In this document: one piece after another, positions 1 to 64,000 of the stretch
Layout: the number at the start of each line of letters is the position of its first letter
Numbering within the stretch: the stretch's first letter is position 1
Source of the DNA: Octopus vulgaris
Lineage: Eukaryota
Reading direction: 5' to 3'
Length of the DNA stretch: 64,000 nt
NCBI GenBank assembly: GCA_951406725.2
Contig: OX597817.1
Span: 147,498,001-147,562,000 of the forward strand
Position numbers and translations under genes: made by a program
The notes under the pieces: generated by a model
What the model was told of the DNA's origin: nothing
What the model saw: only the letters and a program-made list of their open reading frames with translations
Databases searched by the model: none

Positions 1-169
1 TGTTATTTTGTCCCATTGTATCCTTGACCTATGATCAAAATCATTCCAAGCCATAGCCTTCCAGTGTGTTTCTTTAGCAGACAGAGTGGAGTCTGGGCCA
101 AGTTATGCACTCCATCCATTTTAGATGTAGCTTGAAAGATGTCGGCTACAAGAATCATGAGTTCATCGG

Positions 170-320
170 ACTAAATGCTCTTCCGTCTCTTTACTTCATG
201 AGTTCAAATACCGCCAATGTCAACTGAGCCTTTCACTCCTTCGGGGTCGGTAAGATAGGGTATAAATAAAATATTGGGGGCGATATAATCGACTTGGCCC
301 ATCCCCTCAAGATTGCTGGA
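170..320 (+). mobile_element. Degenerate SINE family B copy
   Basis: Diverged match to the family B core (gagttcaaataccgcc...cctttc...tcggggtcg...gcgatataatcgactt) seen many times in the window. Confidence 0.55.
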
Positions 321-1044
321 CTCGAGCGCTGGCACGGAATGACGGTTCATTCAGGGTAGATGTGCTATCGATGACTAATGCACCTATAAAACCAAGTAAC
401 CGGTCTTACGCACCCTAGGGTTCAGAATAAAAAAAGGATGAAGCTTGAAGGAGATTAATTTTTATTATTTTTATTATTAGTAGGTCGAGCTATAGTGTAG
501 CGGCTCCCTCGTGATTGCTTGATCGAATTCTTTCGAACGACAATGGTTGATAAGGCGAAGGCACAGACTGTGAACGAGAGGAAAATAATAGAAATATAGA
601 TGCATAGATATAGAGACCGATAGGGAAGGAGATAAAGAGTGAATGAGAAAAGGAAAATGAAACGTGGCACAGGAAAAAAAGAGCTCAAGAGGGAAAGAGA
701 GAAATGGTTTAAAGACTTCGAAGCTGTAATATATTTCAGAAATGCATGAAGAATTTCGTAATTCGTCTTACGTATATAAAAGTAAGTCTTAATGTCTATA
801 TTGCTCTACATAAAATTTATGAACCAACGAGGAAGCCCTTAAATTATCGCCCGACCAGATAGACTTAACTACGAAATCCTGCTTAAATTACTCACCACTA
901 TCACGAAAGCGGAAGGACATCGTTGAACAATGGAGTCTTAGATGTCTGTGAAAGCAAATGGGAAGGTCACGGCAAGAACGTCTGAGATTATATAGATAGG
1001 CATGATTGCTCAAAACTGACCTCGAGCGGATGACCACCATTATC

Positions 1045-1255
1045 AGCAAACCACCACCACCACCTTCCCATCACACCACCGCCCCATCACGACCTCAACT
1101 GAAATCATCATCAACATTATCACCAGAGCTACCCCGACCACCACGCCGACAACGAAAATGAGCACCACCAACACGACCGCCACCACCACCACCATCACCA
1201 ACATTGCCGCCACCACCACCTTCTCCACAACGAAAACTACCACCCCAAAACACAT
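1045..1255. repeat. Degenerate (CAC)n low-complexity tract
   Basis: Imperfect accaccacc runs. Confidence 0.75.
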
Positions 1256-1592
1256 CTTTAAGATATCAGCTATTTCTAGCAATGGCAATTAGATGTGAGT
1301 TCTTATTATCTGGAGTAATTGCAAAGGAAAACATAAATATTTGGTTGACTGATTTTATTTCCATTCCCTGTTAGATTGAATGCGATTACTCAACATCAAT
1401 CTTTGAAATGATGTTAAATGTGTACTGAGACTCGTGGAATGTAGGAGTAGAGCCTTTCGTAAATTTCATGTGTTTTCTGTTATTTTTTTATATGTATGTA
1501 CATATACAACGATACACAGAAAATAGGCTTAATGATAGAAGTGCTGGGCGTAAGTGCGCTTGAGTGCATGTATGGCGGCGTGCATATGCGAG

Positions 1593-1641
<49 letters not shown>

Positions 1642-1696
1642 ATGTGTGATTGTGTGTGACTGTGTGTGAATATATGTATGTATGATTGTGTGTGAC

Positions 1697-1744
<48 letters not shown>

Positions 1745-2079
1745 ATAGATGTTTTGATATGCGCACTCACTCATATATAAAGATAAATATACAAAAAGAC
1801 ATGCTCGAAATTTTATATATAGATGTGTGCGTGTGTGTTCGTGTGTGTGTGTGTGTGTTCTTGTGTGTTTGTGTTCTTGTGTGCGTGTGTGTGTGTGTTC
1901 TTGTGTGTGTGTGTGTGTGTGTGTATGTGTGTATATGTACATGTACATGTGAATGTTGATAATAGAATACTATGTTAAACTCTACTGAATCAGAGACAGT
2001 TTGACCGAGACAGCGACCTGTAACGTACTCTGAAAATAACATGAATAACTGCACGCAATGTCAATCTATCCATCCATCC

Positions 2080-2196
<117 letters not shown>

Positions 2197-2411
2197 GCAA
2201 TAATAATTCTCTAAACGAGATATAGACAGTAACTGCTCCATAACAAAAGGGACATTAGCCATTTGAATGTGGCTAGGGACAGGGCAGGGCGGTGGGGGTG
2301 TTACTGATGCATTTAGCCCCAGGCGATCATCAACGTCACCAGATAGGCTGACACCATCACGGTGTCCTCTATCCTGCAAAGGGAGATCATTCCCCGAAGA
2401 AGCAGATGCCA

Positions 2412-2456
2412 CATACGGACCCGGGTTTCAAGGTGTTTGCCTCTCGTCAACTTATG
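2412..2456 (-). ncRNA. Type I hammerhead ribozyme motif (U3 variant)
   Basis: Minus strand: CAUAAG-UUGACGA-GAGG caaaca CCUU-GAAA-CCCGGG-UC-CGUAUG; palindromic stem III ACCCGGGU, GUC triplet. Confidence 0.6.
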
Positions 2457-2654
2457 GTAGGCACCGCCCCTCGACGAACGACTCTGAGTGCAGGATATTT
2501 ATATATAGCTTTTCACGTAAATACATTTACTGATTTCGAAAATCTGTTCGACAGCAATAATAATTCTCTAAACGAGATATAGACAGTAACTGCTCCATAA
2601 CAAAAGGGACATTACCCATTTGAATGTGGCTGTTCGTCGAGGGGAGGTGCCTAC

Positions 2655-2699
2655 CATACTTTGACGAGAGGCAAACACCTTGAAACCTGGGTCCGTATG
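2655..2699 (+). ncRNA. Type I hammerhead ribozyme motif (U3 variant), inverted copy
   Basis: CAUACU-UUGACGA-GAGG caaaca CCUU-GAAA-CCUGGG-UC-CGUAUG. Confidence 0.55.
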
Positions 2700-3169
2700 T
2701 GGCATCCGCTTCTTCGGGGAATGATCTCCCTTTGCAGGATAGAGGACACCGTGATGGTGTCAGCCTATCTGGTGACGTTGATGATCGCCTGGGGCTAAAT
2801 GCATCAGTAACACCCCCACCGCCCTGCCCTATCCCTAGCCACATTCAAATGGCTAATGTCCATATGTATATATAGTACGAACTAACTGAAAAAAAACACG
2901 GAGACGATATGGTAACAAACAAACGGGTTGTATCAGGTTTACGTTCAGGAAAATTAGAAGTATTTTAGTTTCGCGCATGTGCTATTCTATGGAAAGAAAA
3001 AGGATGAGACAAAAAGAAGAAACGAAAAAATGAACAACGACACATGCTGAAAAGAGTGCATTTGTGTGTGCGTGTGTGTGTGTGTGTGTGCGTGCTTACA
3101 TATATATATATTTATATATATATGTGTGTGTATGTGTGTGTAAGTGTGTATCCATCTATCTAACTATAT

Positions 3170-3412
<243 letters not shown>

Positions 3413-3829
3413 AGGCAAATTTTGTCTAGCGAATGTTTAAAAAAGATGGGTGAATGTAGCAAGGATGGCGCGTATGAATAACGAAGCCACCTTGAGCATA
3501 ATCCTATGAATCCGGAAAATTTAAACCAGAGGGTTACCTACTTGCAAACAAATGTGGTAACATGTAACATTATTGACCGAGGTTACCGTGGTCTTTTCCG
3601 TAGGCTATTCTTTCCACGGACAAACCTTATCTGCTTCCCCCTTTACACTTTACATCATGACATTTCTGTGATACACGATTCCTATTGATCGTTTTTTTTT
3701 CTTTTTCGATCCCTTTTGATCGAAGACCTACTCCACTTTTTTTCTCTCCCCCAAAAGAAAAGGTATACTATGTAATTTGTCTTGTCTGTGTGCAGCCCTG
3801 TGTGGCTAATAAAGATACATATCTCTCTC

Positions 3830-3932
<103 letters not shown>

Positions 3933-4549
3933 GTATGTGTGTATATTTGTGTATGCATATGTGGCTGGCTGTATATTTGAGCGCCCGCGCGTGTCAAGTA
4001 ACGACTATCACCGTGAGTGCTTAAGTCTAGATATTCGTTGATGCTTGCTCAGTTCAATGTTAATTTTCTGCATACCTTTATATGCAACTATTCTTGTATA
4101 CTAATGTAGCTACGGTTTCTACTAAAGTATACAAACATGAGAACTTCAGAGAAAGTTAAAAAAACAATAATAACACTTGCTTATCAGTGATACTATGTTT
4201 GCCGGGCGGCTCGTTCATCCGTTACTTCAGAAGTGCAGCAGACCCCGGACTCCGGTTACATACAACGAGTGTCATTGAGAAGGCGTATCGTTTATCAAGT
4301 CGACATGGCATGAAACCATATGAACCGTTTTACACTTCGTCCCCAAAAGGAAACCTTGTATGTGTGTGTGTGAGTGTGAGTCTTGGTGTGTGTATGTGTG
4401 TGTGTGTGTGTATGACACAAAAAACTGAAACTAGTGACAATTGGTGTTCACACACTTCAATCGATCTGATAATTTCAGTGACATTTTTCACGCTGTTAAC
4501 CATAAATGTAAAGCATGATCGTTATTATCATTTCTATTGTAAGTAGTTA

Positions 4550-4985
4550 CTGTTGTTGTTCATCATCACCACCACCACCACCACCACTACCACCACCACC
4601 ACTACCACCGCCGGAACCGCCAACACAAACACAACCACCACCACCACCACCACCACCACCACCATCACAACCACCACCACCACCACCACCACCACCACCA
4701 CCACCACCACCACCACCACCACCACCACCACCACCACCATCATCATCACCCCCACCACCACTACCACCACCGCAACCGCCAACACAAACACCACCACCAC
4801 CACCACAAGCACCACAAGCACCACCACCGCCACCACTACCACCACCGCAACCGCCAACACAAACACCACCACCACCACCACCACCTACACCACCACAACC
4901 ACCACCACAACCACCATCACCACCACCACCACTACTGCCCCTCACCATTATCATCTTCATAATCATCTTCATCATCACCCCCGCC
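4550..4985. repeat. (CAC)n/(CAT)n trinucleotide array with higher-order units
   Basis: accacc runs interrupted three times by aaccgccaacacaaacac. Confidence 0.9.
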
Positions 4986-5289
4986 ACAATAATTTTCTTG
5001 ATGTTTTCTTATTTCCAGCCTGGCAAGCTGGTAGAGTAGTTAAAGCCTTTTAAAACTTTCTGAGCTCAACTTTTCTGCTCTTCATACAAAGTATCAGTCA
5101 TATTAAAGTATCAGTCATAACCTAGCGTGATCCTTTCGACCAAGATTTCCACTCGAAATTCCTGGTCGTTCGCTTAAAGAAGAAACAATTATATTGTACA
5201 TTATTTACATTATTTACATAATTCCTCATCTCTTAGAACTACAATTATATTATTATTACAAACTATTATATGTTACATTAGTTAGCAAG

Positions 5290-5800
5290 GATTTTATCTC
5301 GAGGCTTCCGCTACATTTTTCTTGAAATCTTCAGACTCTTTCTTAGACTGACCTGTTACTGCAGGTCGACATTTCCAATATTTTTCAGTAATTAGGGTGT
5401 TGTGCCAAGTGCACCAATTATTACAGAAACAATATGTTAACTCCAGATATTTTACTATTTCCTCATTTTTACTTTATTTATTGAACTTACTCTCTTGTCT
5501 TTTGTCTTTAGCAATAACTAGTTTTCGTGCTTCAGTAGTACGATCTATCTTTATAAAGAACTACCATAAAATCCTGTAATCATAATTTACCGTTTACAGC
5601 CTCTCGTCTGAGTGAAAAAAATATATTTTCTACCACTTTCAATCTTACACTCAGTTAACACTGTAATGCAGTCTTTTTTACTGAAACAGCCATACCTGCT
5701 CTCATACTCTTTTATGCTACCTTACTGTATTAATTAAAAGCTGGTTAATACTTTCGTCTATTTTACCACAGATTCTGCGTTTCCTCTGTGATCGAAGTTT
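5290..5800 (-). pseudogene. Duplicated 3' end (zinc knuckle plus REL endonuclease) of an R4/Dong-type non-LTR retrotransposon
   Basis: Minus-strand remnants ICGKIDESINQL, RILW*FFIKIDRTTEARK and VSVIIGALGTTP resemble the R4/Dong motifs CGxxxETIxHI, ILWDFxIQTDxxIEARRPD and VPVVIGALG. Confidence 0.7.
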
Positions 5801-6049
5801 TACCGTTAGAACTGATCAGCTGTAGATGGATGAATATGCATTCTTATCTTCAACTCATTCGTCTGAACTTATCGTACAGGAATCAACGTAAAAGTAATTA
5901 TTCTGTAGAAACCATTTGTCTTTGCTTATATGTGTAGTGTTTATTTTCGTTTGTATGTGAAATTATTATTTCCTTTTTTATCAAGCCTTTTGCTTATAAT
6001 AGAAAGGATTATTATTTCCTTTTATGCAACTGATATTTTTTTGCGGGTC

Positions 6050-8335
6050 GCCATTTCCAATATCTTTCAGTAATTAGGGCGTTGTGCCAAGTGCACAGAA
6101 ACAACTGGTTAACTCCTGAAACTAATGACAATTATGCTTGCCGGGCGGCTCATTCATGCATTACTTCAGAAGTGTAGCAGACCCCGGACTCCAGTTACAT
6201 ACAACGAGTGTCATTGAGAAGGTGTTACAATTTTAGAATTTCCTCATTTTCACTTTATTAATTGAACTTACTCTCTTGTCCTTTGTCTTCAGTAATAACT
6301 CGTTTTCGTGCTTCGGTAGTACGATCAGTTTTTTTTTTTTTTATAAATAACTACTAAAACATCCTGTAATCATAATTTACCGTTATATCCTCTCGTCTGA
6401 ATGAAAAAAGATCTTTTCTATCACTTTCAATCTCACACTCAGCTAAGATTGTAATGCACTCTTTTACTGAAACAGTCATACCTGCTTTCATACACTTTTT
6501 ATGCTACCTTACAGTGTTCACTGAAGAGCTGGTTAATACTTTCGTCTATTTTACCACAGATTCTGCGTTTTTTTTGTGGTCGAGGTTTTTCAATCTTTGT
6601 TTTTATCAATTTCGTTCTGATGTCTTGTTCCTAAATGGCTTGAAATGGTAATTCAGTTTCTAGTTTTGGTTTCCATCTGTCACGCACAGCCAGCGTTCAC
6701 CACTCCCAGAATAGGTTTATTGCATAAATTACCTATACAATTTCATTTTTTTCTAAGCTGCGTGTCTTTTCTTCTTGGATTCTCTCAGTTTCAATGATTT
6801 ATTAGATATTTCTGGCCGTATATAAATTTCTTCCTTTACTATACTCAACAGAATTATTCAAACACAATTTCTCAAGACTGATGTGATTCTGCATTGAACA
6901 AATTCCTGCTTCCTTGTCTTCGTGGTAAACAGACCTTTTCGATATTACGTTTAGTATAGTAAGCGTTGTGGTGAGTAGATTCTCAGTTCATGTGGATCTG
7001 TTAAAAGATGTTTTGTTCACTTTGAAAAAGAGGCAGAGTACCCCAGAACGGGTATTGCCCACGTATTAATTGCTTTGATAGCATACCTTCTTTTTAGTTT
7101 CGTTTCGGGCATCTTCGGAATCATTCTTTTGTACTCTTCGCAGACATTTTCTCTTATTTCTCTTTCCATTACTTTATCATCTTGCAACGCTTCTTGGTAC
7201 TCGTTCCCTTCATTCTCTCACAGCAAGCAAAACATATCCTCGTCTGCTCTCTTTATACCATTGCATTCAATCTTTCGATTTCTTTTCATTATTAAAGCTG
7301 CACGTTTAATATCCTTAATATCCTTGCTAATTATTCCTACTGTTCGGACAAGGGGATTAAGGTCTTTATCATTTTTGATGCATAGTTTGAGCCCCCGTCC
7401 CATATATAGCATATGATTTATTTTCAACCTGGTCTTAGCAAGCTCGTTAGCAGGTCTGCATTTATTCAGTATGAAACACATTACAATGAAGTCAGCCACC
7501 AAAAGTAGTGGAGAATGTGTCTCCCTGTAACAGACTACCATCCTTCGTATTTTCACATTTCCCAATGACTTTCTTCGACGTTTTAGTTTTACTTCCTTTT
7601 TATAAAAACAAAACTCTTAATCTTTTTATTGATAATCAGTGTCCTCAAGCACTCCAAAAACCGAAATTTTGAAACTTCATCGGAGGATTTCTCCAAGTCC
7701 ATCCAACTAAAGTTTAGGCCTTTCTTTCTTGCCCGTACCTCGCTTAATATCTTGCTACTGATATTTAACAGATCAGGAGTCCCATTGTAAACATTTGCAC
7801 CCCTTTTATTCTCCTAATAATAGATTCTTCTTCTGGAGAAAGCTACAAAATTCCTCTACTAAGAGGTTAGAGGTTAGTATGAGGTAAGCATGCAATAAGC
7901 CTGACTTCACTCCTTTATTTCGCCCTTATGTATCGACATTCCCTTTCATTTTTGTCATCCTTGTTGGTGCTCCATTTTGTATAAGACCAGAGAGTTACAA
8001 TTCTATACAGTATACTTGTAAGAATTTTAACGAAGAAACCCTTTTACCACATTTTCAGCACCTATTTTCACTATCTCATCTCTCATCTGTAATATTTATA
8101 TTCTCTTGCCTTCCCCTGGTTTCCATTTCGCTTTTAAACACCAGAAACCACTTTTCTTCTCTGTTACGTTCATACTCTTTCCTCCAGAAATGTGACCAAA
8201 AGTATTTAGTCGCTTCAGTATTTATCTTATGCTGTTGTTGGTCAGCATTCTCATTGTCCAGCTAGTGATGCAAATTTCCTATCTTCGTCACTGAAAAGCC
8301 TTTCTTGCAAATACTGATCTATTTTCTGCTGGTGT
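6050..8335 (-). pseudogene. Decayed R4/Dong-type non-LTR retrotransposon (RT, zinc knuckle, REL)
   Basis: Remnants in the expected order: GLNFSWMDLEK, GNVKIRR...HSPLLL, KINHMLYM..LKL, EEYKRM..AIKAINTWAIPVLGYSA (compare INHLLYMDDLKL, IKAINTWAVxVLRYS); many stops and frameshifts; 5' end abuts (TATC)n. Confidence 0.75.
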
Positions 8336-8344
8336 CGCTAACTA

Positions 8345-8652
<308 letters not shown>

Positions 8653-8729
8653 TGTAAGTCTGTCAGTGTGCATGTATGTCTAGCTAGCTAGTTAGCTTGC
8701 AGTTTATCACTCTCTCTCTTTCCCACCTC

Positions 8730-8795
<66 letters not shown>

Positions 8796-10123
8796 TTATA
8801 TATATGCATACAACCATAAATATATATATATATATATATTATATATTATTCACGTATAATGTATATAAATACTTGTACATACATATATATGTGTATGTAT
8901 GCACAAGACATCAAGTCATAGGGTTTATTGTTATATAGCATTTGTGTCTCTCAAGTTATATGAATTAGCATATGTCGTTGTCTTTTAGCCATGTATCAAC
9001 ATAGATTGATTAAATCTGAAGCAAAGTTTGCATTTGTGACCACCAGTTTTTTTATATAGATCATGGACTATCGTGCCCCAATTTATCAGTCACTTTCGTT
9101 AAAATTGTGGAGCGTGATATGAGGGAAATTTGCCTGCCCTTTCTGGTAGGTCGTGCGATCGCGTTGATATTTGCTTGTTGTCTGGAGCCATTCAAGACTT
9201 AACATATATTTGCAATTGTTTGAACTATATATTAGCAGTTGTTGAGAGCCATGATATAGGAACTCTAACCAAGAATACAACACGATTTAATTTATGTGGC
9301 ACATTTATTTAATTCACCTCACTAATATTTATGAACTTGGCATGAATGTCATGGTTTTTTTCTTTTAAGAAATGATTAGAACTGATCAGCTGTAGATGGA
9401 TGAATATACATTCTTATGCTCAACTCATTCGTTTGCATTTATCGTACAGGAATCAATGTAAAAGTAATTATTCTGTAAAAACCATTTGTCTTTGCTGATA
9501 TGCGTAGTGTTTATTTTCGTTTGTATGTGAAATTATCATTTCTCTGGGTTTTTTTTTATATCAGGCCTTGTGCCTATAATAGAAACGATTATTATTCCTT
9601 TTTATGTAACATTATTTATTTTCGATTACATACGTATTAAATATATAACTTTGTTTTATGCACAGATATCTCAAAAGTAAATAGACAGGATAATTTTTTG
9701 AAAGGTTTATTTCTAGCAATCTAATAATGTCATTTGATGCATTTAAATAAAACTTAATCCAGTATTTAGTACACATGCCTTGTGCAGTTTTAAATAATTT
9801 AACCTAGTTTTGGTGTTCGAAAAAATAAAGCTGTACAATAATGGACGTCTATTCAGTTTTGATATGTCTATGTAAGTGTAATGAAAAATTTCGCTTTTAT
9901 GTATAATAAATATTATTTATAAATTTCTGTAATAAAATTCTACATTTGTTTACATGTTTTATAAACAGTTATATCGGTTATGTATTTAATAAATATTTAT
10001 TTTTGCAGATATTTTTAATATCTGTTTTGCTTATATGTATAATGTTTATCTTCGCCTATGTATGTAATATATACCTTTTTCGATTATATTTGTTATTTGT
10101 TTTTCGATTATTTGTGTAATAAA

Positions 10124-10340
10124 TACTCATTTTACTTACTTGTTTCAGAAATTTGACTGTGACCATGCTGGAGCACAGCCTTTCCTCGAGCAAATCGACC
10201 ACAGGATTTATTCTTTGTAAGCTTAGTACTTATTCTATCGTTCTCTTTTGCCGAACCGCTAAGTTACGGGGAAGTAAACACACCAGCATAGGTTGACAAG
10301 CGTTGTTGCGGGGACAAACACAGACACCCAAACGTATACA

Positions 10341-10394
<54 letters not shown>

Positions 10395-10563
10395 TATATG
10401 ATGGGCTTCTTTCAGTTTCCGACTACCAAATCCACTCACAATACTTTGGTCGGCCCGAGGCTATAGCAGAAAACACTTGCCCAATGTGCCACGCAGTGGG
10501 ACTGAATCCAGAACCATGAGATTGGTAAGCAAGCTACTTACCATACAGCCACTCCTACGCCTA
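10124..10563 (-). mobile_element. SINE family A (tRNA-derived head, CORE-like centre, internal microsatellite), full length
   Basis: Head ggagtggctgtatggtaag, ttgggcaagtgt core, internal (TA)n, tail gtgctccagcatggtcacagtcaaat..tgaaacaagta. Confidence 0.9.
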
Positions 10564-10589
10564 TTTTCACTTCTACACTTTTCCTTTTT

Positions 10590-10911
10590 TGCTCGCTTCA
10601 TTCATTTGACTGCATCTACGTTTGAGCAGTCTTGGAGGGTTTTCGTCGAACAGTTCGACCTCAAGACTTATATTTGAAGCCTAATACTTATTCCATCTTT
10701 TGCTAAACTGCTAAGTTATGGGGACGTAAACACACTAACACCGATTGTCACGATGTGATGGAGGACAAACACAGACACAAAGACCACACACACTATAAAT
10801 ATACATATTCATATACCATGCGCTTCTTTCAGTTTCCGTCTACCAAATCCATTCAAGAATTTGCTCCCCCCTAGGCTATAGTAAGAGACATTTGTCAAAG
10901 GCATCACGCAG
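10590..10911 (-). mobile_element. SINE family A, diverged partial copy
   Basis: ttctttcagtttccgtctaccaaatcc and ggggacgtaaacac blocks. Confidence 0.75.
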
Positions 10912-11364
10912 TACGGGTGAAGTAAATCTCGTGGTGTGAAGAATCAACACAACATGCGGGTGAAGTGAAACACAAAACAATGTGCGTTTGTCATAGTAAC
11001 AAGCTGTTAATGCCTCGCTGTCTGTTGATTGGCTAAAATTACTCAAATTTTCCTAACTTTACTTCCATATAATATGAGATTCTTTAATTTACGAGATAAA
11101 GTAATTGGTTGATCATAATCATTATCCAGAGTTGCATCGATACACCAAAATTGAAATCAATCTGAGCAAAATTGAAAGGGGCTATTTTCCGAATCAATAT
11201 AATTAGATCCGAAATTACAACATGGCATCTATAACATGAAACACCTGTGAGATATTAACACATTTCTCATTGTCTTGTATGAAGAATAACAAGGGAATTC
11301 TTAATTAACCAAATGAATAATAGAATAAATAGAGCTGGATGGGTCTTCGATGAATCCTCTATAT

Positions 11365-11640
11365 CAGTGCTTCCCAAAGTGGGTGGTATTGCACTCCCCG
11401 GGGGCGTTGAGAAGTTCCAATGCGGCGTTGAAGGAAAACGGAGCCATAATAGGGTGGCAATTTATGTAAAAACAACAAAATAATGGTTTCATTGGTTTAA
11501 ATTTTATTTGTGAAATACTGCTGTTTTGAATCTGCTTCAGAAAGAGGTCTATGTTTGTGATGGTTAGTTGGGGCGGGGGCACTAGGAATGTGGTCTGGGT
11601 GTCAACGGGGTGGCAGCCTGAAAAAAATTGGTAACCACTG
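11365..11640. mobile_element. hAT-type MITE
   Basis: TIRs cagtgcttcccaaa / attggtaaccactg; 8-bp TSD ctctatat / atctatat (7 of 8). Confidence 0.8.
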
Positions 11641-13126
11641 ATCTATATGGTTACGTCTACTAGAAACAGTAGACGGATTCTTTCGCCTTACACTTAAATG
11701 TCTGTAAGCATAGAAGGAGATCTTGGTTAATGTGATTCGACATACACTTTATCTCAAAAATAAAATAAAATAAAACAAAGCAAAATCTAAATAAAAACCA
11801 GAATGGTCACGGATGAGTCCCCTCTCCGCATAGGTACACTCTATCATCACCGACCTGTGTTGTAAACAACTATAACATATGACATTTGTCAACTCGATAA
11901 TCTTATTCAATGCATCAAATTCATTTCTAACTTGTCAGATGCCCTGAACAATCTTTGTGTTACTAAAAGTATTCATCCAAACTTTATAAGCTAATGCATA
12001 ACGAATTTGCAAGATATGAAATATAACATTTTCATAGTTGAAAAATATGTCATACGTTAGATTATAACAGGATGTGTTTGTATTCATTTCGAAAAATCTC
12101 ATGAAATATTGACACCATTTTTAGATTAGGTGGGCAGTTACATCTAAAACCTACTGAATTTCTACAGGTGACATAATCAAATAACCGTTTTAATTAGCAA
12201 GAAAACCAACGGTATTTTCATATATGTATTTATGTGCAGTGCAAAATACTTAATTTTATTAAATATTATGAATTTAATTTATCACCGTACATTTATTGGG
12301 AAAAGAAATTGAACAAATTCAAACTCTCTCTCTCTCTCTCCTACACACAAGCACATACATGCATATATGTATATGGCTTTGTCACAATAAGAAAGAGATT
12401 ACCTATTACAAATTTAGGATCTCCGAGCCGAACGGAACTCAAGAAATTGCACTTAGTCCGATAATTAAAACAAATGCTTCAGACAGAGACAAGTATTGTA
12501 CAAATTGATCCACGAATCAGGGATGGATTTAAAATTGATGACGTATTAAATATAGCAGTCAAAATGAAGAATCGGTTGTCCAATGTGCTCCCTAACAGTT
12601 TGTATCTTTCCAATTGTCTCTCTAAACCTTGGCAGCTATAATTATATGTTAAAAGAAATAAATTTGGCCAATGTTTGATTAAGTTCTTAACTCCAAAGCC
12701 ATAGATTCTTCCATGATTTATTTACGCTTCACTGGAATATAATTCAATCAATTCACGTGCAACCTACATTCCAAGATGCAATACCTGGATATATCAACAG
12801 TGTTCCATTCTTGAGTCGCCGGCTGTTTCGGGTGTTAAAACGTACACCTTCATTCATGCAAACAAGTTGATTTTGATCGAGGCGGTATTTTACTGACCTC
12901 CACCGATCTTGTCTTTTCAAAGAGTAACATTTTGAGTTGTGGTTCTCAACCACTATTTGCTTATGGGCCCCTAGGACACCAATTTTGCTTAGATGGATCC
13001 CCACAGCCATTTGAGGTTTAAAAAATACTATTTTCATAACTTTAACATTAGGTGTAAGAGTGGCTGTGTGGTAAGTAGCTTGCTAACGAACCACAAGGTT
13101 CCGGGTTCCGTCCCAATAAGTAAATT

Positions 13127-13538
13127 ATTCTTTTATTTGTTTCAGTCATTTGACTGCAGACATGCTAGAGCAACGCCTTTTAGTCGAGCAAATCGACTCC
13201 AGAACTTATTTTTTGTAAGCCTAGTACTTATTCTGTCAGGCCCTTTTTGTCAAACCGCTTAGTTACGGGGACGTAAACACACTGGCATCGATCGTCAGGT
13301 GATGATGGGGACACACACAGACACTCGAACATCCACACATACACACACATATACATGCACATACAGACACACATATACGACGGGCTTCTTTCAGTTTCCC
13401 TCTACCAAATTCACTCGCAAGGTTTTGTCGGTACGAGTCTATAGTAGAAGACACTTGCCTAAGATGCCACGCAGTGGAACTGAACCCGGAACTATGTTGT
13501 TGGTAAGCAAGCTACTTACCACACAGCCACTCCTGCGC
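13127..13538 (-). mobile_element. SINE family A, full length (head fragment on + strand at 13050-13115)
   Basis: All family A blocks, internal (CA)n. Confidence 0.9.
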
Positions 13539-13597
13539 TTACAAATTATTGAAGCAAATAATCCTGAGCACGCAAAGGGTTAAAACACCAAACACAA

Positions 13598-14000
13598 TAA
13601 TCTTTTCTACTATAGGCACAAGGCCTGAAAAGTGTTGAGGGAGGGGGTCTGGTGGATTAGATCGACCCTAACATTTCACTGGCACTTAATTTATCGACCC
13701 CAAAAGGATGAAAAGCAAAGTCGACCTCGGCGGAATTTGAACTCAGAACGTAGCGCAGACGCAATACCTACTTCTTTACTACCCACAAGGGGCTAAACAC
13801 AGAGAGGACAAACAAGGACAGACAAACGGATTAAGTCGATTATATCGACTTCCGTGCGTAACTGGTACTTATTTAATCGACCCCGAAAGGATGAAAGGCA
13901 AAGTCGACCTGGGCGGAATTTGAACTCAGAACGTAGCCGCAGACGCAATACCGATAAGCATTTTGCTCGGTTTGCTAACGATTCTGCCAGCTCGCCGCCT
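13598..14000 (-). mobile_element. SINE family B dimer
   Basis: Two gtcgacct.ggcggaatttgaactcagaacgta units and one head (ctgccagctcgccgcct). Confidence 0.9.
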
Positions 14001-14016
14001 TACGAGCAAGTAAATA

Positions 14017-14232
14017 TTATTTTCTACTCTAGGCACAAGACCGGATATTTTGCGGGAGGCACCCAGTCTATTAAATTGAACCCAGTACACAACTGGTGCT
14101 TAATTTTTCGATCCCGAAAGTATGAAAGACAAAGTCGACGACGGCGGAATTTGAACTCATAACGTAGCGGCAGAAGAAATACCGATAAGCGTTTCGCCCG
14201 GTGTGCTAACGTTTCTGCCAGCTCGCCACCTT
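14017..14232 (-). mobile_element. SINE family B monomer
   Basis: Head, core and alternative tail. Confidence 0.85.
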
Positions 14233-14795
14233 CGACAAGACACAATAATTATTAATAAATTGACGGGATATTGTAAGGGACTTATAATAATTAGTTCATT
14301 TTACCTAACACAATGTAATTATTTGGAGGCTGTACAAATTATTTTCCGTTCACTATCCACCCAGATATCCTTTTCTATTATCTTTGCCAAAGCCATTCTA
14401 TGCATTCGAAGTAACAGAAGAAAAGAATTTGGAGAGAGACCAAAAGAACTGAGAGTCGTGTCGAATGCAAGATTCGATAACAAATAAGTCTTCAGAAACC
14501 ACGATTTGTTTTTCTGAAAAGAAAGAAAAAAAACCGACTTACTGTTAAAAGAAATGCATCAGGGTTGTAAGGTCGAATTAAATTTCAATTAATTTTGTTC
14601 TGTGGCATTTCTACACGGGACTTACATTCTGCAAGTATAATACATTAGACACCCAAACAGACATGCTCACACACACACACATACACACACACATTTGCAC
14701 GCACGCACACCCACGCAAACACACATACACACACACAAACACGTACACAGACACAGATTTCTACATGCATCTAATTATGCATAGGTATATGTAAT

Positions 14796-15032
<237 letters not shown>

Positions 15033-15039
15033 ATCGTTG

Positions 15040-15282
15040 ACGATTTTTTCCTCCGTCTTCCCTTCCTTGGATCTTTCCTTTTCCTATGTTTGTGACGTAG
15101 AGCTCCGCTCGAAACGTTAAATCCTCCCTCTTTCCTTTTCCTATGTTTGTGACGTAGAGCTCCGCTCGAAACGTTAAATCCTCCCTCTTTTTTTCCTTTC
15201 CTGAGTGTCCAATAACACTATACTTGTTCCACGTCCTCGTGATGTCGTGTTTTCTCCTTGTGCTTTCATGTTTAGATTAACT
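15040..15282 (+). mobile_element. Penelope-like terminal fragment with two tandem degenerate minimal hammerhead motifs
   Basis: 57-bp tandem duplication, each unit containing gtgacgt-agagc tcc gctc-gaaacgtt; flanked by microsatellites. Confidence 0.5.
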
Positions 15283-15308
15283 ATATATATATCTAACTAT
15301 TTATGTAT

Positions 15309-15378
<70 letters not shown>

Positions 15379-15732
15379 GATTAGCACATCTAACCTGCTA
15401 CTTTAGATATCTTGATTAGAACGTCTGAAACTACTCTATATGTCCACAGATACCATCTTTTGTTGAAAATGCCTGGTAATTAGGCACGGAGTATTTCGGC
15501 TGATGAAATGACTGTTTGCATCAGCGGACCACCCTATTGTATCACGTGGTTTAACCGTCCGTAGATCATCATCGATAATCAGCCTCAAATCAAATGCCAG
15601 AACGAAGATCAACCGAACCAATATAATATATTAATAACCAAACAATCATGAAACTCAAAGCGTTTCCTTTTAGCGTTTATACATTTGGGAATCCATTAAT
15701 ATACACAGAAATCACGCAAAAGTTTTAAGACA

Positions 15733-15870
15733 AGGCAGTAAGAAGTTTGCTTCTCAACCGCATGTTTCCGGGTTCAGTCCCACTGCAGGGCAACTTGAGT
15801 GAGTGTCTTCTATTATAGCTTCGGATCGACCAAATACTTGTTGGTAGATTTGGTAGATGAAAGTCGTATA
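15733..15870 (+). mobile_element. SINE family A 5' fragment
   Basis: gttt.cgggttcagtcccactgc...gtgtcttcta...gatttggtaga. Confidence 0.75.
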
Positions 15871-16006
15871 TATGTTTGGATGTCGCTTCTATTTTTTAAT
15901 TGTCATAAATCTTCCACTGAGGAGGGAACCGGTTTCCAACAAAGATAAAAAGCTCTATCTTTGGGATATAGTTAACACAGACAAATTCACATTTGAAACT
16001 CGAGTA

Positions 16007-16388
16007 CAAACAAGGACATACAAACGGATTAAGTCGATTATATCGACCCCAGTGCGTAACTGGTACTTATTTAATCGACCCCGAAAGGACGAAAGGCAAA
16101 GTCGAACTCAGCGGAATTTGAACTCCCAACGTATCGGTAGACGAAATACCTATTTCTATTTCTTTACTACCTACAAGGGGCTAAACACAGAGAGGACAAA
16201 CAAGGACAGACAAAAGGATTAAGTCGATTATATCGACCCCAGTGCGTAACTGGTCCTTAATTTATTCACCCCGAAAGGCTGAAAGGCAAAGTCGACCTCG
16301 GCGGAATTTGAACTCAGAACGTAACGGCAGACGAGATACCACTAAGCATTACAATCGGCGTGCTAACGTTTCTGCCAGCTCACCGCCT
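16007..16388 (-). mobile_element. SINE family B dimer
   Basis: Two core units with one head. Confidence 0.9.
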
Positions 16389-17138
16389 CGTGCAAGATCA
16401 TATTAATGTAATAATGTGTATAAGTGATGTGAAACAGTCGGTAATTATTAGCTGATACTAAACCACACAAATAATTATTGTGATTTGTAATAATATGACC
16501 GTTTTTGTATAACGATTTTTAATTAGATCCTTGTTGCTTGGAATTCAATTCAGTAGCTGTCGACTGATGATCAGAAGAACGTCTACACGTACCAGCGGTA
16601 TCATCACGCATTCAGAGAACAACCAAGTACTTTTTGACACACTGTAACATGCATGTTCCTTCTGCTTCTGTTTATGTGTACATACCAGTGCTTTCCAGTC
16701 GGTGTGTCACGACACGGCCAGAGTTGGCATAGTCAGTGGTCAGGTCTGCTGTGTGGTTTTATGTTTACATAACACTATCGATGGGAAATGTCAATAAGAA
16801 TCTCATACAGCTTAAGGATATGGCAATGAGTTAATAGGTCCGAGAAACTTTTGTAAACACCTGTTAAGCGTACGTGCATTTTTCTATACACATACACACA
16901 CACACACACGCATCCATATCCACACATTGTATATATGCAAGACATCATAAAGAAGAACAGAGACCTATACATCTTCAAAACTTGTTTATTACACTATCTG
17001 CATGAAACTCAATGGGAATTTAACAGCAATAAGAGTGTAATAAACAAATCGTGAAGATGTATAAATTCTCCATTCTAATTTACGATGTTTTTATTATAGA
17101 CAAGGTATCCTGTATAGAATTCTTTAAGTAATATATAT

Positions 17139-17415
17139 ATATAATCAAAATAAGCAACGAGGATATCCAGAGGTAATACAGTACGATCGTTTCATGCGAC
17201 TCCATTTAATTGAACAATGCAAGTATTACATCAGTTTTAAAATGTAGAGCAAGATTCAGCTGCATAAAAATATAGAATTTAGTAGTTTTATGTAAATCCT
17301 TGTTGCTTATTTTGATTATAATCAACCAATTTTGAAATATATGGATAATACCACACCAAATTCTGGTGTCTTTAACTTAAGTACCATATTCAACTGAATC
17401 TAAATTTTTACTGAA

Positions 17416-17418
<3 letters not shown>
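17139..17418 (-). mobile_element. (TA)n-embedded element with inverted ends and a degenerate hammerhead
   Basis: IR 17139-17164 / 17296-17320; minus strand UGCAG-CUGAAUC...GAAA-CGAUCG-UA-CUGUA; homologous to 28531-28750. Confidence 0.6.
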
Positions 17419-17451
<33 letters not shown>

Positions 17452-18159
17452 TCATAATTGAAATAGTGGGTGCATTATTCAAAAGAGAAGACTAAAATAA
17501 TTATTTTCTGTATGGAATTAAATGATAATTTAGCTATAGAGGAATCTACTTGCAGATTACAGGGTAAGATGAACCAGACTGTTTTTATTTTCCGATGATG
17601 TTTGTTGCTTCCAAAATATTGTATATCCCAAATGGAATTGATTGTCTTTTGGTTTGAACTTCTTCTCCGAAAACGTAGTTTTATGTGTGAATAATATCAC
17701 TGAATATGTTTTGTTTGGAAGACAACGTTAAAAGCTTCCTTGAGGTGTTTTCACCATGATCTTTATAATATTCCCACTGTGATCTTGACAATATTCCTAC
17801 GATGCTCAAAAGAAACATTGATGTGTCTATCTCATATAAACTGTACACAATTTTTCTTAGTCCACAATCAAAATTCTGACCAAACAATTACGTAAACATT
17901 GTTCGAAAACGATTATTCGAAAAAAAATTATTCGAAAAACATTTGCCCGAATGGAAAATTGTACGAATGAAAATTATTTAAAAAGACAATTATACGTAGT
18001 GTTAATAATTCTAAATTTTTAAAATTTATTTAAACAAAAATGATAAAATGTAAAATCAAGTAAACATTGATATTTATTTCGAATAACTGTTTTAGAACAA
18101 TTATCATGATACGGAACAAACCATTAACTTCTGACATACAGATGTATGTTCGAAAGTCG

Positions 18160-18379
18160 GCTAGCTGGCAGAAACATTAGCACGCCGGGCGAAATGCGTA
18201 GCCGTATTGCATCTGTCGTTACGTTCTGCGCTCAAATTCCGCCGAGGTCGACTTTGCCTTTCATTCTTTCGGGGTCGATAAACTAAGTACCAGTTATGCA
18301 CTGGGGTCGATGTAATCAACTTAATCCGTTTGTCTGTCCCCCCTCTGTGTTTAGCCTCTTGTGAGTAGTAAAGAAATAG
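18160..18379 (+). mobile_element. SINE family B monomer
   Basis: agctggcagaaacattagcacgccgggcgaaatgc...gtgtttagcc. Confidence 0.9.
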
Positions 18380-18639
18380 ATATACAGATGTATGTTCTAT
18401 TTTCCCCCTGTTCAGTACGTTGCACGCAATCTCTAGCGACCAACGCAGTTCTTCAATCTTTTCTTTCTGCTTTTCTTCTCTCTCGCTTTTGCCGCTCCTT
18501 CCCTTCCAACATACACCTTCATTCTTCAACTGCATTATCATCCTTCTTATTTTCCCACCACGTTTACCCATTCTAATAATTTTGATGCAGGTTCTTGCAT
18601 CCAAAGCTTCAAGTCTCTTTCCTTTTTTTCCAAGCTACT

Positions 18640-18772
18640 AAACACCTAGGAAGTACTCAGAGGCGGGGACCGCTTCGGAAACCTAGACGCTGTATGCCAA
18701 ATATATTAGTGGCGGTGCTCCAGTATGGTCGCAGCCGCTGGCCGGGAACAAAGGTAAAAGGATATATACATA
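18640..18772 (+). mobile_element. LINE/SINE-A-type 3' tail fragment
   Basis: ggcggtgctccagtatggtcgcagc...aaaggtaaaagga. Confidence 0.45.
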
Positions 18773-18884
18773 CACAGAGAGAGATAAAAGTTTGATGGAG
18801 TTTTACTAATTGTTTAACCCTCCCGCTAATTATCGGAGCAACACATCTTATATACATGTGCATATATATATGTGTGTGTGTATA

Positions 18885-18945
<61 letters not shown>

Positions 18946-19574
18946 TTTGATAGAATGATATTCCTAACTACTTTAAAAAAAGCACTCTTGAAATTATTCG
19001 TCCATTCAAAGTTGGAGCTGTGCCTAAAATTGTAAGCCGAGAAAACCCAGACGTAATCTCATGGCGAACAACTTTCACGACCTGGTTTAGAAATTCCATC
19101 GTATTCCTTCGCTCTTACTCTACAACCGCTGTCAGTTTTCATACTTATATATGAAACAGTTATCGAGAATTAATGAGCACAAAGATAAATCGTGGTAATG
19201 TAAGCTCTGGCGGACAAAATTAGTGAATTGTTTACGTCTTTCGAGATGTATCGAATTCGCTATCTCACTATTCATCTCTAGCTTGACATTTCGACTAATA
19301 GTTGATAGTAGATATAGAATTTAATTAAATACGTTGGTGCCAAAAACTGAAGCGGCATAATATTTATTTATTTCTCTTGGAGAAAGATAGAATATAAAAC
19401 AGTTTAATCAGAACCAGAAATGTTCTTATCGTTGGGAACTAAAAACTACAAACATAATTATTTATATGCATACACACACACACACACACATGCACACGAT
19501 ATACATACATATTTATATATATATACATATATATATACACTATATATGTATATATATGTATACATATGTATATA

Positions 19575-19627
<53 letters not shown>

Positions 19628-20123
19628 TTAACAGGCCTGTATTTTCAAAAGGAAGAAATATATCAACGCAAGGGTCTGAGCGAATAGAAAACAACAGCTT
19701 ATTAGCAAGATGAAGGTGCCCGGACACGTTTTGGTCCGGGGCCCCATCTCCGGCCGATCAAGCTATGCTTTATGAAGTGATCATTAAGATGCAAGTTGCA
19801 TCACTACCGATGCACATTATATGACGATCAATCAACGCACAGAGGTGTTAGCATGCAGTTCGTTGACAGTAGCCTCTCTTTGTTTCGTTTATCGTTCGTG
19901 GTTAGTCATAAAATCTTGCTCTAATTCAAACCAATGTCTGTCCACCGAAAGGATACGTTGCATTCTAAGGCCTGGCGTATTTTCCTTGTCACTTTTAAAT
20001 GACACTAATAGATAAGCACTCGAGGACAAAACCACAAACAATGATGAACAATCGTTTTATCATAATTTACCCTGTCGCTTGATATCCGATGTTATAGTTT
20101 CGATTTTCTCTCACCTTCTAAAT

Positions 20124-20171
<48 letters not shown>

Positions 20172-20264
20172 TATATTTGAATATATATATATTTCTATAT
20201 GGATATATATTTATATACATATATATAATCATGCAAATATATATATGTGCCCATGTATATGTTT

Positions 20265-20330
<66 letters not shown>

Positions 20331-20333
<3 letters not shown>

Positions 20334-20593
20334 CAGTGTACATTTAAGCACATGAGGTATCCATCATAGGATTCCTGCAACGCTAGAAAGACCAGCCAAT
20401 GTCTAAACCACTGGTTTTGTCTTTGGCTGTTCCTTCTAGCGTGCCAGGAATCCTAGGATGGATACCTCTTGTGTGTTTAAATGTATACTGTATTTATATC
20501 AATAATGTATAATCTATTGGCTAATTTTTCTACACGCCAGGCCACTGGTAGTAAGGATTTCTAAAATCTTTATTACCCTGATATTATTAATGA

Positions 20594-20595
<2 letters not shown>
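20331..20595. repeat. Foldback-plus-tail insert in (TA)n
   Basis: Imperfect inverted arms 20331-20399 / 20423-20493, about 100 bp tail, (TA)n on both sides. Confidence 0.8.
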
Positions 20596-20630
<35 letters not shown>

Positions 20631-20841
20631 TTAATATACAGACATACCCGAAACAAATGTATGAAATGGAAATAGTTATGATGGATTCAATTTTTGTAGG
20701 CTCAAAAAAGCCTACGTATCAACTATACTAGAGAATACATATATATAAACATGCACTTGCATACAAACACACACACACGCACATCCGCGCACACACTCAC
20801 ACACACACACATGCACACTCGCACACACATACAAACACACA

Positions 20842-20935
<94 letters not shown>

Positions 20936-20938
<3 letters not shown>

Positions 20939-22203
20939 GGGTTGGAAAAATAATGGAAACACCTAGCATCATAGCATCATAATTTGTAAATATCTATAAA
21001 ACCGCCAATAGCTTGTTTATTTTAATTTTTTGTTATTCATTATTAGTGTTGCTTAATATATATTACTAAAATTGCTGTTTGTTTTCAGAGATCATCAGAA
21101 AATGGTAATTAAAATTCATGAAAATTACAGATCTATCGGACTTTCAAAGAGGTTAAATTGTTGGTGCTCATACGGCAGGCGCTAGCGTAACGAAAACAGC
21201 CGAAATGTTTGGTGTATCAAGAAGTATTGTCTCAAAATTAATGGCAGCTTTTGAGAAAGTGGGAAACACCTTCTCGTCGAAACAAAACTCCGGGGGAAAA
21301 AAATTTCAGATAGAGACCGTTGGGCTCTTACGCAAATTGTTAGAAAAGATCACAAAAGTACAGCTCCCAAAATTACTACAGACCTTAAGACCACAACGAG
21401 AACCCAGTTTCCAAACACTGCTCGCCGGGAGCTACACAAAGCCGCATTTCATAGGATGACTGCAATCAGAAAACTACTACTTTCAAAAACAAACATTGCA
21501 AAACATTTAGAGCAAAGTAAAAACCTACAGAATTCGTGCCTAGGGCAGTGGAAGAATGTTATGTTCTCGGACGGGTCATCTTTTACCTTATTCCCGACCA
21601 CTGGCCGATTATACCTGTGGAGACAGCCAAAAGAAGTATTTGACCCAGACTGCCTTCTTATAACTGTTAAACATGGAGGTGGATCTGTGATAATCTGGTG
21701 GGGAGTATATTTTGGAAGTGTGCCGGCCCAATGGTTTCCCTTCATGGCTGACTTAATAGTCAAAACTATTTAAGCATTTTTTCTGATCAAATTCATCCTA
21801 TGTTTGCGGTACTGCTTCCAGAAGGCAACGCAATCTTTTAGGATGATAATGCACCAATTCAAACAGCTAAATTGTTACTGAATGTTACGAGGAACATTCT
21901 AGGGAAGTTGAACATCATATCTGGCCAGCATAGTTCTCAGATCTCAATATTATTGAACATTTATGGCGCATTTTGGAAAAAAGCAAGTAAAGAGTCGATA
22001 TTCTCCACCATCACCACTACAAGAACTGGAGACTGTTTTAGCTGAAGAATGGAGAAAAATTCCTTTGGAATCAATTCAAACTTTGTACGAGTCCATATCT
22101 TATAGAATTCGAGCTATAATTACCCCCAAAGACGGTCCTACTCCATATTAAAACAAATTTGTTTGAAATTTTGAGGTGTTTCCATTATTTTGTCCAACCC
22201 CTA
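20936..22203 (+). mobile_element. Full-length decayed Tc1-family DNA transposon
   Basis: TIRs caggggttggaaaaataatggaaacacct / aggtgtttccattattttgtccaacccct; inserted at a (TA)n edge. Confidence 0.92.
21118..22151 (+). pseudogene. Tc1 DDE transposase pseudogene
   Basis: MKITDLSDFQRG*IVGAH...MFGVSRS HTH region; WKNVMFSDGS, TVKHGGGSVIIW, DDNAPI, WPA*FSDLNIIEHLW, GPTPY*; stops and frameshifts. Confidence 0.92.
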
Positions 22204-22310
22204 CATATGTCTGTGTGAGTATGTCCAAGTGTATACATATACGCATACATAGTTATGCTTACTTACACATAAATAATGTAAATATAATATATAAAAAAAC
22301 ATACAATTTG

Positions 22311-22850
<540 letters not shown>

Positions 22851-23179
22851 TATATATATATATACTTTTCTCGCTGGATTAAGTGTTCGTTTCTCTTTTT
22901 GTCTTCTGCAATTTTATTTTTGGATCTTCTATATATATGAAGAATTTTCCTCCGTCTGAGTATTTTTCTCTCAACAAAACAGAAATTTGCATTGTTGAAC
23001 AGTCATTTTAACGAGATTTTTTAAATTTATTTATCACCCGACGACATACCTCTGCACCACCGGATATTCCTGAACCAGTTTATGTGTGTCCCATAATAGG
23101 AATCGATGCTAGATGTGTCGAAACAATTGTTGTGATTAATAATATTTCTCTTATATTCCATCTTCTGTCTTTCATTTGT

Positions 23180-23210
<31 letters not shown>

Positions 23211-24899
23211 AAATGGCAGTCTGCCCACGTTACACCACGTTATAAATATATCGATAATATCGATTCTATTTTCATCAGTGGATCCCCCTATGTCTCAACA
23301 ATAAAATAAGTTCAATATTATAAGACATTTAATCTTATCCAGATAAGCTACGCTTCACAGCTGTCTATATTTCTAAATTACGATCAATTCATCCAAGTTT
23401 TACGTCTTTCTCTTACGTCTACTAGAATTTCAATAAATTACTTTTTTCTAATTCTTTGGTTGTTTCGGAAAACACTCTACTTTAGTGTTGCAAAATTTTT
23501 TGAAGATTTATGGTGACATTTTTTCAATATAAACTTATATTTAGCAACATTAATAACGTAAGTAAAAAAGTGAACGAAGGAACCCTCTCTGTTTTCGCTT
23601 ATGCAGCTAAAAGTAGCAGCTATATTATCTCCAATTACCCGTCTTAATAAAAGGAACACATTGGATAATAACAATCTCATATGAAACTTAAATATGGAAA
23701 TATAATTAAAAAAGAGCCGTGGCTGGAACGAGTTCTACGCATTCAAAGGTTTTCTAGGAGTAATCAATAAGAATGTGCAAATATGAATTTCACGTACTCG
23801 GCTGACGATAGAGAAGTATAGGTGAACACAAATAAATGGAAATATCTACCGTTGTATATTTCCATTTAAAGACGAAGGGGTTTTAATGGAAATTTATGCT
23901 TAATATGTCTGTAAATATGAATGAGATTGGATCGTTGTTAACTCCATATTCTACCTTCCCTTAAAACGGATAACTCGGGCGTTATCTGAGTTACGACTGT
24001 GAATGTGAGTGTTGATTCCCACCGAGATGTTTTTTAGATTTATCACTGAAGAGGCATTTATTCTGAGAGAATGATGGAAGTGCTGCACACCTACGATAAA
24101 TGATGTATTCATCTTAAATATTAAGCTCATTAAAGAATGAAATGATAGAACAAAATGGGAAACTAATTTTTCTGGCTTCAGCCCATGAAATATTGAATCA
24201 GTCATTTTAGGTAGGCCTGCACCACTCACAAATTGTGTTATATGTTGTGGACGAATGGGAGAATAATGTCGGAGCGACAAAAATAATGATCTAATGCAGG
24301 CAAAAATTGCAGCAGTAAATATTTATTATTCACTTTTACATCTATCTCCGTCCCTAAACCATTTACACAACTGGTGCTGATTTGCGTAGGTTTGAGACTC
24401 AGCAAAACAGATCGATAGAAGAAGGAGCAGGCTTAAGAAAAATAAGTACAGGAGGCGATATATTTGACAAAATCCTTCATGACCCACCGTAACCGCAGGA
24501 CAATGATACTAAAAAATAAAAAGTTCGACCTGGTACACAACATTCCTTCTTTCCTAAGTATCTCTGTCATAATGGAACACATTCACATCTCCTCTCCTCA
24601 TCTCTGTCTGTCTTTATTCAGTCTGCTACTAACATAAGAATTAATGTTTCTTATTCACTTTCACACACTGAAGCATTAATTTTCGCGGTGCGAAATTGTA
24701 TGCATAACTTAAAATAATTTTCTTTAGACTAATGTTTGTAGACTTTTGAGGTATTACTTTGGCTAATATATGTATGTATGCACAGGAATATTTACATATA
24801 TACATATATACAAATATATTTATATGTAATAGGGTATTACAAAAGCACTACATTATACTAGTATACATATACAAATATATTTATATACCTTAAATATCA

Positions 24900-25304
24900 T
24901 TATTCTTTTCTAATATAGGCACAAAGCCCAGAATTTTGGGGGAGGGTACTTGTCGATTAGATCGACACCAGTACGCAACTGGTATTTAATTTATCGACCT
25001 CGAAAGGATGAAGGGCAAAGTCGACCTCGATGGAATTTAAACTCAGAACGTAAAGACAGAAGAAATACATATTTCTTTACTACCCACAAGGGGCTAAACA
25101 CAGAGAGGACAAACAAGGACAGACAAACGGATTAAGTCGATTATATCGACCCCGCATTGCGTAACTGGTACTTGTTTAATCGACCTCGAAAGGATGAAAG
25201 GAAAAGTCGACGTCGGTGGAATTTGAACTCAGAACATAGCGGCAGACGAAATAACGCTAAGCTTTTCACCCGGCGTGCTAACGTTTCTGCCAGCTCACCG
25301 CCTT
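24900..25304 (-). mobile_element. SINE family B dimer
   Basis: Two core units, one head, alternative tail. Confidence 0.9.
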
Positions 25305-25497
25305 CTTATATATAATTATTAACTTGCCTATACAGCTTTACGCATGCGGCCACTAATATTATTATTTTTAGAAATAATATCTTTAATATTTATACATATA
25401 TCATTGAGTGCGTGTGTGTGTATACATGTGTGTATATATATGTGTGTGTGTGTTTGCCTGCGCCCGTGCGTGTATATATATATACATATATATATAT

Positions 25498-25800
25498 AGT
25501 TGGATTTCACAAAACAACAAAAGACGAAGACAGGTGTGTAAACAACAAACAGGTATATTAGTTTAACACTCGGGAAGGTGAGAAAGTGTCTTACGTTTCG
25601 ATCCTACGCTCTTCAACAGAATGGAACACGAGAAAATAAACAGAGAGAGAATGAAAAAAATGCTTTAGTGGTTAGCGGTCAATCGTGGCGATGGCCGGAC
25701 AGAGCTGGTCAGACAGGAGAGCTAGGAAGAAGGGGAGATAATAAACTATTGGTAATCCCAAAACGAAAGTGCACGTGCGTGTGTTTGTGAGAGCTTGTGT
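25498..25800 (-). mobile_element. Penelope-like terminal fragment with minimal hammerhead-like motif
   Basis: Starts at (TA)n; minus strand ctgttga-agagc gtag gatc-gaaacgta at 25590-25620; second copy at 39725-39892. Confidence 0.55.
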
Positions 25801-25859
25801 ACAGGAGTGGATAGAGGCTGGTGAGCTTGACGTGTGTGCGAGCATGTGTAGGTGAGAGG

Positions 25860-26295
25860 ATGATGGTGTGGTGTGGTGTGGTGATCTGTGGTGTGTTGTG
25901 TGTTGTGTTGTGGTTTGATAGTGTGGTGTGGTGATGTGTGGTATGTTATATTGTGGTTTAGTAGTGTGTGGAATGATGGTGTGTGGTGTGGTGGTGTGTG
26001 GTGTGGTGGTGTGTAGTGCGGTGGTGTGTGGGTGGTTGGGTGTGGGTTGATGGTGTGTGGAGTGGTAGTGTGTGGTGGTATGTGGTGCGGTGTGGCACGA
26101 TGTGGTTCAGTGGTGTGGTAGTGTTGGGATATGGAATATGTGAGGGTCGGGATGCAAGGGTGGGGTGTCTTTTGGGGGTGGGTGGGGTAGAGTGGGGGTA
26201 GGGTGGGGTATGTGAGAGTAGGGTGCGGGTGGGGTATGTGGGAGTAGAATGTTGGGGTGGGGATGTATAGGGATGGTGGGGTTGGGATGTGTAGA
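25860..26295 (+). repeat. (GTGTG)n tract grading into G-run-rich sequence
   Basis: gtggtgtggt repeats followed by many GGG-GGGGG runs. Confidence 0.8.
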
Positions 26296-26345
26296 GGAGC
26301 GATGGAAGTTGTATATATATCTGTCTATCTATCTATCTATCTATA

Positions 26346-26432
<87 letters not shown>

Positions 26433-26704
26433 GTATACGTACATACACACATACACACATACGCACATATGTATGTATGTATGTATGTGCTAAGTCGAAA
26501 TTCGGATGGATTGACAGCTTTTTTCCTTATCAAAAATATATGTATGTCCTCCATTACAAAGTATTGGAAAATAGTAACTAGCATATTCTTATATACATAC
26601 GTTTATAAAAAGAAATTAAGATAAACATGGGTTTATATGTTAGCTCCTACGTACATTTCACCATTGTGGTCAGTTGGAATTCTGCATTTGGAGCTCAACT
26701 ATGC

Positions 26705-26842
26705 ATATATATATGTATGTATGTATGTATATATGTATGTATGTATGTATGCATGTATGTATGTATGTATGTATGTATGTATGTATGTATGTATGTATGT
26801 ATGTATGTATGTATGTATGTATGTATGTATGTATGTATGTAT
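26705..26842. repeat. (TATG)n microsatellite
   Basis: Near-perfect tatg array. Confidence 0.95.
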
Positions 26843-27446
26843 TTGAGTTGGTGTATGTGCGTTGATATATGTGTATATGTGTTCACATGTTAGTATATGG
26901 ATATATGCATGTATGTATATATATATATACATGCATACATGCATACACACACATGCACGCATATACACACACACACTCTCATACTCACACACACACACTC
27001 TCTCTCACACAAACACACACACACACACACACACCCACACACACACATATATATAGAAATATATATATATATATATGGACATTATATGGCTATATACGCA
27101 CTTGTATATTTGCGTATACTTTAGTATGCAGCGTATATATTCGTGCGTGTGTGTCTATATGTAGTATGTGTGCCAAATGATTTTCCTGAAACGAAGAGAA
27201 ATTAGAGTAATCATCGGAAAGATAATTGAAAATGTCTGGTGGAGAGGAAAAACGCTAATATGAATTCTTACATGATTATTTATTAGGCTGGAGTTAATAA
27301 TATTTCCTTATTACTCATACGTACATTTCATTCTCTCTGTCACTCTTACTCGCTATATACACGCATACATACATACATACATACATACATACATACATAC
27401 ATACGTACATAATACATACATAATACATACATACATACATACATAC

Positions 27447-27477
<31 letters not shown>

Positions 27478-27841
27478 CATGCATACATACATATCAATAT
27501 ATATATATATTCCGTAAATAAACATAACATACATAGATATATGAAAGTAATGTATATATATATATATGTATTTACATATATATATATGTATATATGTGTA
27601 TATATGTGTATATATGTATATAGTTACTTATGTACGTGTTTATATGTATATATCATATATATATATATATGTAAATACATATATATATATATATATATAT
27701 GTATATACATATGTATATATATATGTATATATTTACTTATGTACGTGTGAATATGTACGTGTTAATGTATATATATATATATATATATATCATGTATATA
27801 TCATGTATATACATATATATGTAAATATCATATATGTACAT

Positions 27842-27883
<42 letters not shown>

Positions 27884-28472
27884 GCATATGTGTGCATTTA
27901 TGTATCTGTGTTTCAATTTATTTGTATGTTCATATGGATATATGTGTGTGCGCGCCTACGTACGTGAGCGCATGTGTGAATGAGACACGTGTTTCGATGT
28001 TGAAGGTCGGCTCAAGGCGAAAATTATACACTGTTCATCTTCATTCTCTGTTATAAACCTTCCCCTCTGAATCCATCATGTCTGTATGAACGGCGTGAAA
28101 GCCAAAACTTTTATTCCTACCGCCTCCAACATTCTGGTGAAATCTATGTCCGACACAGTTGTTAGAGATACACTGACAGAGGTTGATATATAGAGATACT
28201 CTGTGAGAGTGGATTAGAAGGTGACAAAGAGGGTAAGAAAAAAACAGAGAGGGAGAGAGTGAGAAAGAAGGCGAGAATAAAGGGACATTGAGTGAACTCG
28301 AGATAAGGCACCATGATAATTTGAAATATGTATATATATATATATATCTAGGTGTATGTGTGTGTTTGTATATATATAAATGTATATATCTATATACCGC
28401 TCTGTTACGTTGACATAATCGTATCAACATCACTTGCCAAGCGATGGTAGGGGACAAACTCAGACACATAAA

Positions 28473-28537
<65 letters not shown>

Positions 28538-28561
28538 ATAAGCAACAAGATGTCAAGAATA

Positions 28562-28646
28562 CATGCAGTACGACCGTTTCAAGTGGATCTATTAAATTGA
28601 TCAATCATTACATCAATTTAAATGCAGGGCTATCATCAGCTGCACA
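28562..28646 (-). ncRNA. Type I hammerhead ribozyme motif, core intact, long stem II
   Basis: UGUGCAG-CUGAUGA-[stem II containing uuaaauugau/aucaauuuaa]-GAAA-CGGUCG-UA-CUGCAUG; base of stem II poorly paired. Confidence 0.6.
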
Positions 28647-28772
28647 AATAAACAGAATATTAATCAGTTGGACATATCAAATATAATTTTACTCAAACTC
28701 TTTAACAGAGCAATAAGATGGAAGAGATCGATGTTGTCGCTAATTTAGCTAAGAATAAACTACCTTTATGTA

Positions 28773-28830
<58 letters not shown>

Positions 28831-29058
28831 TACATGCATGTATATATTTATTTATATATCTTTATATTCATTTAAAATGGATGCCTTGGTAGAACAACAA
28901 ATACTGCTTTATTCGTCTTGAGAAAATTCGCTCCCACAGGTGCTTGGTTCATAAAAGCAGAGACATTGATCGTAGCAGACGCGAATCCTCTGTCATGGCT
29001 CCTCCGGAATTCTCATTTCCTATCTTTATCTATATATGTGCATATGCATATTTATATG

Positions 29059-29124
<66 letters not shown>

Positions 29125-29126
29125 AC

Positions 29127-29635
29127 ATATAAATAATATATAAATATATGCATATATACATACATGTACATACCTACATAGATATGTATATATACATGTA
29201 TATATAGGTACAGGATATCAAAATAAAAAAAAAACGTTGAACACAATCAGAAACGAAAACATAAAAACAAAAACATAGAAGCGAACATTTTTTTGAACAA
29301 CGAAGAAAACAAACAGCTAAATGAGACATAAAACATAAAGCATATTCCCTTTCTTCAGTTGGAGTTGTTGAAACAGGGACAACTAATAAAGGGGAATATT
29401 TTTTATGTTGTATGTCTCGTTTCTCTGTGTATTTTTCGTTGGTCGAAAAAAAGTTCGTTTTCCATGTTTTTGTTTTCGTTTCTTATCGTGTTCAACGTTT
29501 ATTGATGTCCTGTACCCATATATGCATGTATATATACATATATAAGTAGGTATGTACCTGTATGTATGTATATATGCATATATTTATATATTATTTATAT
29601 TATTATATGATCGAACCCCACGCATCCTTTTCCAA

Positions 29636-29638
<3 letters not shown>
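29127..29638. mobile_element. Large foldback-plus-tail element in microsatellite
   Basis: Diverged inverted arms of about 230 bp (29127-29360 / 29380-29600) plus tail gatcgaaccccacgcatccttttccaagt; relative at 62495-62640. Confidence 0.75.
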
Positions 29639-29679
<41 letters not shown>

Positions 29680-29884
29680 AGATTAATCAATAATCAGCCG
29701 AAATTGCGAAGATGATCCGGTTCTTGACTGAAGATTGAAGGCTTCGAATGTCCCTTCCGTGTTTTTTGTGTCGTCTTCTAAATGTTTTACGTTCTTGTCC
29801 CAGTTTGGATATTTTTTTTATTTTTACATATATATATATATATGTACATGTATAAAAAAAATATATATGTATATACATATATAT

Positions 29885-30002
<118 letters not shown>

Positions 30003-30018
30003 GAAAATACAGACAAAG

Positions 30019-30065
<47 letters not shown>

Positions 30066-30612
30066 GAGAGAGATAGAGAGAGAGAGCGAGCGAAACGTAT
30101 ATGTGCATATATTTAAAGGTACATAAATCTATATATGCATATCCATCCGTCAATTCAATAATACACACAGAGACTAACACATCTGCTGCCTTTATAAATA
30201 TTCGATTTGTACGCTTACGCAGAAAGCCGTTGCGCGGTCAACGTCCGAAGATTGGGTGGGTTTGCGACCAGTCATGAAGGTATTGATTAACAATAGTTAA
30301 TCAATACATTGATTATACCAATATATGTATTTTAAACTACACTGGTATTGAGTACTTTGTTTTTGTTCATCGAATTTCATTTCCTTTAGTAGACATTCAA
30401 GCAAACACACTTATACGTATGATGTATATAAACGTGTTTGTGTAAGTTTTAATGGAGACATCTGTAGTCGTCTTATTTCTATACACTCTGCGTGTTGCTA
30501 ACTTTGGATATAGAAGTGGATATAGCAGAGACTGGTTCGTTTTCTATTATATACGCATGAGAGATCGCTTGTTTCGTCATTCCGCTGCCGAGGTTCACAT
30601 TATAAGGGAACA

Positions 30613-30669
<57 letters not shown>

Positions 30670-30699
30670 ACATACATCTATATTCTTGTATTCTTCTAT

Positions 30700-31054
30700 C
30701 CCTTTACTTGTTTCAGTCATTTGACCGCTACCGTGCTGGAGCACTGCCTTTAGATGAATAAATCGACCGCAGGACTTATTCTATGTAAGCCTAGAACTCA
30801 TTCTATCGTCTCTTTTGTCGAATCTCTAAGTTACAGCGACGTAAACAAAGCAACATTGGTTGTCATGCGATGGCGCGGGGTGGACAATATACACACACAT
30901 ATATATATATATATATACATATATACATATATATATATATGACAGGCTTCTTTCAGTTTCCGTTTACCACATTCAATCAGAAGTCTTTGGTCAGACCGAA
31001 CCCGGAACCATGTGGTTAGGAAGCAAGCTTCTTACCACACACCAACGCCTGCGC
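30700..31054 (-). mobile_element. SINE family A with internal deletion
   Basis: Tail, internal (TA)n, head. Confidence 0.85.
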
Positions 31055-31992
31055 CCATCATGTACATAATTTTCAAACAAACATGACTATGCAACAGTCT
31101 TACTTTGTTCATGAATGTTGAAAGAGGACAAAACCTGAAGAGTACATATATTCTTACATATCTTCTATTTGGTTCGAAGTTACTATCAACAAATTGTACT
31201 CAAGATGCATGGCATTGCCACTACCCTGAGGTTCTGAGGTTTGTGTGAGTGTGTGTGTCCGTGGATGCGTGTGTATGTGTATGTCCGCCTGTTTTGTATG
31301 TCCACACTGACAAACACATAGACGCGCTGAGATAAACAAACACAACCGTCCTTGTATATATAATATATACACATCCGATGTGCTATAACATTTAGGTCTG
31401 TGATGTAATTTACTCAGTCATATGATGTTTAACATAGTATTAGCAAGGTTGTAACACTATTGTATATTCGCATTTTCTTTAAATGTCCTGAGCTCATTTT
31501 TAAATCTATCCTCTTAAAATTTTGTATATTGGAGAAAAGTCATAATTAATAAATTAATAAAGTATACAGGGGTAATTGTTTGTCTATATTTCACTGCATG
31601 TCAGCTTATATTTCACTTAATTTCTTTATTAATTTTAAAAATCTTTTGACGCTTGTTTATATTTCTCAAAACACTTTTCGACACATCATTATGTAGCTTT
31701 CTTAATAGGTATACATTTTGTCTTCGTAATGCATTTTTTTAGTTTACAAGTGATGTTTTTGCTGTTGTTATATCTCCATGGTAACAAGAATGTGAGATGA
31801 TATAGCAAAATATGAAAAATATTAAGAGTAGGGATGAGGTGTCTCCTAATATTTTTCATTAACAGTTTTGTGAAATGACAGAGAAGTGAAATGTAGACAA
31901 ATAATCACCGATGTAGGTATTTGTAGGCCTTATTAATTATGACTATTACGAAATATTACAGTACTGGGTTTAGTACACTGTTTCAGATATTA

Positions 31993-32376
31993 CGAACCAC
32001 TCTGTTCCGGGTTCAGTTCCACTGCGTGGCACATTGGGCAAGTGTCTTCTGCTATAGCCCCGAGCTGACCAAAGCCTTGTGAATTGATTTGGTAGACGGA
32101 AACTGAAAGAAGCCCGTTGTATATATATATATATATATGTATGTGTGTGCATATGTTTGTGTGACTATGTTTGTCTCCCCAACATCGCATGACATCCGAT
32201 GGGTGTGTTTTTATGTCCCCGTAACTTAGTGGTTCGGCAAAATAGACCAATAGAATAAGTACTAGGCTTACAAAGAATAAGTCCTGGGGTCGATTTGCTC
32301 GACTAAAGGTGTTGCTCCAGCATGGCCACAGTCAAATGACTGAAACAAGTAAAAGAATAAAAGAGTAAAAGAGTAA
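31993..32376 (+). mobile_element. SINE family A, 5'-truncated
   Basis: gttccgggttcagttccactgcgtggc...gtcaaatgactgaaacaagtaaaaga. Confidence 0.9.
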
Positions 32377-32826
32377 ACTAATTTCTAATTCGAAAGATCA
32401 CAAACTTCATCACGATCTTCAAATGTGGTTTGATATCATAGATTCCATTGTCCCTAGGACCCTTTAATCACTGTATAGTGAATATTTAAGTGACGCCATT
32501 TTTCATACGAATACGATATAAAAGGAAATATCTGAGTGTGTTGGTGCTACCTTAAATATTCCTACAGTGCCATAGTAGATTCTTTGTCCATTATGCCCGA
32601 CATTTAAAGTTAGCATTTCGCATTGCAGATTCCAGGCGTTGTTTTGCAAAATATTCTTACTTCCAATCCATCATTTATTCAGAGAAAACGACTTTCCAAA
32701 ACTGCATTTATATATACATTTATTCGAACAACATAAAATGAGGGGAGGTAGATGATAGAGGTATGTGCCTCTCCTTTGGCTTTGTTACTTTAAAACACAG
32801 GCATCATATTGTCGTAAGAAACGTAA

Positions 32827-33225
32827 AAGGCGGCGAGCTGGCAGAAATGTTAGCACGCCAGGCGGAATGCTTAGCAGTATTTCGTCTGCCGCAACGTTTT
32901 GAGTTCAAATTCCGCCGAGGTTTGGGGGTCGATAAATTAAGTACCAGTTACGCACTGGGGTCGATATGATCGACTTAATCCGTGTGTCTGTCCTTGTTTG
33001 CCCTCTCTGTGTTTATCCCCTTGTGGGTAGTAAAGAAATAAGTATTTCGTCTACCGTTACGTTCTGAGTTCAAATTCCGCCGTGGTCGACTTTGCCTTTC
33101 ATCCTTTCGAGGTCGATAAATTAAGTACAAGTTATGCACTGGAGTCGATGTAATTGAATTAATCCCTTTGTCTGTCATTGTTTGTCCCCTCTATGTTTAG
33201 CCCCTTCGTAGGCAATAAAGAAATA
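32827..33225 (+). mobile_element. SINE family B dimer with TSD
   Basis: Flanking direct repeat taagaaacgtaaaag. Confidence 0.9.
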
Positions 33226-33661
33226 AGAAACGTAAAAGCACTTAAGAAAGCTTTAGCTCAAAAGCTAAAAAAAAAAGAAGGTTAAAAGACACTGGTAAAT
33301 AAATAAAAATGAATAAACCTAAATAAAACCGCCGAATAAATCATGTTTAAGTAAGCCGCTATTCAGCTTTCAGTTATTTACAAAAGATGACATAGAAAGA
33401 TAATAGGATGGATTCTGATGATCGTTATATTATCCGGTTTTGCAAAGTCAATCTCCAGTTGAAATGGAGAAGGCAAAATATAGTGTTACTGGTGAAGATA
33501 GTAAATAATAGAAGTCTTCTCTTGCAACAAGTGAGTACTTTAATAGTATCTAGAAAACAAATGCTGGTTTATATGGACAAACCTAGTAGATATAACTGAA
33601 ATTAATTTCCTGTTTGTGCTGAAGTAATTTGATTGACTATCTGTAACGTACCAGTGATAGG

Positions 33662-33715
<54 letters not shown>

Positions 33716-33736
33716 CATACATACCTAAGTTTTTAT

Positions 33737-33768
<32 letters not shown>

Positions 33769-33776
33769 GTATGAAG

Positions 33777-33811
<35 letters not shown>

Positions 33812-33866
33812 ATCTATATATATATAAAAATTCACACAAACGCATACACACACGCATATTTATATG

Positions 33867-33905
<39 letters not shown>

Positions 33906-34177
33906 CACACATATATATATACATACATATATATATACATATATATATATTACATATATATATATATACATATGTAACATGGTATGTGTATTCGAATGTT
34001 AGTATGTGTGAATACCTGCTTATTTATATGAATACATGCATACACACACACACATGTGCGCCTAGGCGCAGATTTAACGACATTGTGAGTTGTAATTTCT
34101 GTTGTTTCACCTACACATGCTCTTACATACACTCATGAATACATAAATACATACATACATACATATATATATGTGTG

Positions 34178-34222
<45 letters not shown>

Positions 34223-34239
34223 GAATATAAATATGCATA

Positions 34240-34330
<91 letters not shown>

Positions 34331-34345
34331 TCTTTTTATTGAGCT

Positions 34346-34652
34346 ATAGCCTGGGCTCAGAGGTCCACAGCTCTTCAATATCCTCCCGAAGAACCTGAGA
34401 GACCTGCATGGGTTGTATGTAAGTATTCTCAATATAAAGCTGGACCTCTTCCTGTCAGGTGTCCCAGAAGAACCAACTTCGCGGCATGAGGCGCAGATGA
34501 GGACAGCTACATCAAACTCTCTCATGCACCAAATATCAATTGCTAAAAAGAATTCGAGAATTAAAATTATGTAGCAACACCAAATGGCGGTGCCCCAGTA
34601 TGGCCACAGCTCGTGATCTGAAACTAGGTGAAATATATAATGAAATAAAAAA
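34346..34652 (+). mobile_element. CR1/L2-group LINE 3' end
   Basis: RGPQLFNILPKNLRDLHG...KLDLFLSGVPEEP...ATSNSLMHQ followed by tail ggcggtgccccagtatggccacagc. Confidence 0.8.
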
Positions 34653-34855
34653 TAGTCCCGGGGTCGATTGCTCGATTAAAGGCGGTGCTCCAGCATGGCC
34701 GCAGTCAAATGACTGAAACAAGTAAAAGAGAGTAGAGAGAGATACTTACATGCACATCCGTATATATATATTTACGCACATGTGTATGTGTGTTTTTGCC
34801 TGTATGCGTATGTGTGTGTTTGTGTGTGTGCGTGTGTGTATGTGTGTACGTGCGT

Positions 34856-34906
<51 letters not shown>

Positions 34907-35710
34907 TTTGTGTTCAGACTTTAGACATTCTAGATCTCAAAAAATTTGTTGCTGTTCTGTCCAGAGCATCCTTGATTGAGCGGATCTATGGATCTATGTC
35001 GAAAGGCGTTCCAACTGTGACCGTCTGTGTTTCCTATTTGAGGACCATATCATTAAATAAAACGTACCTTTTAACAGTGCTGTAGTCCATGATATGAAAA
35101 ACAATTTAGCTGCTACTGCTAGGAGATCGAGTGACCATGGAGACACTGCCTCATTTGTTGGAAACCCTCCCTCAGGGGCTCATCTGCAAACTGTCTTAGT
35201 GAAGAATTATATGAGACCAGGAACAAGTGAGTCAAACTTGAATTTGCGTATCTGTAGCTTCTTGAGTTGATTTCATATTACGTTCTTTTATGTACAATAC
35301 AGTTTACCACTTCTAAATATTATTAAGTTGATACAGAGAAGCAATACGACCCAGGAGTAAAGATATTGTACAATTAGCTCAAGGTTACTAGATTTATATC
35401 TGCCTGCTACAGGCGTCTCTTTGAGTTTCCGAATTAGAAATTTATTCTGTAACATAATTGTAGGGAGTTGATACAAGACCATCGGGGAAATACTTTCAGA
35501 GAATGATTTGTCTCTCGTTCACTTAACAATATATAAATCGAAATTGACCTCTGTCCTTGAGGTTTCTCTGCTTTCTGAAAAGATTAACTAAATTCTAACG
35601 TTTCGATACGAATTATCTAACTTACAAAACTAATTACATTTTCTAATAATTGAATTTGTTATCGTTGTGGCAATATTCACCGAAACAATTTACATATCTA
35701 TCTATCTATA

Positions 35711-35818
<108 letters not shown>

Positions 35819-36276
35819 CATATATATAAAGGAATGGACAAGCTTTATTACAATTCACTACAATTGTTTCACCCTTTCAATATCAGCTGGAAATTGTGTT
35901 TCATATATTATATACAGTGCATTAATACGATACAGCAATAAGTGTACACATGCACATCTTCAGGTGAGTAGTGTCCATAGCATTAAAAAATTATAGTTAT
36001 TTGTAACAAAGCCTCTTCATTTCATCTTCTAGTACTAAATTGTTTTGTATATACTCCACATTACCTGCAGATTTCCAGATGCATATCCATTTAAAGGAGA
36101 ACTCTTACTGTAAAATGGCACATGTCGCAGATACACGAAGAGAAGATTTGGAAAGTCCTCTATAAGGTTGTGACCTATATAATAATGATATATTTTATTA
36201 CGTACACACACACACACACGCTCACGCACACACACACACACGCACATACACACACACACACACATATATATATATA

Positions 36277-36416
36277 CTCTTTTATTCTTTGTAAGAGTAG
36301 TACTTATTCTATCGGTCTCTTTGCCGAACCACAAAGTTATGGGGACGTAAACACAACAGCATCGGCTATCAAGCGATGTTGGGGCGACAAATACAGATAC
36401 ACATATATATATATAC

Positions 36417-36503
<87 letters not shown>

Positions 36504-36644
36504 TATACGACGGGCGTCTTTCAGTTTCCGTCTACCAAATCCAATCACAAGGCTTTGGTCAGACCAAGTTACCATGCTGTGGGAGGGAACCCGGAATCAT
36601 GTGGCTGGTAAGTAAGCTACTCACGACACAGCCACTCCTGCGCC
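36277..36644 (-). mobile_element. SINE family A
   Basis: Family blocks with an expanded internal (TA)n. Confidence 0.85.
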
Positions 36645-36892
36645 TACATATATATATATAATCAATTAATCAATTAATTAACAATTTTACCAAGTAGATC
36701 GGTACGTTAAAATTACCTTTATAGGTAAAATTATCCACATACTTATAATTGGTGTTCAGCTAACTGCTTCACCATATAACGAAATTAGAAATAGGAGTTA
36801 AAAATTCCTTTTATAAGAATCTCCATGACGGTAAGCATACTTTTTTACGAAGGCAAAGATAAAACCAATGGATTAACACGACGAGGATTAAC

Positions 36893-36951
36893 TATATGCG
36901 CGTTCCGAGATTAAAGTAATTTAAGCTTTACTTACTTCTCTCTTCAGTATA
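36893..36951 (-). ncRNA. Degenerate type I hammerhead motif
   Basis: UAUA-CUGAAGA-GAGA...UCUC-GGAA-CGCG-CA-UAUA; two core substitutions. Confidence 0.5.
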
Positions 36952-37094
36952 ATATTTCCAATTTTTATAAAATTTGACAGTGCTATGACTGTCTATGTAC
37001 ACAATCGAGCGTCATCATGTAATTATAATTATGCATGATTGTATGTATGTATGTATGTATGTATGTATATATATATATATATATTATATATATA

Positions 37095-37465
37095 TATATA
37101 TAAACGGCAGTTTGTATGTGCGTGTTTCTGTGTGTCTGTTTGCTTGTACCCTCACCCTGACCACGGCTTTCAACCGATTCTGATGAAACTTGACACACAC
37201 ATAGCCCAATGTCATAATTCAAAACTAACGCAGCCAAAATTTTGAAAAGTTCCCCCAGTTCTTAAAAAAAATCGATAAATTCGACATGGGGTCGAGAATC
37301 AGAAACACGAACCACAAACTGTCTAGTGGACGCAACTCCATCCTTTTTTAACTCTCAAAAAAAAAAATTACTCCATTTTTTTGCTATTTTGGGGCTATAT
37401 CTCTCTAAAAATGCTTTATAGTTATTTCCCTTACAAACCTGAGCAACGCCGGGCGATACTGCTAG
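37095..37465 (+). mobile_element. Non-autonomous Helitron
   Basis: Starts in tatatataaacggc; 3' GC-rich hairpin cctgagcaacgccggg about 9 nt before terminal CTAG followed by T. Confidence 0.75.
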
Positions 37466-37476
37466 TATATATATAT

Positions 37477-37714
37477 ATGTAAAGTATAGAAGCCATCTTA
37501 TCATGGCTAACCACATTGGGGAGGGGGTATTACTGTAGCTTTATAGCCCCAAGAGATCTTTTGTGTCTAAAGCCAGCTAGAGACGAAGATCTCTTGGGGC
37601 TATAAAGTTACAGTAACACCCCCTCCCCAATGTGGTTAGCCATGATAAGATGGCTTCTATACTTTACATTATCGAGCGATTACTGTTTGAATCTCATTCT
37701 GAGATTTAATTATG

Positions 37715-37718
<4 letters not shown>
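37477..37718. mobile_element. Near-perfect foldback-plus-tail insert in (TA)n
   Basis: 84-bp arms 37477-37560 / 37586-37669 with about 2 mismatches; shares the ggtgttactg...tagcccca motif with 2196 and 43616. Confidence 0.85.
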
Positions 37719-37746
<28 letters not shown>

Positions 37747-38793
37747 CCCTAACACATACACCTCGTAAACATATAAAACATACATATAAAAATATCATGC
37801 ATCCCTACGTGGAAAAGACGCGGCGCTTACAGTTGCGTAATTGGAAAAATAAGTTGATTGCTCAATAAATACCTTCTCTAATCCACACACCTCAGTCTCG
37901 TTTAATATATTCTCTACTATGTTCCTTGAAGAAAGCTTAAATTGAAGATGAAAAAAAGATGAAAAAAAGAAGCAAAATAGAAATAAGGAAATAACAATAC
38001 AGATACGTAATAGGCAGTACAGAATTACAAGCCAAATATATAGATCAAAACTCTCTTACATTTGTTTTGATGCTAGCATAGACACAAATATTTCTGTTGA
38101 AAACAGAAGCCTAATAGAATTATGGTTAGGTTATAATTAAAGAAAGCTGTTTGCCGACACCAAAGTTTGCATTTACAGAGACAATATTCTCGGAAAAATT
38201 GTTACCAAACGATTAGACAAGCCTACAAATATAATCTATATACTTCAAAAGATTTCGGAGTAAAGTTTGCTCCTCAGTCAATTAGTAGCGTTACTTTTTT
38301 AATATACGATCGCTTTGTACTAATCATACCATAAATCAAATAGAGCTTTTAATTATTTCCACCAACTATGAAACCATACTGAAAAGATTATTAAGCTAGT
38401 TAAAACATTTCAATTAGACGCTAAATCAATAATCATCCATAGATTCATTTAAATATTATAACAATGATTTCCCAAGATGCAACCTAAAAGAAATTTAGGT
38501 ACGCTGATAATAATACTACTAAAACTTCCCCCAATGAAAACAGAAAAATACATATTACCTATGATCTGCTTTTTTAATTAGACACAGCAATTGTAATTGC
38601 ATATATATAATTTCTTCAACTTAATTACGGAACTGCAAGCACTTCAGATACTTTCATAAAAATATGTTAAAACCTTCTGCACCACTTCAATTAAACGTTC
38701 TGATACATATATGCAGTATCCAACTTTTCTACATTGAAATCATGTCATACGGTGACATGTCCGAAATGATGTCTCAATATACATGTATATATA

Positions 38794-39372
38794 AGACGGC
38801 GAGCTGGCAGAATCGTTAGCACACCGAGCGAAATGCTTAGCGGTATTTCGTCTGCCGCTACGTTCTGAGTTCAAATTCCGCCTAGGTCGACTTTGCCTTT
38901 CCTCCTTTCGGGGTCGATAAATTAAGTACCACTCTCGCACTGGGGCCGATGTAATTGACTTAATCAATTTGTCTGTCCTTGTTTGTCCCCTCTGTGTTTA
39001 TCCCCTTGTAGGTAGAAAAGAAATAGGTATTTCGTCTGCCGCTAGGTTCTGAGTTCAAATTCCGCCGGGCTCGACTTTGCCCTTCATCCTTTCGGGGTCG
39101 ATTAAATAAGTACCAGTTACGCTTTGGGGTCGATATAATCGACTTAATCCTTTTGTCTGTCCTTGTTTGTCCTCTCTGTGTTTAGCCTTGTGGGAAGTAA
39201 AAAAATAGGTATTTCGACTGTCTTTATGTACTGAGTTCAAATTCCGCCGAGTTCTACTCTGCATTTCATTCTTTCGGGGTCGATAAATTAAGTACCAGTT
39301 GCGTACCTGGGTCTAATTGACTGGTACCATCCCCCAAAGTTTCGGGCCATGTGTCTAGAGTAAAAAAGAATA
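38794..39372 (+). mobile_element. SINE family B trimer
   Basis: One head and three core units joined at aaataggtatttcg. Confidence 0.9.
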
Positions 39373-39477
39373 TATATGTATGTAATAAGACAGGGATCTG
39401 GCAGAATGGTTAGCAATTTTGAAACAATTTTAGCTTTGTATGAGCCATACCTCGTAGAATTCAAGCTGTAGTTACTG

Positions 39478-39555
39478 CCAAAGGCGGCCCTGTCCTATTT
39501 GAAAATAAATTTGTTTGAAATTTTAAGGTGTCTCCATTATTTCGTCCAACCCCTA
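39478..39555 (+). mobile_element. 3' terminal fragment of the same Tc1 family
   Basis: aaatttgtttgaaattttaaggtgtctccattatttcgtccaacccct matches 22155-22202. Confidence 0.8.
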
Positions 39556-39630
39556 TATATATATAAAGAAAGATTAGAAAAAGAATTTCGATTATCCTCA
39601 CATGGTGAGTTGTAGTGCATTGTGTGTGTG

Positions 39631-39724
<94 letters not shown>

Positions 39725-39726
<2 letters not shown>

Positions 39727-39892
39727 GTTGGAATTTACAAAAAAACAGAAGACGAAGACGGGTGTGTAAACAATAAACAGGTGTATTAGTTTAATGCTCG
39801 GGAATTCTTTTACGATTGGAGCCTACGCTCTTCAACAGAAAGTAACCCAGAAATAAACAGAGGGGAAAAAAAACTCTTAGTAGCTAGCGATC
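39725..39892 (-). mobile_element. Second copy of the 25498 Penelope-like fragment
   Basis: tagttgga...gacgaagac.ggtgtgtaaacaa...cctacgctcttcaacagaa. Confidence 0.65.
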
Positions 39893-40073
39893 AATAAAAA
39901 AAAAAGGAAAATGCTTCCTTTACATAGTTTTAATACATTTTAAATAAATGAGTATTGTGGTTGTCGACTGGATTTGCTTTCGCTAACAATGACTTTGAAA
40001 TTATTGTAATTTCGTATGTTCTTAAGAACATGTTAGTCATGTTCTTGTATGAAAGTTTGTGAATAAATCCATA

Positions 40074-40120
<47 letters not shown>

Positions 40121-40429
40121 GTTTTCACGTATGCATATATTGTAAATGGATATATGTAGTCGATTGTCTCGAAAAATTTTACCGATTGTACTGACACTTG
40201 CATGCATCACACACACATACACGCATACTGTTCCTAAGAATGAGCACATCAAAGTTAAAAATTCTTGTAAAAAATGCCAAAATGTGATCCTTACGCATCT
40301 CCTAATTAATTTAACTTGACTGAATTACGGACATTTTCTTCACACTTATACGTACAACTAAAAATCTAACTTCATTCGTGAGTCGTTTATGGAAGTATTA
40401 CAAGCTGCAACTCACGAAGGTATTACTAA

Positions 40430-40662
40430 AAGGCGGCGAGCTGGCAGAAATGTTAGCACGCGGGCGAAATGCTTAGCGGTATTTTGTCTGTCGTTACGTT
40501 CTGAGTTCAAATTCCGCCGAGGTCGACTTTGCCTTTCATCCTTTCGGGGTCGATAAATTAAGTACCAGTTACGCACTGGGGTCGATGTGATCGACTTAAT
40601 ACCTATGTCTGTCCTTGTTTCTCCTCTCTGTGTTTAGCCCCTTGTGGGTAATTAAGAAATAG
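40430..40662 (+). mobile_element. SINE family B monomer
   Basis: Full head-to-tail copy, flanking repeat aggtattac. Confidence 0.9.
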
Positions 40663-40739
40663 GTATTACATGTGAACCCATTTAAGTTATTTCTAACCTT
40701 TACATATCAATTTATAAATTAAAACCCTTTACATAATTT

Positions 40740-41300
40740 TTTTCCCACTTTGTCGCATCCTCTCCTGCACGCCTTTGCAATTATCAGATCAACTCCAAAA
40801 TTAAGTTTTTAACACGGTCGGTTCTCTTCTTTCTAATATATCTGAAGTTTATTTCCTCGTCGAAATGTATCTTTGTGTCCATGACCATTGCTATGAGAAA
40901 GCTTCTGGTTTAGTACACGCTTGTAAAGAACATTAAACAAGCCGTCTGGTCCATCAAGCGAATTGTTTCTCTCTTGAGCTTCGTGTTAGTCAGGTATTTT
41001 TATTCTAATAACTTCTTCCTGCAAATTGCTGCTCCCTAGAAATCGCTAGCAGCGTCTTGCTTTCCTCTGGGCTGTGATACTTAGTCCCTTAAGTGTCAGC
41101 TAATCAACGTCTTTTGAATCTGTAGCACTACTTTGGTTTCTTCTTCGTATTCCTTTACACTTTTGTGGTCTCAAGTCTTGCTTGGAACCAAAAGGTATAA
41201 AAACCTACATTAGCAAAAATTTCCCTTGATTTTTATTCCTACAGCTTTGCTTTCTACGTTTCTCAATATAAACCTGATTATATTCTACACTAAGTGACCT
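40740..41300 (-). pseudogene. Possible highly decayed non-LTR RT fragment
   Basis: Minus-strand GPDGLFNVLYK and downstream KACRRGC resemble RT N-terminal motifs; weak. Confidence 0.3.
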
Positions 41301-41531
41301 CTTCAATTTCTTTCTTTTTATTTAATCAACATTAACTTTGAATCAAAGTTTGTGTAATCAATATATATTTTTAAACAATAATTTATTTTTGCTCACAATT
41401 AAGATTGCTTCAGGAATAACTGGCAAAATCCAATCCTGTCACAATTTATTTTACATACTTCGAAATAATTACTTTCTGTCTTGTAATTCGTTATAAAAAT
41501 AAATATATATAAATATATGTATACACACACA

Positions 41532-41599
<68 letters not shown>

Positions 41600-41787
41600 G
41601 ACACAGACACACACACACATATATATTCATATATATATATATACATACATATATATGTATACACACATATATATATATATACATGTATATATATACATAC
41701 ATACATATATATGTATATATATATATATATAAATATATACATATATATACATATATACATGTATATGCATATATATATATGTTTACG

Positions 41788-41826
<39 letters not shown>

Positions 41827-41858
41827 GGGTATATATATATATATATATATATAAAATA

Positions 41859-42008
41859 CGACGGGCTTTCTGTTTCCGTCTACCAAATCCATTCACAAGG
41901 TTTTGTAGGGCCGAGGTTATAGCAGAAGACACCTGCCCAGGGTGCCACGCAGTGGGACTGAACCTGGAAACATGTGGTGAGTAAGGAAGCTACTTACCAC
42001 ACAGCCGC
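41859..42008 (-). mobile_element. SINE family A 5' half
   Basis: Head and core ending in microsatellite. Confidence 0.8.
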
Positions 42009-42106
42009 ATCTGTCTATGTATCTATCTATCTGTATGTATCTATGTATATATGAATGTATGTATATATGTGTGTATGTATTTCATGTATGTATGCTTGTG
42101 TATATT

Positions 42107-42169
<63 letters not shown>

Positions 42170-42191
42170 ACTCACTATATATATATATATG

Positions 42192-42222
<31 letters not shown>

Positions 42223-42265
42223 ATATATATATGACTATACACACACATTCATATAAATATATATG

Positions 42266-42700
42266 TACGAGATCTGATCAATAAGTATCCGGACTTTTGC
42301 TATAGTACCGCAGCTAAAGCATATGGAGTAAAGTTGCTTTGTAAAGATCAACCTTGGACTCTACTGTGCATGCATATTAAGCAGATGTGCGAGCAGTTGA
42401 TGGCGGGGGCAGGGTTGTCGAATCCCCATCTGTGTGTTATCAGACGAAGTGTAGATTAGTTACGGTTCAGTCCATTATCACTGAAGATTTGGGTGTGAGG
42501 CGCATGTCTGCCAAGTTTGTATCAAAACTGCTTTCAGCTGACCAAAACGAAACTCGGGTTTCAGTTGCACAAGATCATGATTGTGTCGCTAACGCTGAAA
42601 ACTTTTTGAAGAATTTACGTAGGCCTCCGACCATGTATCGCCAAGCTTTTGTCAAAAGTTGATGCAGATTTTATGCGCAACTTTCTCTGTCATGGAAAAT
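42266..42700 (+). mobile_element. Internally deleted mariner element
   Basis: TA followed by cgagatctgatcaataagt terminus; VQSIITEDLGVRRMSAKFVSKLLSADQNETRV resembles the mariner WVPxxL linker. Confidence 0.7.
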
Positions 42701-42767
42701 GCGACGATTACACGCTACACTCATTCCTTCGGAGCACTGCTGTAAACAGCGGAAATGAGATACAACG

Positions 42768-42815
<48 letters not shown>

Positions 42816-42901
42816 ATATGTGACAATTATTCTTTCTTTTGTTATCTTACCGTTTTTACCAATATATATATATATATATATGTATATGTATATATATATG
42901 T

Positions 42902-43119
42902 AAGGCAGCGAGCTGCCAGAAGCGTTACTGCGCCGGGCGAAATGCTTAGCGGTATCTCGTCTGCCATTACGTTCTGAGTTCAAATTCCCCCGAGGTCGAC
43001 TTTGCCTTTCATCCTTTCGGGGTCGATAAATTAAGTACCAGTTACGCACTGTGTCGCTGTAATCGACTTTGTCTTGCTTTTCCCCTCTGTATTTAGCTCC
43101 TTGTGGGCAATAAAGAAAT
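42902..43119 (+). mobile_element. SINE family B monomer
   Basis: Head, core, tail. Confidence 0.88.
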
Positions 43120-43615
43120 ATACATTCATATATATATATATACATCTATTTGAACATACACACACAATCATTCTATTCATAGTTGCCAAACAGGTTCGTG
43201 GTTCGGCGTCCTTAACTCCCTTAAAAGCCGTGGCAAGTCTTGTTGTATCTATACAATATATATTTGTAATTCGAGTATTCTTGGACTAGTTAAGTGTCAT
43301 AAATCGATGGCAGAAATATCGTGTAACTTTGTGTTATCATTGTTTGGTTGAAACAGTATGAAATTACTGCGGAAAATTTCCGAAACAAAGTTTATAGCAA
43401 GATAATTATTTTCCATCGTTAAAGTTCGTTACTGACACGTGATTATTAGCTTGAAATTACTCTTGGTCGCTAAGATTATCCCAAATTACTTTAATGCACA
43501 CGGAAGATATGATATGTTTGTAAGTAGAATAGGCAAAAGCTATGACGTATTTCGTTTCTGTTATATTTCATCAGTAAAACTTTGATTAGTGGAAAATACT
43601 AAATCTCTCAAAGAG

Positions 43616-44126
43616 AGACATTCAGTAACAGCTCTTTAAAGTAAAGGCTATTTGTCAACATAATGTGCCTGCCCGACAGGGATGTTGTTACTGTTGTTTT
43701 AGCCCCAATAAACATTCTTCCTAACTGGCTGTACGACACATTATTTGTATCCTTATATTTTCGAACAGAGAGCTCAGCATTCCCATCAAGTGCAGAACAA
43801 TATCTGTGGACTACTTTCTGGTTTATTGCGCGTTATCAACACAGAGTGGTTGCTTTGGTCAGGTGGCGTTGCTGAATTCACCGTTCGAATATATACTTTT
43901 CATACTTTTCATAGCCACTGATCAAAAAATAGAAATATTATTATTTCTAAATAGCTTAGATACAGACATTCAATAACAGTTCTTTAAAGTGAAGGCTATT
44001 TGCTAACGTAATGACACTGTCCCGACAGGGATGTTGTTACAGTTATTTTAGCCCCAAGAAACATTATTTCTAGCTGGCTGTACGACACACTATCTGTGCC
44101 CTTATATTTTCGAACAGGGAGCTCAG

Positions 44127-44127
<1 letters not shown>
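43616..44127 (-). mobile_element. Partial-tandem non-coding element, distant homologue of 2196-2861
   Basis: Direct repeats 43616-43778 / 43964-44127 (period about 348); shared blocks cagtaac.gctc, aatgtg.ct, gacaggg, tgttactg, tttagcccca; ends at (TA)n. Confidence 0.7.
43803..43845 (-). ncRNA. Degenerate type I hammerhead motif with U3-A8 core
   Basis: UCUGUG-UUGAUAA-...-GAAA-GUA-GUC-CACAGA; 6-bp perfect stem I; stems II and III decayed; same relative position as the 2412 motif. Confidence 0.5.
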
Positions 44128-44176
<49 letters not shown>

Positions 44177-44177
<1 letters not shown>

Positions 44178-44340
44178 ACGGGCTTCTTTCAGTTTCCGTC
44201 TACCAATTCCACTCACAAGGCTTTGGTCGATCCGAGGCTATAGTAGAAGATACATACCCAAGGCGCCACGCAGTGGGACTGAACACAGAATCCTTTGGCT
44301 GGTAAGCAAGCTACTTAACACACAGCCACTCCTGGGCCTA
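44177..44340 (-). mobile_element. SINE family A 5' half
   Basis: Head and core blocks. Confidence 0.85.
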
Positions 44341-45449
44341 TTTATATGTACGTATGTATGTATGTATGTATGTATGTATGTATGTATGTATGTATGTATG
44401 TATGTATTTGTGGATACATGTGTCAGAAATCATTCTTGATTTGAGGTATATTTCAGAGAAGAATTTGAAAATGGATCTATATAGGACTGGCATGATTTAA
44501 ATTTACTAAGACTACACAAATATGCTCTTCTTAATCTTTATACAGTCTTTGCATTACGTTCGCTATTTTTTCCAACTTTCTGAATATCACGCTGCTGCTC
44601 TCTATGTATTTCCAATATTTCGTATTATTTCACCTCTTATTAAAACTTCTTTTGTCTTTATCTTTACACGTCAATCTATATTGTTTCCAGTCTTTGTTGC
44701 TTCTTTTTCGTACTATTCAAAAAACAATTACAATCTAACACAGACATCATAAATTGTTTCTACTAAGTAAATATTCCATTGTTTGCAGACGGAATATCTC
44801 CTGGGAAATGCATTATCAGTAAACATTACAAAATATTTTTGTGATGAAATTATAAATTTTATAGCAAATATTTCACTGTCGTTCCTAATTGTACGATGTA
44901 TTATTTTTCACATGTCTTCTATTCATTCCAATAAAATTACTCCAGTGCAGATAACAACCGAATGGATATCCTGGTTCGTGCCATTTCAATTTTCCTTCTA
45001 GGTCATTTGGTTTTTATTTTATTTTATTTTATTTTATTTTATTTCATTTAACTAGAACATTTGCATGCAGTCTAACCGCAAGCTACTAATAACAGTAAGA
45101 TTTTAATGTTCATAGTTTACACTTCATGATTACAAATGAAATATTAATAATATTGCCTTCTAAACTACATTCCAATCAATTTAATCTCTGATATACATGT
45201 GTCTTATTTCTGAAGATTTGTTTCTCAACTAAAATAAAGTATAATAAAGTTTATTTTCATGGTGTAAACCATTAAAGCGTGCACAATTACGCCTGTATTT
45301 TTAGGACATTTAAATTCTCATCCTTTAACAGTAGCCATACTAACTTGGTGACAGAGTTGGTCTTCAAATAAGAGTTATCAAAAGGAAGAGTGATATATAT
45401 AGCTTGTTTGATGTATATACATATCTATGTGCATAAGTAGGTATATGAA

Positions 45450-45503
<54 letters not shown>

Positions 45504-45561
45504 CCTTACTTTCTTTCGTTCTATATATATATATATATATATGTATCCTTACTTTCTTTCG

Positions 45562-45640
<79 letters not shown>

Positions 45641-47102
45641 TGTAATTGAATAATATTTGGGTCACGCGAAGTTGGAAAAGCAAAAAAAAGAAACTAGAAA
45701 AACTAAAATTAGAACTTGTAGAAAGACAACCAATTCTGTCACTCATCTTACTTTATTACATGCATGTTGAATAAGACAGACTTGAATTTAAAAAGTAAAC
45801 GTAGAAAATCGTCTTTAAATATAGATCGAGAGAGAAAGTAGACTGGAAGAAAATAAGTCACGTAGAAGAAACAGAAAAGCAAAGAAAAGTTAAGAATCGA
45901 AAATAAAAAAGGAATACACAAGAAAAGACGTGGAACATTTAATACAAAAATGTGGAAGTAAAGTGTAGAATAAAGTTGAGAGTAAATGAGGAAATTATAA
46001 AGATTGACAATGACAAGAGAGTGAATGAAGAGAATATTTGTGCGATTCTTATAATGAATGGGATAGCGAAATTGTTACTTATTTCGGCCATTTTGGATTT
46101 TAAAAAACCCCAGCATGAATCGATTTTTAACTTTGGTGGTGCAGTGTATTTCACTGTTAGTGTATACGATGATGTAGATGTGGATATACATGGCATTGAT
46201 GAAAGAAAAGAAGGAAGAAAGGAGGGACAGAATTAATTTCTGCGAAAATTGTTTAATGGTAATGAAATAAACCTAGACGTTCACTTTTATTTGGTCTGCT
46301 TCGCGTTTTCGTTTTTACTATCATGTAACCATACAGGTAGAGATTGACAACTCGCTTGTCGCTTTTTAAAAATTCTTTTTACTAAACACTATAGAGTATT
46401 TGTGTTCAGTTTCTCAACCGCTGAACTCTAACTTCTCTGCTATTGCTAAATGAACAGATTTGGAATAGACTTCTTAAATGCTTTTTTTTTTTTTATAAGT
46501 GCGAAGCATCTATATATAAAAGCGTGAGTCAGTACTAATGCACCGCTTTCAGAGATATCTCGAAAAAGAAGTAAGCTATTTATTGTATAACATTGAAAAG
46601 GAAACTGTTATAGAATAGTTTATGTTTAAGACTTCGAACTGAGTCAAAAAATAATACATTAGCTACCACCACCACAACAACAACAACAACATGAGATTAA
46701 ATAATAACAACAACTAGTAAGAAATGGTGTCGGGTAATTTACTAAAGATTGATACACGTATTTAGTGGTTAATTTTTAAGGAAACTTAAAAGCCAGAAAT
46801 TTTATAATTAACTCAGTGAGAGATAGAACAATAACATGAGGCCAACAACCGTAATAATAACACTAGAAACAACAATACAGATGAGGAATAGTGGTGACTA
46901 CATATTCCAAACCATTCAGTATTTATATTCAATAATAAGAAGGTAAGTCAATGATCATTATAATGTGTTCCGGAATAGACATAGTAATTCGTTTAAAGAT
47001 TGAATTTCTACTAATCAATATAGTCAGTGAAAGACACATTCTGTGTGTGACTGATCAAGATTCCAAAGCATTTATTCTGCAGAATACTAAGAACCATTTC
47101 TC

Positions 47103-47190
<88 letters not shown>

Positions 47191-47206
47191 CTTTTGCAAG
47201 ATTCTT

Positions 47207-47481
47207 GATGAGTGGATTTTGTAGATGGAAATTGAAAGAAGCTCGTCGTATATATGTATATGTATGTATGTGTATGTGTTTGTGTGTCTGTGTTTGTCCC
47301 CCCCAACATCGCTTGACAATCGATGCTGGTTTGTTTACGTCCCCGTAACTTAAGCGGTTCGGCAAAAGAGACCAATAGAATAATTACTAGGCTTACAAAG
47401 AATAAGTCCTGGGGTCGATTTACTCGACTAAAGGCGGTGCTCCAGCATGGCTACAGTCACATGACTGAAGCAAGTAAAAGG
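47207..47481 (+). mobile_element. SINE family A 3' part
   Basis: gagtggattt..gtaga...ggcggtgctccagcatggc. Confidence 0.88.
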
Positions 47482-48482
47482 GTAACGAGCAATGTACATG
47501 ACTAAAGACAACAAACAGTCAGGTGGATATTCTAAGCCAGGTGTTGAAGTAAAACATGCAGCTGTTTATATAAAATGGATTAATTTCTACGGTGGACTGA
47601 GATCTCACTTTGTTGCGCACTGTACGTCACTTGTCCCTATAACCGTATATACATTGATATTATTTCACTGAGTAATTGGAAACTTACTGATCTAATCTAA
47701 TCTACCTCATTAAAATCAACGTATTTACTGATTGAGTTGAACAATTATATCAGCCGGTTATCGAATTCTGTTGAATAATTATGTTAGCTGTTTACCACAT
47801 TCAGTTGAGTAATCTATCTTAGCTGTTTATCCTTCATTCGCTTATCTAAGTTGAAAGGCAAGATCTACATCGTCAAGATTTCATCTCAGACCAGAAAGCT
47901 ACTGGAATTATAAAAACAAAGCATCCAATCCTTTTTCTCTGTAACTATTTCCACTGCTCCCAAAATGGCAGTGATGACGGGGAGGAAGACAGAATAAGGA
48001 TTGCTTACTAGAGAAGTTTATAATTACTGCGGCCATGCCAAACAAGTTAAACAGCTTTGGTATTGGTGCTCGTTGCCAAGTATATCTCATCAATTATAAA
48101 TAACAAAAGGTAAGAAAAAAGCAAAAAATAGAACATAAAATTTCTAAAAAAACTATATGAATAAATATATTATAATATTTTTGTTTTTGTCAGCGAAACT
48201 CATTAAAGCTTGGAATATGAACACAGCAGAGAAAGACTGGGTAAGGAAAGAAGGTAGGTAACGTAAGAGAGGTGAGAGAAGCGATGAAAGAAGGGGAAAA
48301 TGCATTGTTAATGAAGAAGGATTATTATGAAAATCTAAGAAATGTAAATTTTGGATTTATTCGTTCAGATTTTGATCAATATACTCCGCCATCATTAATT
48401 GTTTATTCATTTATTATTTTTAACTTTAAAAAAGGTGTATATCATATATCAAATTTTATGTTCATTTTACTAGTATACACAG

Positions 48483-48588
<106 letters not shown>

Positions 48589-49328
48589 GTGTCTGGAAGG
48601 AGGGAGAGAAAGAGGACGGCGAAAGAGAGATACACAGAGGGGGAAGAAAATTTAGACAAGAACAAGGCAAAGCGGTATTATAAAAAAATCTAGTGTAAGT
48701 CATATACATACATACATACATATTCAACACACAGACACACACACACTCATATATACATACATATACGTATATATATATATACATACATATACATATAGAG
48801 ATGTATGTATGTGTGTATGTATGTATACGTCTATGTATATATTATGTGTAATACATTATGCATATATATTGATATTTCAGTTGTTTTTTGTTTTGTTTTA
48901 TTATTGCTGTTACTGTGTAGTTTTGACTCTCTATTTTTCCACTCGCTAACAACCTTGGAATGTCTAGTGATATAGCTGGACACGCGCAAAAACAATATGG
49001 AATCATTAAGCAGAATAAAAGTATGGCAACAACAAAACATATTTCTAATCAGATTTAGCAAACAAAATATTAAATGATATAAAAGAACAAAAAAAATATG
49101 AAACTTTGTCAAAGAGACAGAAAAGGAACGAAGGAAAAAAATATGAAAAAAAAAAACAAGCAAATAAAACAGAGACAATGAGGAAAAGAGAAATGGTATA
49201 AAAAATGAAATGAAAAAATATACATGATAGATTAAGACAGTTAAAAAAGGGTTATAAAGAAGGATATAGAAAAAAGGAAGGTTAGTGCGAGAGAAAGAGA
49301 AAGGAAGAAAGAAGCATAAAATAACAGT

Positions 49329-49380
<52 letters not shown>

Positions 49381-49414
49381 ACGTTCATATATATATATAT
49401 GAACGTTGTGTATA

Positions 49415-49452
<38 letters not shown>

Positions 49453-49544
49453 TATACAGCCTTTATATATTATACATATATACACATATATACACAACCT
49501 GCATATATATATATATATACACACACAACCTGCATATATTTATA

Positions 49545-49593
<49 letters not shown>

Positions 49594-51019
49594 CCTTTAT
49601 ATATATATTGTATGTATGCATATACATATATGTATTAGGTATGTATGTATGTTTATATGTATATTATATATATATATACATATCCTGGGAAGCAGAGAGA
49701 AATAGAGATAGAGGTGGGGTGAGAAATGTAGAGGAAATCGTATTGAGAGACATAAAAACCCATTGCAACGGACCTGTCAAAGTTTGAGTGCAGTATACAC
49801 ACAAATTAATTTTCCACTGTCGGAAGAGAATCATGGGAAGGGAGAAGATAGAGACACGAGTTACAGGACTAACCGAGAACATTCTGCCTGTTATGCTTTC
49901 AGACTGTCTTTAAATAACAATTAACTCCTAACCTCTGGCCTTGTCCTTTCGCTTGAGCTGTTTTTTGTTTTGTTTTACGGGCACAAGCTTTTCATGATTT
50001 TTTCTTTCTGAGTTTGTTTTGTTTTCTTTTTGATGGTTTATAAAATTTTTTCTGTGTTACGTTTTAAATCTAACATCAGTTTTTAATCTTCTCCACAAAC
50101 AAGATTCAGTTTTGATGTTCCTAAACACATTTTATTGTTATTTTTCATATAATTGTTTACTAATATAAATATTTTGCATTTTTCTTTTTGGCTTTTTTTT
50201 CGATTTTAGTCTATTCATTTTCTTTTCGCTTCTAATTTTACATGGAGACAATGTCTGAAATTTGCATAATACTCAGGTCAAGAGGGCAGATTTTGGTAAA
50301 GAAATAAATTAAAAAAACAGATTTGTTTATTTGTTGTCGTGATCCGGCCTGCCATTCCCAGGTATACATTTTTTGTTGTTCTAACCAAATTATCAATATT
50401 TAATTTGTCAGTGATGTTAGAACAGTCTCAAATGGCTTAAAATATTTTGAAATCTAATGATTTTATTCAAATTATTCAAATATGGTAAAAAAGTACGTAA
50501 TGATCTATAAATTATCAGAGGCGCCATCATGGCAGTTCAGTTTGTTTTGTCATTTCATCTAACTCTATCTGAAATCTGTGAGTAGTAACAGTGACTTCAG
50601 ATTCCAGTTGGTTGTCTGTGTTAGTAGTATTTAACCCTTTGCCCGTCTGAAGCATTTTCAAAAGTTAAGCAAGTTCGACTTTTAGGCATTTCTTATTAAA
50701 TACGTTTTGAATTATGTAAAACTTTTTTCTTAGGCCCCATGTTAATCTAAATGGTTGAAAAACATTGGGAATGTATAGCATATATGATGCATGGACATCA
50801 GGGAAACATGTCCTCGGAGAAAAATTGGATTGCAAAAAAAAGGAATAATCAAACAGAAACGTCTTAGTAACATTCCTGTCTTAGACACGTCAACTTAATT
50901 GTGAATAAACTACCGACTTTTATTTGCCCCACATTTGCAGGGATCTTAATACAAAAGATATTTCAACTAAGGCTGATACATGCCCAATAATGATTTCTAG
51001 TTACATTAAATTTTACATA

Positions 51020-51251
51020 ACACTAATCCCACGCGATATCGCTGTTTACCTATCGCGGTTCACTTTCGCAGTTTATTATTTAACCTTGCGTTGATTCCTC
51101 CGCGGTGTTGTTTTGCATTTATAATAAAATAAATATATACAAATTATAAAAATAAAAATATACTTTACAGTACTGTTTCTACTTCGCGGATTTTCACCTA
51201 TCGCGATGGGTTTTGGAACGTAACACCCCCGATATTCAAGGTATTATTGTA
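51020..51251. mobile_element. Tigger/pogo-type MITE
   Basis: Diverged TIRs cactaatcccacgcgatatcgc / cccgatattcaaggtattattg-ta; internal cctatcgcg repeats. Confidence 0.55.
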
Positions 51252-51269
51252 TTTCCTGATGTTCTATAC

Positions 51270-51926
51270 CAGAGGTTCTCGAACTTTTTGGGCCATAAAC
51301 CCCACCTCATGGCCACATAATACCTCAGCGACCCCATCCCTATTTTTATGTATAAATAAATATTTTATATTTTACCAGTTTATACATAGTATGAATCATT
51401 GATATTCAATATCATATTATATAATATGCGTGTGTGAAGGCACATGGCTTAGTGGTTAGGGCATTCGGCTCACGATTGTAAGGTCGAGAGTTCGATTCCC
51501 GGCGACGCGTTGTGTCCTTGAACAAGACACTTTATTTCCCGTTGCTCCAGTCGACTCAGCTCGCAAAAATGAGTTGTACCTGTATTTCAAAGGGTCGGCA
51601 TTATCACACTCTGTGTCACGCTGAATCTCCCTGAGAACTACGTTTGGGGTACACGTGTCTGTGGATTGCTCAGTCACTTTCACGTTAATTTCACGAGCAG
51701 GCCGTTCCGTTGATAGCATCAGCTGGGACCCTCGTCGTCGTAACCAACGGAGTGCTCCTATATAATTTGTATACGATACTATAATATTATAAATTCATAG
51801 CGTCCTCCAATCCACTGCCTTCCTCCCAATGCCTCCTTTTTCTCTATTGCCCCTTTAGACACTAGCGACCACCCGGACCCTGTCAACGCCCACCGGGGGC
51901 GGCAGAGCCCAGTTTGACAGCCTATG
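51270..51926. mobile_element. hAT-type MITE interrupted by a SINE
   Basis: Termini cagaggttctcgaact / agtttgacagcctatg; decayed TSD ttctatac / ttccaata. Confidence 0.5.
51432..51757 (+). mobile_element. SINE family C (tRNA-derived)
   Basis: Pol III A box tggcttagtggtta, B box gttcgattcc, then gtgtccttgaacaagacactt central domain. Confidence 0.85.
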
Positions 51927-52041
51927 TTCCAATACATAAACAAATGTTCTCTGCACGAAATACAACTTCTGTATCTCGTACAGCGAATGCGCTTGTCGAT
52001 TACCTTGTTGAACCTGATTCAATATAATTTTTTTATTTTTT

Positions 52042-52230
52042 ATCCTTCACTTGTTTCAGTTATTGGACTGCAACCATGCTGATGCACCACCTTCAAGTGT
52101 GTACTAGAACGTATTGGCCACATTGAATACTCTTTAAACCTGGCAATTGTTCAATCCGACACTTTCTTCGACTGCTACGTTACCGGAGCGTAAACAAAGT
52201 AGTATCTATTGTAAAGCCGTGATGGAAAGC
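52042..52230 (-). mobile_element. Old SINE family A 3' fragment
   Basis: acttgtttcagttattggactgcaaccatgctgatgcaccacc. Confidence 0.6.
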
Positions 52231-52293
52231 CCACACATTCACATCCATTCACCCGAAGTACACACACACGCACACAGACGCACGCACGTTATA

Positions 52294-52369
<76 letters not shown>

Positions 52370-54815
52370 AAGTTGTTTGTTATAGCCAGTCAGAAAGTGA
52401 CAGTTGGGTCCACACCTCTGAAGCGCTTAAATTTATAGGCGACTCGTCAGGCATAAATGACCGGGAGCACATAAACTCTCTACAACTACGAGGAGGAGGA
52501 AAATGTTATGGTCTGTCAATTTTGTAAAAAAAAAAAATAATAATTCCGTTCTGGAACTCTACTGGCTTAAATTTATGTCTACAAACGCCAGCCGTAGAGG
52601 TCTGAAGATTTTCCCTAGTCGTCAAATGAGTAATTTCAAGTTTCCAATACGAATTTCCCTTGATGAGGGCACAGATTAAATGCCCCTTTTTTGAGTTTAA
52701 AGAGATTCTCGGGTTAAGTGAGTTTTTCAGTATTCTTACTCTTTCGGTCAAACAAAGCTTAATAGTAAAATAATAATACTAGAAGCATGAGGTAGTTGCT
52801 TTCTTTGGACACGACAAATTATTTTTGCTTTTGTTACCTATTGAAAGGAATATGTGAACGCTGTACATCCCAAGCAAGACACACCTTGGGAGAAGACATT
52901 TTAGCTTCTACCATTAGTTACAGCATCGTCACATATTCTATAATTTTATGAAGAAACACCACAAATAAGAAAATTAAGGCGGCTATATCAGATAAAGTGG
53001 AATACTGACAGAATACTATATAGTCTTAGTTTTGGCCATCTTTTTCATAGCTGGACCCCCTTTTCTCAAATTCAGATTTCAACATTCATCCATAAGAATC
53101 GATAAAATGTGTATCAATCAATTTGTGTCATTGAGTACATGGTATCAATACCTAACGCGAAAGGATAGTGACAGTATTTAATATTGTAGCCTAGTAGTAT
53201 ATCATGGTTGAAAAACGAAATACAGTGTCGCTACAAGTCGTGAATCCTTATATTCGGTGTTTAAACTCTGGCGAGCTTATCTTTGCCTCTCCACTTGCTT
53301 CTCCATCGGACTTGATAGAAGTTATAGATAAAATACCAGAGCTGAGCAAACGACACTCGAATAACAGTACTGTATAAAATGTTTTAAGGGCACAGGTCTC
53401 CAGAGTTGGGAACTAGGAATGTGGCGCAGCATGGAAAGTGTAGTATAAAGGCAAGTACTGTTATCAACATGTCCCACGATGACTAATATCCTTGCTGGCC
53501 CCGGGAATAAAACTTCCTGCGTTTAATTATCAATATATGAAGCAAACTGCCACCAATTGGAGGCATGTAATCGGGAGTAATACAAAGTTCAGAATCTATT
53601 GTTATAATCACATTCGACACTCTAGTAAACTTTAAAAAATTACATAGGACCCCTTTCTCGAAAAATACATACAACGAGGCTATAATCACATGCTTATCAT
53701 CATTACAAGATTTCTTTCCCTTAGAACTTTCCTAAGCTTGCATACCTCATACGATGAATGTATGACACAAAACGAAGCACGCTGTGCAGGGAGCCCTAGG
53801 CAAGTCGTGATCACGATTGTGTCGTGGTTTCGATTCCCTGCTGAAGCAACTACACTTTTCTTAAGTTCTTAATACTCTGAAGAAAGCGATTCATGACTAA
53901 CACCCTATATTTAAAAATCTAAATAATCGTACCCTAGGGGGGTAACTACTGAGCGTGCTGTCTGTGCAAGTTGATTTTGCCTCGCAGTTGGAATCATTTT
54001 AGTCACGTATGAATTTTGATACGCTTGAAGGAACAATATCGTAAGTAAACCCACGATACATCTGATAATTCATATCTACATGAAATAGTTTTTATTGGAA
54101 AAGAATTTGTGCTATCCGTAGCAGCCAAATTGTGTCATGTGATTCTCACTGATTCTAAAACATCTACGATTGCATTTGGTTAGTGAAATGTAACCATATT
54201 CTATAAATATATATATACATATATTTTTATTGAATCACTCGTACATTTTCAAGAACTAATAAATCAATCATTTCACACATTGAACTAATGAAAAGACAAA
54301 GAAAAAAAAACAACAACAGTAAGTAACATAACAACGATGACGACGATGACGACGACGATATATCTGCAATATAACAAATACTATTACAATCAGGGTAATT
54401 AATAACTGAGAACGAATTTCGTGAACCGTATGTTCGTGCAACTTTTATGTCTCGCTTCAATCTGTTAACACACACACGCACACACAGAAACACACAGAAA
54501 CAGACATACACAAACACACACGCAAACGCACACACATAAACACACATACACAAACACAGACACATACACACACATATCCAAACATATGATACATGCATTA
54601 ATATATGCATGTATGTAATCTATCTCTTTATCTCTCTATTCATGTGTGTATGTGTGTATTTGTGAACCTGATTTTTTCTGTCTAAATCTATATACATTCA
54701 TACTTACAGTATACATATATGTACATATATACACGCATGCACACAAATGTACGCACACTTATACCCTCATGTTTATATATAAATATATATACATATATAC
54801 ATATACTTACATATC

Positions 54816-54847
<32 letters not shown>

Positions 54848-54921
54848 CATATAGATACATACATCCACAAACACACACGCATATACTTTCTAATTAAAAC
54901 TGCAAAAACATCACAAAACAC

Positions 54922-54995
<74 letters not shown>

Positions 54996-55003
54996 CGAAA
55001 AGT

Positions 55004-55279
55004 ATATAATGGGTCATTCACTTGTTTAAACATAGATATAATGAATCATTTACCTGTGTAAATATAAAATTCACACTATCGTATATAAACAGACATATAT
55101 AACGTATACACACTAACATATACCATATTTGCCCATATGCTAAACTAAATACGTATGCAAATTAAGTTACATATACTTCAAATGCATAAATATATATGCA
55201 ACAAGATATATATTTAGAACGCATGTAATTAAATATAAATCAATGGAGATATACATATTTATCAATTGGACACACACAC
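55004..55279 (+). repeat. Direct duplication, copy 1 (copy 2 at 57007-57308)
   Basis: Same sequence apart from small indels. Confidence 0.9.
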
Positions 55280-55344
55280 ATACGAGTATATATATTATAC
55301 ATACGAGTATATATATATACATTAACATATGTATACATACAGAC

Positions 55345-55398
<54 letters not shown>

Positions 55399-55747
55399 GT
55401 CTGTATGTATACATATGTTCATCTATATATATATATATCTCGTATACACAACCGTATATACGCTTGTGTACAGGCACATTAGAAATATATATACTTAAAG
55501 ACAACCGATGTCTGGAAATACTAACTTAATTTCATATAAATATTGTTTTTTTCGGAAATATTTTCGTGACTTTACTGCTGTAAATTGATCGATATGACAT
55601 TTTACAGCTCAAGATCACACCACAAGCTGTATCGATAATTTGAAGAAGAATATAATATCGGGGCACTAAAATCAATCTATACGCACGCCCTCACACCTCA
55701 CGTAAATAGTGCAAATTTATGTATTAACGTAAACGTATATAGAGCCA

Positions 55748-55972
55748 CTGGCAGAAGCAGAGACGTGAGTACATGCGCCACGCCGGGCGATATGCGTAGC
55801 CGTATTTCGTCTTTAGTTAATGTTCTGAGTTCAAATTCCGCCGAGGTCGACTTTGTCTTTCATCCCTTCGGGAGCCAATAAAATAAGTACCAGCCGAGCA
55901 CTAGGGTCGATGTAATCGACTTACCCCACCACATCCAAATTGTTGGACTTGTGCCAAAATTTGAAACCAATA
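55748..55972 (+). mobile_element. SINE family B
   Basis: Core plus alternative tail. Confidence 0.8.
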
Positions 55973-56689
55973 ATTGAAAGATGGTTTACGAATTTTTAAC
56001 TTTTTTGTCTCGTAGACACTAAAAGCTACTTTATAAGCTCATTTGATTTTATTATGGGGAGAGGTACAAAAGCGCTCATTGCCGAATGATGTATGTGTGT
56101 ATGAGCGCATGCGTGAGTGTGGTCTTGTGTGTGTGTATGTGTATATATATATATGTGTGTGTGTATGTGTGTGTATATGTGTGTGAGTCTGTGCTTGTGT
56201 ACTTGTATGTTAATGTAAGGGTCAATCTAGGGTGAGAGAGAAGTAGGAGAGTTGTCAAGGTCGGGAAAAGTGGGTACCAGGTGGTATTAAGTTGAAATGG
56301 GTTCTGACAGTTTCCACGCTTCCAAATGCTCACAACACATATATTTAAAATAGGGACAGAGGGCGCTTTAACATAATGCTATAAAATGAAATAAAATAAA
56401 AAATAACGATATCAATACGTTGTTTATTATGTGCATTTGAGGAGAGTTTCACGATCAACACACTCGTATACGTAAAGTTTTCTCCCACACAAATCTAGGA
56501 CTACATATAGTGGCTGGGTGCGTACCCAAACACTTATGGGGGCAAATACACACCGACATTCAACAATCACCCCCTCTCACATACTCATACGTACACATAC
56601 ACATGTATATATAAACACATGCATCTGAACATACATACACAGACGCATGCATATATATGAACAGGTACATCTACGTACATATACGCGCC

Positions 56690-56751
<62 letters not shown>

Positions 56752-56755
56752 ATAT

Positions 56756-56809
<54 letters not shown>

Positions 56810-56897
56810 TACATATACCTATATATACATATATGTGTGCATCTGTTTATCTATCTATCTATCAATACATACATACATACATACATACATACATACA

Positions 56898-56956
<59 letters not shown>

Positions 56957-57394
56957 ATATACATACATACATACAAGCACACATACACTTCTGGAAAAGT
57001 ACACAAATATAATGGGTCATTCACTTGTTTAAACATAGATATAATGAATCATTTACCTGTGTAAATATACAAAAATATTCATACACTATCGTATATAAGC
57101 ACAGACATATATATGCACGTATACACACTAACATATACACATATTTGCCCATATGCTAGCGCAAACTAAACTACGTATGCAAATTAAGTTACATATACTT
57201 GCAAATGCATAAATATATATGCAACGACGCAGATATATATTTCTAGAACGCATGTAATTAAATATAAATCAATGGAGATCATACATATTTATCCAATTGG
57301 ACACACACACATACACATGCACGCATACACATACACAGACACACACACACATGTACATACACACGCACACACACAAATTGATATGTCAGACATA

Positions 57395-57444
57395 CCAGTA
57401 TTACTGTGATTTCGAACTTTGAGAACTTAGTTCTCGTCAGCGAG
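57395..57444 (-). ncRNA. Type I hammerhead motif, inverted diverged copy
   Basis: CUCG-CUGACGA-GAAC...GUUC-GAAA-UCACAGUAA-UA-CUGG; mismatches in stems I and III. Confidence 0.6.
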
Positions 57445-57909
57445 GCTTACTAACACTCAAGGTTGTAGAGTTTATTCATCTCAACCAATGTGTCTCATGA
57501 ATTTTTTTAATGCCGCAGCAAATTTAAAAGGGTGATCGAAATATATGACGGACACTTCAATTTTCGGTCATTTTCGTTATTGGTATGGGGGTTCGTACGT
57601 TTTTTATTCATTTGTCCACTTTCATTTTAGTGTTTCAGTGGTAATTTGTGGTTTAGTCATTTTGACTGCTACGTCAGCATACTGGTAGTACCTGTTAGAA
57701 GCCTAAATTATTAATTGATAATTTATAGCGTTATAGGTATTTTTACTCATGCTAAAACATTGATATTATAAACAATGATTTCCCTATATATATATATTTA
57801 AATAATTTTTATTCCCATCGATCACCTTTTAAAATTTGCTGCAGCATTAAAAGGGTCATCACACCCATTGGTTGAGAGGAATAAGCTCTAACCCTGTATG
57901 TAAGTAAGA

Positions 57910-57964
57910 CTCGCTGATGAGAACAAAGAGTATTTCTCAAAGTTCGAAATCACAGTGATACGGG
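57910..57964 (+). ncRNA. Type I hammerhead ribozyme, core intact
   Basis: CUCG-CUGAUGA-GAAC..GUUC-GAAA-UCAC A GUGA-UA-CGGG; all three stems pair; predicted cleavage after 57960 (AUA). Confidence 0.8.
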
Positions 57965-58159
57965 AATGCCTGACTTTTTAATTTTGAATTATTTTCGTTA
58001 TTGTTACGGGTTTCTTAAGGATTTTATTAATTTTCTCGCTTTCGTCTTAGTGTTTAAATGATAACTTGTGGTTTGGTCATTTTGAGTACTATGCCAGCAT
58101 GCTGGTGCTGCCTGGTAGTAACGTAAAATTATTAATTGATAATTGATAATATATATAAA

Positions 58160-58196
<37 letters not shown>

Positions 58197-58285
58197 ATAG
58201 TTGTATATACATACATACACAGACACATTTATATAGTATAGCTACCAATACAAAAGAAGAATATATATATATACGTATATCCATC

Positions 58286-58377
<92 letters not shown>

Positions 58378-58561
58378 TATAAATCTATATATACATATAG
58401 AGAGAGAGAGACGGTGGGAGAAAGACGGGAGAGGGAGTGGGAGGGAGGGAGTAGGGAGAGCTAGTACAGAGAGATTGACATAAGCAGTGAAAACTCAAAC
58501 TTTGTATTTAGACTTTCTATATATGTATATATGTATATATATGTACAAATATGTATGTATG

Positions 58562-58610
<49 letters not shown>

Positions 58611-58612
<2 letters not shown>

Positions 58613-58861
58613 TCAGTAAATCATAAATCCGAAAAGAAGCAAACTCTAAGTTATCGAGCAGTAGAATATATAGACAAAGATACATATGGCTGGTTTATAT
58701 GGTCACCCAATGTGTCACGTCCATATAGCACTTGGCTTTATAGCGTCTCTTCAGACCGAAAGTTTCCAGCGGATTTTAGACCAACAGGTTTAGGGCCTGA
58801 AGAAACGATGTTAAGCTAAACGCTTTAGGGCCTAAAGCCACGGAAAACTCCATAAACCAGC

Positions 58862-58869
<8 letters not shown>
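58611..58869. repeat. Tail-plus-foldback insert between microsatellites
   Basis: Diverged arms tacatatggctggtttat...tcttcagacc / ggcctgaaga...ataaaccagctatatgta (58681-58869). Confidence 0.65.
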
Positions 58870-58893
<24 letters not shown>

Positions 58894-58989
58894 TGTATGT
58901 ATGTATGTATGTATGTATGCATGTATGCATATATGTATGTATGTATGTATGTATGTATATATCTATCTATCTATTTATCTATCTATCTA

Positions 58990-59850
58990 AAGTATCTCAT
59001 GTGGTCAAATGACATGCATGCAATATGAAAATAAACTGATGAATATAACATGCAGTTCAATGCTGAAAAGTCGGCCCACAAACAGATTACAATCGAAATA
59101 CATATGAACAAGGAGCAATATAATGCCAGAATTATAATCGGTGCATGATCTGCGAATCCATACGATGCAACATTCCATGTGCATATTTCAATGATGGCAA
59201 CATTGTGCAAGTGAGTAGCTGGATGGCTCCTTAGATCATTTAAAACCAGGAATAAGGAAACCTTGCTACTCCTATGAAGGAGATTTGTCCTCGGCCGTCT
59301 GAATTACTGTTCCTAACTGTGGTCGCCGCAGGGTGACAGATTGGTGGCAGAACTTGAGGTAATCCAGCGCCACTACACAAAGAAGATTGGCTCGGTGAAA
59401 CAGATAGGCTACTGGGAGTGGCTACGATAACTGAAGCTCTACTCTCTGGAAAGAGGGCGAGTAAAGAATGCTGTGATATACATATAGAAGATCCTGGAAC
59501 GTCTAACTTCCAAATTTGGAATTAAAAGCAATACCAACCACCGAACTGGGCGGCACTGAATAATACCAAAGATACCATCTTCTTCATCTCAGATAAGGAC
59601 CCAGTATTGCAACAGCTTGGGATTCAAGGAACCTCAGTTGTTTAAAATCCTGCCAAGGAGCCTAAGAGACCCGCAAAGTGTAAATGTGGAAACCTTCAAA
59701 AAGCACCTGAAGAAATTTCTATCTGAAATTTCATTTGAACACATATCGCGACAGGAAGCTCGAAGAAGAGCAGCTCCGTCTAACTCGCTTCTACACCAAA
59801 AACAGTGCAGAAAAGAAACCTCAAAACACTGAAAGGCGGTGCTCCAGAGT
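58990..59850 (+). pseudogene. CR1/L2-group LINE ORF2 3' part plus tail
   Basis: NMQFNAEK, GWLLRSFKTR, LEVIQRHYTKKI, LKLYSLER, NSLGFKEPQLFKILPRSLR, AAPSNSLLHQ, then aaggcggtgctccag; in-frame stops. Confidence 0.88.
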
Positions 59851-60456
59851 AGAAAAGAATATATATTATTTTATTCTTTTATGCGTTTCCGCCCAAAGAA
59901 ATACACACATACATACATATATTTTGTGTTTGTTTGAAAATATTTTTTTTTGTGTTCGTGTATGATAAGAGCGTTCGCCAGCTAATTATGTAGCCAGGCT
60001 TCTGAAAGTAGATTTAAATATATTTGATTATGAAAGATGTCTTACAGATTTAAAATTCTGTTTCACCGCTTACGGTGTTTTGAACGGCAAACTTGAATCA
60101 GTTTGAAGCCTGAATATATAATTTTAAAGCAAGAATGAATGAAGGAAGGGAAGAGATGGAATGGAATGGAATGGAAGAGAATTATGCGAGGAAATGGTTA
60201 TATTAAGAGTGGTTTGATATAATATAAGGAAGGAAGGCATGTAGAAGAAGAACAAAGGGGAAGAGAGGATAAAGAAGAAAAGGTAGCTTTGTATAAGCTA
60301 TAGCATCTGCTCAAGCAGGTACTACTGCTAAATTCTACTGCGTTTGTTGAAATTCAGGCATGATACAGAAAAGCTAGAATGTACTTCCTTAGAGGCGGTT
60401 ATCCCCGGAGAAAAAACGTGGATTTAAAAAGGCAGTGTTCCGCAATCAGGTAGAAC

Positions 60457-60687
60457 GGAGAGCTGGCAGAAACGTTAGCACGCCGGGCGAAATGCGTAGC
60501 CGTATTTCGTCTGTCGTTAACGTTCTGAGTTCAAATTCCGCCGAGGTCGACTTTGCCTTTCATCCTTTCGGGGTCGATAAATTAAGTACCAGTTACGTAC
60601 TGGGGTCGATGTAATCGACCTAATACCTATGTTTGTCCTTGTTTGTCCCCTCTGTCTTTAGCCCCTTGTGGGTAATAAAGAAATAGG
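60457..60687 (+). mobile_element. SINE family B monomer with TSD
   Basis: Flanking direct repeat aggtagaacggagag. Confidence 0.92.
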
Positions 60688-60908
60688 TAGAACGGAGAGC
60701 ACATGAAAAGGGTACGGCTGGTATTTAATGTTAACTACACGAAATTCGGATGCCGGAGACTCTTCGAAAGGTATTTACCTTGTAACAATAGAGAAAGCAA
60801 AATATCTTCAAGTAAATCTGAGAACATTTCTGGTGGGTCATTATACTAATAATAAACACATGCACTGGTTCTATTTCATTTCTTTTATCATTATTAGTCA
60901 ATTAGTCA

Positions 60909-61090
60909 AAGCGGTGAGCGGGCAGAATTATTAGCACGCCGAGCAAATTGCTTAGTAGTATTTTGTGCGTCCTTACGTTCTGAGTTCAAATTCTCTCGGG
61001 GTCAGCTTTAACTTTCAGTAGGGTCGATGTAATCGCTTTAAATCCCTCCCCAGAGATTACTGGTCTTCTGTCAAAATTTGAAACCATTAT
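60909..61090 (+). mobile_element. Old SINE family B with TSD
   Basis: Flanking cattattagtcaatt repeat. Confidence 0.75.
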
Positions 61091-61162
61091 TAGTCAATTG
61101 GTTAATATTATTTCATCATTCAACTATTCGATAGTTTGATTAATGGTACGGTGTGTGTGTGT

Positions 61163-61215
<53 letters not shown>

Positions 61216-61237
61216 TATATTTTTATTATTATTTTTA

Positions 61238-61540
61238 TACTTGTTTCAGTCTATTAGGTGACCAAGCTGGGGCAACGCCTCGAAGAATTATAGTCGAACC
61301 TAGTACTTATATTTTGTACAGCCTGGTACTTATTTTAGCAGTCGCTTTTACCAAACTGCTAGTTTTACGAGGACATAAACGATCAGACACCGGTTGTCAA
61401 GCAGACGTGGTCGACAAACAAGCTTCTTTCAGTTTCCACCTATTAACTCCTCTCACAAGGCTTTGGTCGGCCCGAGCTTGTAGCGGAAGACACTTGCCCA
61501 AGATGAAACGCTGTGTGACTGAACCTGGAACCGCCTGCGC
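61238..61540 (-). mobile_element. SINE family A, diverged and deleted
   Basis: Tail and core blocks. Confidence 0.75.
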
Positions 61541-61544
61541 ATAT

Positions 61545-61788
61545 GCTCTTTTACTCTTTTACTTGTTTCAGTCATTTAACTGTGGTCATGCTGGAACACC
61601 GCCTTTAGTCGAGCACATCGACCACAGAACTTATTGTTTATAAGCCTAGTACTTATTCTATCGGTCTGTTTTGCCGAACCGCTAAGTCACGGGGACGTAA
61701 ACACATCAGTGATGTTGCGGGGACAAACACAGACACACAAACATATACACAAACATACATACATATATATATATATGTACACACACAG

Positions 61789-61833
<45 letters not shown>

Positions 61834-61838
61834 CACAA

Positions 61839-61879
<41 letters not shown>

Positions 61880-61880
61880 G

Positions 61881-61929
<49 letters not shown>

Positions 61930-62088
61930 CGACGGGCTTCTTTCAGTTTCCGTCTCCCAAATCCACTCACAAGGCTTTGGTTGGCCCGAGGCTATAGTAG
62001 AAGACACTTGCCCAAGTTGCCACGCAGTGGGACTGAACCCGAAACCATGTAGCTCCTAAGCAAAGTGCTTACCACACAGCCACTCCCA
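61545..62088 (-). mobile_element. SINE family A, full length with expanded internal microsatellite
   Basis: All family blocks; internal compound repeat of about 200 bp. Confidence 0.9.
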
Positions 62089-62362
62089 CACGTATATATG
62101 CACTTCTAAAATATAGATGTGTATGTATATGCGCATATGGCTCTCTATCTACGTAACCATCCATATTGAAGGTTCGGATGATAATACTTTGAAGTGACAG
62201 TCGACCTTCTTGTACTGGTTCAATAAACACACACTCTGGTAAATCAAGTGAATAATCCCAGGGTTTAATGTTAGGTTGTTTTTATCTATAACTTGATGTA
62301 AAAGCAAACAGTAATGCCTCTGAATATAATATCTATATACATACATATACATATATATATAC

Positions 62363-62414
<52 letters not shown>

Positions 62415-62494
62415 TATATATCAATATCTCTGTCTGTCTGTCTCCCTCTGTATGTATGTATGTATGTATGTATATATATATATATAAAACTTAC

Positions 62495-62640
62495 TTGGAA
62501 AAGGATGCGTGGCGCTCGATCATATAGATAATATATGAATATATGCATATATACATATATATATGTACATACCTACATATATATGTACATATACATGCAT
62601 ATATGAAAAAACGTTGAATACAATGAGAAAGGAAAACGTG
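62495..62640 (-). mobile_element. Partial second copy of the 29127 element
   Basis: acttggaaaaggatgcgtggcgctcgatcatata is close to the reverse complement of the 29604-29638 tail and continues into arm sequence. Confidence 0.7.
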
Positions 62641-62676
62641 TGTATTTGTGTTTGCATGTGTGTTTATATCTATCTT

Positions 62677-62764
<88 letters not shown>

Positions 62765-63684
62765 GCTAGCTAGCTAGCTAACTAGCTATATCTAGCTATC
62801 TTTTAATGCATGTACATAAAGTTTGTGTATATGTCTGTATAATATATCTATGTTTTTATGTATGTGAAAATATATTCGTGTGTTTATGCGTTGTCCTTTT
62901 GCGTATGTGTGTGTGTGTGTGTTGGCGTGTGTGTGCGAGTATTTAATGGTTTGATGTGTGTACCTGTGCATGTTTTAGCCTATCCGTGCGTGTGTGTATG
63001 TCTTGCAAAAGTCATTTTCATACATCAGCGTGTATCAGCCAACAAATGGTTGTTACGTGACTCTCATCCGGATTTTGCAAATGTCCACATATTAAGCAAA
63101 ATATTCAGATTGTTTATAATACTACAACGTAACCAAACTAAGGCAACTTAAGATGCTGGCCTGAGAGAACGCGTCATCGATCTTTTAATATATTCTCTTT
63201 GAAGATAACCTTTGCGTATTGAGTAATGTACACAGCAAGTACAAGCATGCATCCAATATGTTCCAGTATCATGCTTTTAAATTCTCATCATTTCTTCCCA
63301 TGAAATATAAGACAGCGAAGTGTGTTTGTTCAGGTAGTGGGTGAAAGAGGAGAAGCAGGTAGACAATTGGAGATTTTGCCAAATAAAAGTTGATTTATAG
63401 AGAAGTCTTTGTATGTGTGTATAAAGGAACGTAAATATGTATGCCTAAGAGACATGTACACACACTAGCACGCATATATACACACAGATGTACAGGGTCT
63501 AATATAGGAGAACGTAGCTGTGTGTATACTTAGAATTCTTTCTATATACGCATGCCCATTTACGGATATATGCAGACAAGAGTATGACACACCCATGGAT
63601 ATGTACACAGGAATTGGGAATATAAATTTGGGATTGATTGAAGAATATGGAACGGATATTCATACTATGTTGGAGACAAGAATA

Positions 63685-63780
<96 letters not shown>

Positions 63781-63870
63781 AATCTATCTATCTGTCTTCT
63801 GTCTGTCTGTCTGCCTATTTATCTGTCTGTCTATCTATCTGTCTGTCTGATTGTCTAGCTATCTAGCTAG
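63685..63870. repeat. (TATC)n/(TGTC)n microsatellite
   Basis: Long tatc array. Confidence 0.95.
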
Positions 63871-64000
63871 ATGAGTAGTTCGGTATCTCTCTATATACAT
63901 GTATATGTGTGTGTATACTAACAAATACACCATTATATATAAGTGTGTGTAACTTGATGTATGTGGATATTTATGCATATTTCCATTATATATATATATA

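Follow-up and report, generated by a model that had tools for sequence, protein, structure and literature searches.

The repeat at 57375-58145 is one decayed copy of an old, dispersed, non-coding hammerhead repeat family and belongs to a previously known kind of element, the non-LTR retrozyme or non-autonomous Penelope-like element. It lies in a 64,000-nt stretch of DNA (the window) from a 2.8-Gb, microsatellite-rich genome, in which at least 84 independent family loci with 142 arms were mapped. Most arms ended 3' at one of two fixed sites of the 422-column unit, A and B, and paired arms were joined by their 5' ends. Penelope-type priming of two strands at A and B is very probably the origin of these scars, an assessment made jointly over three readings of the template (a closed monomer, an uncut multimer and a linear RNA with a ribozyme-cut 5' end). 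The reading preferred here, in which a Penelope-like reverse transcriptase and endonuclease acting in trans used a closed 422-nt monomer to insert two arms at a TA microsatellite, is given an even chance.

The locus and its hammerhead

The element was divided into an inverted arm at 57375-57540 (minus strand, unit positions about 276 to 422 plus 25), a back-to-back (5'-to-5') junction of 2-3 AT filler bases at 57541-57543 and a forward arm of two passes. The first pass occupied 57544-57960 (plus strand, unit positions 5-422) and the second 57961-58145 (plus strand, from unit position 1 to about 184). The second pass stops at site A or slightly beyond it, and the forward arm is an A arm. A (TA)n tract at 58146-58190, the likely target site, followed its 3' end. 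The inverted arm had its 5' end at the junction and its 3' end against a (CA/GT)n tract. It was shorter than the usual second arm, ran 25 nt beyond its own cut site and ended at position 25 rather than at B; either later loss or internal priming could account for the missing B end. The region with the two fixed 3' ends was also present as an internal copy at 57664-57800 (plus strand), tentatively a candidate priming structure.

The direct repeat of period 421 given in the preliminary description was recovered, 57545-57727 matching 57966-58148 at 76.6% identity. The inverted copy reported at 57395-57444 is real but was drawn too short, and reaches 57375-57539 (80.6% identity to 57984-57818). 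The three segments of the locus differed from the column majority by 14, 17 and 12%, and family segments by a mean of 11.4%. No open reading frame of at least 120 aa was found in the element, and GC content was 0.33 over 56001-58000. The element thus has the short non-coding unit, GC below 45% and single type I hammerhead per unit of non-LTR retrozymes, and carries no reverse transcriptase plus GIY-YIG frame of the kind found in autonomous Penelope-like elements (PLEs). A 781-aa Penelope-like protein gave no tblastn match in the 64-kb window. Directly to the left of the inverted arm lies one copy of a local duplication of ∼500-570 bp (54774-55283 and 56749-57314, ∼2 kb apart), 78% identical overall with parts at 96-98%. 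Elsewhere in the window, a 172-aa frame at 21255-21773 (plus strand) resembles what we take to be a Tc1/mariner transposase remnant.

A type I hammerhead was predicted at 57900-57974 (plus strand) by descriptor search and folding. Its core was as previously described: CUGANGA (CTGATGA, 57914-57920), GAAA (57946-57949) and UH were all present. Stem II comprised 4 bp (57921-57924/57942-57945) plus a 3-bp extension, stem III the palindrome ATCAC-A-GTGAT (57949-57959) and stem I the segments 57910-57913/57961-57964 with an internal loop; A17 is at 57960 and the predicted cut falls after it. All three helices were present, helix I being open-ended; stem I contains an internal loop and stem II a bulge. 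The hammerhead had been called intact, which holds for the core but not for stem I, where two pairs had decayed (A-A proximal and A-G distal). The second hammerhead, in the inverted arm (57395-57444, minus strand), has decayed: its core is present, and stems I and III both contain mismatches. When at least 4/4/4 bp were required in the stems, 57900-57974 was the sole descriptor match in the 64-kb window, and none of 30 local shuffles matched. The window gave no Rfam match at the gathering score. Weak Rfam matches up to E 5 were taken as chance, and no hammerhead family was among them. Over 30 motifs from this family and its sisters, stems I and II were paired at 0.90 versus 0.71 with shuffled partners, a value reached by 0 of 2000 shuffles; the comparison was confined to stems I and II, stem III being preset by the search pattern.

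The stem III sequence reported earlier was found, but a loop of 1 nt cannot close, and the monomer would instead form 4 bp with a triloop. Predicted energies were +0.8 kcal/mol for this hairpin and -9.6 kcal/mol for the self-duplex, and the active fold of the monomer was predicted to lie ∼9 kcal/mol above the ensemble by a model of secondary structure without tertiary contacts. Action as dimers is described for hammerheads with such short palindromic stems III (PMC4209133, PMC7229834; here and below, papers are cited for the portion of their text that was available). On these modelled energies, the dimeric cleavage suggested in the preliminary description is plausible. With one hammerhead per strand, the locus can give neither an intramolecular dimer nor monomer release, nor a self-made 421-nt circle; the ∼421-nt circle proposed earlier therefore cannot arise here. 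The single hammerhead per strand also places the locus outside the 'active' class as defined in the available text of a preprint (10.64898/2026.07.22.740005), and this copy is dead as a retrozyme source; the assignment of the family to the retrozymes is based on its remaining features.

Family loci, 3' ends and arm pairing

DNA searches returned 285, 223, 399 and 124 candidates, and 40 from each were scored. Together with pattern matches and fetched places these gave 85 loci, reduced to 84 when L054 was dropped as a duplicate of L043. Arms below 40 bits were omitted, and L010 was left out of the shared-variant and deletion-start analyses because an insertion upsets its alignment. Core and stem II were intact in only 15 of the 78 segments that cover the hammerhead, and a single locus (L006) had two complete hammerhead regions on the same strand, both decayed. 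In two sequencing runs guessed to be RNA, short contigs resembling the family numbered 16 and 4; none of them was 99% identical, and they are uninformative on transcription or circles. A search of literature outside subscription returned no paper on this family or on a counted A-plus-B rule.

The 3' ends of the 142 arms fell at site A in 53 cases, at site B in 58 and elsewhere in 31. Site A lies near unit positions 172-176 and site B near 250-263, the latter blurred by matching TA, so that the two are ∼80 nt apart. Microsatellite sequence adjoined 78 of the 111 A or B ends versus a background of 12%. The 84 loci contained 50 back-to-back arm pairs and no tail-to-tail pair. Where both ends of a pair were at A or B (31 pairs), 29 were AB, 2 were AA and none was BB (P 2e-7). 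Junction microhomology was short (mean 1.4 nt). Seven of the 31 other 3' ends (L095, L085, L019, L002, L059, L016, L001) fell on the cut or shortly beyond it, in the interval from unit position 422 to 25, and possibly mark a minor third priming zone. Among the 29 AB pairs, the lengths of the A and B arms were negatively correlated (Spearman -0.48, P 0.008), which may be a product of locus selection.

Single copies of the A/B region folded into a multibranch structure (z -2.7 for a hand-picked copy), and the whole unit of this locus folded at z -2.3. The alignment fold retained two short helices only, with 2 of 11 pairs covarying, and a folded structure at the priming sites is put forward as a lead only, from modelling.

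Both arms of a locus come from one template lineage. Consecutive passes of an arm shared non-majority letters at 0.029 per site (17 pairs; P 0.006) and two arms in the same pass at 0.022 (41 pairs; P 2e-5), over a between-loci baseline of about 0.010. For two arms in different passes the value was 0.019, which did not reach significance (P 0.70, 8 pairs). The core occurs in two types, which differ by an additional base ahead of stem II, and the type was consistent within each of the 11 informative loci, among them this one (P 0.002). The shared variants fit repeated reading of a closed monomer; a homogeneous uncut multimer also fits them.

The cut site and the template

The preliminary description had placed the 5' junction at the predicted cut and had taken this as the start of a ribozyme-cut template longer than one unit. 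In the forward arm, however, resemblance to the family sets in only at 57544, which is unit position 5, and 57540-57543 match 0 of the 4 bases due after the cut, so the junction lies 4 nt downstream of the site. The clustering of 5' junctions at the cut proposed there as a test was sought across the family: 2 junctions fell within 10 nt (3.8 expected) and 9 within 20 nt (7.5 expected; P 0.34). The family profile had put the 5' end of this locus at 18; with the end placed at 5, the count within 10 nt becomes 3 versus 3.8 expected. Truncation at the 5' side was random, the outcome that the preliminary description had itself named as refuting its reading, and a chi-square over 14 bins gave P 0.058 with its excess near positions 211-240, away from the cut. 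The cut site was crossed by 94 of the 142 arms, among them the inverted arm of this locus. Given these crossings and the lack of 5' clustering, a cut 5' end was not the usual start, and the junction at the cut does not generalise across the family. The claimed length of the template stood: 28 of the 142 arms exceed one unit and two of them (L006 and L010) cross two cut sites, while no arm reaches two units. With only 2 of 142 arms spanning two cut sites and none two units, genomic copies alone would run down.

A linear template of more than one unit with a ribozyme-cut 5' end, at which full-length copies stop, is accordingly considered unlikely, although the forward arm starts close to the cut both here (position 5) and in L002 (about 1-3). 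Three of the five arms that reach the upstream cut stop within 20 nt of it (0.31 expected; P 0.004), a post hoc count with n = 5; without this locus the count is 2 versus 0.24 expected (P 0.025, likewise post hoc). As a trace of a cut template end these stops are suggestive at most, since L003 falls about 20 nt short of the cut, L006 and L010 run through it, and the 4-nt offset, the inverted arm and the family-wide 5' ends described above speak against such an end. The sample is biased to long, hammerhead-bearing arms and so has less power for stops at the last cut, a bias partly offset by one query that begins at the cut and lies outside the hammerhead core.

Deletions were then counted as a second possible trace of cleavage. 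Four deletions of 5-22 nt start in a 3-nt window at the cut versus 0.45 expected (P 0.001), and this is the only one of 320 such windows to reach four starts, its width having been chosen after the data were seen. All four remove bases 3' of the site. A 12-nt window at the cut showed no excess of insertions and deletions (5 versus 2.7, P 0.14), 78 of 90 crossings were clean, and deletions also clustered in stem II. As a residual trace of cleavage the cut-site deletions are therefore faint. At L009 and L002 the deletion is present in one arm and absent from the other, so that each event is specific to one arm; alternative causes are a jump across a nick, the use of a second RNA molecule and a later deletion in the DNA.

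The same priming of two strands is possible, though we lean against it, on an uncut linear read-through of a tandem source, the hammerhead being idle in copying. The many crossings of the cut, their mostly clean sequence and the ordinary number of 5' stops there are as this reading expects, as is the predicted cost of the active fold in the locus monomer. The available text of PMC11167929 reports that insertion in vitro is independent of the hammerhead, mutants leaving it unaffected, and proposes a multi-copy mRNA. Against an uncut template, no source with two full units was present among the 84 loci, two complete same-strand hammerhead regions occurred in L006 only, and deletion starts pile up at the cut. 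Pass-specific columns were also absent, 0 of 176 columns separating first from last pass after correction, in a comparison of low power.

Cleavage, circularity and the enzyme, which we infer, would enter the preferred closed-monomer reading as follows. A source with at least two units would be transcribed, and its hammerheads, probably as dimers via the stem III palindrome, would release monomers. The monomer would close to a circle, either ligated or merely held by stem I. The enzyme would nick both (TA)n strands and start copying from one strand at internal site A and from its partner at B. Each cDNA would extend upstream, usually over the cut site and sometimes past one turn, before the two cDNA ends were joined back to back. 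Rare failure at the nick could leave either a stop near the cut, as perhaps at this locus and L002, or a small deletion there.

Several results sit poorly with a closed monomer. Deletions confined to one arm (L009, L002) are not expected from a single covalent circle, insertions and deletions were not in excess in the 12-nt window, and uncut RNA is reported as the main substrate in vitro in the available part of PMC11167929. The short junction microhomology, the non-significant sharing between two arms in different passes and the reported lack of a start-site difference between strands in vitro also count against the preferred reading. A rather doubtful variant is that animal retrozymes are inserted by a Penelope dimer, which primes the two cut strands at different fixed sites and reads round a hammerhead-cut monomer held by stem I, with a jump across the nick. 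In that case ligation need not occur, and rare missed jumps would be recorded as stops and small deletions at the cleavage site.

Known elements and sister families

Mobilisation of animal retrozymes by Penelope elements has been proposed from shared features (PMC7229834) and from phylogeny (10.64898/2026.07.22.740005), and the insertion scars of this family offer footprint evidence for it. As far as those two texts were available, metazoan non-LTR retrozymes share with this family a short AT-rich non-coding unit, a type I hammerhead, a head-to-tail arrangement and the proposed Penelope mobiliser. They differ in unit length (350-390 nt in mussel retrozymes versus 422 nt here) and in forming arrays, whereas the copies here are dispersed partial tandems of less than two units with an inverted arm.

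Correspondence was also found with Penelope-like elements and their non-autonomous derivatives. The portions consulted of PMC8557442 describe partial tandems, 5' truncation with a truncated copy lying adjacent in inverted orientation, a tail that is often present at one end only, and insertion at (TA)n, all seen here. PMC11167929 ties the tail to two internal start sites of reverse transcription, with both strands extended. Also common to this family and those elements is a hammerhead whose stem III is palindromic and whose stem II is preceded by an additional base (PMC11167929, PMC4209133). Differences are the open reading frame, lacking here, and the tail, ∼80 nt here versus 30-40 nt (PMC8557442, PMC11167929). 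The pairing of one A with one B arm is nearly strict here (29 of 31 pairs). In the available text of PMC11167929, by contrast, start sites in vitro are reported not to differ between strands, and for that Penelope system the pairing rule makes a sharp prediction.

LINE-1 twin priming also gives a back-to-back inverted 5' segment. As in that process, the inverted arm ends close to the start of the forward arm at this locus and at L002. Unlike the products of twin priming on one linear RNA, the two arms of most loci have sequence in common and stop at fixed internal sites.

An autonomous partner was sought among GIY-YIG elements, of which the genome gave 6136 candidates, including elements that combine reverse transcriptase plus GIY-YIG with pLTR repeats and terminate in (TA)n. 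No match to the family profile was found in 30 GIY-YIG loci or 5 longer PLE loci (35 of the 6136 candidates, mostly one young family), which counts against mobilisation in trans by a Penelope element. The young autonomous family (L235-L239) has a 781-aa frame with reverse transcriptase and C-terminal GIY-YIG, partial tandems and (TA)n ends; a pattern search found no canonical same-strand hammerhead core in it. Penelope protein fragments adjoin the element in L008, L069, L085 and L243, and were judged incidental as candidates for the partner.

These fragments, and the derivation of retrozymes from pLTRs in the available text of 10.64898/2026.07.22.740005, would suit an orphaned pLTR of an extinct autonomous Penelope element. 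The fragments join at differing places, tail-to-tail, and the sequence upstream in all long arms is another pass of the same unit and never an open reading frame. A DNA-level satellite with repair inversions does not fit the combination of fixed 3' and random 5' ends. Both versions are very improbable and are largely refuted by the arms that exceed one unit.

At least three sister families in the genome have the same stem III with different but compensated stems I and II. Some show 92-94% identity between passes and are therefore younger and better test objects than the present locus, which is decayed and a poor experimental object. Palindromic stems III were noted in sister families at L175, L194 and L202 (period about 500), L179 (about 604), and L191, L195, L243 and L244. 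The window contains a second hammerhead-like motif at 28530-28750 (minus strand), with CTGATGA plus an extra T, a stem I of 5-7 bp, a long stem II region, and GAAA with a stem III that is short and nearly palindromic. It belongs to another repeat family (L245-L252; 2111 candidates), was kept in 7 of 8 aligned copies, and that family ends on (TA)n ∼35 nt after the predicted cut.
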